From: an uncultured Verrucomicrobia subdivision 3 bacterium
GTDB lineage: Bacteria > Verrucomicrobiota > Verrucomicrobiia > Limisphaerales > UBA11358
DNA: 64,000 bases
Direction of reading: 5' to 3'
Assembly: GCA_903835255.1 (NCBI GenBank)
Contig: CAILMI010000033.1
Coordinates: forward strand, 13,431 to 77,430
The notes under the pieces are model-generated. The model was given only the letters and a program-made list of their open reading frames with translations. It was not told where the DNA came from and made no database searches. This document shows positions 1 to 64,000 of the stretch, in pieces (position 1 is the first letter of the stretch; each line of letters begins with the position of its first letter). Both the position numbers and the translations under genes were made by a program.

Positions 1-1341
1 GTCTTCCATCCCGGCTTTGTCAGCGTCGAAGGCGGGCCGGATTTTGGGAATGCCCTGATACAGGTCGGCGATTTCCCGCCGAGTTCCGGCGACGTGGAAA
101 TCGATTTGCATCCGAATGGCTGGCGCGCGCACGGCCATGACCGGAATCCGCATTTTCAAAACGTCATCCTGCAGGTCGTCTGGGAAGGCGATGGAATGCA
201 CCACGGCGGGGCGGGCACTTGCCGCGACTGGCCGCCGACTCTGGCATTGAAGGGTTCCTTGGACGCGCCGCTGGCGGAGTTGATTTTGGCTCTCGAACAG
301 GAGCCGCTTCGGTCATTGCCCGAACCGTTGCGGGGCAGCTGCTGTTTGCCCCTGCGCGGACTCGATGAGGAGCATCGGACGGGACTGTTGATCGAGGCGG
401 CACATGTCCGGCTGGAGGCCCGCGCCTTTCAATTCCGCGCCCGTGCCCGGCACGCCGGCTGGGAGCAGGCTTTGTGGGAACAGTTGTTCCGAGCGCTCGG
501 ATACAAGCACAACCTCTGGCCGATGTTGCATCTGGCGGAGACCAAGTCCCACTGGTCGCGCGGGGCTCGGACTGCATTTGAATTGCAGGTGCGGCTGCTG
601 GGGGTGGGCGCCCTGTTGCCGGCGGAATGGTCGCGCGCCCGGAAAGGCGCGGATCAATATCTCCGACGGGCATGGGATTGCTGGTGGCGGGAGCGGGACG
701 GGCTCAGCGGCTGCCTGCTGCCGCCCGCCGCGTGGAAATTCCACGGCGTGCGGCCGGCGAATCATCCCCAACGCCGGCTAGCGCTGGCGGCGCACTGGTT
801 GGCGGATGAGCATTTCATCTCGAAAATTGAGGGCTGGGGTTTGGGGGGCAGCTCGGGGGTCGCGCCGCCGCACCGCCTGGGTTCTATCGCCGAATCCTTG
901 CGCCAAATTCTGGAGGCGGGCCGGGATGAATTCTGGTCGTGGCACTGGACGCTTCGGTCGGCTCGCACAAAAAAGCCCCTGCCGCTGCTGGGAAAGGAGC
1001 GGGTGACGGATCTAGCCATGAATGTCCTTTTGCCCTGGCTCTGGATCCGGGCCGTCGAAGGGGGAAACGAAAATCTCAGGCGGGCGGTGGAGCAACGCTA
1101 TTATGCATGGCCGGCGGCGGAGGATAATTCCGTCCTGAAACTGGCGCGTCAGAGGTTGCTGGGCGTCGAAAGCTGCCAGGCACTGCGCACGGCAGCGGCG
1201 CAGCAGGGTTTAATACAGATTGTGCGGGACTTTTGCGAACACTCCAACGCCGTCTGTGAGAATTGCCGGTTTCCGGAATGGGTCCGTCACTGGAACCCGC
1301 AGTCGCCTAAGGAGCCTCACTTTTCGCGAGCGCATCCTTGA
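1..1341 (+). CDS. DUF2851-family protein (5' end outside window)
   Basis: Frame 1 is open from nt 1 into the track ORF at 94. The His-rich motif 'GDVEIDLHPNGWRAHGHDRNPHFQNVILQVVWE' matches the DUF2851 signature as I remember it. Confidence 0.6.
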   Translation, partial: VFHPGFVSVEGGPDFGNALIQVGDFPPSSGDVEIDLHPNGWRAHGHDRNPHFQNVILQVVWEGDGMHHGGAGTCRDWPPTLALKGSLDAPLAELILALEQEPLRSLPEPLRGSCCLPLRGLDEEHRTGLLIEAAHVRLEARAFQFRARARHAGWEQALWEQLFRALGYKHNLWPMLHLAETKSHWSRGARTAFELQVRLLGVGALLPAEWSRARKGADQYLRRAWDCWWRERDGLSGCLLPPAAWKFHGVRPANHPQRRLALAAHWLADEHFISKIEGWGLGGSSGVAPPHRLGSIAESLRQILEAGRDEFWSWHWTLRSARTKKPLPLLGKERVTDLAMNVLLPWLWIRAVEGGNENLRRAVEQRYYAWPAAEDNSVLKLARQRLLGVESCQALRTAAAQQGLIQIVRDFCEHSNAVCENCRFPEWVRHWNPQSPKEPHFSRAHP

Positions 1342-2011
1342 ACCCGGCCGCTTCCGGCGCGCTGACAGGAGGGGTCTTGGCTTTTGGCGCTGCGGGTGAG
1401 GCCGGCGCTGTGCCGTCTCCGCCCCCGGGCCCGGTCTCAGTCTGATGGGGGTTCTTGGCGCGCTTGTTGCGGGGGAGCGGGCTGATCATCAGATTGATGG
1501 CTTTGCCCACAAGTTTGGGCTGGAAATCCGGCTGGCCATAGGGCGCGATATCAGCGATGAACTTTTTGATGACCTCGAAGCCGACCTCGGTGTGCGCGTT
1601 TTCACGGCCGCGAAATTTCAGCGCGACTTTCACCTTCATATCCTCGCACAGGAAATTGATGGCGTGCATCAGCTTGATTCCAAGGTCGTGGGGGTCAATT
1701 CGCGGGCTTAACTGGACCTCTTTGACGATGGAGGCGTGCTGATGCTTTTTGGATTCTTTTTCCTTCTTGGCGATTTCGTACCGGTATTTACCAAAATCCA
1801 CCAGGCGGCACACGGGCGGGGTGGCGGTGGCGGCAATTTCCACAAGATCCACAGCATGCTGGCGAGCCAGATTGATGGCATCGGTGAGCGGCATGACGCC
1901 GAGTTGATTGCCCTCCACTCCGATGACGCGGACTTCCCGTGCGCGGATTTTACCGTTGACCCGGACGAAGGAGGCCGGCGAGGAATTGCGTGGGGAGAAA
2001 GGGCGGCTCAA
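1307..2011 (-). CDS. infC: translation initiation factor IF-3
   Basis: 'NGKIRAREVRVIGVEGNQLGVMPL...DLVEIAATATPPVCRLVDFGKYRYE' is typical IF-3. The first in-frame start after an upstream TAG is TTG at 2011, preceded by GAGGG. There is a roughly 55-aa low-complexity Pro/Ala-rich C-terminal tail. Confidence 0.9.
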   Translation of the reverse strand: MSRPFSPRNSSPASFVRVNGKIRAREVRVIGVEGNQLGVMPLTDAINLARQHAVDLVEIAATATPPVCRLVDFGKYRYEIAKKEKESKKHQHASIVKEVQLSPRIDPHDLGIKLMHAINFLCEDMKVKVALKFRGRENAHTEVGFEVIKKFIADIAPYGQPDFQPKLVGKAINLMISPLPRNKRAKNPHQTETGPGGGDGTAPASPAAPKAKTPPVSAPEAAGFKDALAKSEAP

Positions 2012-2239
2012 GACACCCTCGTAGGTTGTAGCATATTTCTAAAATGTAGCATCAGAACGATCGGGAACGGTCCGCGATCAATGACTATGCTCTTTTAATA
2101 AGGGTTCCCCGCTGGCGGTGCAAGCCAAATTTGGCAGTCAGTCCAAGGGGATTCGCAGGAGGGATAGAGAGGTTCTAGCGGGCGGGTTCCGGTTGGCCGA
2201 GTCAAAATAAAATACCCAGTGCCGGCGCGGATCCGAGCA

Positions 2240-3235
2240 TCAGGGGCCGCCCAGCGGCGGGGCAGAGGGGGCGGGGCCGCCCGCCTTGTTTTGCGAGGCC
2301 TCAACCTTGATGTAATGCAGCACGACGGGCGCGAGGACCATGCCGGGAACACCCATCAGTTTTTCCCCCAGCACCAGCCCCAGCAGCGTGAGCCACATCG
2401 GATTCCGGATGCGGTCGCCCACAATCTTGCTATTCAGAAAGTATTCCAGCTTGTGGATGACCATGAGAAAGATCAGCGCGACCAGCGCCATCCGCGGCGA
2501 AATGGTGAACCCGACGAAGACGATCAGCGTGTTGCTGAGCACGTTGCCAACAATCGGCAGCAGGCCGCATAGAAACGTCAGCGCCGCGATGACCGCAACA
2601 TAGGGATAGCCGTTCCAGAGGAGAAAAGCCCCCGTGATCGCTGTGTTGATGGTGGAGACGATGATTTGGGCGCCGATGACCCGGGAGAAGCTGCGAAAAA
2701 AAGTTTTAAATCGGAGGCTTAGCTCCCGAACCATGGTGGAGTAAAGGTTGTCGTGCGCCGTCCCAGGCTCGCGCTCCGAGCCCCACCTCGCACTCAAAAA
2801 AAGGCTCGCCGCCACCACCAGCCCGATGAGCAGTTGCACGCCCTTGAACGCCACCTCGCGCGCATGCCGTCCGGCACCGGCCACGTCCTCTTTCATCTCC
2901 GTGAGCACCACTGTTTTCAAGCCCGCATAGTCCGTGAAGGGCAGCTCGATCCCCTGTCGCCCGGCAAATTCAGCAACGGCTGGAATGGTGGTTTCTGCAA
3001 TTTTTGGAAAAGTTTGATACGCCTGCTTGGAAAAATAATACAGGCCCCAGCTGATGACAGACACCACCACCACATACAAAGCCAGCCCGAGGAATTTGCT
3101 GCGCCCAAGGCTGAACACCCGCAGCGCAAAGAAGCCGAACAGCGCGGACAGCACCAGCGTCCCCAGATGCAGCGAGCCGATCAGCACCAGCAGGGCGGCC
3201 ATGATGATATAAGAATTGCGGATAGAATGGCTCAT
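2240..3235 (-). CDS. AI-2E family transporter (PerM/UPF0118-like membrane protein)
   Basis: Multi-TM protein. The C-terminal region 'GLLPIVGNVLSNTLIVFVG...HKLEYFLNSKIVGDRIRNPMWLTLLGLVLGEKLMGVPGM' is characteristic of the family. Confidence 0.8.
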   Translation of the reverse strand: MSHSIRNSYIIMAALLVLIGSLHLGTLVLSALFGFFALRVFSLGRSKFLGLALYVVVVSVISWGLYYFSKQAYQTFPKIAETTIPAVAEFAGRQGIELPFTDYAGLKTVVLTEMKEDVAGAGRHAREVAFKGVQLLIGLVVAASLFLSARWGSEREPGTAHDNLYSTMVRELSLRFKTFFRSFSRVIGAQIIVSTINTAITGAFLLWNGYPYVAVIAALTFLCGLLPIVGNVLSNTLIVFVGFTISPRMALVALIFLMVIHKLEYFLNSKIVGDRIRNPMWLTLLGLVLGEKLMGVPGMVLAPVVLHYIKVEASQNKAGGPAPSAPPLGGP

Positions 3236-3330
3236 GACAGGAGGATGCCCCGCCCGCTCCCAGCCAGTGGCCGGAAACGGTCGGAATCGGATGTGGGTAT
3301 CAGATAAAGATAATTCATGGTCCGGTAAAT

Positions 3331-4959
3331 TCAGCGGATGCGCGCGAGCAGCCAGTCGCGGAGTTCGGAGATTTTCAGCCGCTCCTGCCGTCCGTCGTCG
3401 CGATAGCGCAGGGTGACCGTATCCAGCCGCTCCGGGTTTTCGCCGAGCGTGTCGAAATCAATCGTCACACAGAACGGCGTGCCGGCTTCATCCTGGCGCG
3501 CGTAGCGGCGGCCGATCGAGCCCGCCTCGTCATAGAACACATTCATCCAGGGCCGCAGGGCATCCCGGATTTCCAGCGCTTTCTTGACGATATCCGGCTT
3601 GTTCTTCAGCAGCGGCAGCACGCCAACTTTGATAGGGGCGACGCGCGGATGGAACCGCATTGTCACGCGCGTTTCGCTCTTACCCTTGTCGTCCGTCTCG
3701 GTGGTTTCCGAATAGGCGTTGGCCAGCAGCGCCAAAATCAAGCGATCCACCCCGGCGCTGGGCTCAATCACATGGGGAATGTACTGCCCCTTCGCCAGGC
3801 CGTTCGCGTCATCGGTCGCCTGCCGGGATGCGGGCTCAGCCTCGACGCCCGATTTCAACAGGTAGTTTTTACGGTTCTCGTAATAGCGGCGCCAGAGGTC
3901 GTCCGATTTTTCCTTCGGCAACTTTGCCCACGCCGCGCGCAGCTCGTCGTCGAACACCCCCATCGGTTTTCCGGAAAAACGCTGGTGCTGGCTCAGGTCG
4001 AAATCGCTGCGCGCGGCCACCCCCTCCAATTCATCGCCGATGACATTGCCCTGCTCATCCTTTTTGCTGAACGGAAACTTGAACAAAATATCCGTGCAGG
4101 CGCGGGCGTAATGGGCGAGCTCCTGCGGCGTCTGGCGGTGAAAGCCTAGCGTCGAGCGGTCCAGCCCGATGCCCTGGTAAAAGCGCACGCGCTCCTCCAC
4201 CCAGTATTGGTGCCAGGCCTGCCAGCCCCAGTTGGGCTGGGGCTCCAGCGCCGGGGAATCGGGGCCGGGGATTTCGGGGGTCGCCACCGCGCCATGAATC
4301 GCCTCAATCACTTCATCCGGCTTGATGAAGAACTCCAGCTCCATCTGTTCGAACTCGCGCGACCGGAAAATGAAATTGCGGGGGGTGACCTCGTTGCGGA
4401 AGGCCTTGCCGACCTGGGCGATGCCGAACGGCACCTTCTGCCGCGCCGTTTCCATCACATTCTTGAACTGGGCGAAAATCGCCTGCGCCGTTTCCGGGCG
4501 GAGATATGCCAGATCCTCCGCCGTGGCCGTCGGCCCGACGTACGTCTGGAACATCAGATTGAACGCGCGCGCCTCGGTCTTCTCGCCATGGCATTGCTGG
4601 ACGCACTGGCTGGGCTTTTGCGGGCAGGAAATCTCCCCGGTCTGGTCCGCGCGAAAACGGCCCTTGCACGTCTTGCAGTCAATCATCGGATCGCTGAACG
4701 TCGCAACGTGGCCGGACGCCTCCCAGATTTTCGGCGACATGAGGATGGTCGCCTCGAGGCCGGCGACGTCATCGCGCTGGCGGGTCATGGCCTGCCACCA
4801 GAGCTCCTTGACGTTGCGCTTGAGTTCCGCGCCGAGGGGGCCGTAATCCCAGAAGCCGTTGATGCCGCCGTAGATTTCGGAAGACTGAAACACAAACCCG
4901 CGCCGCTTGCACAGCGACACGATTTTTTCCATCTGCAAATTTTCTCTGGGTTCGGCCAT
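3331..4959 (-). CDS. glyQS: glycine--tRNA ligase (alpha2 type)
   Basis: 'EKIVSLCKRRGFVFQSSEIYGGINGFWDYGPLG' plus class II motifs. Start is ambiguous: ATG at 4959 or 4932, and the TTG at 4998 used in the track is less likely. Confidence 0.9.
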   Translation of the reverse strand: MAEPRENLQMEKIVSLCKRRGFVFQSSEIYGGINGFWDYGPLGAELKRNVKELWWQAMTRQRDDVAGLEATILMSPKIWEASGHVATFSDPMIDCKTCKGRFRADQTGEISCPQKPSQCVQQCHGEKTEARAFNLMFQTYVGPTATAEDLAYLRPETAQAIFAQFKNVMETARQKVPFGIAQVGKAFRNEVTPRNFIFRSREFEQMELEFFIKPDEVIEAIHGAVATPEIPGPDSPALEPQPNWGWQAWHQYWVEERVRFYQGIGLDRSTLGFHRQTPQELAHYARACTDILFKFPFSKKDEQGNVIGDELEGVAARSDFDLSQHQRFSGKPMGVFDDELRAAWAKLPKEKSDDLWRRYYENRKNYLLKSGVEAEPASRQATDDANGLAKGQYIPHVIEPSAGVDRLILALLANAYSETTETDDKGKSETRVTMRFHPRVAPIKVGVLPLLKNKPDIVKKALEIRDALRPWMNVFYDEAGSIGRRYARQDEAGTPFCVTIDFDTLGENPERLDTVTLRYRDDGRQERLKISELRDWLLARIR

Positions 4960-5293
4960 AGGCAGGACAGTGTTTGCTGACCGCGCGCGCGATGTCAAGG
5001 CGTCGGCATCCCGCCGCGTTGGCCGCCTCCGGGCTTTTAGCGGTGCCGGGAAATCCGTTTTATCCGGCTTCCGCGCTGCGGATGGCGTCGGCCCATTGCG
5101 CTTGAGCAGGGAGCTCTGGCCATAGTGCAGCGGCGGCGTGGGCCGAAAACAAGCGGCTTCATCATTTCATTTACGATTGGCGCCGGGCGATTTACGATAC
5201 CCGAGTGATGCCGGCCGCAAACAGACGTCTGACGCGGGATCGTCGCGCCAATTGTGTGAGGCGCCATCCTGAATCATCCATCCCCAATCGCTA

Positions 5294-6058
5294 ATGACCA
5301 ACCGTGTCAATGTGCTGGGAGTTGGCATCAGCGTCCTGAACCTGCCGTCGGCGCTGGAGGCCATCGCCGGTGCCATCCAGATGCGGCGCAAAGGGTACAT
5401 CTGCGTGACCGGCGTCCACGGCGTAATGGAGGCGCAGGGGGACGAATCCTTTCGGCGGATCTTGAATGCCGCGTTTCTTTGCACCCCGGACGGGATGCCG
5501 ATGGTTTGGATGGGAAGGCTCCGCGGTCATGCGGCAATGCGCCGGGTGTACGGGCCGGACCTGATGCTGGAGGTCTGCGCTTGGAGCGAGACCAGCGGCT
5601 GCCGCCATTTTTTTTATGGCGGCGCACCGGGCATCGCCGAAGAGTTGCGGGACCGGTTGACGAAGCGGTTTCCCCGATTGCAGGTTGCGGGCTGCTACAC
5701 GCCCCCGTTCCGGCCATTGAACGCGGCAGAGGAAGTTCAGCTGGAGGAAGCAGTGCGCGCCGCCCGCCCGGACATTTTATGGGTCGGCTTGAGCACCCCC
5801 AAACAGGAGCAATTCATGGCGGCCTTCCTGCCGAAGCTGGAGGTGACGCTGATGGTGGGGGTGGGGGCGGCGTTTGATTTCCATGCCGGCCGGGTGAGTC
5901 AGGCGCCGCGCTGGATGCAGCAGAGCGGGCTGGAATGGTTTTACCGGCTCTGCCAGGAGCCGCGCCGGCTGGCCAAGCGCTACCTGAAGAACAATCCACG
6001 CTTCGCACTAAAAATCGCCGGGCAACTGGCTGGGCTGAAGAAATACCCCCTGGATTGA
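5294..6058 (+). CDS. WecB/TagA/CpsF family glycosyltransferase
   Basis: 'VNVLGVGISVLNL...YICVTGVHGVMEAQ...FLCTPDGMPMVWMGR...ILWVGLSTPKQE' follows the family pattern. Confidence 0.8.
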   Translation: MTNRVNVLGVGISVLNLPSALEAIAGAIQMRRKGYICVTGVHGVMEAQGDESFRRILNAAFLCTPDGMPMVWMGRLRGHAAMRRVYGPDLMLEVCAWSETSGCRHFFYGGAPGIAEELRDRLTKRFPRLQVAGCYTPPFRPLNAAEEVQLEEAVRAARPDILWVGLSTPKQEQFMAAFLPKLEVTLMVGVGAAFDFHAGRVSQAPRWMQQSGLEWFYRLCQEPRRLAKRYLKNNPRFALKIAGQLAGLKKYPLD

Positions 6059-6075
6059 GGCAGGAACGATAGGGT

Positions 6076-6121
6076 CTCAGCCGGAACCCCGCAGTTGAGT
6101 TGCAACGCCGGCCGAATTCAA
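6076..6121 (+). repeat. Dispersed repeat family R2, copy 1
   Basis: 'CTCAGCCGGAACCCCGCAGTTGAGTTGCAACGCCGGCCGAATTCAA'. It aligns with the reverse complement of 24921-24968 and, for its first 20 nt, with 24698-24717. The 12-nt arm at 6102-6113 is perfectly complementary to 6184-6195. Confidence 0.75.
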
Positions 6122-6361
6122 AAAGACAACTAATGCTGTGTGTGCCACCTGCAGACCTCAATCCGGCTCAATTTGCAGAGGGGGGCCGGCGTTGCCTTTT
6201 CTGGAAAGCTCTTAAAGGCAGGGAGAAAACAGGGGCCGAGTCCAGAGGCGCCCTGAGCCCGGTTAGAGGCCTTGTTTTTTATTTCCTTTGGCGGGAATTT
6301 AGCTACTATATCCGTCGGCAGTAGCCATCAGCCTTAATAAAGCACTGTCCGCCATTAATTT

Positions 6362-7324
6362 ATGCCACTGACACATACACGGGACCTGTTCGCAAAAGCG
6401 TTGAAGGGCAAGTACGCCCTCGGCGCTTTCAACGTCAACAACATGGAACTCATCCAGGCAATCGTTGAAGCCTGCGAGGAGGAAAAAGCGCCGCTGATGC
6501 TCCAAATCTCCAAGGGCGCACGGCAATATGCTCATCCGACCTATCTCAAAAAATTGATCGAGGCGGCCGTCAGCCTCTCCACCGTGCCGATTGCGGTCCA
6601 CCTGGACCACGGCGACACATTCGAGCTGTGCAAGGAGTGCATCGACGAGGGGTTCACCAGCGTGATGATCGACGCCTCGCATGAGCCGTTCGAGAAGAAC
6701 GTGGAGATTACCCAGAAGGTGGTCGAGTACGCCCACAAATATAATGCGTCCGTGGAATCCGAGCTCGGCCACCTGGTCGGCGCGCAGTTTGACGAGGGCG
6801 AAGAAGGCGGCGCCCATTCCGCCAGCGGCCATTACACCAACCCGGAGGAAGCTGTCCAATTCGTGAAGCAAACCGGCTGCGATTCACTGGCCATCGCCAT
6901 CGGCAATTCCCACGGCGCCTACAAGTTCAAGGGCGAACAGCACCTGGACCTGGAACGTCTTAAGCTGATTAAGCAGGCGCTCATGGAAGCCAATCTGGGC
7001 GATTACCCGCTCGTGCTGCACGGCGCTTCCAGCGTCCCGAAATATCTGGTGGACGAAGTCAATAAATACGGCGGCAAGATGCCCGACGCCCAGGGCGTGC
7101 CGGAATCCGACATTGAAGTCGCGCGCCGCGTGGGTTGCACCAAGGTGAACATCGACACCGATCTGCGACTGGCCATGACCGCCGCCATCCGCAAGGTGTT
7201 TTCGGAAAAGCCGGGTGAATTCGACCCGCGCAAATACCTCGGGCCGGCCCGTCAGGCCGTGAAAGATCTCGTGCGCCACAAGGTCAAGAACGTGCTGTGC
7301 TGCGCCGGTCACGCGTTCGACTAA
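6362..7324 (+). CDS. fba: class II fructose-bisphosphate aldolase
   Basis: 'LFAKALKGKYALGAFNVNNMELIQAIVEACEEEKAPLMLQISKGARQYA' and 'VHLDHGD' are typical. Confidence 0.92.
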   Translation: MPLTHTRDLFAKALKGKYALGAFNVNNMELIQAIVEACEEEKAPLMLQISKGARQYAHPTYLKKLIEAAVSLSTVPIAVHLDHGDTFELCKECIDEGFTSVMIDASHEPFEKNVEITQKVVEYAHKYNASVESELGHLVGAQFDEGEEGGAHSASGHYTNPEEAVQFVKQTGCDSLAIAIGNSHGAYKFKGEQHLDLERLKLIKQALMEANLGDYPLVLHGASSVPKYLVDEVNKYGGKMPDAQGVPESDIEVARRVGCTKVNIDTDLRLAMTAAIRKVFSEKPGEFDPRKYLGPARQAVKDLVRHKVKNVLCCAGHAFD

Positions 7325-7346
7325 ACCCCGTTTCAATCAAGCCAAA

Positions 7347-7376
7347 GCCCCGGACGAAACCGTCCGGGGCTTTTTA
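7347..7376 (+). terminator. rho-independent terminator after fba
   Basis: GCCCCGGACG-AAAC-CGTCCGGGGC is a perfect 10-bp stem followed by TTTTTA. It lies 23 nt after the fba stop, between convergent genes. Confidence 0.7.
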
Positions 7377-7418
7377 TTGGAGGGGCTGGTCCAGGCGGGG
7401 CCTGGTTGCTTGAGAATT

Positions 7419-7949
7419 TCAGAACTGATCTTCTTTTTCCTTGAACAGGATGTTGAAGGTGGTGAGGGAGCCGTAGCTGCGCGTGAGGTATTGCTGCATC
7501 TCCACCTTATCGCCGTCGGACAGTTTTTCGTGCGCGTTGATCTTCTGTTCCAGCACGCGCAGGTTGTTCCGGACCATGACGATTTTGTGGAAGAAAACCT
7601 CCAGCGGCACTTCCTTGGACTGCAGGGCGGCGTCGGCCGGGTGGAGGACCAGCTTGCCGCCATGCCAGCGCAGGCCGAGCTGTTCCACGACGGCATCCGG
7701 CTTTTCTAAGCCGAGTTTAATCACCGCCGCCGCAAGTGTCTGTTCGACGAACTGCTTCAGCGGCACGGCCAGGCCATGAAAGGAGGCCTGCGGTTCGGCG
7801 GCTTCCAAGCCGGCGGCAACGGGTTCCACCGTGCGCCGGCCGTCGTTGAATTGAACCTCCGCCGTGATTTCGGCGATGGCCTTGACCGTGCCGAGCCCGT
7901 ATTGCGGATGCCGCACGCCCATCCCGATATGAAGTGAATCAATGGTCAT
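7419..7949 (-). CDS. hypothetical protein with an N-terminal DUF3553/Tudor-like motif
   Basis: The ORF has coding-like composition. '[33 protein letters not shown]' resembles the small beta-barrel found at UvrD/PcrA C-termini. I did not recognise the rest. Confidence 0.5.
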
Positions 7950-8037
7950 GGGGCCACTCTAGCCGCAGCCTGCCCGGGAGGCCACGGCTTTTTCATTGCC
8001 TCGCCGGGGAGGCCGCGTCATCGTGAAACCCATTTAA

Positions 8038-8685
8038 ATGACCGCCAAACCCATTGACCGGTTCGAGTTCGAGCGCGCCCTGTGGCGGCAAAATCGGATG
8101 CGCGTTGCGGGCGTGGACGAGGCCGGGCGCGGGCCGCTCGCCGGGCCCGTGGTGGCCGCCGCTGTCATCCTCCCCCCCCGCTGGGCGGAAACGGGTTTGC
8201 CCGCGGAACTCGCCGGCCTCAATGATTCCAAGCAGCTCACCGAAGCGCAGCGCGAAATTTTTTTCGCCTTCATCACCGGCTGCAGCGAGATCCGGTTTGC
8301 CATCGCCCAGGCCGATGCGGCGCTGATCGACGAGATTAATATCCTGCAGGCGACCCATCGCGCCATGAATGACGCGCTGGCGCCATTGGATCCGGAGCAC
8401 GCGCTGGTAGATGGGCTTCCGGTCCGGACGCTGCGCGTGCCGCAGACGGCGCTGGTGAAGGGCGATGGGCGGAGTTATTCCATCGCCGCCGCGAGCGTGC
8501 TAGCCAAAGTGACGCGCGACCGGCTGATGCGGGATTATCACGTGCAGTTTCCAGAATATGGCTTTGCCGACCACAAGGGCTACGGCACGGCGAAACATCT
8601 GGCAGCAATCGCGGCGCATGGGGCGTGCCTGATCCACCGGAAAACATTTGCGCCCTTGAAGCCGAAGGCGCCCCAATTATTTTAG
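8038..8685 (+). CDS. rnhB: ribonuclease HII
   Basis: 'VAGVDEAGRGPLAGPVVAAAVIL' and 'DSKQLT...R' motifs. Confidence 0.92.
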   Translation: MTAKPIDRFEFERALWRQNRMRVAGVDEAGRGPLAGPVVAAAVILPPRWAETGLPAELAGLNDSKQLTEAQREIFFAFITGCSEIRFAIAQADAALIDEINILQATHRAMNDALAPLDPEHALVDGLPVRTLRVPQTALVKGDGRSYSIAAASVLAKVTRDRLMRDYHVQFPEYGFADHKGYGTAKHLAAIAAHGACLIHRKTFAPLKPKAPQLF

Positions 8686-8719
8686 ACGCGAAGATTCCTT
8701 CTGTGCCAGATTCAAGGCC

Positions 8720-9148
8720 GTGAGCCTGTTGGAAAAAATAAAGTCGATGCTTGCGGGCCGGGCAAAGCCGGAGCATCTGCGGCGCGGCGAGTTGGGGGAG
8801 CGGGCGGCTGAACGTTTTTTGAAGCGGGCGGGCCTGAAATTCCTGACGGCCAATTTCCGCTCCGCGCGCGGCGAGATCGACCTGGTTTTCCGCGATGAAG
8901 ACTGCCTTTGCTTCATCGAGGTGAAAACCCGCTCCTCCGAGGACTGGTCGCGGCCGGCGGCGGCAGTGGACGCGCGCAAGCGGCGGCTGCTCTCGCAGAC
9001 GGCGCTGGATTATCTAACGCTGCTGAAAAAGCCTCCGGTCAAAATCCGGTTTGATATCGTGGAGGTCCTGCTTCAGAACGGCAGGGTGCGCGAGGTGCGC
9101 CACCTGCCGAATGCTTTCCCGATGGCCAAGCCCTACCGTTATGGCTGA
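8720..9148 (+). CDS. YraN family endonuclease (UPF0102)
   Basis: 'GELGERAAERFLKRAGLKFLTANFRSARGEIDLVFRDEDCLCFIEVKTRSS'. Its position after rnhB is common for this family. Confidence 0.85.
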   Translation: MSLLEKIKSMLAGRAKPEHLRRGELGERAAERFLKRAGLKFLTANFRSARGEIDLVFRDEDCLCFIEVKTRSSEDWSRPAAAVDARKRRLLSQTALDYLTLLKKPPVKIRFDIVEVLLQNGRVREVRHLPNAFPMAKPYRYG

Positions 9149-9157
9149 AGTATTTTC

Positions 9158-10423
9158 TTGCGCCCGCCAACCGCTGAGGAGAGCTTGGCGCTCACCGGCA
9201 TGAGCGACTTATTACACAGCGCATTGAGGGTTGTTCTCCTCGTCGTGGTTCTGGGATTCACGGTCTGGGTCCTGATCCGCGCCCTGAAACGCAGCGACGA
9301 CGCGGCGGGGCTGGTCTTTAAATGGGTTTTCACCGCCGGGCTGATGGCGCTCCTGTTTTTCGTGGCGGTGCCTCAGTTCAAGAAGGGCGGGTTTGAAGCG
9401 ATTGTGGCATTGGGGCTGACGGGCTTCTGGGGTCTGGCCATGACCCTCACCTGGCGCAACAGCCTTATCGACCTGGTGGCAAACCCCATCGCCTCGCTTT
9501 ACGATGGCGGCCGGCAGGAGGTGGAGCCGCGGCCGCTTTATTCCATCGCCCTTGCGAAGCGGAAAACCAACCGGCCGCTGGAAGCCATCGTGGAAATCCG
9601 CCGGCAGCTCGCCGCCTTTCCCAATGATTACGAGGGGGTCACCCTGCTGGCCGGCATCCAGGCGGAGGACTTGGGGGATCTGCCGGCGGCGGAGATCGCC
9701 TTCCACCGTTTTTGCGACCGGCCGGAGGCGCCGCCTAAACAGGTGGCCGCGGCCTTCACGCAGCTGGCCGACTGGCACTTAAAAATGGCGCAGGACGGGG
9801 ATTCCGCGCGCGCGGCGCTCGAACAGATCATCCGCCGGTTTCCCGGCACCGCCCTTGCGGCGCAGGCGGCGCAACGGATTGCGCATCTGGCCGGCACGGA
9901 AAAAAGATTGATGGCGGCGCAGGAGGGTCAGCCGGTGGCTGTCCCCGAAGGCGTCCGCAACATCGGACTTTTGGATTCCAGCGAGTTTCTGCGCCCCGCC
10001 GAAATGGATCCCGAATTGCAGGCGGCAGCTTACGTGCGCCAGCTGGAACAGCATCCGCACGACTTGGAAGCGCGGGAGGCGCTGGCGATTCTCTATGCGC
10101 AGCATTATCAGCGGCTGGATCTGGCGGCGCTCGAGTTGGAATCGCTGGTCAGCGCGCCCGGGGCGCCGGCGAAGCGCGTGGCGGACGCCTTGAATTTGCT
10201 GGCCAACCTGCAGCTCCGGGGCGGCGCGGATTACGACACGGTGCGCGCGACGCTGGAGAGAATTGTGGAGCGCTTTCCAGATCTGCCGGCAGGAGAAATT
10301 GCCCGGTCCCGACTGTCGCGTCTCCGGCTGGAGTTCAAGGGGCAAAAAGAAACGCCGAGCGTGAAGCTCGGCGTTTATGAACAAAATATCGGGTTGAAAT
10401 ACGGATCACCGCGCCAGCTGTAA
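9158..10423 (+). CDS. membrane-anchored TPR-like repeat protein
   Basis: Three or four N-terminal TM helices are followed by an Ala/Leu-rich helical repeat region. The start may be ATG at 9200 ('MSDLLHSAL'). Confidence 0.55.
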   Translation: MRPPTAEESLALTGMSDLLHSALRVVLLVVVLGFTVWVLIRALKRSDDAAGLVFKWVFTAGLMALLFFVAVPQFKKGGFEAIVALGLTGFWGLAMTLTWRNSLIDLVANPIASLYDGGRQEVEPRPLYSIALAKRKTNRPLEAIVEIRRQLAAFPNDYEGVTLLAGIQAEDLGDLPAAEIAFHRFCDRPEAPPKQVAAAFTQLADWHLKMAQDGDSARAALEQIIRRFPGTALAAQAAQRIAHLAGTEKRLMAAQEGQPVAVPEGVRNIGLLDSSEFLRPAEMDPELQAAAYVRQLEQHPHDLEAREALAILYAQHYQRLDLAALELESLVSAPGAPAKRVADALNLLANLQLRGGADYDTVRATLERIVERFPDLPAGEIARSRLSRLRLEFKGQKETPSVKLGVYEQNIGLKYGSPRQL

Positions 10424-10801
10424 GGCGATCTCCTTCTCCAGTTCATGCGACAGGGCGATGTCGCTGACGCCCATGGAGGAGCGGGACTGTACAACCACCT
10501 GAGTGACGCCGGGATCCACGGCCTGGACGCTGACCCAGACGTTTTTATTGTTCACCTTGCCCTGCAGCGAGCGCAGGCTGTTGGTGGTGTCGTGGGGAAT
10601 GTATTCGGTGACGATCACGCCGTTGTCGGAGATGACTTTAACGGAGGCCTGGTAAACCTGCTCCACGGATCGCTGGTAGCGGCCTTCCACCCGGTCCTTG
10701 GACCAAGTCAGGGCTGGGGAATGGCTGCCGGTGGCTGTTTTAACGCAACCGGTGGCGACGAGGATGAGGCCTGCAAATGCCGCAAAAATGAATGTCTTCA
10801 T
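10406..10801 (-). CDS. small lipoprotein (DUF3568-like)
   Basis: Lipobox 'LILVATGC' after 'MKTFIFAAFAG'. The family assignment is from memory only. Confidence 0.5.
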   Translation of the reverse strand: MKTFIFAAFAGLILVATGCVKTATGSHSPALTWSKDRVEGRYQRSVEQVYQASVKVISDNGVIVTEYIPHDTTNSLRSLQGKVNNKNVWVSVQAVDPGVTQVVVQSRSSMGVSDIALSHELEKEIALQLAR

Positions 10802-10904
10802 AGGGGCATACTCCAAACAAAAAAGGCGCGCGCGTCAAGCACGATTGCTGTTTCCTTTTGGCGCGGGCCGCCGGGATGGAAACCCGTAAAAGGGCGGGTC
10901 AGGG

Positions 10905-11771
10905 TCAGATCAGGCCGGATTTTACGAGCATCGCCGAAAGGAGCGCGTTGAAGGCGGCGGGCTGTTCCAGCATGAGGAAATGGCTGGCACCCTCCATCGT
11001 CCGATAATCGGCATGGGACGAGAGGGAGCGGACGTAGTTTTCATAGTCACCGGTCCACCAGGAACTCCGGGCGTTGATGACGAGCACGGGACCGTTCACA
11101 TGCTGCAGCCTCCAGTCGGGCTGGGTCGGGTCCAGCAGGGCCAGCATTCCGGCGAGCAGGACAGATTGCGGGGTTTTGAGCATTTCGGCGGTGACCTGTT
11201 CGCAAAGAGTTTCGGCTCCGGGGAAGGGAAAGAGGTTCCGGATGAATCCGGTGGCGTGTTCGCGATAGTGCGGAGTGGCGAACGGCCCTGCCAACGCCCG
11301 TCCCTCGGCCGCAGTGCCCGGCAGCCGGCATAACAGCCCATCCACCGAGACCAGCGCGAGGACGCTTTCGGGAGCCTGATGGTAAACGCGGCAAATTACT
11401 GCGCCGCCCATACTGTGGCCGATGTACACGGCTTTTTCGACCCCGGCATCCCGCAGAACAGCCCGCACGGCTTCGGCGAAAGCATCCATCGTGGAGGGCG
11501 TTTGTGGCGGGTCGCTCCGGCCGTGCCCGGGAAGATCGAGCAGAATGAGCCGCGCCCGGCTGGACAAGGCGGCCACCTGTTCGCGCCAGAATCCGATGTG
11601 ACACCCCCAGCCGTGGACGAAGACGAGGGTGGATTCCCCCTGGCCGGCAGTGACGTAATGAAGGCTATTCCCATTGACGGAAACAAAATGCGACTGGGTG
11701 CCGGTCATGGGGGCAAAGGGGGTTTGAGTCATGACGGGATGCGGGTGGTTAGGCTGGGCTGGGCGGATCAA
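10905..11771 (-). CDS. alpha/beta hydrolase
   Basis: 'LVFVHGWGCHIGFW' and the nucleophile elbow 'GHSMGG'. Start is TTG at 11771 (overlapping the upstream stop) or ATG at 11732. Confidence 0.75.
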   Translation of the reverse strand: MIRPAQPNHPHPVMTQTPFAPMTGTQSHFVSVNGNSLHYVTAGQGESTLVFVHGWGCHIGFWREQVAALSSRARLILLDLPGHGRSDPPQTPSTMDAFAEAVRAVLRDAGVEKAVYIGHSMGGAVICRVYHQAPESVLALVSVDGLLCRLPGTAAEGRALAGPFATPHYREHATGFIRNLFPFPGAETLCEQVTAEMLKTPQSVLLAGMLALLDPTQPDWRLQHVNGPVLVINARSSWWTGDYENYVRSLSSHADYRTMEGASHFLMLEQPAAFNALLSAMLVKSGLI

Positions 11772-13048
11772 AAATGGAATCCCACGGAAGCGATGATGGC
11801 CTGGCTGTTGAAGCTGTATTTGCCATCGGCGGATTGGCCGGCAAATTGTCCGGGCGTGGAGGAGGGCGTGCTGCCGGTGACCGTGCGGGTGGGGCCATAA
11901 CCCAGCTGGTAGGCGACATCAAAGTCGAATGTTTTCCCCTTGCGCCCGGCGCCGACGCTGAAGAAATGCCGGTCCATATCCGCGGCCAGCGGGGTGTAGT
12001 AGGTGTCGGGAACCGAATTCTGGTTGAAGACGTATCCGGCGCTCACACGCCAGCCGTTTTCGAAATACCGCGTCACACCAAGCTCATACATCCAGCTCGA
12101 CTGCCAGCCCAGATTGACGGGGATGTCTTGTTGGATGGGCCGGTCCACGGGCGGCTGAGACTGCTCGATGGTGACTTTATCAAAACTGTTCCAACCGGTG
12201 TAGTTCGCATCCAGCTCGATATTCCAACGGGGCGTGGGCCGATAGGAAACGCCCCAGACGGCGGTGAGCGGAAAGGTGTAACTGGCCTGCGCCCCTCGTT
12301 GAGCGGGCTGGTCATACGGCTGGGGCTGCAGTTGAAAATCCGTATTGCCCTGAATATTCATGGTGGCCGCGCTGCGAAAAGTGGCCCCAAATGAAAGTTG
12401 CTGTATCGGCTGCCAGAGAGCCCCCACATTGTAGCCCAGGCTCCAGCCATCGCCGCTGAAACTGAAATGATTGGTCAGCGGTGTTGAAAAACGGCGCAAG
12501 CCTTGGGACGTTTCCAGCCGCGCGTAGTTCACCATCAGCCCGGCGCCCAGAGAGAATTCAGGCGACAGCTTCACCGCCACCACCGGATTGAGGGTGATGT
12601 ATTTTAGTGAGCCGCTCACGGCGACGGTGCGGAAGCCCGTGTCCTGAGGCCAGCGAATATTCCCGCCAAAGGGGGAATAAACCCCCAACCCAAAACTGAT
12701 TGAGGTGTTTGTCAGTGTGCAGGTGTAGAAAAACTGGGGGATGGCAGCGTAGTTATCCGAGCTGGTGTAGGTCTTGCCCTGATTGGGCGCGCCCGGCGGC
12801 GGCTGATAGCTCGGATTGTAATTAATCCCGTAAATGCCGGCCCGGAACTGATTGCCTTCCAGCTGGGTGATGCCTGCGGGGTTGTAGTAGATGGCCGAAG
12901 GGTTATCGGCGGTGGCCACCACCGCCTCGCCCCGCGCGGTGGCAAAGGCATCCTGATCGGGCAGCCCAAAACCGTTCGCGGAAAGTCTTAGCGCGGAGGC
13001 GATCAGCACCAATGTCGCCAGCAGACCTGATGATTTGAGCCAGTTCAT
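11768..13048 (-). CDS. outer membrane transport protein, OMPP1/FadL/TodX family
   Basis: Signal peptide 'MNWLKSSGLLATLVLIASALRLSA', the N-terminal hatch-like motif 'GFGLPDQDAFATARGEAVVATADNPSAIYYNPAG', and a C-terminal Phe. Confidence 0.8.
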   Translation of the reverse strand: MNWLKSSGLLATLVLIASALRLSANGFGLPDQDAFATARGEAVVATADNPSAIYYNPAGITQLEGNQFRAGIYGINYNPSYQPPPGAPNQGKTYTSSDNYAAIPQFFYTCTLTNTSISFGLGVYSPFGGNIRWPQDTGFRTVAVSGSLKYITLNPVVAVKLSPEFSLGAGLMVNYARLETSQGLRRFSTPLTNHFSFSGDGWSLGYNVGALWQPIQQLSFGATFRSAATMNIQGNTDFQLQPQPYDQPAQRGAQASYTFPLTAVWGVSYRPTPRWNIELDANYTGWNSFDKVTIEQSQPPVDRPIQQDIPVNLGWQSSWMYELGVTRYFENGWRVSAGYVFNQNSVPDTYYTPLAADMDRHFFSVGAGRKGKTFDFDVAYQLGYGPTRTVTGSTPSSTPGQFAGQSADGKYSFNSQAIIASVGFHF

Positions 13049-13235
13049 CAATTCAAACAACGGAACGGATTCGATGGATTGATCGTGGGCTTTGCATGGG
13101 GTCATAGCTTACCGATCGCCTTGAGGCGTGCCAGCAAATATCGGTTTGGTCAGGGCGCCTTTCCGGTCCCCGCCGGAAGCGGGGATGCCGCGGACGGCCA
13201 CTTTACTTTACGGCGACACAATCTAAACTGGCGGG

Positions 13236-14318
13236 GTGAAAAGTTCGTATCGGTTCACGTGGGTGGCCTTGTTTTTCTGGGCGAGCCTTTTTCCGGTGCG
13301 CGCCGGCTTCTCGTCGCTCTCTATTTTTGGCGACGCCCTTTCGACCACCACTAACAATCCCTCTGTCGGATCTCTTTACTACGGTATGCGTCGCTCCAAC
13401 GGGCGCGTCTGGGTTGAGGTACTAGCGCAGCGACAGGGTTTGAATTATGACCCTAACAAAAACTTTTCCTACTACGATCACAATAGCTCCAACTTGCTGA
13501 CGCAGATTAAAAGCTCCCCTGCGACCTATACGGCCAATGATCTGATCATCCTCTGGGTCTGTAATTCAGACACGTTTGATTCGGCGCAATCCTCAGCGAA
13601 TTCAGGTCAATGGATTGTTAACAACAGCCAATCCCAGACCAACCATTTGCAGATTATTACCAATCTGTATGCCAAAGGCGTCCGCACTCTGATCCTGCCT
13701 AATGCCGTGGATATTTCCAAGGTTCCGGCTTTTAACCAAGGCAGTCTGACCAGCGTCATGAGTGCTGGATGCATCGACTACAATGTAAAATTCACCAACA
13801 CGCTTTATTACTTTAGGACCAATCCAGCGTATGCCGGACTTAAAATATACGCCCCGGACTTTTTTAAGTTGCTCAACAGCGTGATTACCAATGCGGCTTA
13901 CTACGGATTATCCAATGCTCTTTATAATGGCAAAAGCATCGATGCGTTGAGCGATCTGCCCAATGCCGCCACCAATGGGCCCGGGACCAACTATGTTTTT
14001 TGGGATCCGGAAAACCCGACCGCGAAGTTCCATGCGGTGATTGCCGATGAAGCCCAGAAGCTCCTTCCGCAGGTGGCGCGCATCAGCAAAATCACGCTGC
14101 TGAACGGCAGCAATCGGTTGGATGTGGTGGATATGCCCGGCGGCCTGAATGGCTTTGTGGAAGGGGCCACCAATCTGGCGCCCGCAAACTGGGCCACCAA
14201 TCTGGCCGCCTTCGCCAGCAGCAATACCACCCCCTCCGTCTTTGTCCCCGCCTCCGGTCCTCAGCGGTTTTACCGGCTGCGCATCCCTTATTATCCTTAC
14301 CTCTGGTCGTGGCCGTGA
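13236..14318 (+). CDS. secreted GDSL/SGNH-like protein with degenerate catalytic motifs and a C-terminal 'FYRLR' module
   Basis: Signal peptide present. Block I reads 'IFGDALST' where GDSL is expected; block II is 'RRSNGRVWVEVLA'. Block V reads 'FWDPENPT' where DxxH is expected. GTG start. Confidence 0.6.
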   Translation: MKSSYRFTWVALFFWASLFPVRAGFSSLSIFGDALSTTTNNPSVGSLYYGMRRSNGRVWVEVLAQRQGLNYDPNKNFSYYDHNSSNLLTQIKSSPATYTANDLIILWVCNSDTFDSAQSSANSGQWIVNNSQSQTNHLQIITNLYAKGVRTLILPNAVDISKVPAFNQGSLTSVMSAGCIDYNVKFTNTLYYFRTNPAYAGLKIYAPDFFKLLNSVITNAAYYGLSNALYNGKSIDALSDLPNAATNGPGTNYVFWDPENPTAKFHAVIADEAQKLLPQVARISKITLLNGSNRLDVVDMPGGLNGFVEGATNLAPANWATNLAAFASSNTTPSVFVPASGPQRFYRLRIPYYPYLWSWP

Positions 14319-14346
14319 AACGCGTTTCCCGCCCGCACCGCCGCGC

Positions 14347-15420
14347 TCAGGCGACGGGAGCAGCGGCCGGAATCACCTGCCCCAGATTTTCGTAGCCCCA
14401 GCGCAGCATCCGCTCGGTCGTCTCCCAGCCGATGCAGGAGTCCGTGATGGAGATGCCGTGTTGCAGGTCCGCCGGATTTTTCGGCATGGGCTGGCTGCCT
14501 TCGTACAGATTGCTTTCCACCATCGTGCCGATGAGCGACCGGGTGCCCGCGACGCGCTGCTGGATCACGCTGCGCCAGACGTCCTCCTGCCGGGCGAATT
14601 TTTTTTCCGAGTTCGCGTGGCTGCAATCCACCATCAGCACCGGCGGCAGTTTGGCCAGAGTCAGGATTTCTTCCGCCGCTCGGATGCTGTCCGCGTCGTA
14701 ATTAGTCTTTGCCCGTCCGCCCCGCAGCACCACGTGCGCGTGGGGGTTTCCGGCGGTGCGCACGATGGCGGTCGCGCCATCCTGGTCGATGCCCAGAAAA
14801 CTGTGCGAGTGCCGCGTCGCGCCCATCGCGTCGATGGCAATCTGCAGGCTGCCGTCCGTGCCGTTCTTCAGGCCTACGGGCATGGACAGTCCGCTCGCCA
14901 TCTCGCGGTGCGTCTGGGACTCCGTGGTGCGCGCGCCGATGGCCGCCCAGGTGACGAGATCGGCGATGTATTGCGGGACGATGGGGTCCAGAAATTCCGT
15001 GGCGGCGGGGAGGCCCATGCCGGTGATTTCGAGGAGCAGCCGCCGGGCTATTTTCAGGCCGGTCTCGATGTCCTGTGATCCGTCCAGGTGCGGATCATTG
15101 ATGAGCCCTTTCCAGCCGATGGTGGTGCGCGGTTTTTCAAAGTAGACGCGCATCACGATCTCCATGCGGTCGGCAAATTCCTGACGCAACGCGTTCAGCT
15201 TCCGGGCATATTCCAGCGCGCTTTTTTCGTCGTGGATCGAGCAGGGCCCGATGACGACCAGCAGGCGCGGGTCCTCCTGGCTGAGAATGCGGATGATCCG
15301 CTCGCGGCTTCGGGCCACGGTGGCGTTCGAGGCCTCGGTCGTGGGGGTCAGCGCCTTCAGGGCGTTGGGCGACGAGAGCCGGACAATTTCTTTAACATGT
15401 AAATCCTGCGTCCGATACAT
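14347..15420 (-). CDS. 3-deoxy-7-phosphoheptulonate (DAHP) synthase, class I
   Basis: '[23 protein letters not shown]' and '[15 protein letters not shown]'. Confidence 0.92.
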
Positions 15421-15518
15421 GCGGCCAGTATAGCGCGCCGCCGCCGCGCGGAAAGCCGAAACACAAGGGCATTGTGCCGTCTGCGGGTTTTTTGTAGGGT
15501 GGCTCTGGTTCGAATTCT

Positions 15519-16946
15519 ATGAACAACGAAAAGCCCAACACCGGACAGAAGGCGCTGCAGATCAATCTCGACGCCAAGAAATACGGCACGTTCGCTGAGA
15601 TCGGCGCGGGCCAGGAAGTGGCCCGCTGGTTTTTCCACGTGGGCAAAGCGTCCGGCACCGTGGCCAAGACGATTTCCGCCTATGACATGGCGGTGAGCGA
15701 TGCGATCTATGGCCCCGCCGAACGGTATGTGAGCCGCAAACGGCTGCAGGCGATGCTGGATCTAGAATTCGACCTGCTCCTCAGGCGCCTCGAAAAGACC
15801 CGGGGCAGCAAATGCACTTTTTTTGCGTTTGCCGACACCGTGGCCACCAAACAGGGGGCCCGGCCCGGCCAGGAAGAGGGACAGGGCTGGCTCGGCATCA
15901 AATTCCAGGCGCATCCCCTCGGCGATCCCTCCACCATCATCATCCATGTGCGGTTGCTGGATTGGGAGACCCCGGACCAGCAGGAAGCCGTCGGAATTCT
16001 CGGCGTCAATCTCGTTCACGCCGCCTTCTATCATCATACCGACCCCGTCAGCCTGATCGGCTCACTGCTGGACGGCCTCACCAGCCAGCGGGTGGAAGTG
16101 GACATGATCAAATTTTCGGGCCCCGCCTTTGCCGGCGTGGACAACCGGCTCATGGCGCTACAACTGGTGGAGCAATGGCTCACCGAAGCCGCCCTGTTCA
16201 CCGCCGACGGCGAGACTATTATTCCCGGCGAACTCCTTTACAAAAAGCCCGTCCTGCTCGAGCGCGGCAGCTTCCGGCCGCTCACCAACCCCATGCTGGA
16301 CATGCTCGAGCGCGCCCAGGAACAGTTCGTCCGCGAAGCCTCCCTGCAGGGCGAGCCGCCGGTGGTCATGTTCGAGATGACGCTGCGGCAGCTGCAGGTG
16401 GGCAACGCCATCGATCACCGGGATTTTCTGGACCGGGTGGACACCTTGGGGGCGCTGGGCAAGCCGGTGCTGATCTCTAATTTCCTCCGCTACCACCGCC
16501 TGGTGAGCTACCTTTCACGCCAGACCCAAAGGCCCATCGGCCTGCCCATCGGCCTGGTGCGTCTGCGCGATGTGCTCGACGAAAAGTTCTACACCGACCT
16601 GCCCGGCGGGCTAATGGAATCCCTCGGCCAGCTTTTCAAGAACGGGGCGAAACTCTACGTCTACCCCTCGCTCGATAAGAAGACCGGCAAGATCACCACC
16701 ATCGAAAACCTGGAGGTCATGCCGCATCTCCGGCATCTTTTCGCGCACCTCGTGGAAAACCGGTTCATCGAGAATATCACCAGCTACAATGCTGGGGCGC
16801 TAAATATTTATTCCAGCGAAGTCCTAGCCAAAATCCATTCTGGGGACGAGTCGCTGAGCCAGCTCATCCCCGCGCCCATCTTCGAGCGGATCAAGGCCAA
16901 GCAGCTGTTCGGATGGAAGCAGAAGGTGCCCGCAGCCGCCCAGTGA
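15519..16946 (+). CDS. conserved hypothetical protein (function unknown)
   Basis: 475-aa ORF with coding-like composition. The N-terminal motif 'YGTFAEIGAGQEVARWFFHVGKASGTVAKTISAYDMAVSDAIYG' is familiar to me from unannotated or inconsistently annotated bacterial proteins. Confidence 0.5.
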   Translation: MNNEKPNTGQKALQINLDAKKYGTFAEIGAGQEVARWFFHVGKASGTVAKTISAYDMAVSDAIYGPAERYVSRKRLQAMLDLEFDLLLRRLEKTRGSKCTFFAFADTVATKQGARPGQEEGQGWLGIKFQAHPLGDPSTIIIHVRLLDWETPDQQEAVGILGVNLVHAAFYHHTDPVSLIGSLLDGLTSQRVEVDMIKFSGPAFAGVDNRLMALQLVEQWLTEAALFTADGETIIPGELLYKKPVLLERGSFRPLTNPMLDMLERAQEQFVREASLQGEPPVVMFEMTLRQLQVGNAIDHRDFLDRVDTLGALGKPVLISNFLRYHRLVSYLSRQTQRPIGLPIGLVRLRDVLDEKFYTDLPGGLMESLGQLFKNGAKLYVYPSLDKKTGKITTIENLEVMPHLRHLFAHLVENRFIENITSYNAGALNIYSSEVLAKIHSGDESLSQLIPAPIFERIKAKQLFGWKQKVPAAAQ

Positions 16947-17027
16947 CCCGCCCTCCGCCTCTGGGACCGGGCTTAACAAGTCAAAGGCGGGATCGGTTGC
17001 GATAAGCGGAAAGGGCTGCCTGCCCCT

Positions 17028-18173
17028 CTACGTCAGGCTTACCCACCGGCCATTTTGGGAGGATTCCTCCACGGCCGTCAGGACGCGCTGGTTTTTCAGG
17101 CCGTCCTCAAAGGTCGGATGCACCGGCCGTCCCTCGGCGCAGGCATTCACAAAATCGGCGAAGGTGTGGATGAACGTATGCTCATAGCCCAGGCCGTGTC
17201 CCGGCGGCCACCAGTTGCCCACGTAGGGCTGGATGCCATCGCGTTCGGTCACGAGGATGGACCGGAAGCCGCGCCGATCCCCCGGGTCTTCGGCGTTGTA
17301 GTATTGCAGCCGGTTCATGTCCTCAAAATCGAAACAGAGCGAACCCTTGCGGCCGTTGATTTCAAGGGTGATTTGATTCTTGCGGCCCGGGGCGTAACGC
17401 GTCGCCTCCAGATTGGCCAGGGCGCCGTTTTTCATCCGACCGATGAACAGGGCGGAATCCGGGGCGGTGACTTTTCCCATTTTGCGGACGCCCCGGGCCA
17501 GGGCGGAGGCGAGCGGGCGGCGGGGGACAAACGTGTTCACCAGGCCGCACACCTCCGTGAACTCGCCCACGAGATAGCGCGCGAGGTCGATCAGGTGGGA
17601 CTGGATGTCGCTGTGGACGCCGCTGCCGCTGGTCTCCTTTTGCAGGCGCCAGTCCAGGGGGAATTCCGGGTCGGCCAGCCGGTCCTGGGCGTAGCGGGCG
17701 CGGAAATGAAAGATCCGGCCCAGGGCGCCCTCGTCCAGCATGCGTTTCGCTAGGGCGATGGCCGGGATGCGCCGGTAATTGTGGCAGACCATGTGGACCA
17801 CCCCGGCTTTTTTCACGGCCGCAACCATGGCCTCGCACTGCTTCAGGTCCAGGCCGAGCGGTTTTTCGCACAGGACATGCTTGCCGCAGCGTGCGGCGGC
17901 GATGGCCATTTCCGCGTGCGCAAACGTGGGCGTGGCAATGTCCACGATGTCAATCAGCGGCGACTCGACGATATCGCGCCAGTCGGTGGTGGCGTTTTGC
18001 CAGCCGAGCGGGGCGCGGGCGGCCTCGACGCCCGCTGCGTCCCGCCCGCAGAGGGTGTGCAGTTCAATCCCGGCCTTGAGCTTGAAAAAGCGGGGCGCCT
18101 GGCGCCAGGCATTGGAGTGGGCCCGGCCCATGAAACGGTAACCGATCAATCCGACGCGGAAGTTTTTTTTCAT
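17028..18173 (-). CDS. Gfo/Idh/MocA family oxidoreductase
   Basis: Rossmann N-terminus 'MKKNFRVGLIGYRFMGRAHSNAW' begins at ATG 18173. The 600-aa track ORF extends upstream only as an antisense shadow of lpxD. Confidence 0.85.
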   Translation of the reverse strand: MKKNFRVGLIGYRFMGRAHSNAWRQAPRFFKLKAGIELHTLCGRDAAGVEAARAPLGWQNATTDWRDIVESPLIDIVDIATPTFAHAEMAIAAARCGKHVLCEKPLGLDLKQCEAMVAAVKKAGVVHMVCHNYRRIPAIALAKRMLDEGALGRIFHFRARYAQDRLADPEFPLDWRLQKETSGSGVHSDIQSHLIDLARYLVGEFTEVCGLVNTFVPRRPLASALARGVRKMGKVTAPDSALFIGRMKNGALANLEATRYAPGRKNQITLEINGRKGSLCFDFEDMNRLQYYNAEDPGDRRGFRSILVTERDGIQPYVGNWWPPGHGLGYEHTFIHTFADFVNACAEGRPVHPTFEDGLKNQRVLTAVEESSQNGRWVSLT

Positions 18174-18303
18174 CACATCAAAGGTCTGGACGGGTTTGTT
18201 GCTGGAACGCCACCCCGGCGCCCCGTGGGCGCCTGCCGCCAAAAGTAGGGATTGGAAATGGCGGCGCACGCCTTTATAGTGAGCCGCACGCACCAAGTCA
18301 AAT

Positions 18304-19341
18304 ATGCCTTTTACCACCGCTGAAATCGCAAAACATCTGCAGGGCGAAGTGCTCGGCGATGACCACGCCCTGTTGACCGGCTTTGCCGCTGCCGAGCAGG
18401 CCCGCCCGGGCGACCTGACCTTTGCGGAAAACGAGGCCTTCTTTGCCCGCGCCGAGGAAAGTGCGGCCTCCGCCATCCTTGCCGATTCCCGGTTCAGCTC
18501 GACGAAGAAAATTCTCATCCGCGTGCCAAACGCCCGCATCGCCTTCGCCAAGGCGCTCGCGCTGTTCTTCCCGGAACCCGTCCATCCCGCCGGCATCCAC
18601 CCGCTGGCGGTCGTCGCCGCCAGCGCGCAGGTGGACCCGACCGCGCACATCGGGCCCCATTGCACGGTGGGCGAACGCGTGAAAATCGGCGCGCGCTGCG
18701 TGTTGCAGGCGGGGAACTTTGTGGGGGACGATGCCGCGCTGGGCGACGACACGCATTTATTTCCAAACGTCACCCTGTATCCGCGCACGGAAATCGGACG
18801 GCGGGTCCGCGTCCATGCCGGCACGACCATCGGATCCGACGGTTACGGCTATGTGCTGGACGGGGCCGTCCACCGCAAAGTGCCGCAGGTGGGCAATGTG
18901 ATTATCGGCGACGACGTGGAGATTGGCGCCAACGTGGCGATCGATCGCGGGGCGCTGGGGCCGACGGTGATTGGCCGGGGCACGAAAATTGACAACCTCG
19001 TGCAGATCGCCCACAACGTGGAAATCGGCGAACATTGTCTGGTCATCGCGCAGGTCGGCATTGCGGGCAGCTCCAAGCTGGGCAATTACGTGGTGCTGGC
19101 CGGCCAGGTCGGCATCGGCGGACATTTAAAAATCGGCCATCAGGTCACGGTAGGGGCGCAGTCCGGTGTCATGACGGATATTCCTGACAAAGCCACCTGG
19201 CTGGGGGCACCCGCCCAGCCTGACCGACAATTCAAGCGTCAGGTCCTGGCCATCCAGCGCCTGCCCGATTTGTTGAAGCGCATTGCGGAATTTGAACGCC
19301 GGTTCGGTGTCCAGCTGGACGGCGGCGCGGAATCCACCTGA
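18304..19341 (+). CDS. lpxD: UDP-3-O-(3-hydroxyacyl)glucosamine N-acyltransferase
   Basis: An LpxD-type N-terminal domain is followed by hexapeptide repeats ('IGDDVEIGANVAIDRG', 'IAHNVEIGEHCLV'). Confidence 0.9.
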   Translation: MPFTTAEIAKHLQGEVLGDDHALLTGFAAAEQARPGDLTFAENEAFFARAEESAASAILADSRFSSTKKILIRVPNARIAFAKALALFFPEPVHPAGIHPLAVVAASAQVDPTAHIGPHCTVGERVKIGARCVLQAGNFVGDDAALGDDTHLFPNVTLYPRTEIGRRVRVHAGTTIGSDGYGYVLDGAVHRKVPQVGNVIIGDDVEIGANVAIDRGALGPTVIGRGTKIDNLVQIAHNVEIGEHCLVIAQVGIAGSSKLGNYVVLAGQVGIGGHLKIGHQVTVGAQSGVMTDIPDKATWLGAPAQPDRQFKRQVLAIQRLPDLLKRIAEFERRFGVQLDGGAEST

Positions 19342-19413
19342 GGAACCGGCCCGCGCATCCCGCCGAAAGCCCCTTTATCTGATAGAAGGGCAAACCTTTT
19401 CTTTGCAGCGGGG

Positions 19414-20247
19414 GTGGCATGTGCTAACAACACCCCCGTGTATTTGGAATACTACAGGCTGAGTCAGGCGCCGTTCGACATCACTCCGAACCCCCGCTTT
19501 CTGTTCCACAGCACCAAGCATCAGGAGGCGTTCAATCACCTGCTCTATGGCATCCGGGAGAGAAAGGGCTTTGTGCAGCTGACCGGCGAGGTGGGCGCGG
19601 GCAAGACGACGCTGTGCCGCGCCCTGCTGGAACAATTGGATGCGAGTTTTTCGACGGCCCTGATTTTGAATCCGGTCTTGAACCCGGACGAATTGATGAA
19701 GGCCATCGCGACTGAGTTCGGGCTGGAGGTGAAGGGGCGCGACCGGCTGGAAACGGTTTCGGCCATCGGGGAATTCCTCCTCCGGCAGATCGAGCTGGGC
19801 AAGGAGACCGTTCTCATTATTGACGAGGCGCAGAATTTGACGGAGGAACTGCTGGAGCAAGTCCGCCTGCTGTCGAATATCGAGACGGACAATCGCAAGC
19901 TGCTGCAGATTGTTTTGCTGGGCCAGCCGGAGCTGCGCGAGCGGCTGAACAGCCCCCGGCTGAAACAGCTGCGCCAGCGCATCACCGTGCGGTACCACCT
20001 GGCCCCCCTCACGCGCGGCGAGGTCTCCCAGTACATTCAGCACCGACTTCATATCTCGGGGGCCAAGGGCATTCCTTTTTTCACGGCGCCGGCCGTCTGG
20101 CGGGTTTTTCATTATAGCAAGGGCATCCCGCGCCTGGTTAATGCGGTCTGCGACAAGGCGCTGCTCGCCAGTTTCGTCGGGCGCAGCGAACGCATCACCT
20201 TCTCCATGGTGGGTCGCGCCATTTGCGAGCTGGAAGGAAATTTTTAA
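19414..20247 (+). CDS. ExeA/GspA/MshM-like AAA ATPase
   Basis: 'YRLSQAPFDITPNPRFLF', Walker A 'GEVGAGKTTL' and 'IIDEAQNL'. A GTG at 19438 would give the family-typical N-terminus M-YLEYY. Confidence 0.8.
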   Translation: MACANNTPVYLEYYRLSQAPFDITPNPRFLFHSTKHQEAFNHLLYGIRERKGFVQLTGEVGAGKTTLCRALLEQLDASFSTALILNPVLNPDELMKAIATEFGLEVKGRDRLETVSAIGEFLLRQIELGKETVLIIDEAQNLTEELLEQVRLLSNIETDNRKLLQIVLLGQPELRERLNSPRLKQLRQRITVRYHLAPLTRGEVSQYIQHRLHISGAKGIPFFTAPAVWRVFHYSKGIPRLVNAVCDKALLASFVGRSERITFSMVGRAICELEGNF

Positions 20248-20249
20248 GC

Positions 20250-20774
20250 ATGAGCCTCATCAACGACGCGCTGAAACGCGCCCAAGAAGCCCAGCGCCCC
20301 CATAGCCCGCCCCGCCTCGCCTCCCTGTCTTCCCCCCTCTCTCAGCCCCAGAAGGGCCCCTTCCCAAGCCGAACTCGGGCGGTGCTGCTCGTGCTCCTGA
20401 TGGCCGGGGGGCTCTTGTTAGCGGGGCTGTCCCTGCCCGGAATTTTTGCCAATAAAAAGACTGTCCTCCCACCCGTTCCCCCGCCGGCAACGCTGGTCGC
20501 CGCGCCGCCCGTCGCGGATGTCCCGTCTCCGCCCGCCACGCCCGTCGTCTCCGCCCCGCCGTTGGAAATTGCCGCGCCCGCTCCGGAGCCGCTGGCCCTG
20601 GCTGATTCCTTGCGACTGCAGGGGATCGTCTTTGATTCAGTGCAGCCGTGGGCGATTGTCAGCGGCAAGACGGTCTACATCGGTTCCCTGATCAAAGGCT
20701 GGCGCGTGACGGCGATCACGCGCGACTCTGTGACGGTTGGCAATAAGGATCGTTCGCTCCGGCTCGGGATGTAG
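20250..20774 (+). CDS. GspB-like protein (Pro-rich linker, single TM)
   Basis: ATG lies 3 nt after the exeA stop. It has an N-terminal 'MSLINDALKRAQ', one TM, and a C-terminal 'LRLQGIVFDSVQPWAIVSGKTVYIGSLIKGWRVTAITRDSVTV' resembling the T2SS-B domain. Confidence 0.55.
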   Translation: MSLINDALKRAQEAQRPHSPPRLASLSSPLSQPQKGPFPSRTRAVLLVLLMAGGLLLAGLSLPGIFANKKTVLPPVPPPATLVAAPPVADVPSPPATPVVSAPPLEIAAPAPEPLALADSLRLQGIVFDSVQPWAIVSGKTVYIGSLIKGWRVTAITRDSVTVGNKDRSLRLGM

Positions 20775-20799
20775 GAGTGATTTCCGTCCCCTGTAACCT

Positions 20800-21537
20800 A
20801 TGCAAATTTCTGGGCAAAAACTGGCTGGCTCCTCCCGCCTCGCGGCCTACTGCCGGGACCATCCGGCGGCGCCCCGGGTTGCACCCTTTGTGGTTTTTCT
20901 GGCGTTGACCGTCTGCCAAGGAAAATGCGGCGCGGCCTCGGTCTATTGGTTTTACCTCGCCAAAACAATCGTCGGAGCCTGGCTGGTGTGGGAGATGCGC
21001 CCCTTTGTACCCGAAATGCGCTGGGCGTTCAGCTGGGAAGCGGTCGCGGTGGGCGTCGGTGTCTTCGCGCTGTGGGTCGGCATCAGCGGTGAATGGACCA
21101 TGCAGGCGTCGCTCTGGGTCAAGTTGGGCGCCGCCCCGGCCCCGGACTCTGCCCCGGCCGTCTGGAACCCCTTCCACCAATTCGGAGAGAACTCCTCGCT
21201 GGCCTGGCTATTCGTCCTCACCCGGATCCTGGGTTCCACCTTTGTGGTGCCGCCTCTGGAGGAGGTGTTTTACCGCTCGTTTTTGTACCGCGCCATTGCC
21301 CGGCCGAATTTTATTTCCGTGCCGTTAAACCAGTTTTTACCGTGGCCGTTTTTAGGGACGGTGCTGGCCTTCGGTTTTTCGCATAACGAATGGCTGGCGG
21401 GGATTTTATGCGGGATGGCGTATCAATGGCTGGTGCTGCGCAAAAACCGGCTGGGGGATGCGATGACGGCGCACGCCCTCACGAATTTCCTACTGGGCGG
21501 ATGGATCGTGTGGCGCGGCGCCTGGCAATTCTGGTGA
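20800..21537 (+). CDS. CPBP family intramembrane glutamic endopeptidase (CAAX protease-related)
   Basis: Multi-TM protein with the motifs 'EEVFYRSF', 'FSHNEW' and 'HALTNF'. Confidence 0.7.
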   Translation: MQISGQKLAGSSRLAAYCRDHPAAPRVAPFVVFLALTVCQGKCGAASVYWFYLAKTIVGAWLVWEMRPFVPEMRWAFSWEAVAVGVGVFALWVGISGEWTMQASLWVKLGAAPAPDSAPAVWNPFHQFGENSSLAWLFVLTRILGSTFVVPPLEEVFYRSFLYRAIARPNFISVPLNQFLPWPFLGTVLAFGFSHNEWLAGILCGMAYQWLVLRKNRLGDAMTAHALTNFLLGGWIVWRGAWQFW

Positions 21538-21544
21538 GGCGGCG

Positions 21545-23047
21545 CTAGCGGGTCTCGAGCTGGATGCTGTTGCGTTCGAGCGTGCTTCCCTCCGCGGCGG
21601 CGAGGGCAGCGAGGGCCTTGTTGTAATCGACCAGCGCGCGAATTTCCTGCAGGCGTGCGGCGGTGAGGTTGTTCTGGAGCTGGAGGACGGTAAAGGTGGT
21701 GCTTTTGCCGACAGTATATTTTTTCTGCTCGGCATCCAGTGCCGCCTCGGCATAGACGCGCGCCTGCCGGGTGGCCTGTACGCCCTCGTAATCCGAGCGG
21801 GCCACCCCCACGGCGTTGTCAATCTCCACCATTATACTTTGCTCAAGCTGCTTCAACTGGAGCAAGAGTTGCTTCAAGGAGCCCTTTCCCGCCTTGAGCT
21901 GATTGCGGGGACCAACGTTGCTCAGGGGCATGGAAAGCTGGGCGCCATAGGTGTAGAACGCACGGTTGGCCTCATTCATCTGGTTGAAAGTGTCGCCAAA
22001 CTGTCCGCCCGCGCCGTTGAACCCGTAGGACCCGATCAAATCCAAGGCCGGGAACACCTGGTTTTTTAAATATTTTAGCTGGATGCCCTGCAGTTCCACA
22101 TTCAGCCGCGCCTGCAACAGATCCGGGCGCTGGGTCATCCCCTGGTTCCAGCTGTCCTGCAGGTCGAACAATTGGAGCGGCGCCTGCAGCGCTGTCGAGG
22201 GCCGGATGTCGGCCGCATACCATTTTGAATACTCGTCGGTGATCAGATTCTTCAAGACCCGATCCGCCGTGCCCAGGGCGCTCAGGGCGGAAATCAACGT
22301 CGCTTGGTTTTTGGCGACCTGCGCCTCATCCTGCTGCACATCCAGAGGGGCAAGGCTGCCGATCTGAACGCGCTGGCGGTCCTGATCCAGCTGCGTCTGC
22401 GCCAGGTCCAGCGCCTCCTGCTGCACCTTCACATTGTCCTGCGCGAAGATCAGCTCGTAATACGCATTTTCCACGGCCGTGATGCTGCTGATGATCTGTC
22501 CGCGCACGCCCTGCTCGGAATACTGGAGGCGGTTTTTATTGAGGCGGATGGTGAGCCGCGTCCCGTCGATCCAGAAGTTTTTCAGCAGCGGCTGGGTGAG
22601 GCCCAGCCCCGCCTGACCGGAGGAATTCTGGATGGGCAGGAACGTGCCGTTGGTCCAGGGATTGTTGCCGGCAGTGCTGGAGGCGCTGCCCCTTAAATCG
22701 TAGGTCATGCCCCACGGCGTCCCCCCGCTGAAGCCGGAGCTGTAAGTGTCCGAATTGTATTGCGAACCGGCAATGCGCTGACCGCTTTGGAATTCCGCGC
22801 CGGTGTTGTTGTACCGGTGCAGCCCGGAGAAGTTGAAGACCGGATCGTAGCCGGCGTAGGCGCTGTCCAGATTGAAGAGCGAGATCTGGGGATTGACCCG
22901 CTGAATCTGCACGTCGAGATTGTGCGCCAGCGCTTGCTGGATGCAGTCCGGCAAGGACATCTCGCGCGCCGCCGGAACTCCGTTTGTCTGAGCGCCCGCC
23001 CCCAGGGCGGCGGCCGACAGACACAAAAGAACGCCTAATTTTTTCAT
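21545..23047 (-). CDS. TolC family outer membrane protein
   Basis: Signal peptide 'MKKLGVLLCLSAAALGAGAQ' from ATG 23047. Two-fold repeated OEP-type coiled-coil/beta-barrel pattern. Confidence 0.8.
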   Translation of the reverse strand: MKKLGVLLCLSAAALGAGAQTNGVPAAREMSLPDCIQQALAHNLDVQIQRVNPQISLFNLDSAYAGYDPVFNFSGLHRYNNTGAEFQSGQRIAGSQYNSDTYSSGFSGGTPWGMTYDLRGSASSTAGNNPWTNGTFLPIQNSSGQAGLGLTQPLLKNFWIDGTRLTIRLNKNRLQYSEQGVRGQIISSITAVENAYYELIFAQDNVKVQQEALDLAQTQLDQDRQRVQIGSLAPLDVQQDEAQVAKNQATLISALSALGTADRVLKNLITDEYSKWYAADIRPSTALQAPLQLFDLQDSWNQGMTQRPDLLQARLNVELQGIQLKYLKNQVFPALDLIGSYGFNGAGGQFGDTFNQMNEANRAFYTYGAQLSMPLSNVGPRNQLKAGKGSLKQLLLQLKQLEQSIMVEIDNAVGVARSDYEGVQATRQARVYAEAALDAEQKKYTVGKSTTFTVLQLQNNLTAARLQEIRALVDYNKALAALAAAEGSTLERNSIQLETR

Positions 23048-23147
23048 GATAGTCCGTGAAAACACAGTGACCGGCGGTGAACGCCGCCGCCCCTGCACTT
23101 CGCGTCCCAATCCAGACGCTCTAGCCAGGTCCTAGGTAACCGCGAGG

Positions 23148-24470
23148 TCAGGCCGGCTTTGCTTCCGCCGCCGGCACATCCGTAATCACCGCGTTGTTTT
23201 CGAGGAACACCAGCACCTTCTCGTGCGCAATCTGGTCGTACAGCTCATTGATGCCATTGCGCTTCTGCAAGTCCTTGATGAACTTGTCCACGGGGATTTG
23301 ATACGCTGCCGCCATGGCTTGGACGCGCTGCAGCACCTCCTCCTGCGAAACTTGGACGCTCTCTTTTTCCGCGATGCGCCGGATCAAAAACGCAATCTTC
23401 ACGCGTTCCTTGGCACTGGTGGCAGCGGCATTGTAAATCTGGTCCTTTTCCTTCTCGATCAGGTCGCGACCCACGCCGCGCTTGGTGTTTTCCTGAACGA
23501 TGTTATAGACGACGTTCTTGGTCTCCTGGGCGACGGCGGATTCCGGCAGGTCGAAGCTGGCCTGGGCCAGCAAGGCGCTCAGGATCTGGCCGCGCACCGA
23601 CTTGGTTTGCGCATATTTCAGCTCGTTTTCAAGGTCCAGCTGCACGCCCGCCCGGAGTTTTTCCAGGTTTTCCGCCCCGAAATTCCGGGCCAGCGCGTCG
23701 TCCACCGGCGGCAACACTTTCGCCTTCACCTCGAGAATCTCCACGGCGTAGATGGCCTTTTTTCCGGCCAGCTCCTTGGTCACGAAGTCGGCAGGGAAAT
23801 CCACGTGAACCGTGCGCCGCTCGCTGGCGCCCGCGCCTACCAGCTGTTCGGCGAAGCCGGTGATGAAGGCGTTGGGGGTGATGTCCACCCAGAAGTTTTT
23901 CTGCTCCGTCAAACCCTTGGCCGACGGCGCCATCTCGGTGAGCGGCTTGCCCTCGGATGTGCTGGTGTAATTCACCACCGCGACATCGCCCAGCTGCAGC
24001 GGACGCGCCACAGTCTCGAATTGAGCATGCTGCTGCGCCAGCAGTTTCAGCGCACGCTCAACATCCTCTCCCGTCACGGACTTGATTTCGCGTTTCACCG
24101 CCAGCCCCTTGTATTCCGGCAGCGGAAAATCCGGCGCGGTCTCAATCGTGGCGGCAAACTGCAGGCTCTGTCCCCGCCCGAACTGAATCTCCTCGATGTC
24201 GGGATAGCTGATGGCGTTGATCTTCTTCTCCTCGAGCGCCTGTCGATAGGCATCTCCAATCAGCTTGCGCTTGGCTTCGCCCTGGATTTCGGCCTCATAT
24301 TTCTTGGCCACCAGGTCGCGCGGCGCCTTGCCGGGACGGAACCCGGGCAGAGACGCCTGTTTTTGATAGTCCCTCGTGATGGTGTCAAAGGTTTCGTCCA
24401 CGACCTTCGCGTCCAATTCCACCCGCAGCAATTTTCTGCAGGGCGCCAGATTTTCGACAGTAATATTCAC
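23148..24470 (-). CDS. tig: trigger factor
   Basis: 'NITVENLAPCRKLLRVELDAKVVDETF...LPGFRPGKAPRDLV'. A GTG at 24470 gives a normal-length protein of about 440 aa, so I discount the upstream 45 codons of the track ORF. Confidence 0.9.
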   Translation of the reverse strand: MNITVENLAPCRKLLRVELDAKVVDETFDTITRDYQKQASLPGFRPGKAPRDLVAKKYEAEIQGEAKRKLIGDAYRQALEEKKINAISYPDIEEIQFGRGQSLQFAATIETAPDFPLPEYKGLAVKREIKSVTGEDVERALKLLAQQHAQFETVARPLQLGDVAVVNYTSTSEGKPLTEMAPSAKGLTEQKNFWVDITPNAFITGFAEQLVGAGASERRTVHVDFPADFVTKELAGKKAIYAVEILEVKAKVLPPVDDALARNFGAENLEKLRAGVQLDLENELKYAQTKSVRGQILSALLAQASFDLPESAVAQETKNVVYNIVQENTKRGVGRDLIEKEKDQIYNAAATSAKERVKIAFLIRRIAEKESVQVSQEEVLQRVQAMAAAYQIPVDKFIKDLQKRNGINELYDQIAHEKVLVFLENNAVITDVPAAEAKPA

Positions 24471-24693
24471 AATAGTTCTCGTTGAGAGAGCCGTAAAGAG
24501 TAGCGGAACCCCGCCGATTTCGTCAACGGATTTGAACGGTTTTTTGAACGGTTTTTGGCGGGAACGATTGGCGAAATGGTTTACCCTCCGGCGCTCCATC
24601 CTCACCGCAGCCTCAAAGCTCGTCTTAGCCCTCGATGTAAAACAACCGGCGGGCCCGGTCCTAATCCGCCTCCAGTACGTAGACCCGTGCGGG

Positions 24694-24717
24694 AGGGCTC
24701 AGCCGGAACCCTGCAGT
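24694..24717 (+). repeat. Dispersed repeat family R2, partial copy
   Basis: 'AGGGCTCAGCCGGAACCCTGCAGT' compared with 6072-6096 'AGGGTCTCAGCCGGAACCCCGCAGT'. Confidence 0.7.
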
Positions 24718-24920
24718 CCGAATAAACCGCCAAGGTGCCAAGGACGCCAAGGGGTAAGACCTGAGCCGAGGTCATAGCGTCTTTGAAGGAAACCCGCTCA
24801 TAAAACGAACCCGACGCTATTCGTATGCTCCCTCCAATGGATCACCCCACCGCGAGGAAATCCTGCTGCAATGCCGCAGAATTGAGTTCCTAAGGAGTTC
24901 GCACAGTGATCGGTGTTGTG

Positions 24921-24968
24921 TTGAATTCGGCCGGCGTTACAACTCCACTCCATTTTGATCCGGCTCAG
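24921..24968 (-). repeat. Dispersed repeat family R2, copy 2 (inverted)
   Basis: The reverse complement 'CTGAGCCGGATCAAAATGGAGTGGAGTTGTAACGCCGGCCGAATTCAA' aligns with 6076-6121. Its 3' 25 nt differ from that copy at 1 position. Confidence 0.75.
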
Positions 24969-24985
24969 AGCCTGTCTGATAATGT

Positions 24986-25032
24986 GATGGCAGGCATTTC
25001 TGCCTGCCATCGAGGGCGGCCTCTGGCCGCCC
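24986..25032 (-). terminator. two tandem GC-rich hairpins downstream of the thioredoxin-domain gene (possible terminator or REP-like)
   Basis: GATGGCAGGCA-TTTC-TGCCTGCCATC has an 11-bp stem and GGGCGGCC-TCT-GGCCGCCC has an 8-bp stem. They lie 29-75 nt after the stop at 25061. There is no clear U-tract. Confidence 0.4.
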
Positions 25033-25060
25033 GATCCCGGATTCAGAGGGGCAGCAGGGT

Positions 25061-27145
25061 TCAGGGCTCGCTCAGCATGGCTTTCAGCTCTGCCGCCGAA
25101 CGCGTCGGAGGCCGGCAGACAGTGCCGGCGCACAGGTAGGCGGTCGCCCCCTCCGGCGCCGTCAAGGTCCGGGCAAACCCATCCACTGCGCCCGCTGTGC
25201 CCAGCACGATCTTATTTGGCTGATACACCGCATGCGCGGCGCGCAGCAGTCCGGCCGACTCGCCCGCTGTCCCAGCCAGGACGACCCGGCGCGGCTCTTC
25301 CAGCTGGAAATCCACCGCCTGCAATAAAAATGGCAGCGCCTGGGGGAACCGGTGAAGCCGGTCTGCAAAGAGCTCCAGCGTCTTCTCGGCGGCCGCCTTG
25401 AATTCCGCCCGCCCAGTGAGGGCGCCCAGTTTTAAGAGCGACAGTACGGCGACGGAATTGCCCGACGGTTCCGCACCGTCGTAATCGTCCTTCACGCGCA
25501 GGATTACATCCGCGCCGGCGGCGCTCTGCCAGAAGCCCCCGTTTTCAGCGTCGTAAAAGGTCGCCAGCATTGCCTCCGCCAGTTCGACGGCAAAATCCAA
25601 GTGCCCGAGTTCCAGGGTCGCCTCATAGAGTTCCAACACGCCGGAAAGCAGGAAGGCATAGGCTTCTAGCAATTGCACGGAGTCCCGTTCGCCGTCGCGC
25701 CAGCGGTGGAACAGGGTGCCGCCCTCCCGCCCTCCCGCCGGGGAGGGATTTCCGGCACCAACCCAGAGTTCTTTTCGCAGAAAGGAGAGATTTTTCTCAG
25801 CCGCCGCGCGATACCGGTCCTCGCTCAGCACGGCGGAGGCGCGAGCCAGAGCGCCCAGCATCAGGCCGTTCCAAGAGGCGAGGATCTTATCGTCGAGGTG
25901 CGGCCGGATACGTTCCGCCCGCGCTGAGACCATTTTCTGTCGGGCCGAGGCCAGCAGCGGCACATCCGGGGCGGGCACGTCCGGGTCTTCAAGGCTCAGC
26001 ACATTCAGTCCGGCCAGTGGCTGAGGATGGCTGTGGTCAACGAAGTTGCCGTCCAGCGTAATGCCGAAATGTTTCGCCGCCACGTTAAACTCCTCGGCGG
26101 TGAGCAGCCGGGAAAGTTCGGCATGGGTCCAGCAATAGAATTTCCCCTCCTGCCCTTCGCTGTCCGCGTCTTCGGCGGAGAAAAAACCCCCGCCCGCATG
26201 GGTCATGTCCCGCAACACATAATCCAGGATGTCGCGCACGGTATCGGCGTGGCACTGGGGCACACTCCGGTCCGCTCCAGACTGGCTGACCAGGTAGGCG
26301 TCGAGATAGAGCTGCGCCAGCTGGGCATTGTCATAGAGCATCTTCTCGAAATGCGGCACGAGCCAGACCTCATCCACGGCATAGCGCGCAAAGCCGCCGC
26401 CCAGCTGGTCGTGGATCCCCCCCGCCGCCATCGCCTCGCAGGTGTGGAGCACCATCGCCGCAGCCTCGGGATCGTCGAAGCGCTTCGCGTAGCGGAGCAG
26501 GAAGGCGGGGATGCTGGGCTGCGGAAATTTGGGGGCGCCGCCGAATCCGCCATGGCGCGCATCATAGCCCCCCTTGAACAGGGCCCCGGCGCGCCGCAGT
26601 GTCTCCCCGTCTGGGGCGGCCCCGGGGACCGGCGCTCCCATCAGGCCGGCTTCTAATCGGGCGAGCATTTCCGAGGCGGAGTCGACCAGTTCGCCGCGGC
26701 GTTCCCGCCAGAGCCGGCCGAGGTGCTCGAGCAGTTCCACAAACCCGGGTCGGTCGTGGCGCGCTTTCGGAGGAAAATAGGTGCCGCCAAAAAACGGCTT
26801 TAAATCCGGCGTGAGGAATACGCTCAGCGGCCAGCCGCCACTGCCGGTGGTGGACTGCACGAAGCTCATGTAGATTTTGTCCACATCAGGCCGCTCCTCG
26901 CGGTCCACCTTGATGCTGACAAACTGTTCGTTCAGGACCGCCGCCACCGCCGCTTGCTCGAACGATTCGCGTTCCATCACGTGGCACCAGTGGCAGGTGG
27001 AATAGCCGATGCTCAGGAAGATGGGCTTGTCCTCGGCGCGCGCCCGGGCGAACGCCTCCTCGTTCCAAGCGAACCAGTCCACGGGATTGTGCGCGTGCTG
27101 CAGCAGGTAGGGGGATTTTTCTCGGGCGAGCCGGTTGGTGTGCAT
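25061..27145 (-). CDS. thioredoxin domain-containing protein (DUF255/YyaL, SSP411-like)
   Basis: '[59 protein letters not shown]', followed by an (alpha/alpha)6-like region. Confidence 0.85.
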
Positions 27146-27294
27146 GACGGAGGGAGGATATTCCGTCCGGGCGCTCCCGGCAACCTTACACCCGTCTTGG
27201 CTGAATTATCCGGGCCGCCCTTTTCCGGTTGTTTTACGGTTTGCCACCCCCGCCGTTTTCAGGGATAGTTCCCGCTCCGTTTTTACGGTCCATT

Positions 27295-28857
27295 ATGAAA
27301 CCCCAAGTCGAAATCTACGACACGACCCTGCGCGACGGTTCCCAGGGCGAAGGCATCAACTTCTCGGTCGCCGACAAACTCCGCATCGCCGACAAACTCG
27401 ATGCCTTCGGCGTGCATTACATCGAAGGCGGCTGGCCGGGGAGCAATCCGAAGGACATCGAGTTTTTCGCCCAGGCCAAGAAGAAGAAATTTCGGCACGC
27501 CCGGCTCGCCGCCTTCGGCTCCACCCGCAAGAAGAATACCCCCGTGGAACTCGACGACCAGGTGCGGCTCCTCCTTGAGGCGGAGACGCCCGTCGTCACC
27601 ATCTACGGCAAAACCTCCCTGCTGCACGTGAAGGAGGTCCTCCGCTGCACGCCGGATGAGAATATCGCGATGATCGCCGACACCGTCCGCCACCTGAAAG
27701 ACCACGGCAAATTCGTCATCTACGACGCCGAGCACGCGTTCGACGGCTACAAACTCAATGCCGGGTACGCGCTGGACACCTGGCGCGCCGCCGAAAAGGC
27801 GGGCGCCGACCTCGTGGTGCTGTGCGACACAAACGGCGGCTGCTTGCCGGACGAAATCGCCGCCATCACCCGGGCCGCCCTCGGCCAGCTGAACTGCAAG
27901 GTCGGCATCCACACCCACGACGACATCGGCCTGGGCGTGGCCAACGCCCTAGCGTCGCTGAACGCCGGCGCCGTGCATGTGCAGGGCACCATCAATGGCT
28001 ACGGCGAACGCACCGGCAATTGCAATCTGACCAGCGTCATCCCCTGCGTGGCCTTCAAGATGAAAAAAACCTGCGTGCCCCCGAAATCGCTCGCGAAGCT
28101 CAAAGAGCTCTCCCTGTTCGTGGACGAGGTTGCGAACCTGCGCCATAACTCGCGCCTGCCTTGGGTGGGGTCCGCCGCGTTTGCCCACAAGGGCGGCGCT
28201 CACGTCAACGCCGTCCAGAAGCTGGCCTCCAGCTACGAGCACGTGGACCCCTCGCTGGTCGGCAACGAACGGAACATCCTGATCAGCGACCTCTCCGGCC
28301 GCAGCAACATTGTTATCAAGGCCCAGGAACTCGGGTTCAAGGTCACCAACGACACTCCGGAACTTCGCCAGATCCTCGACTCGATCAAGCAGCGCGAGCA
28401 CGAAGGCTACGAATATGAGGCCGCCGAGGCTTCCATGGCGCTGATCATCCGCGGCATTCTCGACCACAACCCGGAGCTCATGTTCACCGTCGAGAAATAC
28501 CACGTCTCCATGCGGCGCGACGCCAAACAATCCCTCTGCGAAGCCACGGTGCGCGTGCGGGTTGGCAAAAAAATCCACGATGAGGTCGCGGAGGGCGACG
28601 GCCCGGTGAATGCCTTGGACTCGGCGTTGCGCGCCGCCTTGGCCAAGTCCTTCCCCAAACTCAGGAAGATCACGCTCACCGATTATAAGGTGCGCATTCT
28701 CGACGGCGTGGCCGGCACGGCGGCCAAGACCCGCGTGCTGATTGAATCCACCGACGGCCGCCGCGAATGGGGCACTGTGGGCGTGAGCGAGAATATCATC
28801 GAGGCCAGCCTGCAGGCGCTGGTGGACTCGATGGAGTATGCGTTGTTGAAGAAGTGA
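27295..28857 (+). CDS. cimA: citramalate synthase
   Basis: 'MKPQVEIYDTTLRDGSQGEGINFSVADKLRIADKLDAFGVHYIEGGWPGSNPKD'. About 520 aa with a LeuA-dimer-type C-terminal domain. Confidence 0.85.
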   Translation: MKPQVEIYDTTLRDGSQGEGINFSVADKLRIADKLDAFGVHYIEGGWPGSNPKDIEFFAQAKKKKFRHARLAAFGSTRKKNTPVELDDQVRLLLEAETPVVTIYGKTSLLHVKEVLRCTPDENIAMIADTVRHLKDHGKFVIYDAEHAFDGYKLNAGYALDTWRAAEKAGADLVVLCDTNGGCLPDEIAAITRAALGQLNCKVGIHTHDDIGLGVANALASLNAGAVHVQGTINGYGERTGNCNLTSVIPCVAFKMKKTCVPPKSLAKLKELSLFVDEVANLRHNSRLPWVGSAAFAHKGGAHVNAVQKLASSYEHVDPSLVGNERNILISDLSGRSNIVIKAQELGFKVTNDTPELRQILDSIKQREHEGYEYEAAEASMALIIRGILDHNPELMFTVEKYHVSMRRDAKQSLCEATVRVRVGKKIHDEVAEGDGPVNALDSALRAALAKSFPKLRKITLTDYKVRILDGVAGTAAKTRVLIESTDGRREWGTVGVSENIIEASLQALVDSMEYALLKK

Positions 28858-28887
28858 GACACCAATTAACACGAAGCACTACGAAAC

Positions 28888-28903
28888 GAGACACGAATTT
28901 CAC
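28888..28903. repeat. left inverted repeat flanking the GxxExxY cassette
   Basis: 'GAGACACGAATTTCAC' is the reverse complement of 'GTGAAATTCGTGTCTC'-like sequences at 29304 and 29352. Confidence 0.7.
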
Positions 28904-28909
28904 GAATTC

Positions 28910-29284
28910 ATGGGCGAGCTGATATACAAGGCGGAAGCGTTCAAGATCATCGGTTGCTGTATGGAAGTGCACCGCGAGTTGGGCAAAGGCCACAATGAAG
29001 TCATTTACAAAGATGCGCTGGAAATTGAATTCCAACGGCAGGGAATTCCTTTTAAACGTGAACCGGAATTCAAGTTAGCCTACAAAGGCGTGATCCTGCC
29101 GCACCACTATTTCGCTGACTTTGTGGTGATGGATAAAATTATTTTGGAAGCGAAAGCCATCGAGAGTTTGAATGACTCGCACGTCAAGCAGACGCTGAAT
29201 TATCTGGCCGCTTCAAAACTGAAACTCGGATTGCTGGTGAACTTCGGCGAAGATTCGCTGACTTACAACCGGGTTGTCTTGTGA
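28910..29284 (+). CDS. GxxExxY protein (PD-(D/E)XK-like)
   Basis: 'AFKIIGCCMEVHRELGKGHNEVIYKDALEIEFQRQGIPFKREPEFKLAYKG...DFVVMDKIILEAKA' contains the G..E..Y motif. The segment is visibly A/T-rich. Confidence 0.85.
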   Translation: MGELIYKAEAFKIIGCCMEVHRELGKGHNEVIYKDALEIEFQRQGIPFKREPEFKLAYKGVILPHHYFADFVVMDKIILEAKAIESLNDSHVKQTLNYLAASKLKLGLLVNFGEDSLTYNRVVL

Positions 29285-29303
29285 CCTTCAATTCGTGTTC
29301 ATG

Positions 29304-29371
29304 AGTGAAATTCGTGTCTATTTAAGTTGTTTGTCTGATTGGTGATAATTAGTGAAATTCGTGTCTATTTA
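29304..29371 (+). repeat. 20-nt direct repeat (2 copies) between the GxxExxY gene and valS
   Basis: 'GTGAAATTCGTGTCTATTTA' occurs at 29304-29323 and 29352-29371. The second copy ends at the A of the valS ATG. Confidence 0.85.
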
Positions 29372-32151
29372 TGTCTGAACTTTCCAAAGCTTACGAGCCG
29401 CAGTCCGTTGAGGACAAATGGTACGCCTTCTGGCTGGAACAGGGCTGCTTCACCGCCAACCCTGCGTCCGCCAAGCCGGCCTACTCCATCGTCATCCCGC
29501 CGCCGAACGTCACCGGCATGCTCCACATGGGCCACGTCCTCAACAACGCCATCCAGGACATCCTCAGCCGCAAGGCGCGCATGGACGGCAAGGAAGTCCT
29601 CTGGCTCCCCGGCACTGACCACGCCGGCATCGCCACGCAGGTGATGGTGGAAAAGCAGCTCAAGAAGGAGGAGAAAAAATCCCGCCACGATCTCGGCCGC
29701 GAGGAATTTCTCAAGCGCGTCTGGGTGTGGAAAGAAAAGCACGGCGACATCATCATCAACCAGCTCAAGAAGCTCGGTTGCTCGTGCGATTGGACGCGCG
29801 AACGCTTCACGATGGACCCGGACTATTCCCGCTGCGTCCAGAAGGTGTTCGTCGAGCTTTATAAGAAAGGCCTCATCTATCGCGGCAAACGGATGGTGAA
29901 CTGGTGCCCAGTGTCCCAGACCGCGTTGTCGGACGAAGAAGTGGAAATGAAACCGCAGAAGGGTTTCCTGTATCACTTCAAAGTGCAGGTTGCTGACTGT
30001 AGCGGCGCTGTGTCAGCGCCGAACTCGGCGGTCACAGACCGCCGCTGCATAGAGGGCGACATCAAACTCACTGACACCTGGCTAACCATCGCCACCACGC
30101 GCCCCGAGACGATTCCCGGCGACACGGCTGTGGCCGTGAATCCGAAAGACCCGCGTTACGCGCATCTTATCGGCAAGCACATCGTGCGGCCGCTGCCCGC
30201 TGAATTGCCGCAGGGTCAAAAACTCATCCCCATCATCGGCGACGAGCATGTGGATTTTGAATTCGGCACCGGCGTGCTCAAGGTCACGCCCGCCCACGAC
30301 AAGGCGGACTTCGACATCGGCGCGCGCCACAAGCTGCCGCTCATCGAAGTCATCAACGCCGACGGCACGATGAACGCTTTGGCGGGTGGGCCGCTGGCCG
30401 GGCTGGATCGTTTCAAGGCCCGCAAAGTTGCCGTGGAAATTCTCACGGAACAGGGCGTGATGATTGAATCCAAGCCTTACGAGAACAACGTCGGGTTCAG
30501 CCAGCGCGCGGATGTGCCCATCGAACCGCGCCTGAGCGAACAATGGTTTTTGAAGTATCCCGCCGTGCCGGAATCCAAAGCCTGCGTGGCCGAGGGCCGG
30601 ATGAAATTTCATCCCGACCGCTGGGCTAAGGTTTACGATCATTGGCTGACGAACATTCAGGACTGGTGCATCAGCCGCCAGCTCTGGTGGGGCCATCGGA
30701 TTCCGGTGTGGTATCGGGGTGAGGAAATCCACTGCGGCCTCGAAGCCCCGGCGGGCAGCGGATGGACCCAGGACGCCGACGTGCTCGACACTTGGTTCAG
30801 CTCGTGGCTGTGGCCGTTTGCTACCATGGGCTGGCCGGAGCCGACCGAGACGTTGAAGAAGTTTTATCCGACCACCGACCTGGTCACCGGGCCGGACATC
30901 ATTTTCTTCTGGGTCGCGCGCATGATCATGGCCGGCTACGAATTCATGGGCGAGGCGGAGTCCGCCGGCCCCAAGAAGTTCGCGCTCCCGGACGCGATGC
31001 CGTTCCAGAATGTTTATTTCACCGGCATCATCCGCGACAAGCAGGGCCGCAAGATGTCCAAGACGCTCGGCAACTCGCCCGACCCGCTCGACCTGATCGC
31101 GCGCTACGGCGCCGACGCCCTCCGCTTCGGCACTATGCGCAGCGCCCCGCTCGGCCAGGACGTGCTGTTCGACGAGAAGGACGTGGAGCTGGGCCGCAAC
31201 TTCTGCAACAAGCTCTGGAACGCCTGCCGGTTCCGCCAGATGCAGGGCGGCGAAGTGCAGGGCGAGATCGACCCCGCGCTGCTATCCAACGACGATCAAT
31301 GGATCCTGCTGAAGCTGGACACGGCCATCCGCGAGGTCACCCTCGCTCTGAACGAATACAAGTTCAGCGAGGCTACGGGCGCTCTCTACCGTTTCTTCTG
31401 GAGCGAGTATTGCGACTGGTATGTGGAAGCCAGCAAAGCGGTCTTCTTTGGCGACGATGCGGCGCGCAAGGCCAACACGCTCGCGGTGATCGATTTTGTC
31501 CTGTCCCACGCGGTGCGCCTCTTCCATCCCTTCGTGCCCTTCATCACCGAGGAACTATGGCACGGCATGGGATACGCCACCGACATGCCCGCCAACCAGG
31601 GCGGCACCACTATCCTGTTCGCGCCGTGGCCGATGCCGCTGGATGAGGAAATCAAGGCGCATTATGGGCTCACCGACGACTCCCTGAAGCTTGCCGATGC
31701 GAAATATGGACTCGTCACCCAAGGCCGCAATCTGCGGCGCGAGGCCAATCTCTCGACCGGCAAAAAAATTTCCTGCGTTCTGAAGCCGACCCGGGAATTG
31801 GCGCCGCATGACATCGCCGTCATCCGGGTGCTGCTTAATGCCGAGGCCGTGGAGGTTGCCGCTGATTATCAGCCCGCCAAAGGCACTCTGACGGCGCGGA
31901 CGGAGCTGGGCGAACTGTACCTGCCGCTCGAGGGCCTGCGCAGTCCGGAGGAGCTGGATGCCGAAAAAATCCGCGTCGCGCGCGAGCTCGAAAAAATCGA
32001 GGCGGAAATCGCCAAGGTCGAACAAAAACTGGCCAACCCGAACTTCACCCAGAAGGTTCCGGCCGCCGTGCTGCAGGAACATTCGCAGCGCCTCGCCGAG
32101 TGGCGGGCCAAGCGCGACAGCGTGAAAGCCGCTCTTGAGGCTTTGAACTAA
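29371..32151 (+). CDS. valS: valine--tRNA ligase
   Basis: HIGH region 'PPPNVTGMLHMGH', 'ATTRPETIPGD', 'KMSKT', and a C-terminal coiled coil. Confidence 0.95.
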   Translation: MSELSKAYEPQSVEDKWYAFWLEQGCFTANPASAKPAYSIVIPPPNVTGMLHMGHVLNNAIQDILSRKARMDGKEVLWLPGTDHAGIATQVMVEKQLKKEEKKSRHDLGREEFLKRVWVWKEKHGDIIINQLKKLGCSCDWTRERFTMDPDYSRCVQKVFVELYKKGLIYRGKRMVNWCPVSQTALSDEEVEMKPQKGFLYHFKVQVADCSGAVSAPNSAVTDRRCIEGDIKLTDTWLTIATTRPETIPGDTAVAVNPKDPRYAHLIGKHIVRPLPAELPQGQKLIPIIGDEHVDFEFGTGVLKVTPAHDKADFDIGARHKLPLIEVINADGTMNALAGGPLAGLDRFKARKVAVEILTEQGVMIESKPYENNVGFSQRADVPIEPRLSEQWFLKYPAVPESKACVAEGRMKFHPDRWAKVYDHWLTNIQDWCISRQLWWGHRIPVWYRGEEIHCGLEAPAGSGWTQDADVLDTWFSSWLWPFATMGWPEPTETLKKFYPTTDLVTGPDIIFFWVARMIMAGYEFMGEAESAGPKKFALPDAMPFQNVYFTGIIRDKQGRKMSKTLGNSPDPLDLIARYGADALRFGTMRSAPLGQDVLFDEKDVELGRNFCNKLWNACRFRQMQGGEVQGEIDPALLSNDDQWILLKLDTAIREVTLALNEYKFSEATGALYRFFWSEYCDWYVEASKAVFFGDDAARKANTLAVIDFVLSHAVRLFHPFVPFITEELWHGMGYATDMPANQGGTTILFAPWPMPLDEEIKAHYGLTDDSLKLADAKYGLVTQGRNLRREANLSTGKKISCVLKPTRELAPHDIAVIRVLLNAEAVEVAADYQPAKGTLTARTELGELYLPLEGLRSPEELDAEKIRVARELEKIEAEIAKVEQKLANPNFTQKVPAAVLQEHSQRLAEWRAKRDSVKAALEALN
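29998..30049 (+). repeat. double-hairpin palindromic element inside the valS CDS
   Basis: TGTAG-[CGGCGCTG TGT CAGCGCCG]-AACT-[CGGCGGTC ACA GACCGCCG]-CTGCA. There are two perfect 8-bp stems with 3-nt loops. Confidence 0.8.
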
Positions 32152-32211
32152 TTCCAAGAGAAAAAACACTGCTATCACACCGTGCGAAAACGTGCCTCCA
32201 CATCTTACGCC

Positions 32212-33024
32212 ATGAAAACTATCCCCATAAAAACTGCCCTGGCCACCGCCGTCCAGGCCGCGCACGCCGCCGGAAAAATCATGCGCGACAACTGGAACAA
32301 GCCCAAGCGGGTGGCCTCCGCTGAGGCGCACGACATCAAGCTCGAACTGGACGTGCACTGCCAGAAACGCATCGAGCAGATTCTTCTCGCCGCCTTTCCC
32401 AAGACCGCCCTGCTCGGCGAGGAAGGGATGGCCGGCAATGCGGATAGCGACTACCGCTGGGTGGTGGATCCGATCGACGGCACCGTGAATTATTTCCTAG
32501 GTCTGCCGCACGCCTGCGTTTCCATCGCACTCCAGCAGCGCGACCCCTCTCAAACCCCGAATCCCAAGCGCCCGCCCCACCTCACCGTGCTGGGTGTGAT
32601 TTACGATCCGTTCCTGGATGAGCTGTGGACGGCCACCCGCGGTGGAAAAACCCGATTGAACGGGCGCGTGGTCCGTGTCAGTTCGCGGGACAAAGCGGGC
32701 GATGCCGTCGTGGCCATGGGTTTTTCCAAGAGCAAGGCGAACCTGGAAAAGAGCCTGCCGCACTTGAACCGGCTGGCGCGCCAGACCCGGAAACTCCGCG
32801 TCATGGGCTCGGCCGCGCTGGAGCTGGCCTACGTCGCCAGCGGTCGGATCGACCTGTACGTCGAACGCACCATCAACTTATGGGACATCGCAGCCGGGGC
32901 GCTGATGGTGGAATGTTCCGGAGGCGAATGCTGGCTCAATCCTCTGCCCGACGGGCGTTTCCGCATGTGCGCCGACAACGGGCGCCTGCGAAAAAAACTT
33001 CAGCTCGCCAGCTTGCTGAAATAA
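32212..33024 (+). CDS. inositol monophosphatase family protein
   Basis: 'LLGEEG' and 'WVVDPIDGTVNY' motifs. ATG at 32212. Confidence 0.85.
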   Translation: MKTIPIKTALATAVQAAHAAGKIMRDNWNKPKRVASAEAHDIKLELDVHCQKRIEQILLAAFPKTALLGEEGMAGNADSDYRWVVDPIDGTVNYFLGLPHACVSIALQQRDPSQTPNPKRPPHLTVLGVIYDPFLDELWTATRGGKTRLNGRVVRVSSRDKAGDAVVAMGFSKSKANLEKSLPHLNRLARQTRKLRVMGSAALELAYVASGRIDLYVERTINLWDIAAGALMVECSGGECWLNPLPDGRFRMCADNGRLRKKLQLASLLK

Positions 33025-33647
33025 TCCTTGAGCTTCTCCAGCGCCCGGGCGCGGTGGCTTAAGCGGTTTTTCACTGACTCGCCCAACTCGGCGAATGATT
33101 GCTCGTGCCCTGCCGGCACAAACAGCGGGTCATAGCCGAACCCGCCCCGCCCGCTGGCGCCGGACTGGATCCGCCCCTCGCACGCTCCGTCAAAAAGCCG
33201 CGCGCTGGCCCCGTCCGCGCACGACACCAGCGCCAGCACGCAGCGGAATCGTGCCGTCCGCCGCCCCGCCGGCACCTCTTGCAGCAGGCGCAGCAGCTTG
33301 GAATTGTTATCCGCGTCCCGTGAATTTTCGCTTTTGTCCAAAGCGGCGAAGCGCGCGGAATGAACCCCGGGCGCGCCGCCCAACACATCCACTTCCAGCC
33401 CGGAATCATCCGCGAGGACATAATCCGGTTTGGCATTTTGAGCTTTGAATTCCGGGCTGCCGCTCAGCCACCGGGCCAATTCCACGGCTTTCTTGGTCGC
33501 ATTGCCGGCGAAGGTGTCCGCGTCTTCAAGGACCGTCGGCGCGTCCGGGAATCCGTCCAGTGTGAGGCAGTGGAAACCGGCGCCGAGGATGGTTTGGATC
33601 TCTCCCACCTTGTGGGCGTTGCGCGTGGCGATGAGCAGCGTCGTCAT
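33000..33647 (-). CDS. rdgB: RdgB/HAM1 family non-canonical purine NTP pyrophosphatase
   Basis: 'LLIATRNAHKVGEI', 'GFGYDPLF' and 'SHRARAL'. Confidence 0.9.
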   Translation of the reverse strand: MTTLLIATRNAHKVGEIQTILGAGFHCLTLDGFPDAPTVLEDADTFAGNATKKAVELARWLSGSPEFKAQNAKPDYVLADDSGLEVDVLGGAPGVHSARFAALDKSENSRDADNNSKLLRLLQEVPAGRRTARFRCVLALVSCADGASARLFDGACEGRIQSGASGRGGFGYDPLFVPAGHEQSFAELGESVKNRLSHRARALEKLKDYFSKLAS

Positions 33648-33735
33648 GGACCCAGCCTAACAACTATTTTATGGCTGGCGAGCTTGACGGAACGTATTCC
33701 GTCGCGCGGTGTGGCGCGTGTGGCGCTCTACAAGC

Positions 33736-34119
33736 TCACGGCGGCGAAGGGACATCCGATGGCGGGCTGCCGGATTTCGACGGCAAGTGGGCAGAAGCCA
33801 TCGCACCCTGCGCCCGGCGACGCAGGGCGATCACCGCCAGAACACACGCCGTCCACGTGGGCAGCAGGTCCACAGCCGGAATCCATTCGGCGACGAACGT
33901 CGGCAGCAGCAGCGGGTGGAAGCCGATGCCCCAGACCGTCAGCACGAAGGCCACCACGTCAACACCCTGATCCAGGCCCGCCCAACCGAGCGGACCGAGG
34001 CAAAACTGTAGAACATCGGCGGTCACCGCCGCCGCCAAAACAAGGATCCGCCGCCGCCGCGTCACTTCCGGCACCCGCCACCAACGTCTTTTGGCTTTCA
34101 TCAAACCCATGATATCCAT
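33736..34119 (-). CDS. small hypothetical membrane protein
   Basis: An Arg-rich N-terminus is followed by 3 predicted TM segments. It sits upstream of rdgB on the same strand. Start and reality are uncertain in this high-GC region. Confidence 0.35.
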   Translation of the reverse strand: MDIMGLMKAKRRWWRVPEVTRRRRILVLAAAVTADVLQFCLGPLGWAGLDQGVDVVAFVLTVWGIGFHPLLLPTFVAEWIPAVDLLPTWTACVLAVIALRRRAQGAMASAHLPSKSGSPPSDVPSPP

Positions 34120-34410
34120 CCCCAAAAAAATCGCCGCTTTTTTCCAAACGCGCCGTTGCCCGCCGGACCTAGCCGCAGGCGGGGCCTGGCGCGCGCCCAT
34201 CCGTTTAGCTCGGAGCCGCTTTAAAGTTCGCGGCACACGTTCGCGGCACACGTTGCGGCTCATTTTTTTGGGTTAAACCGAATATTGACACCTCTGAACC
34301 GGTCTGACACGGTGACTTCATCGGCACGCTTTGGGACAATCCATGGTTCCCTGAGGCCCGCAGCAGCCTGTTCAGATGCACGCCGCCAAGAACCACTCAC
34401 ATCAGCCACT

Positions 34411-35346
34411 ATGAAAAACGGACCCGGACAAACCGTCACAGGGAAATTATCAGGCCGCCCCATTTTCATCCCGGATGTGAATGCGCCACCGATGCCTTCC
34501 ATCGCACCGCCCGGCCCGATCTACAACGGCAAGGTCACCTCCGCATTCTCGGCGGCGGAGCTTTCCAAGGGCCATCCGGATGCCTGCAGTTACCGGCGGC
34601 GAATCGGCCTGCTCATCCCGGCCACCAACACCGCCATGGAGCATGAATTGTGGAGCATTCTCATAAAAAACCGGGAGAACGGGCTCGATGGGATCGGGCT
34701 GCACACGAGCACCGTGCTCACGCCCAAGCCGGTGGTGGACGACGCCGCGGGGCTCGACACCTTCAAGCGGCAGTTTCTCGGCGGGATAAAAAATTCCGTG
34801 GACAGCGGCCTGCTCGCCCGCCCGCAGTATTTCATCATGGGCTGCAGCCTAGAGCACATGCTGGTGGGGCTGGACGCGATTCGCGCGAACATGGCGGAGG
34901 TAGAGACTTACAGCCCGCTCTCCTGGGCGTCGTGGCACGAAGCGGTCCAGGCCGCACTCCATTGCTACCGGGTCAAACGCATCGGCATCCTCACGCCCTG
35001 GGAAACACTCGGCAACACGTCCGCGATCCGCATGTTCGAGGACATGGGGGTGGAGGTCGCGGCCAGCGTCGGATTGTCCTGCGCCCACATCCAGCACATC
35101 GCCCACCTGCCGGATGCCGCCAAGGAAAAAGCGGTGCTCGAACTGCTCGCCACCAAAGAAAATAAACTGGATGCCGTGGTCCAGTGCGGCACCAACATGA
35201 GCATGACGGCGGTCATGGAAAAACTGGAGCCCCGGATCGGTATTCCGATTTTCGGCATCAACGCGACTCTGCTCTGGTATGCCCTGCGCGAAAACGGATT
35301 CACCGCGCCGGTGCAACACGCCGGAAGACTCCTGCGTGAATTCTGA
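34411..35346 (+). CDS. Asp/Glu racemase superfamily protein (maleate isomerase / arylmalonate decarboxylase-like)
   Basis: 'RRIGLLIPATNTAMEHE' and two candidate catalytic Cys contexts, 'FIMGCSLEH' and 'VVQCGTNMS'. ATG at 34411. Confidence 0.6.
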   Translation: MKNGPGQTVTGKLSGRPIFIPDVNAPPMPSIAPPGPIYNGKVTSAFSAAELSKGHPDACSYRRRIGLLIPATNTAMEHELWSILIKNRENGLDGIGLHTSTVLTPKPVVDDAAGLDTFKRQFLGGIKNSVDSGLLARPQYFIMGCSLEHMLVGLDAIRANMAEVETYSPLSWASWHEAVQAALHCYRVKRIGILTPWETLGNTSAIRMFEDMGVEVAASVGLSCAHIQHIAHLPDAAKEKAVLELLATKENKLDAVVQCGTNMSMTAVMEKLEPRIGIPIFGINATLLWYALRENGFTAPVQHAGRLLREF

Positions 35347-35479
35347 GCCGAAACAATTCAATGAAAAAGGGTTCGACCCGCCGCGCCCGCCCGGTCCTGC
35401 CCTGAGCGAACTCCATCGTTCCGATTCAATGGTGTTGTCAAACGCTGGCGCGCCGCCAGCCATCTGCTAATCTACCGGC

Positions 35480-36529
35480 GTGCTGACACACGATGATATC
35501 AAGAACGCCCTGGCCACGGTCAAATATCCGGGGTACTCGCGCGACATTATTTCCTTTGGGCTGGTCAAGGATATTTCCATCGCCAGCGGTGCGGTGACCG
35601 TCCTCCTGCAGCTGACCTCGCCCCATCCCGAAGCCGCCCGCCAGATCCAAGAGGACGCCGAGCGCGTCCTCAAGGGGCTGCCGGGAGTGAATCAGGTCCA
35701 AGTCGAGGTGCGGCCGCCCGCCGCCGGACAGGGCGCCGCCAGCCCGTTTGCAAACCAAAAGGGCATCCCGGGAGTGAAGCGCGTTCTGGCCATCGCCAGC
35801 GGAAAAGGCGGGGTGGGCAAGTCCACCTGCGCCGTAAACCTTGCCTGCGCGCTCCAGAAGCGCGGCGCGAAAGTGGGGCTCCTCGACTGCGATATTTATG
35901 GGCCGAGCATTCCCCTGATGATGGGGGTCCGCGAACGCCCCACCGTCAATGCGGATGAGCGCTTGGTGCCGCCCTCCAATCACGGCGTCAAGGTGATGAG
36001 CATCGGGCTGCTGGTCACCGACGACCAGCCGGTGGTATGGCGCGGACCGATGATCACCAAAACCATTCAGCAGTTCCTTCTGGCGGTCGAGTGGGGCGAT
36101 CTGGATTTTCTCCTGGTGGACCTGCCCCCCGGCACGGGCGACGCGCAACTGTCGCTCTGCCAGACCGTGCCGCTGGACGGCGGCGTCATTATCAGCACCC
36201 CCCAGGAGGCTTCTCTAGGGGTCGTCCGCAAGGGGATCGCCATGTTCCGGAAGGTGAACGTGCCCATCCTGGGCATCGTGGAAAACATGAGCTATTTCAC
36301 CGCGCCCAACGGCGAACGCCTGGCGATCTTTGGTCACGGCGGCGCCCGGGAGGAAGCGGCGCGGCAGGACGCCCCGTTTCTTGGCGAAGTCCCCCTCTTC
36401 ACCGAAATCCGGGAGGGCGGCGACCGGGGGCTGCCCATTGTGGTTTCGACCCCGACCCATCCGGCCAGCCAGGCGTTTCTTCACATGGCAAAGAAATTGC
36501 AGGATGGGTTTTCCAATCCCGCAAAGTGA
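35480..36529 (+). CDS. Mrp/NBP35 family Fe-S cluster carrier ATPase (ApbC)
   Basis: An N-terminal DUF59-like domain is followed by 'VLAIASGKGGVGKSTCAVNLA'. Confidence 0.9.
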   Translation: MLTHDDIKNALATVKYPGYSRDIISFGLVKDISIASGAVTVLLQLTSPHPEAARQIQEDAERVLKGLPGVNQVQVEVRPPAAGQGAASPFANQKGIPGVKRVLAIASGKGGVGKSTCAVNLACALQKRGAKVGLLDCDIYGPSIPLMMGVRERPTVNADERLVPPSNHGVKVMSIGLLVTDDQPVVWRGPMITKTIQQFLLAVEWGDLDFLLVDLPPGTGDAQLSLCQTVPLDGGVIISTPQEASLGVVRKGIAMFRKVNVPILGIVENMSYFTAPNGERLAIFGHGGAREEAARQDAPFLGEVPLFTEIREGGDRGLPIVVSTPTHPASQAFLHMAKKLQDGFSNPAK

Positions 36530-36664
36530 TTTCACGCGCGCGCCGAGTCCTCAACCGCCCCCGGGCGCGCAGAAAAAACGGGTCCCGCTGGATTCCAATT
36601 TCAGCGCCCCGATTTCAGTTGCGGCAATGCAGCCAAAGATTTAGTGTGGGTACGTCATTGATTT

Positions 36665-36883
36665 ATGTCGAACGCTGCCAAAGATTCATCGCCGAACGAC
36701 TTGCTGAAGAACTCCTCGCTGTACCGGGAGTTTCAGGCCGAGCGGGAGGAGATTTTGCGGCACAAGTGGATCGAGTCGGAGAAGGCCGGACGCGACATCG
36801 GCTTTGAGCAGGCCTTGACGGATTGGATCATCAAGCACCGATCCACCTGGCGCAAAAACCGTCAGGCGACCGCTTCGAATTGA
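36665..36883 (+). CDS. small conserved hypothetical protein
   Basis: 72 aa. 'REEILRHKWIESEKAGRDIGFEQALTDWI' is a motif I have seen in small proteins of unknown function. Confidence 0.45.
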   Translation: MSNAAKDSSPNDLLKNSSLYREFQAEREEILRHKWIESEKAGRDIGFEQALTDWIIKHRSTWRKNRQATASN

Positions 36884-36966
36884 GCCGGTTTTTGTTCTGT
36901 TTTGTTCCTTTAACGCGGCCCTGCGAGGCGGCGAAGGACGCCATGAATGTCAAATGCCTGATGAAA

Positions 36967-37008
36967 ACCGCCCACGGCCACTCGGCCGGTCCGGCGGATT
37001 TGTTTTTC
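36967..37008 (+). terminator. GC-rich hairpin plus T-tract upstream of pyrR (terminator or attenuator)
   Basis: CCGCC...GGCC-ACTC-GGCC...GGCGG followed by ATTTGTTTTTC, 14 nt before the pyrR ATG. Confidence 0.4.
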
Positions 37009-37021
37009 ACCCCCCTTCCTC

Positions 37022-37552
37022 ATGCCTGAATCCGCTATTCTCCTCAACGCTGCTGCCCTGCAACGCGCCCTCACGCGGATCGCGCACGAAATCGCCGAAC
37101 GCAATGAGGCCGGCGCGGAGGTGGTGCTGGTGGGCATCCCGCTGGTGGGCGACCAGCTCGCGTTCCGTCTGGGCAGCCTCCTCTCGGACCTCTGGAAACT
37201 GACCGTCCCTGTCGGCACCTTGGATGTCTCCATGCACCGGGATGATCTGGACCGGCGCGCCGCCCCGACCATCCATCCCACGCTGATGCCGTTCGATGTG
37301 ACCGGGCGGACGGTCGTGCTGGTGGATGACGTCCTATTCACCGGGCGCACCACGCGCGCGGCGATGGACGCGCTCAATGACTTTGGCCGGCCCAAACAAA
37401 TCCAACTGGCTGTGCTGATCGACCGCGGACACCGCGAGCTACCGATCCGAGCGGATTTCGTCGGCAAAAACGTGCCCACCACCCTGACAGAGAAGGTGCG
37501 CGTGCGCCTGGATGTCCCGGGTCAGGAGGATGCGGTTGTACTGGAAAAATAA
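37022..37552 (+). CDS. pyrR: bifunctional pyr operon regulator / uracil phosphoribosyltransferase PyrR
   Basis: '[16 protein letters not shown]' and the PRPP loop '[21 protein letters not shown]'. Confidence 0.9.
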
Positions 37553-37553
37553 T

Positions 37554-38492
37554 ATGAGCTGGAACCGCAAACATCTGCTCGATATCGAATCCCTCACTGC
37601 GGAGGAAATCCTGACCGTGCTGGACACGGCCAAGGCGTTCAAGGCGGTCGGCGAACGGGCAATTAAAAAAGTCCCGGCCTTGCGCGGCAAGACCGTCGTG
37701 AACCTCTTCATCGAGCCCTCCACCCGCACGCGCATCAGCTTCGAGCTGGCCGCACAGCGGCTGACCGCCGACATCGTGAACTTCTCCGCCGATGCTTCAT
37801 CGTTCAAAAAAGGCGAGACGCTCAAGGACACGGCGCGCAACCTGGAGGCCCTCAACGCCGATTTCATCGTCATCCGCCATAGCGCCTCCGGCGCACCCCA
37901 CTTCCTGTCGCGCGTCGTCAACGCCAGCATCATCAATGCCGGGGACGGCGCGCATGAGCATCCCACCCAGGCCCTGCTGGACGCCTTTACCATCCGGGAG
38001 CACAAAACAAACATCGCCGGGCTCAATGTCACCATCCTGGGCGACATCCTCTACAGCCGCGTGGCGCGCTCCAACATCTGGGCGCTGACGAAACTGGGCG
38101 CGCGCGTGACGCTCTGCGGTCCGTCCACGCTCGTGCCCAAAACATTTGAGCAGATGGGCTGCCGCGTGACGCACAACGTGGAGGAGGCCATTCGGGAGGC
38201 GGACATCATCCATCTCCTGCGTATCCAGCACGAGCGCCAGCGCAAGACCATGTTTCCGGGCATCGGCGAATACACCAGCCTGTTCGGCCTCAATCAGGCG
38301 CGCCTGGCCAAAACCAGACCGGATGCGCTCATCATGCACCCTGGCCCGGTGAATCGCGGCGTGGAGATCGACAGCGAGATCGCCGACTGCCCGCGCTCGC
38401 TGATTCTGGAGCAGGTGACCAACGGCCTGGCTGTGCGCATGGCGGTTTTGTTCCTGTTGAATGGCGGCAAGGGCCCGCAGGAAGTCGCCTAG
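37554..38492 (+). CDS. pyrB: aspartate carbamoyltransferase catalytic subunit
   Basis: '[11 protein letters not shown]', 'HPTQALLD' and '[12 protein letters not shown]'. ATG lies 2 nt after the pyrR stop. Confidence 0.92.
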
Positions 38493-38681
38493 CCGGCCCC
38501 GCCCAGGAGCGGCTTGCCGCACCAGTCCCGGGGCGGGAATTTTACTCCTTCCGCGCCGCTGCACGTGATTTTCAAAAATCTGGTGGAGAATCCCGGGGCC
38601 GCGCTCTTTCAGGTCCCGTTTTAATGCGGTTTCAAGAGTGAAATTGACGAGGGGGTGTTTTTTGATAAAATTGCCATTCGT

Positions 38682-39686
38682 ATGAATCGTAATCCTCATG
38701 TGGCCGTGGTCGGCGCGACGGGCGCTGTCGGCATTGAAATGATCAAGACGCTGGAAAAGAGACATTTTCCCGTGGGCCGCCTCACGCTGCTCGCCTCAGC
38801 CCGGTCGGTCGGTCAGAAGCTGAAGTTCCAAGGCCGGGACATCCCGGTGCAGGAACTGACCAAGGATTCCTTCGCCGGCATCGACATCGCCCTCTTCAGC
38901 GCGGGCGGCAGCATCTCCAAAGAATTTGCGCCCCACGCCGTCAAGGCCGGCTGCGTGGTGGTGGACAATTCCAGCGTGTTCCGCCAGGACCCCGATGTGC
39001 CGCTGGTGGTGCCGGAGATCAACCCTGAAGACGTGAAGGGGCACAAGGGCATCCTTGCCAACCCTAATTGCACCACCGCCATCACGCTTATGGCCTTGTA
39101 CCCGCTCCATCGGGCGTTCGGTGTGCGCCGCATTTTCGCCTCCAGCTATCAGGCGGTGAGCGGCACCGGCGCCAAAGCGCTGGCGGAGCTGGAACGGCAG
39201 GTGGAGCAGATCGTCGCCAAGCAGCCGGTCACCCGGGAGGTGTACCCGCACCAGATTGCCTTCAACGTGCTGCCTCAGGTGGACTCATTCCTGCCCAGCG
39301 GCTATACCAAGGAAGAGATGAAGATGGAAAACGAAGGCCGCAAAATCATGCATCACCCGGCGTTCCGCGCCAGCGTCACCTGCGTGCGCGTGCCGGTCTA
39401 CCGGTCGCATTCCATCGCCGTCAGCGCCGAATTCGAGAGGCCCGTGACGGTGGCCGCCGCGCGTGAGGTTTTGAAACTGGCCCCCGGCTTAGACGTGGTG
39501 GACGATCCGGCGGGTCAAAAATATCCGATGCCCCTCTTCACTTCCGAACGCGACAACTGCGAAGTCGGACGCCTCCGCATGGACTGCGCCTTGGACAATG
39601 GCCTCTGCTTCTGGGTGAGCGGCGACCAGCTGCTCAAGGGCGCCGCCCTCAACGCGGTACAGATTGCGGAAGAGCTTTTGAAGTAA
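38682..39686 (+). CDS. asd: aspartate-semialdehyde dehydrogenase
   Basis: 'VAVVGATGAVGIEMIKTL' and the active-site context 'ANPNCTTAI'. Confidence 0.92.
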   Translation: MNRNPHVAVVGATGAVGIEMIKTLEKRHFPVGRLTLLASARSVGQKLKFQGRDIPVQELTKDSFAGIDIALFSAGGSISKEFAPHAVKAGCVVVDNSSVFRQDPDVPLVVPEINPEDVKGHKGILANPNCTTAITLMALYPLHRAFGVRRIFASSYQAVSGTGAKALAELERQVEQIVAKQPVTREVYPHQIAFNVLPQVDSFLPSGYTKEEMKMENEGRKIMHHPAFRASVTCVRVPVYRSHSIAVSAEFERPVTVAAAREVLKLAPGLDVVDDPAGQKYPMPLFTSERDNCEVGRLRMDCALDNGLCFWVSGDQLLKGAALNAVQIAEELLK

Positions 39687-39704
39687 ACGCCGGCGCTTGA
39701 ATCC

Positions 39705-39975
39705 GAACGCCCCAATAGGAGTAAGCGCCCGCGTGATAGGGTCAGCGCGCCGCGGACCTCGCCCGCTTTCAGCAGACGTCAGGAAGGCGGTCAGAACGAA
39801 CGCCCCACACGTTCCTTCCGCGCCGGTTTTTGACCGGTAGGGATCGCCGCGCTGCGGCGTCCCCCAGCGCCGAGCGCAGCGTCAGGCGACGGAAAGCGCG
39901 TCGCAAGGAGAGCGTCTTTTTTCCGTTCGTTCCGCCCTCCCGGGCGGGGGCATCGCAGCGCGATGCCCTCTACCT
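39705..39975. repeat. Dispersed structured repeat family R1, copy A (about 270 bp)
   Basis: Aligns over its full length with 58403-58675, with high identity by eye. It contains hairpins CCGCCC-TCCC-GGGCGG (39932-39947) and GGGCATCGC-AGC-GCGATGCCC (39948-39968). Confidence 0.85.
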
Positions 39976-40069
39976 GCTTGGATGGCGGGATCCCATTTTG
40001 TACCCGTTCCCGAATAAAAATGTTGCGCCGCGCCACACCGCGCCGCACTTCAACAGTCTTGGCCGTCCC

Positions 40070-40204
40070 AACGCCCCAGGTAGGGATCGCCGCGCTGCGG
40101 CGTCCCCGGCGCCGAGCGCAGCGTCAGGCGCCGGAAAACGCGTCGCAAGGCGGGTGTCTTATTCCCGTTCGTTCCACCCTCCCGGGCGGGGGCATCGCAG
40201 CGCT
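40070..40204. repeat. R1 repeat, copy B (truncated, right two-thirds only)
   Basis: 'GTAGGGATCGCCGCGCTGCGGCGTCCCCGGCGCCGAGCGCAGCGTCAGGCGCCGGAAAACG...GGGCATCGCAGCGC' matches the core of copies A and C. The terminal hairpin is cut after its first arm. Confidence 0.8.
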
Positions 40205-40281
40205 GAAGAATTGTCAAAATAGCGCCACAGGTAACCAGTGATTTCACAGACGGGATAGAATGTGTCCGTGGGAAAACAAAG

Positions 40282-40309
40282 CGGGCGGGTTTCGTGAGAA
40301 ACCCGCCCG
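40282..40309 (-). terminator. rho-independent terminator of the giant surface-protein gene
   Basis: GGGCGGGTTTC-GTGA-GAAACCCGCCC has a perfect 11-bp stem. On the minus strand it is followed by GCTTTGTTTTCC, 33 nt after the stop. Confidence 0.7.
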
Positions 40310-40341
40310 TGGCGAATTAAGTGACAGGTTCAGCGGCCGGC

Positions 40342-43300
40342 TTACGGCTGGCGCAGGAGATAGAACAACTGGGCGTTCGTCGCCGGCGTTGAGTTCGTGT
40401 ATTGGTAGCTGCCGGAGCCTGCCGGGCTTTCCACCGCCGTGCCCACCACCGGCCAGGTGGCTTTGGGCGCCACTATGTTATTTGTAGCTAACACTGAGAA
40501 GCTCAACCCGGTGGCGTTGGTGAATGTGAATTTCAGCTTGCCCCCGGTCAGCGTGATACCGCCCAAATTGGACTGAATGGGCGCGGGGATGTTGAATCCG
40601 GATGAATTGGTTGTGAGTCCGGCGAAAGTGAAGGTGATAGTGGCACCCGAAACGCCGCTGGCACTGGTCGCCGTCAGATTGGTGAAGGTGGTCGTACCGG
40701 AAACAGCGGCCTTGTTTGTGTTACCGCCAATGGTCCAGACTCCATTGCCAACGGTGGCCACGATGCCGGCCGTGTTGGTGGTGGTATTGCCATATTGATC
40801 TTGGATAGCCACCACGGGCTGGGTGCCAAGAGCGCCCCCGTTGCCCGCCGGGGCTGCGGGTTGCGTCGTCACCACCAGCTTCACCGCCGAACCGGCTGCG
40901 AGCGTCTGGATGACGGTGTTGGTGCTATAACCGGTCGCGCTAATAACAATGATTTTAGCGCCCGAACTTTGCAAGAGCGAGGACTGTGACGAATCAAAGG
41001 TGATTTTACCGGATTGATTGGTGCCGTAGGCAGCCGCCGGCAAGTTGGTTCCGTTCACCGTGATGCCGGTGATGGAAGCGCGCCAGACCGCATCATCCGG
41101 GGTGTTGGTGATGTTAAACACTCCGCTGACCGTTGCGACCGTTTGAGTGCTGAGAATCGGCGGGGGATTCAGCTCGGTGGCATAGGGCGTTTGCTGCGGC
41201 ACAAAGGTGAGGCCTTTGATCGAGGTGGTCGCCGAGGCGGTATAGATCACGTTGCTGGAACTAATGTTCATGGCAGCGTTGTAGCCGGCAGCGTCGGTTA
41301 AGCGAATCACACTGTTGCCGGCCGTACCGCCGCCGCCCGTTGTGTAATAGAGATAGATGCTGCCGTTGCCATTCGTGCAGGCGAAAAGGCTGTCGGCGCC
41401 GTTCCCCATGGCGAAGGTGCCGTTGGTAACCCAGTTGCCCGCCACCCATGAATATTTGTTGATGAGGCCGCTGGTGGAGCTAATTTGATCCAGGACGTAC
41501 AGGATGTTTGTGGATATCATATAGAAATCCACCGCCAACGGATCCGTCGATAGATTGTTTCCGACGGTGATGGTCGGGTCAGCGGGGTCCAGGGAATAAA
41601 CCACCGGAATCGGCGAGCCGCCGACGGTCTTTTGAGTGGCGACATATGGAACGCCCCCGAATGTCCTGACCACGATATTATTATTGGCATTCAGGTTCGG
41701 CTGGGTGGGCACGTTATTGGAGTCCCCGTAATAGAGCCCGGCCTTGTCATCCGCGATCCAGTTGACGTTGTCCACGCTGGCACAGGCGCGCCCCTGGCTG
41801 CCACCCAGCGAGGAGGAGACGTAGCTGAATGGCTGGTTAAAAAGGTTGGTGAAATTGAATGTCCCCACCGCCCGGTTGAGGACAAAGGTTTCATCCGGCG
41901 TGGCTGAGCTATCATCCTTAAAGCCGACAAAGGAGATCAGGGTTCCATCGTCGCTCAAGGTCAGCCGACCGGCGCTGCCGGTGGAGCTGAGCCGCAGCGC
42001 ATTGGTGCCTGTGGCGCTGATGGGGGTGACGGCCACGGGCGCTGTCTGCTTCTCCGCCGAAGGTTTGATTTCGATGATGCTAAAAGTAGTGTTGTTCGCC
42101 ACCGTATCGATTTGAACAACCGCCAGATTGCCGCGGGTAAATGTCGGCTGCGGCGCGCTGATGCTGAAGTTAGTCGAGTTGGTGACCGAAAGAGGGGCAT
42201 AGCCGGTCACTGTAAATGTGATGGCCGCTTTGGCGACGGCGGCGGTGGCGGTGGCGGTCAGGTTGGTAAACGTGGCCACGCCGTTGATGAAGGTCTGGTT
42301 AGTGGAGCCCCCCAATTTCCAGGCGACAGAATTACTGACGCTCGCGCTGACGGTCACGTTGGCATAGGGATTGGTGGTGCCGTTGCCATACTTATCCGTG
42401 ATGGCCAAAACCGGATTCACCGTCAAGGTGCCGCCGCTGGCCGAGGGTGCCGCCGGCTGCGTCGTAATCGCCAGTGCGGTGGCCACGCCGGCAGTGATCG
42501 GCTGTGTGACTTTGGCATTTGAATAATTTGTGGCGTAGAGGACGATGGATTTCACGCCGCTGGATTGAAGCAGTATCGAGTTGGTGGGATTAAAGACAAT
42601 CTGGCCGGCATTGGTTTTGACATAAGCGGTGTTCGTCAAAAGAGAGCCATTTACATAAATGGAACTGATGCTGGATCTCCAGCCCGCATCGTCAGTGAAC
42701 GTATTGGTGAAAGGTCTGTCCACGGTGGCATTGGGATCGTAGACAATCGTCGGCGAAACCGAGCCGCTGAAGGTGCCCCCGATGGTCACGTTATCGTAGC
42801 GCCAGTTGCCGGAAGAATTATTATAGGAGCCGCCATTGTAAGCCACGCAGTCCCCGTTTTTAGCAGCATTGACGATGCGAAAGGCGAAGTTGGCATTGCC
42901 GGCTACCCCGGGAACGCCGGTGAAGTCCACAATCAAGTTGTTGTAAAAGTTTTGACCCACGTTCTGATAAAAATAGGTGCCCACCACCGTGTCGTCGCTG
43001 TGATTCGGGCCCGACGCCGGGTTCGTGAAAATAAAGGTGGGGTTTGCCGGATAAAACAGGCTATTAGCCGTGTTGGTCGTCACCCAGTTGTTTGTGGTGT
43101 AGAGCACGCACATTTTCGCCTCACCTTGGCTGGTCGAAAACAGGTCGAACGAGATCACCACATCGCTGTAGTTCACGGTGCTGACCACAAATTCAGCGCC
43201 CTGGGTGCCGATTTCCGCCTGCGTATTCCACCCGTTGCCCGCACCCGCGCCGCGTGCCCGCCAGACATTTTGGCCGGAAGCGCCCGTCGAGCTGTAGGGG

Positions 43301-44160
43301 ATGCCGTTGGCGAGAACGTCAGGGGCGTTGGTGCTGTTTTTCTTGCCATCGGAAAAAGTATAACTGGTGTTAAAACCAATGCAGTTGGCAGTGCCGGAAC
43401 CAAATTCAGGAACCGGGTGGGCAAAATTAGTTGAGGCCGTAGAAGTTTCAAACGTCCACGCCGTGATGGTGTCGATGGAAACACCCTGAACCACAACGTT
43501 GTCAAAAGTCCAGCTGCCGGAATTGTCCGCATAGGGAGCGCCTGCCACGTTCACACAGTTGGATCCCTTAGAAGCATTCACCAAACGGACGGCAAACTTG
43601 GCATTGTTGTCCACCCCGGAAATGCCGCTCAGGTTGACGGAAATCTGATTGTTCCAGCCCGTGGTTCCATTGTTGGTCAGGACCACATAGGAGCCCATCA
43701 CCGTGCTGTTGGTGGCGCTGTTGCTCGCGATCACGCCCAAAGTCCCCACGGAGGCGATGGAGGCATTGTTCCAAATCACCCCGTCCGTGGTGTATTGAAC
43801 CTGAAGATTCGCCTCTGCATTCGTGGTGGCATAGACATCGAAGGAAACTTGGATTTTATAATATCCGAGCGTGCTGGCGGCAAACTGGACGCCCTGCGCA
43901 CCCAGCGCGGCACTTGTCGACCCGCCTCCGCTGACCTGCCAACTATTAGCCGATCCGGAAGAACTGCCTGCCAGAGACTCAATTGTGGCCCCGCTCAAGC
44001 CAACCGCAGCGCCCGTGCCGAATCCTGAGGAAGGCGAGGGGCTGCTGTTGGCGCCGGTTGCCAGAGCGTCAAAGTTCCAGGCAGTGAGGGTGGCGGCTTT
44101 TGCTCCAAAGAGCGAAGCGATGAGGAACAACGCTGCGCAGGCGAGGTGTTTTATTTTCAT
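40342..44160 (-). CDS. giant secreted repeat protein (1272 aa), putative surface or adhesin protein
   Basis: Sec signal 'MKIKHLACAALFLIASLFGAKA'. Two paralogous N-terminal modules of about 210 aa end in 'SWTFDNVVVQG' and 'NWRYDNVTIGG'. Two DUF1533/HID-like plus Ig-like units are present ('DDAGWRSSISSIYVNGSLL...' and 'DDAVWRASITGITVNGTNL...'). A central region of about 300 aa is propeller-like, and the C-terminal module ends 'QLFYLLRQP'. Confidence 0.8.
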   Translation of the reverse strand: MKIKHLACAALFLIASLFGAKAATLTAWNFDALATGANSSPSPSSGFGTGAAVGLSGATIESLAGSSSGSANSWQVSGGGSTSAALGAQGVQFAASTLGYYKIQVSFDVYATTNAEANLQVQYTTDGVIWNNASIASVGTLGVIASNSATNSTVMGSYVVLTNNGTTGWNNQISVNLSGISGVDNNAKFAVRLVNASKGSNCVNVAGAPYADNSGSWTFDNVVVQGVSIDTITAWTFETSTASTNFAHPVPEFGSGTANCIGFNTSYTFSDGKKNSTNAPDVLANGIPYSSTGASGQNVWRARGAGAGNGWNTQAEIGTQGAEFVVSTVNYSDVVISFDLFSTSQGEAKMCVLYTTNNWVTTNTANSLFYPANPTFIFTNPASGPNHSDDTVVGTYFYQNVGQNFYNNLIVDFTGVPGVAGNANFAFRIVNAAKNGDCVAYNGGSYNNSSGNWRYDNVTIGGTFSGSVSPTIVYDPNATVDRPFTNTFTDDAGWRSSISSIYVNGSLLTNTAYVKTNAGQIVFNPTNSILLQSSGVKSIVLYATNYSNAKVTQPITAGVATALAITTQPAAPSASGGTLTVNPVLAITDKYGNGTTNPYANVTVSASVSNSVAWKLGGSTNQTFINGVATFTNLTATATAAVAKAAITFTVTGYAPLSVTNSTNFSISAPQPTFTRGNLAVVQIDTVANNTTFSIIEIKPSAEKQTAPVAVTPISATGTNALRLSSTGSAGRLTLSDDGTLISFVGFKDDSSATPDETFVLNRAVGTFNFTNLFNQPFSYVSSSLGGSQGRACASVDNVNWIADDKAGLYYGDSNNVPTQPNLNANNNIVVRTFGGVPYVATQKTVGGSPIPVVYSLDPADPTITVGNNLSTDPLAVDFYMISTNILYVLDQISSTSGLINKYSWVAGNWVTNGTFAMGNGADSLFACTNGNGSIYLYYTTGGGGTAGNSVIRLTDAAGYNAAMNISSSNVIYTASATTSIKGLTFVPQQTPYATELNPPPILSTQTVATVSGVFNITNTPDDAVWRASITGITVNGTNLPAAAYGTNQSGKITFDSSQSSLLQSSGAKIIVISATGYSTNTVIQTLAAGSAVKLVVTTQPAAPAGNGGALGTQPVVAIQDQYGNTTTNTAGIVATVGNGVWTIGGNTNKAAVSGTTTFTNLTATSASGVSGATITFTFAGLTTNSSGFNIPAPIQSNLGGITLTGGKLKFTFTNATGLSFSVLATNNIVAPKATWPVVGTAVESPAGSGSYQYTNSTPATNAQLFYLLRQP

Positions 44161-44350
44161 ATGTGTTTTTGGTTTTTCTAAATGAGACAGAAGCTGATAA
44201 CTTCTCCTGAGGTTAATTATCTCTTTTTAAGTTACGAACAAATGTCCGGAACGTGACAATCAAGTGACAACCCCCCCCCTTCGGTAAAGCGTCACCATTC
44301 CGTAACCTTAAAGACATTTATTCGTAACGCTGTGTTGAGAAACTGGGGGC

Positions 44351-45244
44351 GTGGAAAGAACAACTCAAACAAGTAAAATTGGCCGGCCGGTCAGCGGCTT
44401 TACGCTCATTGAACTATTGGTGGTGATTGCCATTATCGCCATTCTTGCGGCAATGCTGCTGCCAGCCCTGTCCAAAGCCAAAGCCAAGGCGCAGCAGGCG
44501 GTTTGCCTGGGCAACACCAAGCAATGGGGGCTCGCGCAATCCATGTATGTGGACGACAACAATCAAACCTTTCCCTACCCGCGCTATCAGGTGTCGTCCA
44601 CAGCGGATCAAGACAATCCCTCCTGGCTCGCCATCAATGGCTATCATAATCTCAGCCAAGGGGAAGATGTCTGGTTCAATGCCCTGCCTTCGTATGTTGC
44701 CAGTAAACCCATGTATGCTTGGGCGTCGACGGCAGCCAATATCGCCCTGTTCCGGGACGTAAAATCCATATTCTCGTGTCCGACTTCAAGCAGCCAGGGC
44801 GTCGACCCCGTAGATCAGGTGGCCCAGCCGCCCAATCATAAAAACATGATTCCGGGCGGCCGCCCTTTGTTTGGCTATGGCATGAATTCCAAAGCATTGG
44901 CTAATGAACAAATCAACAACATCAACGCCATCCTTAAAACGAGCAAAATTACCCATCCTTCCGCCTTTGCGCTCTTTTCGGATGTCCGCAACCGTTCTCA
45001 GGAACGCCCTTATCAAGGGGCAACGGACAATCAGGACGTTCTGGCTACCCCCCACAATTACACCACGCGTTTTTCTGCGCGCCACAATCTGGGCGGGAAT
45101 ATCACCTTTAGCGACGGTCACGCGGCTTTTTTTAAGTATGACTATGTGGTCGCCGACGGCGTGAAGAACCCGGAGATCGTCCCCGGCAAAGATCCGGGCA
45201 ACCCGGACATCAACTGGGATTGCAGTGGAAAAATCGTTCCTTAA
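44351..45244 (+). CDS. prepilin-type N-terminal cleavage/methylation domain protein, H-X9-DG family (DUF1559-like)
   Basis: '[33 protein letters not shown]' and the C-terminal '[13 protein letters not shown]' (H-X9-DG). GTG start. Confidence 0.85.
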
Positions 45245-45263
45245 CCCTTTTATAATAGATCCA

Positions 45264-45989
45264 ATGAAATCCCCTATAATATCCGTCCAGTTTTTTCGTA
45301 TCGCCGCCATCGCCACGCTCGTGGCAGCCGCGAGTCCGATTGTTTCCGCCAAGGAAACCGCTCTCCACTTTCTCGACGCGGGTCAGCCCAGGGCTGCGAC
45401 GGTGCTGGCGCCGCCGCCGCTGGCGGGATCCGCAGAGCAAGCCGCCGATCTGGAGACGGTTCGAGCCGTTTATCACGCGGCCAGTGATCTGGATAAAAAC
45501 GCTGCCTATTCAGAGAAGGATTTTTCGGTATTCAATTTCACTAGCGCCGTCGGCCCGTTTTTCACCGCCACCAACCTGCCCAAAACCGCGGCGTTTTTTG
45601 AAAAGGTTCAGCTGGACGCGGACACCGTGACGGACCTCGGCAAACAGGACTTCCATCGCTCTCGCCCCTTTACGGTGGACACCAATCTCGCCAACGGCAA
45701 GCTGGAGAAATCTTTCGGCTATCCCAGCGGCCATTCCACGGAATCCATGGCCCTCGCGCTGGTTCTCGCGGACATGATGCCCGATAAGAGCGACGCCATC
45801 CTGGCTCACGCCCGTCTCATGGGATGGCACCGCGTCCAGATTGCGCGCCATTATCCGACGGATATTTATGCCGGCCGCGTCTTGGCCCAGGCCATTGCTC
45901 GCGACTTCAAAAAAAACGACGTCTTCGAGCGGGAATTTGCCGAGGCCAAGGCTGAAATCCAGCGGGCGGCGGCTCTGTTCCGCAATTAA
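45264..45989 (+). CDS. PAP2 family (class A acid) phosphatase
   Basis: Signal peptide, with 'HRSRPF', 'YPSGHS' and 'HRVQIARHYPTD' motifs. Confidence 0.8.
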   Translation: MKSPIISVQFFRIAAIATLVAAASPIVSAKETALHFLDAGQPRAATVLAPPPLAGSAEQAADLETVRAVYHAASDLDKNAAYSEKDFSVFNFTSAVGPFFTATNLPKTAAFFEKVQLDADTVTDLGKQDFHRSRPFTVDTNLANGKLEKSFGYPSGHSTESMALALVLADMMPDKSDAILAHARLMGWHRVQIARHYPTDIYAGRVLAQAIARDFKKNDVFEREFAEAKAEIQRAAALFRN

Positions 45990-46077
45990 ATCTCCGGGCC
46001 GCCCCGGCCAGATGACAAAAGTGTCATGCTGTTTCTATTGCCTTGCCCCTCGGGTTGGGCATTTAATGATTTTGTTA

Positions 46078-46361
46078 TGAAACCTTTTTCACTCCTGGCA
46101 GTGGTTGTCACTTTCGTCGCCGCTCAGTCCGTCCTGTCCGCAGGCGTGAATTATCATCTCCTCCAAACCATCCCCGTGGGCGGTGACGGGGAATGGGATT
46201 ATCTCTCGGTGGATTCGGCGGCGCAGCGGCTTTATGTCTCGCATGGATCGAAAGTGGTGGTGATCGATCTGGCAAAAAGCACGAGGGACATCCGCATCAC
46301 CTCGGCAGAAAATACCACCCGTGTCCGCGTGCGGCTGCCCTGCGCAGGAGGCATTCTATAA
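46078..46361 (+). pseudogene. N-terminal remnant of a YncE/YVTN-type beta-propeller protein
   Basis: The signal peptide plus 'YHLLQTIPVGGDGEWDYLSVDSAAQRLYVSHGSKVVVIDLAK' matches only the first blade. The ORF then degenerates and stops, leaving about 94 aa where I would expect about 330 from memory of the family. Confidence 0.55.
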
Positions 46362-47755
46362 AATACGCACTCCTTTTTTTAGCGCTCTGCTTGCTGTCCG
46401 GGTGCGCGCATTATCACGCGCGGCCGCTGGCGCCAGAGAAGTCCGCTGCGCAACTCGACCTGCGCCGGTTGGACGAGCCGGGCCTGAAAGTTTTTATTGA
46501 AAGCAATTCCATCTTCAAACCGGATCATTGGCCGCTGGAGAAATGGGACTTGGATTCGCTCGCTCTGGCGGCATTTTATTTTCATCCAGACCTCGCCGTC
46601 GCCCGTGCCCAATGGCAATTGGCTCAAGCGGGGGTGAAGACGTCCCAGGGGCATCCCAATCCAACCCTTGCGGCCTCGCCGCAATATGACACCACGACAT
46701 TAACGCCCACCCCCTGGGCGCCGGGGCTGACGTTTGACCTGCCCATCGAAACTGCCGGCAAGCGCGCCAAGCGCATCACGGAAGCTAGGCGAAACGCTGA
46801 AGCGGCCCGCTGGAATTATATCTCTGCAGCCTGGCAGATTCGCAGCGGCGTTCGCACGGCTCTTACGGAGTGGGTGGCCGAGCAGGCCCGATTGCCATTG
46901 TTGAGCCACCAGCGGGCGGCCCAGCGCGAAATGGTGCGGCTCCTGCAGGGGAGCTTCGCAGCGGGTGAGACAGCGCGCCCGGAACTCACCGCGGCAGAAA
47001 TTGCGCTGGGCAAAGTGGAGCTGGATTTTTCCAGCGCGGAAATCAAGTTGGCCGAGGCGCGTTCCCGCCTGGCACAAGCGCTGGGCGTGACGCCCGCCGC
47101 ACTGGAGTCCATCCCGCTGCCAACCGATAGAATTCTGAATGACTCCCCCCAGATCGATTCCATTGCCGCGCGCCGGGCCGCCCTGTTGGGGCGTTCAGAT
47201 ATCCTCGCCGCCCTGGCGGACTATGCGGCGACCGAGGTTGCCCTGCAGCTGGAAATCGCCAAGCAATATCCGGATGTGCATTTCAACCCCGGATATCAAT
47301 ACGATCAGGGGGATAATAAATGGACGCTTGGATTCACTCTGGAATTGCCTGTGTTCAATCAAAATCAGGGGCCTATTGCCGAGGCGAAAGCCAGGCGCGC
47401 GCTGGCAACCGCAAAATTTCTCCAGCTCCAATCCCAGGTCAGCGCCCAGTTGGATCGCGCCGGCGCCAGCTGGCGCAGTGCCCAGGCACAATTAAAAACA
47501 TCCAAAGCTCTGGGTGAGGCTGTCGCGCGCCAGCAGAACGCTATTTTAAATCAAAGGGCTGGCGGGGTTGCTTCGGGCAGGGATTGGGCGGCAGCGGAAA
47601 TTGAAATTGATTCCATCCGGCTTGCGCAACTCGATAGTCTCACCCAGGTCGATATGGCGATGGGCGCCTTGGAAGACGCGGTGCAGCAGCCTTCTAAAAA
47701 TTTAACACTTCTAAAAATAGTCCCATCCTCTTCAGACCGTAAATCCAAGCCATGA
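46358..47755 (+). CDS. outer membrane efflux lipoprotein (CzcC/TolC family); start codon unclear
   Basis: Lipobox 'LFLALCLLSGC' and OEP repeats. There is no ATG, GTG or TTG between the lipobox and the in-frame ATG at 46193, which lies inside the propeller remnant. AGGAGG (46346-46351) sits 6 nt before an in-frame ATA at 46358. Confidence 0.7.
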   Translation: MKYALLFLALCLLSGCAHYHARPLAPEKSAAQLDLRRLDEPGLKVFIESNSIFKPDHWPLEKWDLDSLALAAFYFHPDLAVARAQWQLAQAGVKTSQGHPNPTLAASPQYDTTTLTPTPWAPGLTFDLPIETAGKRAKRITEARRNAEAARWNYISAAWQIRSGVRTALTEWVAEQARLPLLSHQRAAQREMVRLLQGSFAAGETARPELTAAEIALGKVELDFSSAEIKLAEARSRLAQALGVTPAALESIPLPTDRILNDSPQIDSIAARRAALLGRSDILAALADYAATEVALQLEIAKQYPDVHFNPGYQYDQGDNKWTLGFTLELPVFNQNQGPIAEAKARRALATAKFLQLQSQVSAQLDRAGASWRSAQAQLKTSKALGEAVARQQNAILNQRAGGVASGRDWAAAEIEIDSIRLAQLDSLTQVDMAMGALEDAVQQPSKNLTLLKIVPSSSDRKSKP

Positions 47756-48769
47756 AAACTATTCAGAACATTTTAATTTGTGTCGCAGCACTGGCGCTGC
47801 CGCCGGCGGTGCGCGGCGATGACGAGGCCGTTGTCAAATCCGACTCGGTGAAAATAGGGCGCGCAGCGAACGGCGAAACGATTCTCACCATCGATGAGGC
47901 CACCCAAAAGCGCATCGGCTTGGCCGTGGCGAATCCGTCCGCAGCCGACGGACTGCAGGAAATTCAGGCAACGGGCCAGGTGCTCGATGTGTCGCCGCTG
48001 GTCGATTTGCTGGGGGAATACAGAAAAGCTCAAATTACCCTAGAGAGTTCGCGGCGGGAGCTGGAGCGGGCGCGACAATTAAAACAAGATGATAATATTT
48101 CCGAACGCGCCGCGCAGGAGGCAGAAGCCGCTTATGGGTTAAATCGGGTTGCCGCTGGCACAATAGCCAGCAAAATAAAATCCGGGTGGGGCAATAAAGT
48201 TTTGGAAAAAATCGGGCCGCCGCCGGTGGCGCTCGCAGCCGAGCGGTCGCCGGATTCATTCCTGCAGGCCCTGTCCGATTCGATGATTTTAATCCGGGTC
48301 GATTTGCCTGCCGGCCAACGCTGGGGCGAAGCCGCTCCTGCGGCCCGCATCTTTTCTTTAGCACAAAAAACCGGGCCAGTGTCGGCGGTTTTTTTTTGAC
48401 GTCCTGCCAGTGGTTAACTCGCAGACGCAGCAGCAAGGCGCGCTCTTCGTCATCGAACCCGCCCGTGCCAGCCGGCTGATGCCAGGCGAATCAATCACAG
48501 CCCGGATCGTCCCGTCTGGCGAATTGCCCGTCAAAGGTGTGATGATTCCCGCGGAAGCGATTGTGAGGCATGACAACCAGGGTTGGTTTTTTGTCCAAAC
48601 CAGCGCGTCCGAATTCACCCGCCGCTCTGTTCCCCTGGAACAGCCTTCCGCCACCGGTTATTTTTGTGCGGACCTTGCTGCAACCAATCGCATTGTCGTT
48701 GTGGGTGCTCAGACGCTGCTTTCGGCGGAGCTGAGCGAAGGCGATTTCAATTCTGGCCAGCGCGATTGA
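47752..48769 (+). pseudogene. RND efflux periplasmic adaptor, split by a frameshift in a T9 run
   Basis: ORFs 47752-48399 and 48410-48769 are the N- and C-terminal parts of one adaptor (signal peptide, coiled coil 'LESSRRELERARQL', C-terminal beta domain). Removing one T from 48389-48397 fuses them into one ORF of about 338 aa. ATGA overlap with the upstream gene. Confidence 0.7.
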
Positions 48770-48770
48770 T

Positions 48771-51700
48771 ATGCTTCGCCGACTTGTTGAAATTTCTTTG
48801 CGGCAGCGCAGCGTGGTCATCGCGCTGGCGATCGGCCTGATTTTCCACGGCCTCTACGTGGCATCGCGCGCCAAGCTCGATGTCTTCCCCGACTTTGTGC
48901 AGCCGCAGGTGACGGTGCAGGCGGAATCGCCGGGTCTGGCGCCGGAGCAGGTCGAGGCGCTGGTGACGCGCCCGGTGGAGAATGCGCTGAACGGCACGGT
49001 GGGGCTAGAATCCGTCCGCTCGGAAAGCATCCAGGGATTGTCCGTGGTGACCGCTGTGTTTGCCGAGGGCACGGATATTTTCAAGGCCCGGCAAATGCTT
49101 GCGGAACGGCTGGCGCAGCTCGCCGGCACTCTGCCGCTCGGCGTCGCCGCGCCCAAGATGGAGCCACTCACGTCGTCCACCATGGACCTGCTGAAGTTTG
49201 GGCTGACTTCGGAGAAACTTTCGCCGATGGGGCTGCGCACCTTTGCCGACTGGACGGTGCGCCCCAAGCTGCTGGCTGTTTCCGGCGTGGCGGCAGTGAA
49301 GGTTTTTGGCGGGGCCGTGCGCGAGCTGCAGATCCAGTTTCAGCCGGAACAATTGCGGAGTTTCGGTTTGTCAGTTCAGGACGTGGCCAATGCGGCGCGC
49401 GCCGCGACGGGCATTCGAGGTGCGGGTTTTGTGGAGACCGCGACCCAACGGCTGCCGATTCAGACTGAAGGCCAGTCGCTCACCGCCGCCCAGCTCGGCG
49501 AAGTCGTCGTGGCGCAGCGCGACGGTCGCAGCGTGCGTCTCAAAGACGTGGCCCGGGTCAGCGAAGGCGCATCGCCCCTCTTCGGTGACGCCATCGTCAA
49601 CGGGCAGCCAGGCGTCTTGATGACGACGTCCAGTCAGTACGGGGCAAACACGATGGAGGTGACGCGGGGAGTAGAGGCAGCATTGAATGAATTGCGTCCC
49701 CTATTTACGGCGCAGGGCATTATCTATGTGCCGGGGCTGCACCGGCCGGCAACCTTTATTGAGCACGCCATTCATAACATGAAGATCTCGTTGCTGCTGG
49801 GAGCGGCGCTGGTGGCCGTGGTGTTATTTCTTTTCCTGCTCGATCTGCGGACGGCGCTGATTTCGTTCGTCTCGATTCCGCTGTCGCTGCTTGCAGCCGT
49901 CATTGTGCTGGACCGTTTTGGCGTGACGCTGAACACGATGACGCTCGGCGGCCTTGCTGTGGCCGTCGGCGTGGTGGTGGATGATGCCATCATTGACGTG
50001 GAGAACATTCTGCGCCGCTTGCGCGAGAACCAATCCGCCGCCCTGCCGCGCCCGCTCTTCGCCGTGGTGCTGGCGGCGTCGCTGGAGGTTCGAAGCGCGG
50101 TCGTTTACGCGACCTTCATCGTGGCGCTGGTTTTTTTGCCGGTGCTGCTAATGACGGGATTGCAGGGCCGGTTTTTTGCGCCGCTCGGCTTCGCCTTTAT
50201 TCTCTCCATCCTGGCGTCGCTGGCGGTGGCGCTCACGGTCACGCCCGCGCTGTGCTATGCGCTCCTCTCGCGGATGAAGCCGCATGAGGAGCCGGGTTAT
50301 CTCCGCCGCCTGAAACAGTTGCACCGCACCCTGCTCGAAAAAATCTGTCGCTGGCCGAAGACAGTGATCGGCGCCGGCTTGATCACCTTTGCCAGTGCAG
50401 TGGCGACGCTGCCGTTTTTTGGAGGCGAATTTCTGCCGGATTTCCGCGAAGGCCATTTCGTCTGCCAGCTCACGATGGCCCCGGGCACATCCCTGCCGGA
50501 AATGCTGCGGATGGGCGCGCGGATTTCGCAGGAACTTTTGAAGCTCGACGCCGTTCAGAGCGTCGAGGAGCAGGTTGGACGCGCCGAGGGGGGCGAGGAC
50601 ACCTGGGGCACGCATCGCGGCGAGATCCATATCGAACTCAAGCCCGCAGGCGGCGAAGACCAGGAATTAGTGCAGCGACAGATTCGCGAGGTGCTGTCAA
50701 AATATCCCGGCATTCAGAGCGAGGTGCTTACTTTTCTCGGCGATCGTATTGGTGAAACCATTGCCGGCGAAACCGCCCAGGTGGTGGTGAACATTTTTGG
50801 CGACGACTTGGAAACGCTGGATGCAAAGGCGGGTGAAGTGGCGAATATCCTGAAAAAGGTTCCCGGTGCTGCCGATGTTCAAGTTTCCGCGCCGCCGGGC
50901 GCGCCGCGCATCTCGGTGAAATTGCGTCCCGATCGGCTGGCGCAGTTTGGCTTCCGCCCGACGGAAGTTCTGGAAGCGGTCCAGACCGCTTATGAAGGCG
51001 ATGTGGTCGCGCAGGTCTATGAGGGCGAAAAAGTTTTCAACGTCACTGTGATTCTAGATGCCGTCACACGGACACAGCCGGACAAAATCGGAGACCTTCT
51101 GGTCGCCAATGGTCAGGGCCTGCTGCTGCCATTGCGCGAGCTGGCGACGGTGGAGCTAGCGTCCGGCCGCTATGCGATACTGCACGACGGCTCGCGTCGG
51201 AGACAGACCATCACCTGCAATCCGGCTGGCCGGGACGTGGCATCCTTCGTAGCCGAGGCCAGAAAACATATCTCGGCCCGGGTTAAATTGCCAGCGGGGA
51301 TTTATCTGGAATTCAGCGGCGCCGCGGAACAGCAGGCGGCGGCGCGGCGCGAGCTGATTGTCCGTTCACTGGCTGTGGCGGCCGGCGTCGTGCTTTTGCT
51401 GGCGCTAATGTTTCGAAAGGCCAGCCATGTGATTTTGGTTTTGGCGAACGTGCCCTTCGCATTGGTGGGCGGTGTGCTGGCAATCTTTATGGCCGGATTT
51501 TTCGGCGATGAGGGGCACGCGTCCCTGTCGCTCGGCACCCTGGTCGGCTTTGTGACGCTGTTCGGCATCACCCTGCGGAATTCGATCATGCTGATTTCTC
51601 ACTTTGAACATCTGGTGAACGAGGAGGGGCGGGCTTGGGGGATGGAAACGGCATTGCGGGGCGCGACCGAGCGGCTGATTCCCATTTTGATGACCGCCTT

Positions 51701-51887
51701 GGTGACCGGCTTGGGCCTCCTGCCGCTCGCCCTCGGCTCCGGTGACGCCGGGCGCGAAATCGAAGGGCCGATGGCCATAGTCATTCTCGGCGGGCTGGTC
51801 ACATCTACCGCCCTGAATCTGCTGGTATTGCCGACGCTGTCTTTGCGGTATGGACGGTTTGAGAAAGTGCCGGCGGTTAGCAGGTGA
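48771..51887 (+). CDS. CusA/CzcA family heavy-metal efflux RND permease
   Basis: 1038 aa with 12-TM RND topology. The N-terminus is 'LRRLVEISLRQRSVVIALAIGLIFHGLYVASRAKLDVFPDFVQPQVTVQAESPGLAPEQVE'. Confidence 0.9.
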   Translation: MLRRLVEISLRQRSVVIALAIGLIFHGLYVASRAKLDVFPDFVQPQVTVQAESPGLAPEQVEALVTRPVENALNGTVGLESVRSESIQGLSVVTAVFAEGTDIFKARQMLAERLAQLAGTLPLGVAAPKMEPLTSSTMDLLKFGLTSEKLSPMGLRTFADWTVRPKLLAVSGVAAVKVFGGAVRELQIQFQPEQLRSFGLSVQDVANAARAATGIRGAGFVETATQRLPIQTEGQSLTAAQLGEVVVAQRDGRSVRLKDVARVSEGASPLFGDAIVNGQPGVLMTTSSQYGANTMEVTRGVEAALNELRPLFTAQGIIYVPGLHRPATFIEHAIHNMKISLLLGAALVAVVLFLFLLDLRTALISFVSIPLSLLAAVIVLDRFGVTLNTMTLGGLAVAVGVVVDDAIIDVENILRRLRENQSAALPRPLFAVVLAASLEVRSAVVYATFIVALVFLPVLLMTGLQGRFFAPLGFAFILSILASLAVALTVTPALCYALLSRMKPHEEPGYLRRLKQLHRTLLEKICRWPKTVIGAGLITFASAVATLPFFGGEFLPDFREGHFVCQLTMAPGTSLPEMLRMGARISQELLKLDAVQSVEEQVGRAEGGEDTWGTHRGEIHIELKPAGGEDQELVQRQIREVLSKYPGIQSEVLTFLGDRIGETIAGETAQVVVNIFGDDLETLDAKAGEVANILKKVPGAADVQVSAPPGAPRISVKLRPDRLAQFGFRPTEVLEAVQTAYEGDVVAQVYEGEKVFNVTVILDAVTRTQPDKIGDLLVANGQGLLLPLRELATVELASGRYAILHDGSRRRQTITCNPAGRDVASFVAEARKHISARVKLPAGIYLEFSGAAEQQAAARRELIVRSLAVAAGVVLLLALMFRKASHVILVLANVPFALVGGVLAIFMAGFFGDEGHASLSLGTLVGFVTLFGITLRNSIMLISHFEHLVNEEGRAWGMETALRGATERLIPILMTALVTGLGLLPLALGSGDAGREIEGPMAIVILGGLVTSTALNLLVLPTLSLRYGRFEKVPAVSR

Positions 51888-52071
51888 GCGCTGAATTCAG
51901 CTCAAGAATTTGATGGTTCACCGGGTCGCACCGCGCCGTGACACCTTTCCAATTGTCAGGTTTATGAGTTTCAGGTTTCAGCCAGGTTACAGGACTGCGA
52001 TTATTATGTGACAGCGACTTCGATGGTTGCCCTGATTGTGCGCCTTGTTGCAGATTTTAGTTTTCGATGAC

Positions 52072-53028
52072 ATGAAGACGACTCTAAAAAATGCGGGTTC
52101 TCATTCGGATGAGATGATTGTCTGCCGGTCTGTCTGGATTTCCGATGTTCATCTGGGGACCAAGCATTCCCGGGTAGGGGAATTGCTGGAGTTTCTGCGC
52201 GTGGTGGATTGTAAATATCTCTACCTCGTCGGCGATTTGATTGACGGCTGGGAATTAAAGTTCCGGTGGTATTGGCACGATGATTACAATGTGCTGATTC
52301 AGAAACTGCTCCGCAAAAGCCGCAAGTTGACCAAAGTGATTTATATCTCCGGGAATCACGATGAGTTTATCGAGCAGTTCATGGGAATGCGTTTTGGGAA
52401 TGTGACGCTGGCGCGGCAGGTGATGCACACCGCTGCCGACGGGAAAAAATACCTCGTTATCCATGGCCATCAGGCGGATGGGCTGACTCACTTCAATCAT
52501 TTATTGGAAAAGCTGGGATCGCACCTCTACATGTGGATTCTCGACCTGAACCTTTATTTCAATCGCCTGCGCCGTGTGTGTGGTTTTGGCTATTGGTCGC
52601 TGGCCGCGTATTTAAAATCGAAAGCCAAAGCCGCCGTAAAATACGTCACCGAATATGAGGACACGCTCGCTGCCATGGCGCGCAGTCAAAAGGCGGACGG
52701 CGTCATCTGCGGTCATATCCATCGCGCCGAGATTAAAATGATTGAAGGGGTGCGCTACTTAAACTGTGGCGACTGGGTTGAAAACCCCACGGCATTGATT
52801 GAAGATTTTGAGGGCAACATCAAACTCCTGCGCTTCCATGAAAATAATGTTCTGCGTTCTGGGCGAGGGTCGGGGTCACATGACTCAGGCCATAGCCACC
52901 AAAGAAATGCTCGAGGCGGAAGGGCATCAAATCGTCGCAATAATAATCGGAGTGGGTCCGCAGCGGCCAATGCCGGCATTCTTTGCATCGGCGATGAAGA
53001 TGCCGGTCCGGCAGCTGCCGACGCTTGA
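52072..53028 (+). CDS. LpxH-like metallophosphoesterase (UDP-2,3-diacylglucosamine diphosphatase family)
   Basis: 'VWISDVHLG', 'YLVGDLIDGW', 'ISGNHDEF', 'VIHGHQAD' and 'CGHIHR'. The last 60 or so codons are low-complexity and overlap the next gene out of frame. Confidence 0.7.
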   Translation: MKTTLKNAGSHSDEMIVCRSVWISDVHLGTKHSRVGELLEFLRVVDCKYLYLVGDLIDGWELKFRWYWHDDYNVLIQKLLRKSRKLTKVIYISGNHDEFIEQFMGMRFGNVTLARQVMHTAADGKKYLVIHGHQADGLTHFNHLLEKLGSHLYMWILDLNLYFNRLRRVCGFGYWSLAAYLKSKAKAAVKYVTEYEDTLAAMARSQKADGVICGHIHRAEIKMIEGVRYLNCGDWVENPTALIEDFEGNIKLLRFHENNVLRSGRGSGSHDSGHSHQRNARGGRASNRRNNNRSGSAAANAGILCIGDEDAGPAAADA

Positions 53029-53923
53029 GTTCCGCTACAAGCATAACCGGTCTGTGAGCTATGCGGCGACGCTGCTGGGAGTCTTCGGCAATCTTCCAAA
53101 ATACGTTCGCACTCTGGGCCAAATTGCCGGCATTGTCCGGGAAGCGAAGCCGGATGTAATTCTAAATTTTTTTGAGCCGCTGGCCGCGGTGTATGCCCTG
53201 TTGTGGCCTTCCCGTCCTCCGGTCTTGGCCATTGGACATCAATTCATGTTCCAACATCCCGGGTATTTCCGTACGCCGCGGTTTTGGAAACAGCACCTGA
53301 GCATGAGAGCGTACACCTGGCTGCTGGGGGCCCGCGCCAGCAAGCTGGCTCTTTCTCTTTATGAAGCGCCCGACCTACCAAAGAAACGATTGATCGTAGG
53401 GCCGCCTATTTTGAGGAAGCAGCTTTTCCAATTGGAATCCAAGCCGGATGGAGATTTCGTCCTTATTTATCTGCTGAATCATGGATACGCCCAGCAAATC
53501 ATCGAGTGGAGCTCAAGAAATCCAGGCATCCGGTTGCATTGTTTTTATGACAAGCCGGATGCGCCGCCAGTTTTTGAGCATTCGCCGGCACTCACGTTTC
53601 ACGGGCTTGACGGGGAGAAATTTTTAAAGATGATGGCGGAATGTCGCCACGTCGTCTGCACCGCGGGCTTTGAATCGGTGAGCGAAGCCGCGTGGCTGGG
53701 CAAGCCACTGTTTCTTGTCCCGGTGGAAAATCACGTTGAGCAACAGGTCAATGCGCTGGACGCGCAGCAGTCCGGCCTGGGCATCGCCTCCAATAATTTC
53801 GATCTGGATCGGCTGGCCCAATTGCCCGACCGCCTGTCTTCTGGAAAGTTTTGCAACTGGGTGGGGCGTGCCCCGGAAACAATCATTGCCGCTATCCAGC
53901 GCGCCACTGACTCCGAGCGATGA
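52838..53923 (+). CDS. glycosyltransferase (GT-B fold, MJ1255/UDP-glycosyltransferase-like)
   Basis: 'MKIMFCVLGEGRGHMTQAIATKEML' and the C-terminal 'VVCTAGFESVSEAAWLGKPLFLVPVENHVEQQVNA'. Confidence 0.7.
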   Translation: MKIMFCVLGEGRGHMTQAIATKEMLEAEGHQIVAIIIGVGPQRPMPAFFASAMKMPVRQLPTLEFRYKHNRSVSYAATLLGVFGNLPKYVRTLGQIAGIVREAKPDVILNFFEPLAAVYALLWPSRPPVLAIGHQFMFQHPGYFRTPRFWKQHLSMRAYTWLLGARASKLALSLYEAPDLPKKRLIVGPPILRKQLFQLESKPDGDFVLIYLLNHGYAQQIIEWSSRNPGIRLHCFYDKPDAPPVFEHSPALTFHGLDGEKFLKMMAECRHVVCTAGFESVSEAAWLGKPLFLVPVENHVEQQVNALDAQQSGLGIASNNFDLDRLAQLPDRLSSGKFCNWVGRAPETIIAAIQRATDSER

Positions 53924-55164
53924 ATCCTGGAGAGACACTTGATTTCCCGCCAGGTTTTTTGTGGGGCACAGCCACATCGCCAACCCAAGTGGAGGGTCAC
54001 ATCGAAAATGAATGGACTCAATTCACGGCATTGGATGGCGGCAACTGCCGCCGCGCCTGCGACCATTATCATCGATACCCCGAAGACGTGGATTGGATGG
54101 CTCGGCTGGGCGCAAATGCCTATCGCTTCGGCATTGAATGGTCGCGGCTTCAATCCGCCCCGTTCGCGCCTCTGAATCCGAATGAGCTGGCACGCTATGT
54201 TCATCTTTTGGAGTGTCTTCAGGCAAAAAGCATCACGCCCATGGTGGTGCTGCATCATTTTTCTAATCCGCAGTGGATTAACGCCTGGGGCGGCTGGACA
54301 AATCCCGCCACGATTCCGGCGTTTGTGGATTATGTCCGGCAGCTGGGCGCGGCGCTGAAGGGAAAAGTCCACCTCTGGAATACCTTTAATGAGCCGGACA
54401 CTTATGCCTGCATGGGGTATCTCCTGGGCGGTTTTCCGCCGCATAACAAATGGAGGTTGGGGAAATTTCGCCGCGTCATCGATCACATGGCTCGCGCCCA
54501 TGTGAAAGTCAGCCGCATTCTCCAGCAGGAGGGGGGCGGCAAAATTCAGGTTGGCATCGCCAAGAACTGGACTTTTTTTCACGCCTACAAAAAATGGCTG
54601 CCGTGGGACCAGGCGATGGCCTACGCCTGCCATTACACGTTTAATAAATTTGTGCTGGACGCATTTATGGGGGTCGGGCGGCGGCGGGCTTCCACGTTTA
54701 TTGGCCTGAATTACTACGGCCGGGTTCGCTTTCATCATTTCCGCCCAATGATTCCGGCAAGTGGCATGTCGCCTAAAACGTTAAAAAAAATCGGCTTCGT
54801 CTGTGACGACATGGTGGAGCGCAATCCGGAAGGCCTGGCAACAATAGTATCTTATCTCAACCGTAAATTCAGGCTGCCGATTTACATCACAGAACATGGT
54901 TCGGCTTCATCCGATGAAAAGTTCCGCGAATCCGACCTGCGCGAGAACCTCGCCTCGCTTCACGGGGCCATTGCCGAGGCCGCGGATGTGCGCGGGTTTT
55001 TTTACTGGTCCTTGATGGATAATTTTGAATGGCAGTTCGGCTACGCAAAAAAGTTTGGATTGTTAACGGTTGATTTCGAGGACGAAAAACTACCGAGGAG
55101 CCTGAAGCCGCTGGGGGATTTTTATTCCAAGATTTGCAGGACCAATACCGTGGCGCGTCCTTAG
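53920..55164 (+). CDS. glycoside hydrolase family 1 (beta-glucosidase-like)
   Basis: 'FPPGFLWGTATSPTQVEG', acid/base motif 'TFNEP', nucleophile context 'YITEHG'. ATGA overlap with the GT stop. Confidence 0.9.
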   Translation: MNPGETLDFPPGFLWGTATSPTQVEGHIENEWTQFTALDGGNCRRACDHYHRYPEDVDWMARLGANAYRFGIEWSRLQSAPFAPLNPNELARYVHLLECLQAKSITPMVVLHHFSNPQWINAWGGWTNPATIPAFVDYVRQLGAALKGKVHLWNTFNEPDTYACMGYLLGGFPPHNKWRLGKFRRVIDHMARAHVKVSRILQQEGGGKIQVGIAKNWTFFHAYKKWLPWDQAMAYACHYTFNKFVLDAFMGVGRRRASTFIGLNYYGRVRFHHFRPMIPASGMSPKTLKKIGFVCDDMVERNPEGLATIVSYLNRKFRLPIYITEHGSASSDEKFRESDLRENLASLHGAIAEAADVRGFFYWSLMDNFEWQFGYAKKFGLLTVDFEDEKLPRSLKPLGDFYSKICRTNTVARP

Positions 55165-55267
55165 AAGCAGTTTCACGCTCCCCCTATCGTGGAATTTGAT
55201 TCCGTTAGGATGATTTCAAGCGCGGTCCGCCCTTCGTGCGGTTCGCCGCAGGCCGCCGCGCAGGGGG

Positions 55268-56245
55268 TCAGCGGGCGAAAATCTGGCGGATCACGTCCTC
55301 GATCGGCACCTCCTGGATGTCGATGTCGGTCACAGGCATTTCATCCAGCAGCGCCTTGCAGACGGGGATGACGCGGTCGCGCTTGACCTTGAGCGTGATG
55401 GCCCCAGGGGTTTGTTCGACCACCTCCCCGTACAGCGCCAGCTTTTCGGGCGACGATGTGTTTGCCTTGTCGCACTGAAGGGTGACGAATTTGAAATCGG
55501 CAAAGCGGTCCACAATCTCGCCGAGCTTGCCGTCGAAGAAGATTTTCCCGTGGTCGATGATGATGACCCGGTCGCACAGCGCCTGGATATCGGCCATGTA
55601 ATGGCTGGTGAGCAGGATCGTGGTCTTGCGCTCGGCGTTGTGGCGCCGGATGAAATCCCGCACGGTTTTCTGCGAGGTCACGTCCAGGCCGATGGTGGGT
55701 TCATCGAGGAATAGCACCTTGGGCTCATGGAGCAGGGACGCGATCAGCTCCATCTTCATGCGTTCGCCGAGGGAGAGCTCGCGCACGCTGACATTGAGCT
55801 TGTCGCCGACGCAAAGCAGCTCGCTCATTTCGGCGAGGGTGCGTTCAAAGCGATCTCTGGGAATGCCGTAAATTTTGGCGTTTAGCTCCAGCGATTCCCG
55901 GGCGGGCAAATCCCACCACAGCTGGTTTTTTTGCCCCAGCAACAGGGCAAACTGGCGGCGATACCCGTCGGCGCGCTCCCAGGGTGTGTAGCCGAGCACC
56001 TGGGCGGTGCCGCTGGTCGGGTGAAGCAAGCCGGCCAGCATTTTGAGCGTGGTCGTCTTGCCCGCCCCGTTCGGGCCCAGAAAGCCGACCAGTTCGCCGG
56101 GTTCAATCCGGAAGCTGACGTCGGAGACGGCAACGGTCTGCTCGTATTGGCGGCGAAACAATCCCCGGACCGCGCCTGCAAAGCCCGGCTGCTTTTTATA
56201 GGTGCGGAAGGTCTTGGTGAGATGGCTGACTTCGAGGACTGACAT
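55268..56245 (-). CDS. ABC transporter ATP-binding protein
   Basis: Walker A 'GPNGAGKTTTL', signature 'LSLGERMK', Walker B 'LFLDEPT'. No permease gene is adjacent. Confidence 0.9.
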   Translation of the reverse strand: MSVLEVSHLTKTFRTYKKQPGFAGAVRGLFRRQYEQTVAVSDVSFRIEPGELVGFLGPNGAGKTTTLKMLAGLLHPTSGTAQVLGYTPWERADGYRRQFALLLGQKNQLWWDLPARESLELNAKIYGIPRDRFERTLAEMSELLCVGDKLNVSVRELSLGERMKMELIASLLHEPKVLFLDEPTIGLDVTSQKTVRDFIRRHNAERKTTILLTSHYMADIQALCDRVIIIDHGKIFFDGKLGEIVDRFADFKFVTLQCDKANTSSPEKLALYGEVVEQTPGAITLKVKRDRVIPVCKALLDEMPVTDIDIQEVPIEDVIRQIFAR

Positions 56246-56324
56246 GGGCGATATTCTGTGTTCCTGAGCGAAAATCGGGACCTGGCCTCGGAGCTTTAAT
56301 AAGATCCCAAACTGGAAAGCCCTT

Positions 56325-57689
56325 TCAACGCATCAGTTGCTTTTCGAGGTAATGCACGACCTGGCGGACGTTCGCGTCCACTTCCATGCGGTCTTTGACG
56401 AGGCGGCAGGCGTGCAGGACGGTGCCATGATCCCGACCGCCGTAGGCTTCGCCGATGGTGTTCAGGGAGCTTTCGGTCATCTGGCGGGTGAGGTACATGG
56501 CGATCTGCCGCGGGAAGGCGATGTTTTCCGGCCGGCGCTTGCTGGTCATGTCGGCCAGGCGGATGTCGAAATGCTCGGCGACTTTCTTTTGGATGAGTTC
56601 CACGTTGATGGAATACCGGCCCTCTTCGTGCAAAATTTCCCGCAGCAGGCCTTCGACGACTTCCACGGTCAGTTGTCTGCCCGTCAGGGATACGTAGGAG
56701 GCCACCCGGATTAGCGCGCCCTCCAGACGGCGAACATTGGTGCGGATGCGGTTGGCCAGAAAATTCATCACATCGTCGGGCAGGTTGACGCCCATGGCCA
56801 GGGCTTTTTTGTTGAGAATGGCCTGTCGCATTTCAACATCCGGCGGTTGCAAATCCGTGACCAATCCCCATTCAAAACGCGACACGAGGCGGTGCTCCAG
56901 CCCTTGAATCTCGCTGGCGGGGCGGTCGCAGGTCAGGACGATTTGCTTGTGTGCTTCGTGCAAGGCGTTAAAGGTGTGGAAAAACTCCTCCTGAATCCGC
57001 TCCTTGCCCGCCAGAAACTGGATGTCATCGATCAACAGCACGTCCGTCTGGCGGTATTTCTTCCGGAACTTGGCCAGCTGGTTGTTTTGAATGCCGTCGA
57101 TGTATTCGTTGGTGAATTTCTCGGATGACAGGTAGGCCACCCGGGCGCCTTTTTTATTAGCCCCCACGTGCTGTCCGATGGCATGCAGCAGGTGCGTTTT
57201 GCCCAAGCCCACGCCGCCGTAAAGAAACAGCGGATTATAGGATTTCCCCGGGGCTTCAGCCACGGCCTTGGCGGCCGCGAAGGCAAAGTTGTTGTTGTTG
57301 CCCACCACGAACGACTCAAAGGTGTTCTTGGGGTTGAAGTGCGGTTCGCCATTCCCGGCGACCCGATCCCGCGCGACCGCGGCTTTCAACTTTGGAGCCG
57401 AAACCGTTACCGGGGCGGCCGGGGTCAGCGATCCCGTTCCCGTCGCCGCCTTGAATTGGATTTGCAACTGACGACCCGCGGCAATGCCCACCGCATCCTG
57501 CAAAAGACCCAGATAATTGTCCTTGAGCCAGACCTCGCAAAATTCATTCGCCGCCTCCAACGTGACTTGCTGGGCGTCAATCGCACACGCGCGCAACGGC
57601 GCGAACCACATGTTGTAGGTGTCGGCACTCAGCTTGGAACGAAGATGTTCCTGCGCTGAACTCCAAATTTTTTCTGCCGATTGTTGCAT
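56325..57689 (-). CDS. dnaA: chromosomal replication initiator protein DnaA
   Basis: 'GGVGLGKTHLLHAIG', 'LLIDDIQFLAGKERIQEEFFHTFN' and the domain IV motif 'IAFPRQIAMYL'. The start is most likely ATG 57689 ('MQQSAEKIW'). Confidence 0.95.
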   Translation of the reverse strand: MQQSAEKIWSSAQEHLRSKLSADTYNMWFAPLRACAIDAQQVTLEAANEFCEVWLKDNYLGLLQDAVGIAAGRQLQIQFKAATGTGSLTPAAPVTVSAPKLKAAVARDRVAGNGEPHFNPKNTFESFVVGNNNNFAFAAAKAVAEAPGKSYNPLFLYGGVGLGKTHLLHAIGQHVGANKKGARVAYLSSEKFTNEYIDGIQNNQLAKFRKKYRQTDVLLIDDIQFLAGKERIQEEFFHTFNALHEAHKQIVLTCDRPASEIQGLEHRLVSRFEWGLVTDLQPPDVEMRQAILNKKALAMGVNLPDDVMNFLANRIRTNVRRLEGALIRVASYVSLTGRQLTVEVVEGLLREILHEEGRYSINVELIQKKVAEHFDIRLADMTSKRRPENIAFPRQIAMYLTRQMTESSLNTIGEAYGGRDHGTVLHACRLVKDRMEVDANVRQVVHYLEKQLMR

Positions 57690-58400
57690 TTGCGTTCTGT
57701 CGAAAAGCTTGTAAACAAGCGTTTTATTCACCTGATCCCGCATTCCTCTGGGGACCGTATTCGCGGCAGGCACCCCGTCCCTCCCCGCTGGTCCTCCGAG
57801 CCCGCCACCGCCCCGCCTTCCCCCCGAACGCAATCAAAATCGTTTCCGGTAAAGACATAAATGACTCGTTTTAAAGTCTTTATAAAAAAAATTCCCGCCT
57901 TGGGACCACCACCACCACCCCCTGCAAGGAATCACTTCCATCTCAGTGGGGCTTGCCCCTATGTTTTACGTAAATGCGTCCAGCGGTTCGAGGACAACAT
58001 ATTAACATTTGTTCGCAAGTTATTCACAAGCGGATTTTCAACCAATAAAATCAAGGGCTTCAAGGTTTTTATTCCTCTGGGTGACTTCCTGCTCCGACTC
58101 GCTGGAGGGTCTGCCCTCATCCGAAATTCACACCGGCCGTTTTTCCCCGCCACATTTTTAGGTTGTCCGAGGCAGCTTCGCTTCTCTGTCTGCCATATCC
58201 TTTGGACGGGGGGATCCATCCTAACAGTCCGGGTCTTTCTGTAAATAGGATTTTTCTCTGAATGGGGCCTGTTTCGACGCGCGCGACAGGGTCAATCTCT
58301 TCCTAGGGTTTGCCCTTCCGGCCGTTTGCAGGCACAACGGCGGTGGGCAGTGGACTACCTGCCCTACCCGCCGATGTCCCAAGGTTAAGTTAACTTAAGC
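57690..58400. promoter_or_regulatory. dnaA upstream non-coding region: candidate oriC / dnaA promoter
   Basis: 'TTATTCAC' occurs twice: 57724 (TTATTCACC) and 58020 (TTATTCACA, 1 mismatch to the TTATCCACA box). There is an A/T-rich stretch at 57861-57895 and no convincing CDS. Confidence 0.4.
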
Positions 58401-58402
58401 AC

Positions 58403-58675
58403 GAACGCCGCAATAGGAGTTCTCGCCCGCGTGGCAAGGTCAGCGCGCAGCGGACCTCGCCCGCGTTCAGCGGACGTCAGGAATCGGCTTGGAAGAGACG
58501 CCCGTAAAAGTCCCTACCGCGCCGGGTTTTTTACCGGTAGGGATCGCCGCGCTGCGGCGTCCCCCGGCGCCGAGCGTAGCGTCAGGCGCCGGAAAACGAA
58601 TCGCAAGGCGAGTGTCTTTTTTCCGTTCGTTCCGCCCTGTCGGGCGGGGGCATCGCAGCGCGATGCCCTCTACCT
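58403..58675. repeat. R1 repeat, copy C
   Basis: Full-length match to 39705-39975, including the terminal hairpin GGGCATCGC-AGC-GCGATGCCC (58648-58668). It is preceded by the 14-bp perfect palindrome TTAAGTTAACTTAA (58385-58398). Confidence 0.85.
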
Positions 58676-58814
58676 ATTTCGGAGTTCGGGTTAAGGTCTG
58701 GAAATAGCCGGCCGCCCCCCCTTTGGCGTGTGGGGAGGGCCCGGAATGAAGTTCTGGGCGGGCGGTTGAAATGACTTTTCTCGGCGGCAGGCATGCGGCA
58801 TTCTTTTTGGGTCC

Positions 58815-60110
58815 ATGATTCCTCAAAAAACTCCGGTGATTTCCACGATCGACCACAAGCCGCATGCGGCCTTTTTCCGGCAAAGCGGCTGGCTGATGAT
58901 TGCGGCTGTCGGCGGCGGGGCGCTGACGTGGGGCGTTCATTTTCTGGCCAAGTCCATCCCCGAATCCCAATATGCGGTGTTCGGGACGTTATTAATGGTG
59001 GTGGCCTGTCTGCCGACCATGCCGTTGCAGATGGTGTTTGCGCAGCAAACGGCCCGGGCGCTGGCCGGCGGCCGCGAACGGCAGCTGGCTGGCATGATCC
59101 GGCTGGCGTGGTTGCTGACGTTTCTGGTTTGGGCGCTGGGCGCGCTGGTGATTGTGGCGTTCCGGAAACAGATCGTGGCCGGCTGGCATCTCCCGGATGC
59201 GACCGCCCTGTGGGTGACGCTGCCGCTGCTGCTGGTGTCGTTGTGGCTGCCTCTGTTTTCAGGGGTGGTGCAGGGCCGGCAGGATTTTTTCTGGCTGGGC
59301 TGGTCCACCATTCTGGGCGGGGCCGGGCGTTTGCTGCTGGCTGCCTTCCTGGTGCTGGCGCTGGGGTTGGGCGCGGCGGGTATGCTGGCGGGGGCGCTGG
59401 GCGCGGTCGGGCTGGCTTCTGCCGTCTTAATATGGCGGTCGCGGGATTTATGGGGCGGTCAGACGGAGCGGTTTGACGGGAGGGAGCTGATGCGGCAAGT
59501 GGTCCCGCTGTTATTGGGATTTGGAGCCTGCCAGTTCATGTTCACTGCGGACACGATGTATGCGAAGGCTTATTTTACTGGTGAGGAGATCGCGCCGTAT
59601 GTGGCCGCCGGCACCCTGTCGCGGGCGCTGCTCTGGCTGGTACTGCCGCTGGCTCAGGTGATGTTCCCCAAAATCGTTCACGCGGCCGCCAAATCGGAGA
59701 AGACCAACCTGTTCAATCTGGTGGTGCTGGGCACGGCGGTGCTGGCCATCTGCGGGGCGCTGGGATTATGGCTGGTCGGACCGGTTCTGGTGAAGATCGT
59801 TTACAAATCAAGCTATGTGGCGGCGACCACCGCATTGCTGCCGTGGTATGCGGGGGCGATGGTGCCACTGGCGCTGGCAAACGTGATGGTGAACGATCTG
59901 CTGGCGCGGTCGCGGTTCGGCGTGGTCCCGTTCATGGGCGCGCTGGCAGTGGCCTACGGATTCACGCTGCCGTTCCTGCTGAACCGTTTCCCCGGGCGTT
60001 TGGAGGTGCTGCTGCAAACGCTCGGCGCGTTCAACCTGCTGCTGTTCCTCGTCTGCGCCTGGTTTACCTGGGGCGTCCGAAAAGCGACCCCCTCGGAACC
60101 GAAACCCTAG
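58815..60110 (+). CDS. polysaccharide biosynthesis protein / oligosaccharide flippase (MOP superfamily)
   Basis: 431 aa with about 12 hydrophobic segments. The Wzx-like pattern is judged by eye only. Confidence 0.65.
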   Translation: MIPQKTPVISTIDHKPHAAFFRQSGWLMIAAVGGGALTWGVHFLAKSIPESQYAVFGTLLMVVACLPTMPLQMVFAQQTARALAGGRERQLAGMIRLAWLLTFLVWALGALVIVAFRKQIVAGWHLPDATALWVTLPLLLVSLWLPLFSGVVQGRQDFFWLGWSTILGGAGRLLLAAFLVLALGLGAAGMLAGALGAVGLASAVLIWRSRDLWGGQTERFDGRELMRQVVPLLLGFGACQFMFTADTMYAKAYFTGEEIAPYVAAGTLSRALLWLVLPLAQVMFPKIVHAAAKSEKTNLFNLVVLGTAVLAICGALGLWLVGPVLVKIVYKSSYVAATTALLPWYAGAMVPLALANVMVNDLLARSRFGVVPFMGALAVAYGFTLPFLLNRFPGRLEVLLQTLGAFNLLLFLVCAWFTWGVRKATPSEPKP

Positions 60111-60153
60111 CCGGGAATCAAGGGGGATTCCCCGCCGCCCGCCTTTGGCCCCA

Positions 60154-60969
60154 TCACTTGATTTCCGGCGTTCGCCGCAGCGGCGTGGGTGCGCGCAAGG
60201 TTTTATAGAGCCACGCTTCCAAAGGGCGCAAAGGACGGAGCATTTTATAGAACGGAGAATAAATCAGCCGCACCCGCACGACGGATAAAAACATGGTCAG
60301 CGAAGAGCGGCCGAGCGCCACTTTCGACCCGGCCTGATCCGTCCATTCCGTCGGCGCCTCCAGGATGCGGAAGCCCGCCCGCTGGATTACCACCAGCAGA
60401 TTGATGTCGAAGGCCATGTCGGCGATATGCAGAAAGGGATGAATTTTTTCAGCGACCGCCCGCTTCATCACCTTCGCCCCGCATTGCGTGTCGCGGATAT
60501 TCATCCAAAACAATGTCTGCACGATGAAATGAAATACGCGGCTGGCAAACCGGCGGTTGCCCGACTGCGATTGGTGGATGACCGCGCCCGGCAGCCAGCG
60601 CGAGCCGATGACGCAATCCACCGGACCGATTTTTCGCACCAGATCCAGATAGGCGTCCGGCGGCGTCGCGCCGTCCGCGTCCACATACCCGATCAAATCC
60701 GCCTTGCCCGCAAGTTTGAGGCCCTCGATGAGCGCGCCCCCCTTGCCGATGGGTTCGGGGAAATCCAGCCAGCCCACCGCCGGGAACTCCTTGGCCACGC
60801 GCCGCACCACGCCGAGCGTGTTGTCGCGGCACCCGTTGAGGATGACCATCAATTGAAACGGGCCGGAATAATGGCGCTGGAAAAAATCCGCATAGCGGCG
60901 CAGCACCGGTTCGATGCGCGCTTCTTCGTTGTAAGCGGGAATGAGGAGCAGCAGGCTTGGCTCGGGCAC
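60154..60969 (-). CDS. family 2 glycosyltransferase (polyprenyl-phosphate glycosyltransferase-like)
   Basis: 'LLLIPAYNEEARI', 'GYVDADGATPP' and 'QCGAKV'. Confidence 0.85.
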   Translation of the reverse strand: MPEPSLLLLIPAYNEEARIEPVLRRYADFFQRHYSGPFQLMVILNGCRDNTLGVVRRVAKEFPAVGWLDFPEPIGKGGALIEGLKLAGKADLIGYVDADGATPPDAYLDLVRKIGPVDCVIGSRWLPGAVIHQSQSGNRRFASRVFHFIVQTLFWMNIRDTQCGAKVMKRAVAEKIHPFLHIADMAFDINLLVVIQRAGFRILEAPTEWTDQAGSKVALGRSSLTMFLSVVRVRLIYSPFYKMLRPLRPLEAWLYKTLRAPTPLRRTPEIK

Positions 60970-61151
60970 CGTTATTCAGTATCAGAAACATTCGGCTCGG
61001 GCAACCCTTGGAAAAACTCTCACCTGGGAGGCAATGGAGAAAGCCGGGGCTGTGTTCAGAGACGTCCCCCCGGAGGAGGGATGCCCGCGCCACATCCAGT
61101 TGCCGCGGAAACATTCCTTGCAGGCATCGGAGACCGGCATTATCTAGCTAC

Positions 61152-62258
61152 ATGGAGTCTCAGGAGGCATTCGTGGCCTTGAACATGATTGAGGGGGTCG
61201 GGCCAGTGCGGGTGCGGCAATTGCTGGAGCATTTCGGCGATGCGCCCGCCATCCTCGCCGCCTCGCGCGGCGAACTGCTCCGCATCCGCACCATCGGCGA
61301 GGACACGGCGGAGGCCATCGCCGGCTGGGAAAAATCCGTGGACCTTGCGGGCGAACTGAAACGCATCGCAGATTTCGGCTGTCACATCCTGATCCAGAGC
61401 GACGAGCAGTACCCCGAATCGCTCCGGCACATCTACGACCCGCCGCTGGTGCTGTACGTCCAGGGCGGGCTGACGGCCAAGGACAGGAACAGTGTGGCGC
61501 TGGTCGGCTCGCGGCAGACGACGCATTACGGCATTGAGACGGCGCGCAAGCTGGCGTATCAGCTCGCCTACACAGGGGTGACGGTGGTGAGCGGCGGCGC
61601 GCGCGGCATTGACACGGCGGCGCATCAGGGTGCATTGAGCGGCAAGGGCCGCACGGTCGCGGTTTTGGGCACCGGGATTAATTTAATTTTTCCGCCGGAA
61701 AACGCCGGTCTGTTCGAGCGCATTGCAGCGAACGGCGCCGTCATCACCCAATTTCCCTTCAACCGTTCCGCGGACAAACAGTCCTTTCCCATCCGCAACC
61801 GCATCGTCGCGGGCATGACGCTCGGGACGGTCGTGGTGGAGGCCAACCTGTCCAGCGGAGCGCTCATCACCGCGAATTTCGCCACGGAATACGGGCGGCA
61901 GGTGTTTGCTGTGCCGGGGCGGATCGATTCGCCGCGCAGCAAAGGCTGTCATGACCTGATCAAGAAAGGCGCGAAGCTGTGCGAAGGGGTGGAGGACATC
62001 CTGAGCGAGTTTGAATACCTGTTTCCGCCCAGCAACCGCCGGCCGATGCCGAATGAGGCAGGAGGGTTGTCGGCGCTGGAATTGAGCGAGCACGAAAAGC
62101 GGGTCTACGATGCGCTGGAGTCGGGGGAATCCACCACGGACGAGGTGATCCGCGCCTGCGGACTGCCCAGCTCTACCGTCAGCGTGGCGTTGTTCAGCCT
62201 GGAGATGAAGCATGCCGTGCGACAACTCCCAGGGAAGCTTTTTGTGCGGAACCAGTGA
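61152..62258 (+). CDS. dprA: DNA-processing protein DprA
   Basis: 'ALNMIEGVGPVRVRQLLEHFG', 'GGARGIDTAAHQGAL', and a C-terminal winged-helix-like domain. ATG at 61152. Confidence 0.9.
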   Translation: MESQEAFVALNMIEGVGPVRVRQLLEHFGDAPAILAASRGELLRIRTIGEDTAEAIAGWEKSVDLAGELKRIADFGCHILIQSDEQYPESLRHIYDPPLVLYVQGGLTAKDRNSVALVGSRQTTHYGIETARKLAYQLAYTGVTVVSGGARGIDTAAHQGALSGKGRTVAVLGTGINLIFPPENAGLFERIAANGAVITQFPFNRSADKQSFPIRNRIVAGMTLGTVVVEANLSSGALITANFATEYGRQVFAVPGRIDSPRSKGCHDLIKKGAKLCEGVEDILSEFEYLFPPSNRRPMPNEAGGLSALELSEHEKRVYDALESGESTTDEVIRACGLPSSTVSVALFSLEMKHAVRQLPGKLFVRNQ

Positions 62259-62293
62259 AGCGATGAGGCGGCAGGGGTCGCCGCTCCGGCCTT

Positions 62294-64000
62294 CTACTTT
62301 TTCGCCGCGGCCGCGCGACACACCCGGAGGAGGCCGTATTCATATTTTTCGCCGAGCGCTTCCCGCGCGCCCACAATATTGCCCCAGCCAGTGCGCTGAA
62401 AAGCCCCGGCAATCTCCGCCTGGGCCTCCGCGCTCACGAGTTGGTTCAGATCCACCGGTTCGCCGGCTTCCAGGGCATTGGCCAGATGGCCGAATACCGT
62501 GCCGGGCGTGATCTCGCGGGCGGCGGCGATCTGCGGGACGGATTCGCCCGCGCGGAACCGGCGCAGGGTTTCCTGGGTGGTTTCATTGAGGCGGGACGGG
62601 CGGGCGGCGGGTGCAGTGAAGGAATCGTCCGCGAACATCTGGCGCGGATTCGTCAGCAAATGTGCGGCGATCTCCAGGAGGAACACCTCGCCGAACTCGC
62701 GCAGCTTCTTTTCACCCACGCCGCTGATGCGGGCGAAGTCGCGTTCGCGTTCGGGATAATTCCGCGCCATCTGCCGCAGGGCCACATCGGAGAACACGAT
62801 ATAGGCGGGGACATCGCGTTCGTCCGCCAGCCGCTTGCGGAGTTCGCGCAGCCGCTCAAATAGGACTTCATCGCAGGCGATTTCGCCGACGTGGCGGGTG
62901 GTCGCCTCGGGCGCGGCCACGGGTTGGGTCAGGGTGAAGGACCGGCGCTCCTTGAGTGCGGTGCGACCGGCGGGGGTGATTTCCAGCACGCTGAACTTTT
63001 CCGTCGTCTGGCGGAGAAAGCCCAGCCGGATCAGCTCCCGGCCGATGGCGGACCATTCCGGGCGGCTGTGTTCACGCCCGATGCCATAAGTGGAAAGCTC
63101 CTGATCCCCCCATTTCCGAATTTTTTCCGTGTCCGCTCCGGTAAGGACTTCCACGACGTGGTTGAGCCCCACGCCAAACCCATTCTTTTCCCGGAGCCGA
63201 TAGACGCAGGAGAGCATTTTTTGCGCGGCCAGGGTGCCGTCGAATGTGGCGCGCGGCGAAAGGCAGTTATCGCACGCGCCGCAGCCGTCGGCTGAAAATA
63301 TCTCCCCGAAATAGGCGAGCAATTCGCTGCGCCGGCAGTTGGCGCACTCCGCGTAGTGGACCATCTGCTGCAGCTGTTCGCGCGCAATCTGGCGCTCCTG
63401 CGGATTCGTCTTATCATCGATGAATGAGGTCTGCTTCACCACATCGCCCGCGCTGAAGAGCAGGACGCATTCGCCCGGCAGACCGTCGCGGCCGGCCCGG
63501 CCGGTCTCCTGATAATAGCCCTCGATGTTTTTCGGCAGGTCATAATGCACCACGAAGCGGACGTTCGGCTTGTTGATGCCCATGCCGAAGGCGATGGTCG
63601 CACAGACCACCCGGATATTATCACGGAGAAACAGTTCCTGATGCGTGCCGCGTTCCGCGGGCGTCAATCCGGCATGGTAGGCCCGGGCCTTGACGCCGTC
63701 CGCACTCAGGCGTTCCGCCACGCTCTCCGTCGCTTTGCGCGACAGGCAATAGACGATGCCGCTGTCCCGGGGCCGCGACCTCAGAAAGTCCAAAAGCTGG
63801 TCGTAGGGTTTGTTTTTAGCAACCACCCGGTAGGTCAGGTTGGGCCGGTTGAAGCTGGCGACGTAACATTTCGGTTCGCTTAGTTTCAGGTGGGTGATGA
63901 TATCCTCGCGGACGCGGCCGGTGGCGGTGGCGGTGAGCGCCATGAACGGCACCCCGGGAAAATGGGCGCGGAGTTCCGCGATCTGGCGATATTCCGGGCG
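62294..64000 (-). CDS. recQ: ATP-dependent DNA helicase RecQ (N-terminus outside window)
   Basis: The frame stays open to nt 64000 ('RPEYRQIAELRAHFPGVPFMALTATAT'). It has a Zn-binding Cys cluster, an HRDC domain ('RLRELRKRLADERDVPAYIVFSD') and an extra C-terminal HTH-like domain. Confidence 0.92.
   Translation of the reverse strand, partial: RPEYRQIAELRAHFPGVPFMALTATATGRVREDIITHLKLSEPKCYVASFNRPNLTYRVVAKNKPYDQLLDFLRSRPRDSGIVYCLSRKATESVAERLSADGVKARAYHAGLTPAERGTHQELFLRDNIRVVCATIAFGMGINKPNVRFVVHYDLPKNIEGYYQETGRAGRDGLPGECVLLFSAGDVVKQTSFIDDKTNPQERQIAREQLQQMVHYAECANCRRSELLAYFGEIFSADGCGACDNCLSPRATFDGTLAAQKMLSCVYRLREKNGFGVGLNHVVEVLTGADTEKIRKWGDQELSTYGIGREHSRPEWSAIGRELIRLGFLRQTTEKFSVLEITPAGRTALKERRSFTLTQPVAAPEATTRHVGEIACDEVLFERLRELRKRLADERDVPAYIVFSDVALRQMARNYPERERDFARISGVGEKKLREFGEVFLLEIAAHLLTNPRQMFADDSFTAPAARPSRLNETTQETLRRFRAGESVPQIAAAREITPGTVFGHLANALEAGEPVDLNQLVSAEAQAEIAGAFQRTGWGNIVGAREALGEKYEYGLLRVCRAAAAKK

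Follow-up and report, generated by a model that had tools for sequence, protein, structure and literature searches.

Palindromic repeats of the GTAG type lying in frame within coding sequences are already known in Verrucomicrobia, where intragenic REP dimers are most numerous in Opitutus terrae (Di Nocera, De Gregorio & Rocco 2013, BMC Genomics 14:522, PMC3733652); the O. terrae dimers encode about 20–30 residues, GTAG REPs are associated with RAYT genes, and tRNA synthetase genes are listed among the REP targets of other species (PMC3733652). The element described here, located in the valS gene of a 64-kb stretch of DNA (the window, that is, the whole stretch analysed), shares with the O. terrae repeats the GTAG tag, a GC-rich stem (6–9 bp in O. 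terrae), the dimeric arrangement with the tags pointing outward and the in-frame position in a housekeeping gene. It represents, however, another sequence family: the O. terrae families GTAG-17 to GTAG-20 encode peptides such as VGPALAAG, no string of the valS family occurs in PMC3733652 or its supplements, and a literature search with the REP strings of this family returned unrelated primer sequences only. A family extending across phyla, the nucleotide-level conservation of the arms of an orthologous copy and the presence of several repeat families in one and the same loop, all seen here, do not appear in that study.

The REPIN–RAYT systems of Pseudomonas and Enterobacteria (Bertels & Rainey 2011, PLoS Genet 7:e1002132; bioRxiv 10.1101/2021.07.10.451892) have in common with the valS family two inverted palindromic REPs, a variable spacer, conserved arms and a RAYT gene flanked by the same REPs; those REPINs, however, have been described as lineage-specific units of about 100 bp that lie almost entirely outside genes. 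The valS copy, of 52 nt and with a spacer of 4 nt, is part of the translated sequence of an essential gene, and its family is found across phyla. The Rickettsia palindromic elements (RPE; Ogata et al. 2000, Science 290:347, as related in PMC3733652 and PMC3184786) are likewise palindromic repeats in frame in functional protein genes, translated as surface peptide segments, and the parallel drawn with them in the preliminary description of the locus holds as an analogy between in-frame translated palindromes. As far as these accounts go, RPEs are about 105–146 bp long, reside in AT-rich genomes, lack the GTAG tag (RPE-4 and RPE-6 being of the CGTC type according to PMC3733652), have no known transposase and bear no sequence relationship to the valS element; membership of the RPEs, palindromic repeats of 100–150 bp in the Rickettsia families RPE-1 to RPE-8, was rejected for a GTAG-tagged element of 52 nt in a Verrucomicrobiota host, the likeness being functional only. 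With IS200/IS605-family elements and their miniature derivatives the valS element shares subterminal hairpins, recognised in IS200/IS605 by a Y1 HUH transposase, and the lack of a target-site duplication; it differs in having no coding capacity, and RAYTs form a separate, usually single-copy branch.

The element has the structure TGTAG-CGGCGCTG·TGT·CAGCGCCG-AACT-CGGCGGTC·ACA·GACCGCCG-CTGCA (Table 1) and is translated in frame as the valS codons C210-SGAVSAPNSAVTDRR-C226. Its two hairpins, with perfect 8-bp stems, complementary 3-nt loops (TGT and ACA) and the bracketing pentanucleotides, had been reported before from inspection of the DNA; the sequence bears out these details, and a repeat finder shows the two hairpins as well.

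Table 1. Coordinates, in the window, of valS and of the parts of the inserted element.
Feature	Position	Strand	Remarks
valS, valine-tRNA ligase, 926 aa, intact	29371..32151	+	ORF; Pfam hits on close homologues PF00133, PF08264, PF10458
Loop cassette (REPIN + 9-codon tail), residues C210–D235	29998..30075	+	stands where the common empty allele has the tight turn (E)APD
REPIN: two inverted GTAG-tagged REPs, tags outward (head–head dimer)	29998..30049	+	translation CSGAVSAPNSAVTDRRC; architecture as in the family consensus
Brackets TGTAG and CTGCA	29998–30002; 30045–30049		enclose the hairpin pair
Arms	29998–30022; 30025–30049		25+25-nt imperfect palindrome, 80% complementary, spanning all 52 nt
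GTAG tag, left REP	29999..30002	+	canonical family start CTGTAG = 29997–30002
Left REP hairpin CGGCGCTG-TGT-CAGCGCCG	30003..30021	+	loop-closing pair flipped relative to the family variant CGGCGCTC-TRT-GAGCGCCG; private to valS
Spacer AACT	30022..30025	+	variable among orthologues
Right REP hairpin CGGCGGTC-ACA-GACCGCCG	30026..30044	+	equals the family consensus
Degenerate tag CTGC, right REP	30045..30048	+	CTAC in most relatives; A-to-G change, Tyr to Cys226
Tail IEGDIKLTD	30049..30075	+	outside the REPIN consensus

That such a structure might be a chance palindrome or an assembly artefact is scarcely credible and has been refuted: nothing beyond the GC-rich background speaks for it, an adjacent hairpin pair arose in none of 40 first-order Markov simulations of the window, and the element recurs with the same junctions in no fewer than 10 independent assemblies (ENA, JGI and NCBI). 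The exact ValRS is encoded on 12 contigs in NCBI/ENA, of which the longest measures 137 kb. In the same simulations 5.8 ± 2.8 perfect hairpins (perfect stem of at least 8 bp, loop of 3–6 nt) were expected, compared with the 15 present in the window. The element is predicted to fold at −35.7 kcal/mol as RNA, with z-scores of −3.25 for RNA and −3.9 for DNA; Rfam gave no match at gathering score anywhere in the window, and a permissive scan of the locus gave best local E-values of 2–10.

The host protein is a ValRS that aligns to that of Thermus thermophilus (1GAX) with E = 4.7e-201, the alignment being interrupted at 204/209. The preliminary description gave E. coli ValRS a much shorter linker ahead of the conserved ATTRPET motif, and the loop is indeed long here: it comprises 29 residues here versus 4 in 1GAX, and the distance from LSDEEV to ATTRPET is 49 residues here versus 26 in most close relatives. 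The cassette is at the tip of the first β-hairpin opening the editing (CP1) domain, in a surface loop; an AlphaFold2 model, poor overall (mean pLDDT 59, pTM 0.40, shallow alignment of 50 sequences) and used for its local strand–loop–strand pattern only, places a strand at 192–209, pLDDT values below 50 over 212–224 and a second strand at 232–242. A disulfide or zinc-binding role of the two cysteines was considered and discarded, Cys226 being Tyr or Arg in most carriers.

Among the 121 ValRS sequences compared (the query and 120 relatives), the site is empty in 76, which carry the motif AE.P[DGN]TW; most relatives have a tight turn (AEAPDTW) there. The filled allele is 23 residues longer than the common empty one, a difference made up of the 17 residues of the REPIN plus the 9-residue tail minus 3 residues of the turn; the match between the extra residues and the palindrome is therefore not exact. 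Orthologues without the palindrome carry no peptide of that length. Other relatives accommodate at the same loop different palindromic repeat families, simple repeats and even whole domains, as would be expected of a loop that tolerates almost anything, and the site is an insertion hot spot. In some relatives (L181 and P0121) a whole RAYT, apparently catalytically intact, lies in frame inside ValRS.

The right hairpin of 19 nt has at least 120 exact matches in public genomes, nearly all of them of Verrucomicrobiota and of Acidobacteriota (Terriglobia), and in some metagenome-assembled genomes the matches fall on several contigs (e.g., JBEBFV01, JAEUGW01, QHXD01). Many further copies of the hairpin unit are thus present in public genomes, and neither of the refuting outcomes named in the preliminary description was borne out. 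On the evidence of these sequence matches, the REP family is common to several Verrucomicrobiota classes and to Acidobacteriota. The flanks of the genomic matches yield the consensus (C)TGTAG-CGGCG[C/G]TCT[A/G]TGA[G/C]CGCCG-spacer-CGGCGGTCACAGACCGCCG-CTACAG; among genomic REP units the common stem variants are all perfectly compensated (GTC/GAC in 117, CTC/GAG in 28), with 6 mismatched. The family occupies over a hundred unrelated, mostly intergenic sites; nevertheless, of 124 copies sampled, 10 or more are in-frame parts of real genes, which encode LeuRS (twice), XseA, TsaD, Obg, MetH, a PKS, a helicase, an aminotransferase and a debranching enzyme. The other hairpins of the window, described earlier as similar in style, do not belong to the same family, since neither hairpin nor the family head recurs anywhere in the 64 kb; in carrier relatives, for which some 70 kb of flanking DNA was covered, the valS copy is likewise the only one of the family.

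A reading in which the stems arise merely from the codons used for a conserved functional peptide (a ValRS loop module of the Cys...Cys type) could appeal to the conservation of CSGAVSAP.SAVTDRR among carriers, and is very improbable, being refuted by the dispersed genomic copies just described, by the reading frame of one relative and by the invariance of four-fold sites (see below). In that relative (L003), the same REP family occupies the same ValRS site with a change of frame in the left arm, which reads AVAAVCDRR rather than CSGAVSAP, and with a spacer of 20 nt. Moreover, the peptide is missing from most orthologues, its second Cys is replaced in most carriers as noted above, and the adjoining peptide varies about as fast as the four-fold sites of the flanking codons.

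The link between this family and a transposase is provided by the relative L015, in which family REPs at 3234–3258 and 3744–3768, tags outward, surround an ORF of 152 aa (3272..3730) and so make up a REPtron. The ORF matches the REP-associated tyrosine transposase model NF047646 of NCBIfam at 88.2 bits, above the cut-off of 80, as well as Pfam Y1_Tnp. The RAYT genes of L015 and L181 were located by tblastn with an E. coli RAYT query, and both were independently verified with Pfam and NCBIfam. The cognate RAYT flanked by the same REPs is thus documented for the family in L015 and not for the source genome; tblastn found no RAYT gene in the window, nor is there one in the roughly 70 kb of flanking DNA of carrier relatives. 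As to classification, the left unit (GTAG followed by CGGCGCTG-TGT-CAGCGCCG) answers to the definition of a GTAG-type REP, and the pair to that of a REPIN, its inverted REPs lying within 130 bp of each other and its arms being conserved around a spacer that varies; the position inside valS departs from the usual extragenic location of REPs, a feature typical rather than strictly defining. The proposal of an in-frame REP-type unit in an essential gene is accordingly upheld by the GTAG/CTAC tags, the dispersed multi-copy family, the REPs flanking the RAYT and the empty orthologous sites: the double hairpin is confirmed as a real copy of a REPIN, a bacterial miniature mobile element, in frame in valS. 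A MITE of a DDE insertion sequence was rejected because the combination of terminal inverted repeats and target-site duplication is not present; the CTGAC repeat at 29993–29997 and 30071–30075, a candidate duplication, brackets the tail rather than the element, and relatives keep only its GAC.

The conservation of the arms was at first read as vertical inheritance from a single old insertion, a reading abandoned on account of the gene trees and of one sequence comparison. Carriers are scattered in neighbour-joining trees, whether these are built from the entire protein or from either flank; in addition, one filled and one empty sequence (P0010 and P0051) are nearly identical over residues 1–208 and 540–1014, their differences lying in the loop and in a patch immediately downstream of it. 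Carriers thus do not form a monophyletic group, and valS has a mosaic structure. The cassette therefore probably spreads by recombination between lineages. In sliding-window identities the more divergent carriers display no clear recombinant patch around the cassette, the flanks being 80–95% identical in all pairs. The left-arm variant is confined to valS loci (206 loci compared) and none of 151 genomic REP units carries it, a distribution that points to a single origin of the cassette. The tail, which also occurs in valS alleles bearing other REP families, lies outside the REPIN and thereby obscures the original insertion event.

The arm DNA of the valS copy is unusually well conserved. Across 10 valS orthologues, none of the 11 four-fold sites in the arms varies, the non-preferred codons GCT, TCA and ACA included. 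In the flanking codons, by contrast, 20 of 86 such sites are invariant, and at least 1.03 changes per site have occurred (Poisson P about 1e-5). Given the non-monophyly of the carriers and the mosaic nature of valS, this flank-based test was supplemented with a contrast within the cassette, which is independent of the gene tree: 2 of 48 arm positions and none of the 32 stem positions vary, compared with 22 of 33 in spacer plus tail (Fisher 1e-9), the latter changing at about the rate of the four-fold sites in flanking codons. The orthologous spacers read AACT, GCTT, GGTT, AATT or AAAT, with 21 additional nt in L129 and 36 in L126; the 4-nt form is shorter than the spacer of every matched genomic doublet (6–60 nt), and the right-unit tag, CTGC in the window, is CTAC in 8 of 10 orthologues. 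Since the arms are invariant at four-fold sites and spacer and tail vary, the constraint acts on the nucleic acid and not on the peptide; indeed, the peptide sequence of the 17-residue extension appears not to be important.

How the arms are held constant admits more than one answer. Concerted evolution without selection, whereby gene conversion from other copies or hairpin-templated correction of the quasi-palindrome keeps the stems perfect, is unlikely: the right arm does equal the phylum-wide consensus, valS is visibly mosaic and correction by template switching is a well-established source of mutation at quasi-palindromes, but the left-arm variant, found in 0 of the 151 genomic units, has not been overwritten by generic copies and so argues against maintenance by conversion from them, no donor copies occur within about 130 kb of carrier DNA, and self-templated correction would produce compensated changes at near the mutation rate, in contrast to the unchanged stem positions. 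A further possibility, which we hold doubtful, overlaps the preferred reading and differs from it in claiming a benefit for the host: selection at the level of the host would now preserve a former mobile REPIN in valS as a structured stretch of mRNA or ssDNA, for example as a translational pause before the editing domain folds, as an RNase or RAYT docking site or as a recombination signal. The arm-specific invariance agrees with it, as do the private left arm, the lack of a second family copy in the window and the stable predicted RNA fold; in hairpin 1, moreover, the third positions of codons pair with one another, which makes fully synonymous compensated changes possible, and none is seen. 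An orthologous REPIN in LeuRS (L007 versus L063) behaves alike, with identical arms and about a third of the spacer positions different. On the other hand, most relatives thrive with an empty site, the unrelated and simple repeats in the same loop of other lineages bespeak tolerance rather than function, Rfam has no match, and conserved arms with a variable spacer are the normal REPIN signature everywhere (bioRxiv 10.1101/2021.07.10.451892).

The preferred reading, to which we assign a probability of roughly 0.8, joins a REPIN of a RAYT-associated family, its in-frame insertion in valS, an indifferent peptide, spread by recombination and arms held at the nucleotide level. A REPIN of this family, whose RAYT is an IS200-like HUH enzyme, would have entered valS at the β-hairpin tip of the CP1 domain, by RAYT-mediated insertion and without target-site duplication, landing in a frame, one of two, in which the TAG of GTAG is not read as a stop and being for that reason translated as a 17-residue loop extension. 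The cassette of REPIN and tail would have had one origin and would have reached the unrelated valS backgrounds in which it now resides most simply by homologous recombination, both REP arms staying constant in nucleotides while spacer and tail drifted. The constraint on the arms would most likely reflect sequence-specific recognition of the REP hairpins by the cognate RAYT, a structural role in mRNA or DNA being the alternative. A broader and more tentative view takes the valS REPIN to be more than tolerated and its arms to be kept by sequence-specific selection as a nucleic-acid signal, either a RAYT docking or processing site or an mRNA structure, and the surface loops of ValRS in this clade to be exchangeable cassettes that may trap REP/RAYT elements, up to an embedded RAYT, and be shuffled by recombination.

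REP and REPIN elements, usually described as extragenic, are therefore routinely part of essential proteins in Verrucomicrobiota. The orthologous valS copies constitute a natural experiment, in which the arms are frozen even at four-fold sites and, within a few nucleotides of them, spacer and tail are variable; this contrast allows constraint on the nucleic acid to be told apart from that on the protein and renders the question of REPIN maintenance testable at a single locus. The hot spot is a permissive insertion site in ValRS and may suit engineering. For annotation, strings such as AVTDRRY, GQASRLP/RDACPT and LTPALSPxGGEGE in the proteins of this phylum are to be regarded as translated repeats and not as domains.

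The two adjacent perfect hairpins with 8-bp stems and 3-nt loops, which the preliminary description had placed in frame inside valS, are borne out by the sequence, by a repeat finder and by the ORF (see Table); moreover, all 52 nt of the element form an imperfect palindrome of 25+25 nt according to the repeat finder. The element is translated as C210-SGAVSAPNSAVTDRR-C226, in the frame TGT AGC, one of the two that escape the TAG contained in GTAG. Perfect hairpins of the same grade number 15 in the window, against 5.8 +/- 2.8 expected from first-order Markov simulations, and none of 40 such simulations contained an adjacent pair. The RNA of the segment is predicted to favour a single long hairpin (-35.7 kcal/mol, z = -3.25) and its DNA two small ones (-21.7 kcal/mol, z = -3.9). 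The remark that the window's other hairpins share this style did not hold, because neither hairpin, nor the head of the family described below, has a second copy in the 64 kb. The sole other adjacent perfect hairpin pair is unrelated in sequence, perhaps a terminator or some other kind of repeat; two AT-rich direct repeats lie directly upstream of the valS start and overlap it, and a repeat of about 270 nt, present in two or three copies and lacking an Rfam match, ends in a hairpin that carries a GTAG tag when read on the minus strand.

Table. Coordinates in the window, and loci of relatives carrying related or other inserts
Feature	Position or locus	Strand	Sequence or description
Double hairpin in valS	29998-30049	+	TGTAG CGGCGCTG TGT CAGCGCCG AACT CGGCGGTC ACA GACCGCCG CTGCA (read from sequence)
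valS	29371..32151	+	926-aa ORF, element in frame; T. thermophilus ValRS 1GAX match, E=4.7e-201
Other adjacent hairpin pair	24986-25011, 25014-25032		GATGGCAGGCA-TTTC-TGCCTGCCATC, GGGCGGCC-TCT-GGCCGCCC
37-nt direct repeats	29291-29327, 29338-29374		86% identical
Repeat of ~270 nt	39704-39975, 58402-58675; 40067-40217 (66%)		end: GGGCATCGC-AGC-GCGATGCCC, then TCTAC
Family-A REP/REPIN in frame	L007, L063		LeuRS, two orthologues
Family-A REP/REPIN in frame	L011		exonuclease VII large subunit (XseA)
Family-A REP/REPIN in frame	L084		TsaD
Family-A REP/REPIN in frame	L103		Obg
Family-A REP/REPIN in frame	L116		MetH
Family-A REP/REPIN in frame	L043		PKS
Family-A REP/REPIN in frame	L099		DEAH helicase
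Family-A REP/REPIN in frame	L031, L051		further conserved genes; the sampled set also includes an aminotransferase and a glycogen debranching enzyme
Palindromic family at valS tip			GTAGG(G/A)CAGGC...GCCTGTCCTAC; peptides GQASRLP...RDACPT
Palindromic family at valS tip			CTGGGAGCGCCGGCGTCCC...GGCGCTCCCAGG
Palindromic family at valS tip			CCCCTCACCCCGGCCCTCTCCCC...GGGGAGAGGG; peptide LTPALSPxGGEGE
Palindromic family at valS tip			GTAGGGGAAGGT...
Other inserts at valS tip	L128, L136, L141, L147, L148, L151, L155, L156, L158, L163, L164, L167, L169, L171, L174, L177, L180, L181, L189, L191, L192, L197

The suggested REP-type architecture, and the further hairpin copies looked for in other genomes, were both recovered when the exact 19-nt right hairpin was searched in one genome per species: at least 120 stretches carry it, and those among the matches listed belong almost entirely to Verrucomicrobiota (every class) and Terriglobia/Acidobacteriota. 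Their aligned flanks give the consensus (C)TGTAG-CGGCG[C/G]TCT[A/G]TGA[G/C]CGCCG, a variable spacer (6-60 nt in matched doublets, mostly 9-31) and CGGCGGTCACAGACCGCCG-CTACA(G); in the 151 units among these matches the inner stem triplets are GTC/GAC in 117 and CTC/GAG in 28, both fully paired, with a mismatch in six. Judged by this consensus, the valS element, which has no Rfam match, fits the definition of a GTAG-tagged REP (family A) in the form of a head-head dimer, or REPIN. In an Opitutia MAG (L015) the same REPs, tags outward, flank a 152-aa ORF which scores 88.2 bits against the NCBIfam equivalog model of the REP-associated tyrosine transposase, RAYT (cut-off 80), and also matches Pfam Y1_Tnp, an arrangement termed a REPtron. 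Upstream of this RAYT, a 645-aa gene has as its stop codon the TAG within the GTAG of the REP (3230-3238), as described for other GTAG REPs by Di Nocera et al. (PMC3733652).

At the protein level, the site was compared across 120 ValRS relatives. Every one of these comes from a Verrucomicrobiota MAG; those few with a name are Verrucomicrobiae or Limisphaerales. Including the query, 76 of 121 sequences have the tight turn VQVAE-AP-DTWLTIATTRPET (the empty allele); the window and 11 relatives read instead VQVAD-CSGAVSAPNSAVTDRR(Y/C/R)-xExDIKLTD-TWLTI, and P0088, carrying a homodimer variant, brings the family-A total to 13. The question whether the extra residues coincide exactly with the palindrome has a mixed answer: comparison of the DNA of the empty allele L001 with filled alleles identifies the palindrome as the inserted block, but filled alleles are 23 residues longer, not 17, owing to a 9-codon tail, IEGDIKLTD, after the palindrome and to the absence of the three-residue turn. 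The linker is much shorter in another bacterium, as the preliminary description had it for E. coli: four residues (205-208) in T. thermophilus against 29 here (1GAX alignment). In a low-quality AF2 model (pLDDT 59), a strand at 192-209, pLDDT <50 at 212-224 and a strand at 232-242 place the insert on a beta-hairpin tip, in what we take to be the beginning of the editing domain.

A conserved peptide module was considered as the cause of the element and rejected, the same DNA being read in other frames, as several peptides and in other genes. In L003, the locus of P0088, family A occupies the same site with a 20-nt spacer and a left arm read in another frame, as AVAAVCDRR; within other genes the same DNA yields VAAVCDRR, GGHRPPLQ, RRSQTAAT and AVTDRRY. 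Of 124 copies sampled, at least 10 are in frame within real genes and have a Pfam domain to either side.

Ten valS orthologues with the family-A cassette (REPIN plus tail) were then compared codon by codon. At four-fold sites, 20 of 86 are invariant in the flanking codons (at least 1.03 changes per site), against all 11 scorable ones inside the arms. Variation in the arms is confined to two of 48 positions: one base of the loop in L002, and the A-to-G change in the tag that gives Cys226; within the cassette, none of 32 stem positions varies, against 22 of 33 in spacer plus tail (Fisher 1e-9). In hairpin 1 the third positions of codons are paired with one another, so that silent compensated changes are possible, but none occurs among the ten. 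Taken together, these patterns place the constraint on the nucleotide sequence, not on the peptide nor merely on pairing; in the orthologous LeuRS REPINs, too, the arms are identical, and roughly one spacer position in three is different. The left arm CTG...CAG, one flipped pair away from the family variant CTC...GAG, is found in valS only (among the matches listed, the 151 units and the valS loci). This suggests that it arose once, and speaks against its being overwritten by generic copies.

NJ trees, whether built from the whole protein or from either flank, intersperse the carriers with empty-site and other alleles. Over residues 1-208 and 540-1014, P0010 (filled) and P0051 (empty) are almost the same; they differ in the loop, in a patch that follows it directly and at a second variable site; the window (~29630-29810) and the empty allele L165 are 98-100% identical over 180 nt that lie upstream of the loop (100% in the first 120 of these), against only 83-93% nearer to and beyond it, which speaks for recent recombination inside valS. 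On these patterns valS is a mosaic, in which the cassette would most simply have spread by homologous recombination; a sliding comparison of valS alleles could not delimit a clean recombinant patch around it.

The DNA of 80 further valS loci shows that the hairpin tip (equivalent to window 29995-30078) is host to many different inserts, including at least four other palindromic families and the heptanucleotide repeats (CCGAAAT)n and (GCGGAAA)n. In two proteins, P0065 and P0106, the inserts are whole domains (PF00359 PTS-EIIA-like, PF08529 NusA_N-like). The alignment reveals a second variable site after WGHRIPVW (window ~30700-30790), with unrelated inserts of 23-144 aa that differ even between P0010 and P0051, and three further sites; ValRS length in the clade ranges from 876 to 1189 aa.

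In L181 (JGI contig Ga0302319_10002132), a complete REPtron (GTAG hairpin, RAYT-like ORF, hairpin CTAC) lies in frame in valS at 2383-3066 (684 nt, 228 codons), between WGHRIPVWYRK and DVLDTWFSSW, and the frame is open over all 823 codons covered. Its RAYT-like ORF retains intact HUH (PNHVHAIV) and ESYDH motifs and scores 73.5 bits with NF047646, just under the cut-off of 80, and 29.6 bits with PF01797, over its cut-off. A RAYT occupies this site also in the Chthoniobacterales ValRS P0121, again in one frame with the ValRS sequence on either side; because it is only 59% identical to L181, the arrangement looks old and inherited. P0122, P0123 and P0138 were grouped with these two. In many other database proteins PF01797 is combined, in apparent fusions, with host domains: with ValRS and, among P0142-P0218, with D-Tyr-tRNA deacylase (PF02580, at least 13 clusters), B12-binding (PF02310), helicase (PF13307), HsdR (PF04313) and 2-hydroxyacid dehydrogenase domains; the latter are candidates for true fusions or for read-through gene calls across REPtrons.

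GTAG REPs, their head-head dimers, RAYT association and intragenic copies encoding 20-30 residues were described by Di Nocera et al. 2013 (PMC3733652), with the largest number of such copies in Opitutus terrae, itself a verrucomicrobium, and with tRNA synthetase genes struck in other species; family-A strings were found neither in that paper and its supplements nor in the other literature searched, in which a RAYT inside ValRS is likewise not described. Published REPINs share the conserved arms and variable spacer but are almost exclusively extragenic (bioRxiv 10.1101/2021.07.10.451892), whereas the valS one is intragenic; the parallel drawn with Rickettsia palindromic elements holds as an analogy and no further. 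Intragenic GTAG REP dimers in Verrucomicrobia are thus already known, and the valS element adds to a known kind; three observations extend what has been published, namely a nucleotide constraint specific to the arms at a coding site shared by orthologues, a hot spot that takes several families and exchanges cassettes, and the REPtron or RAYT in frame inside ValRS.
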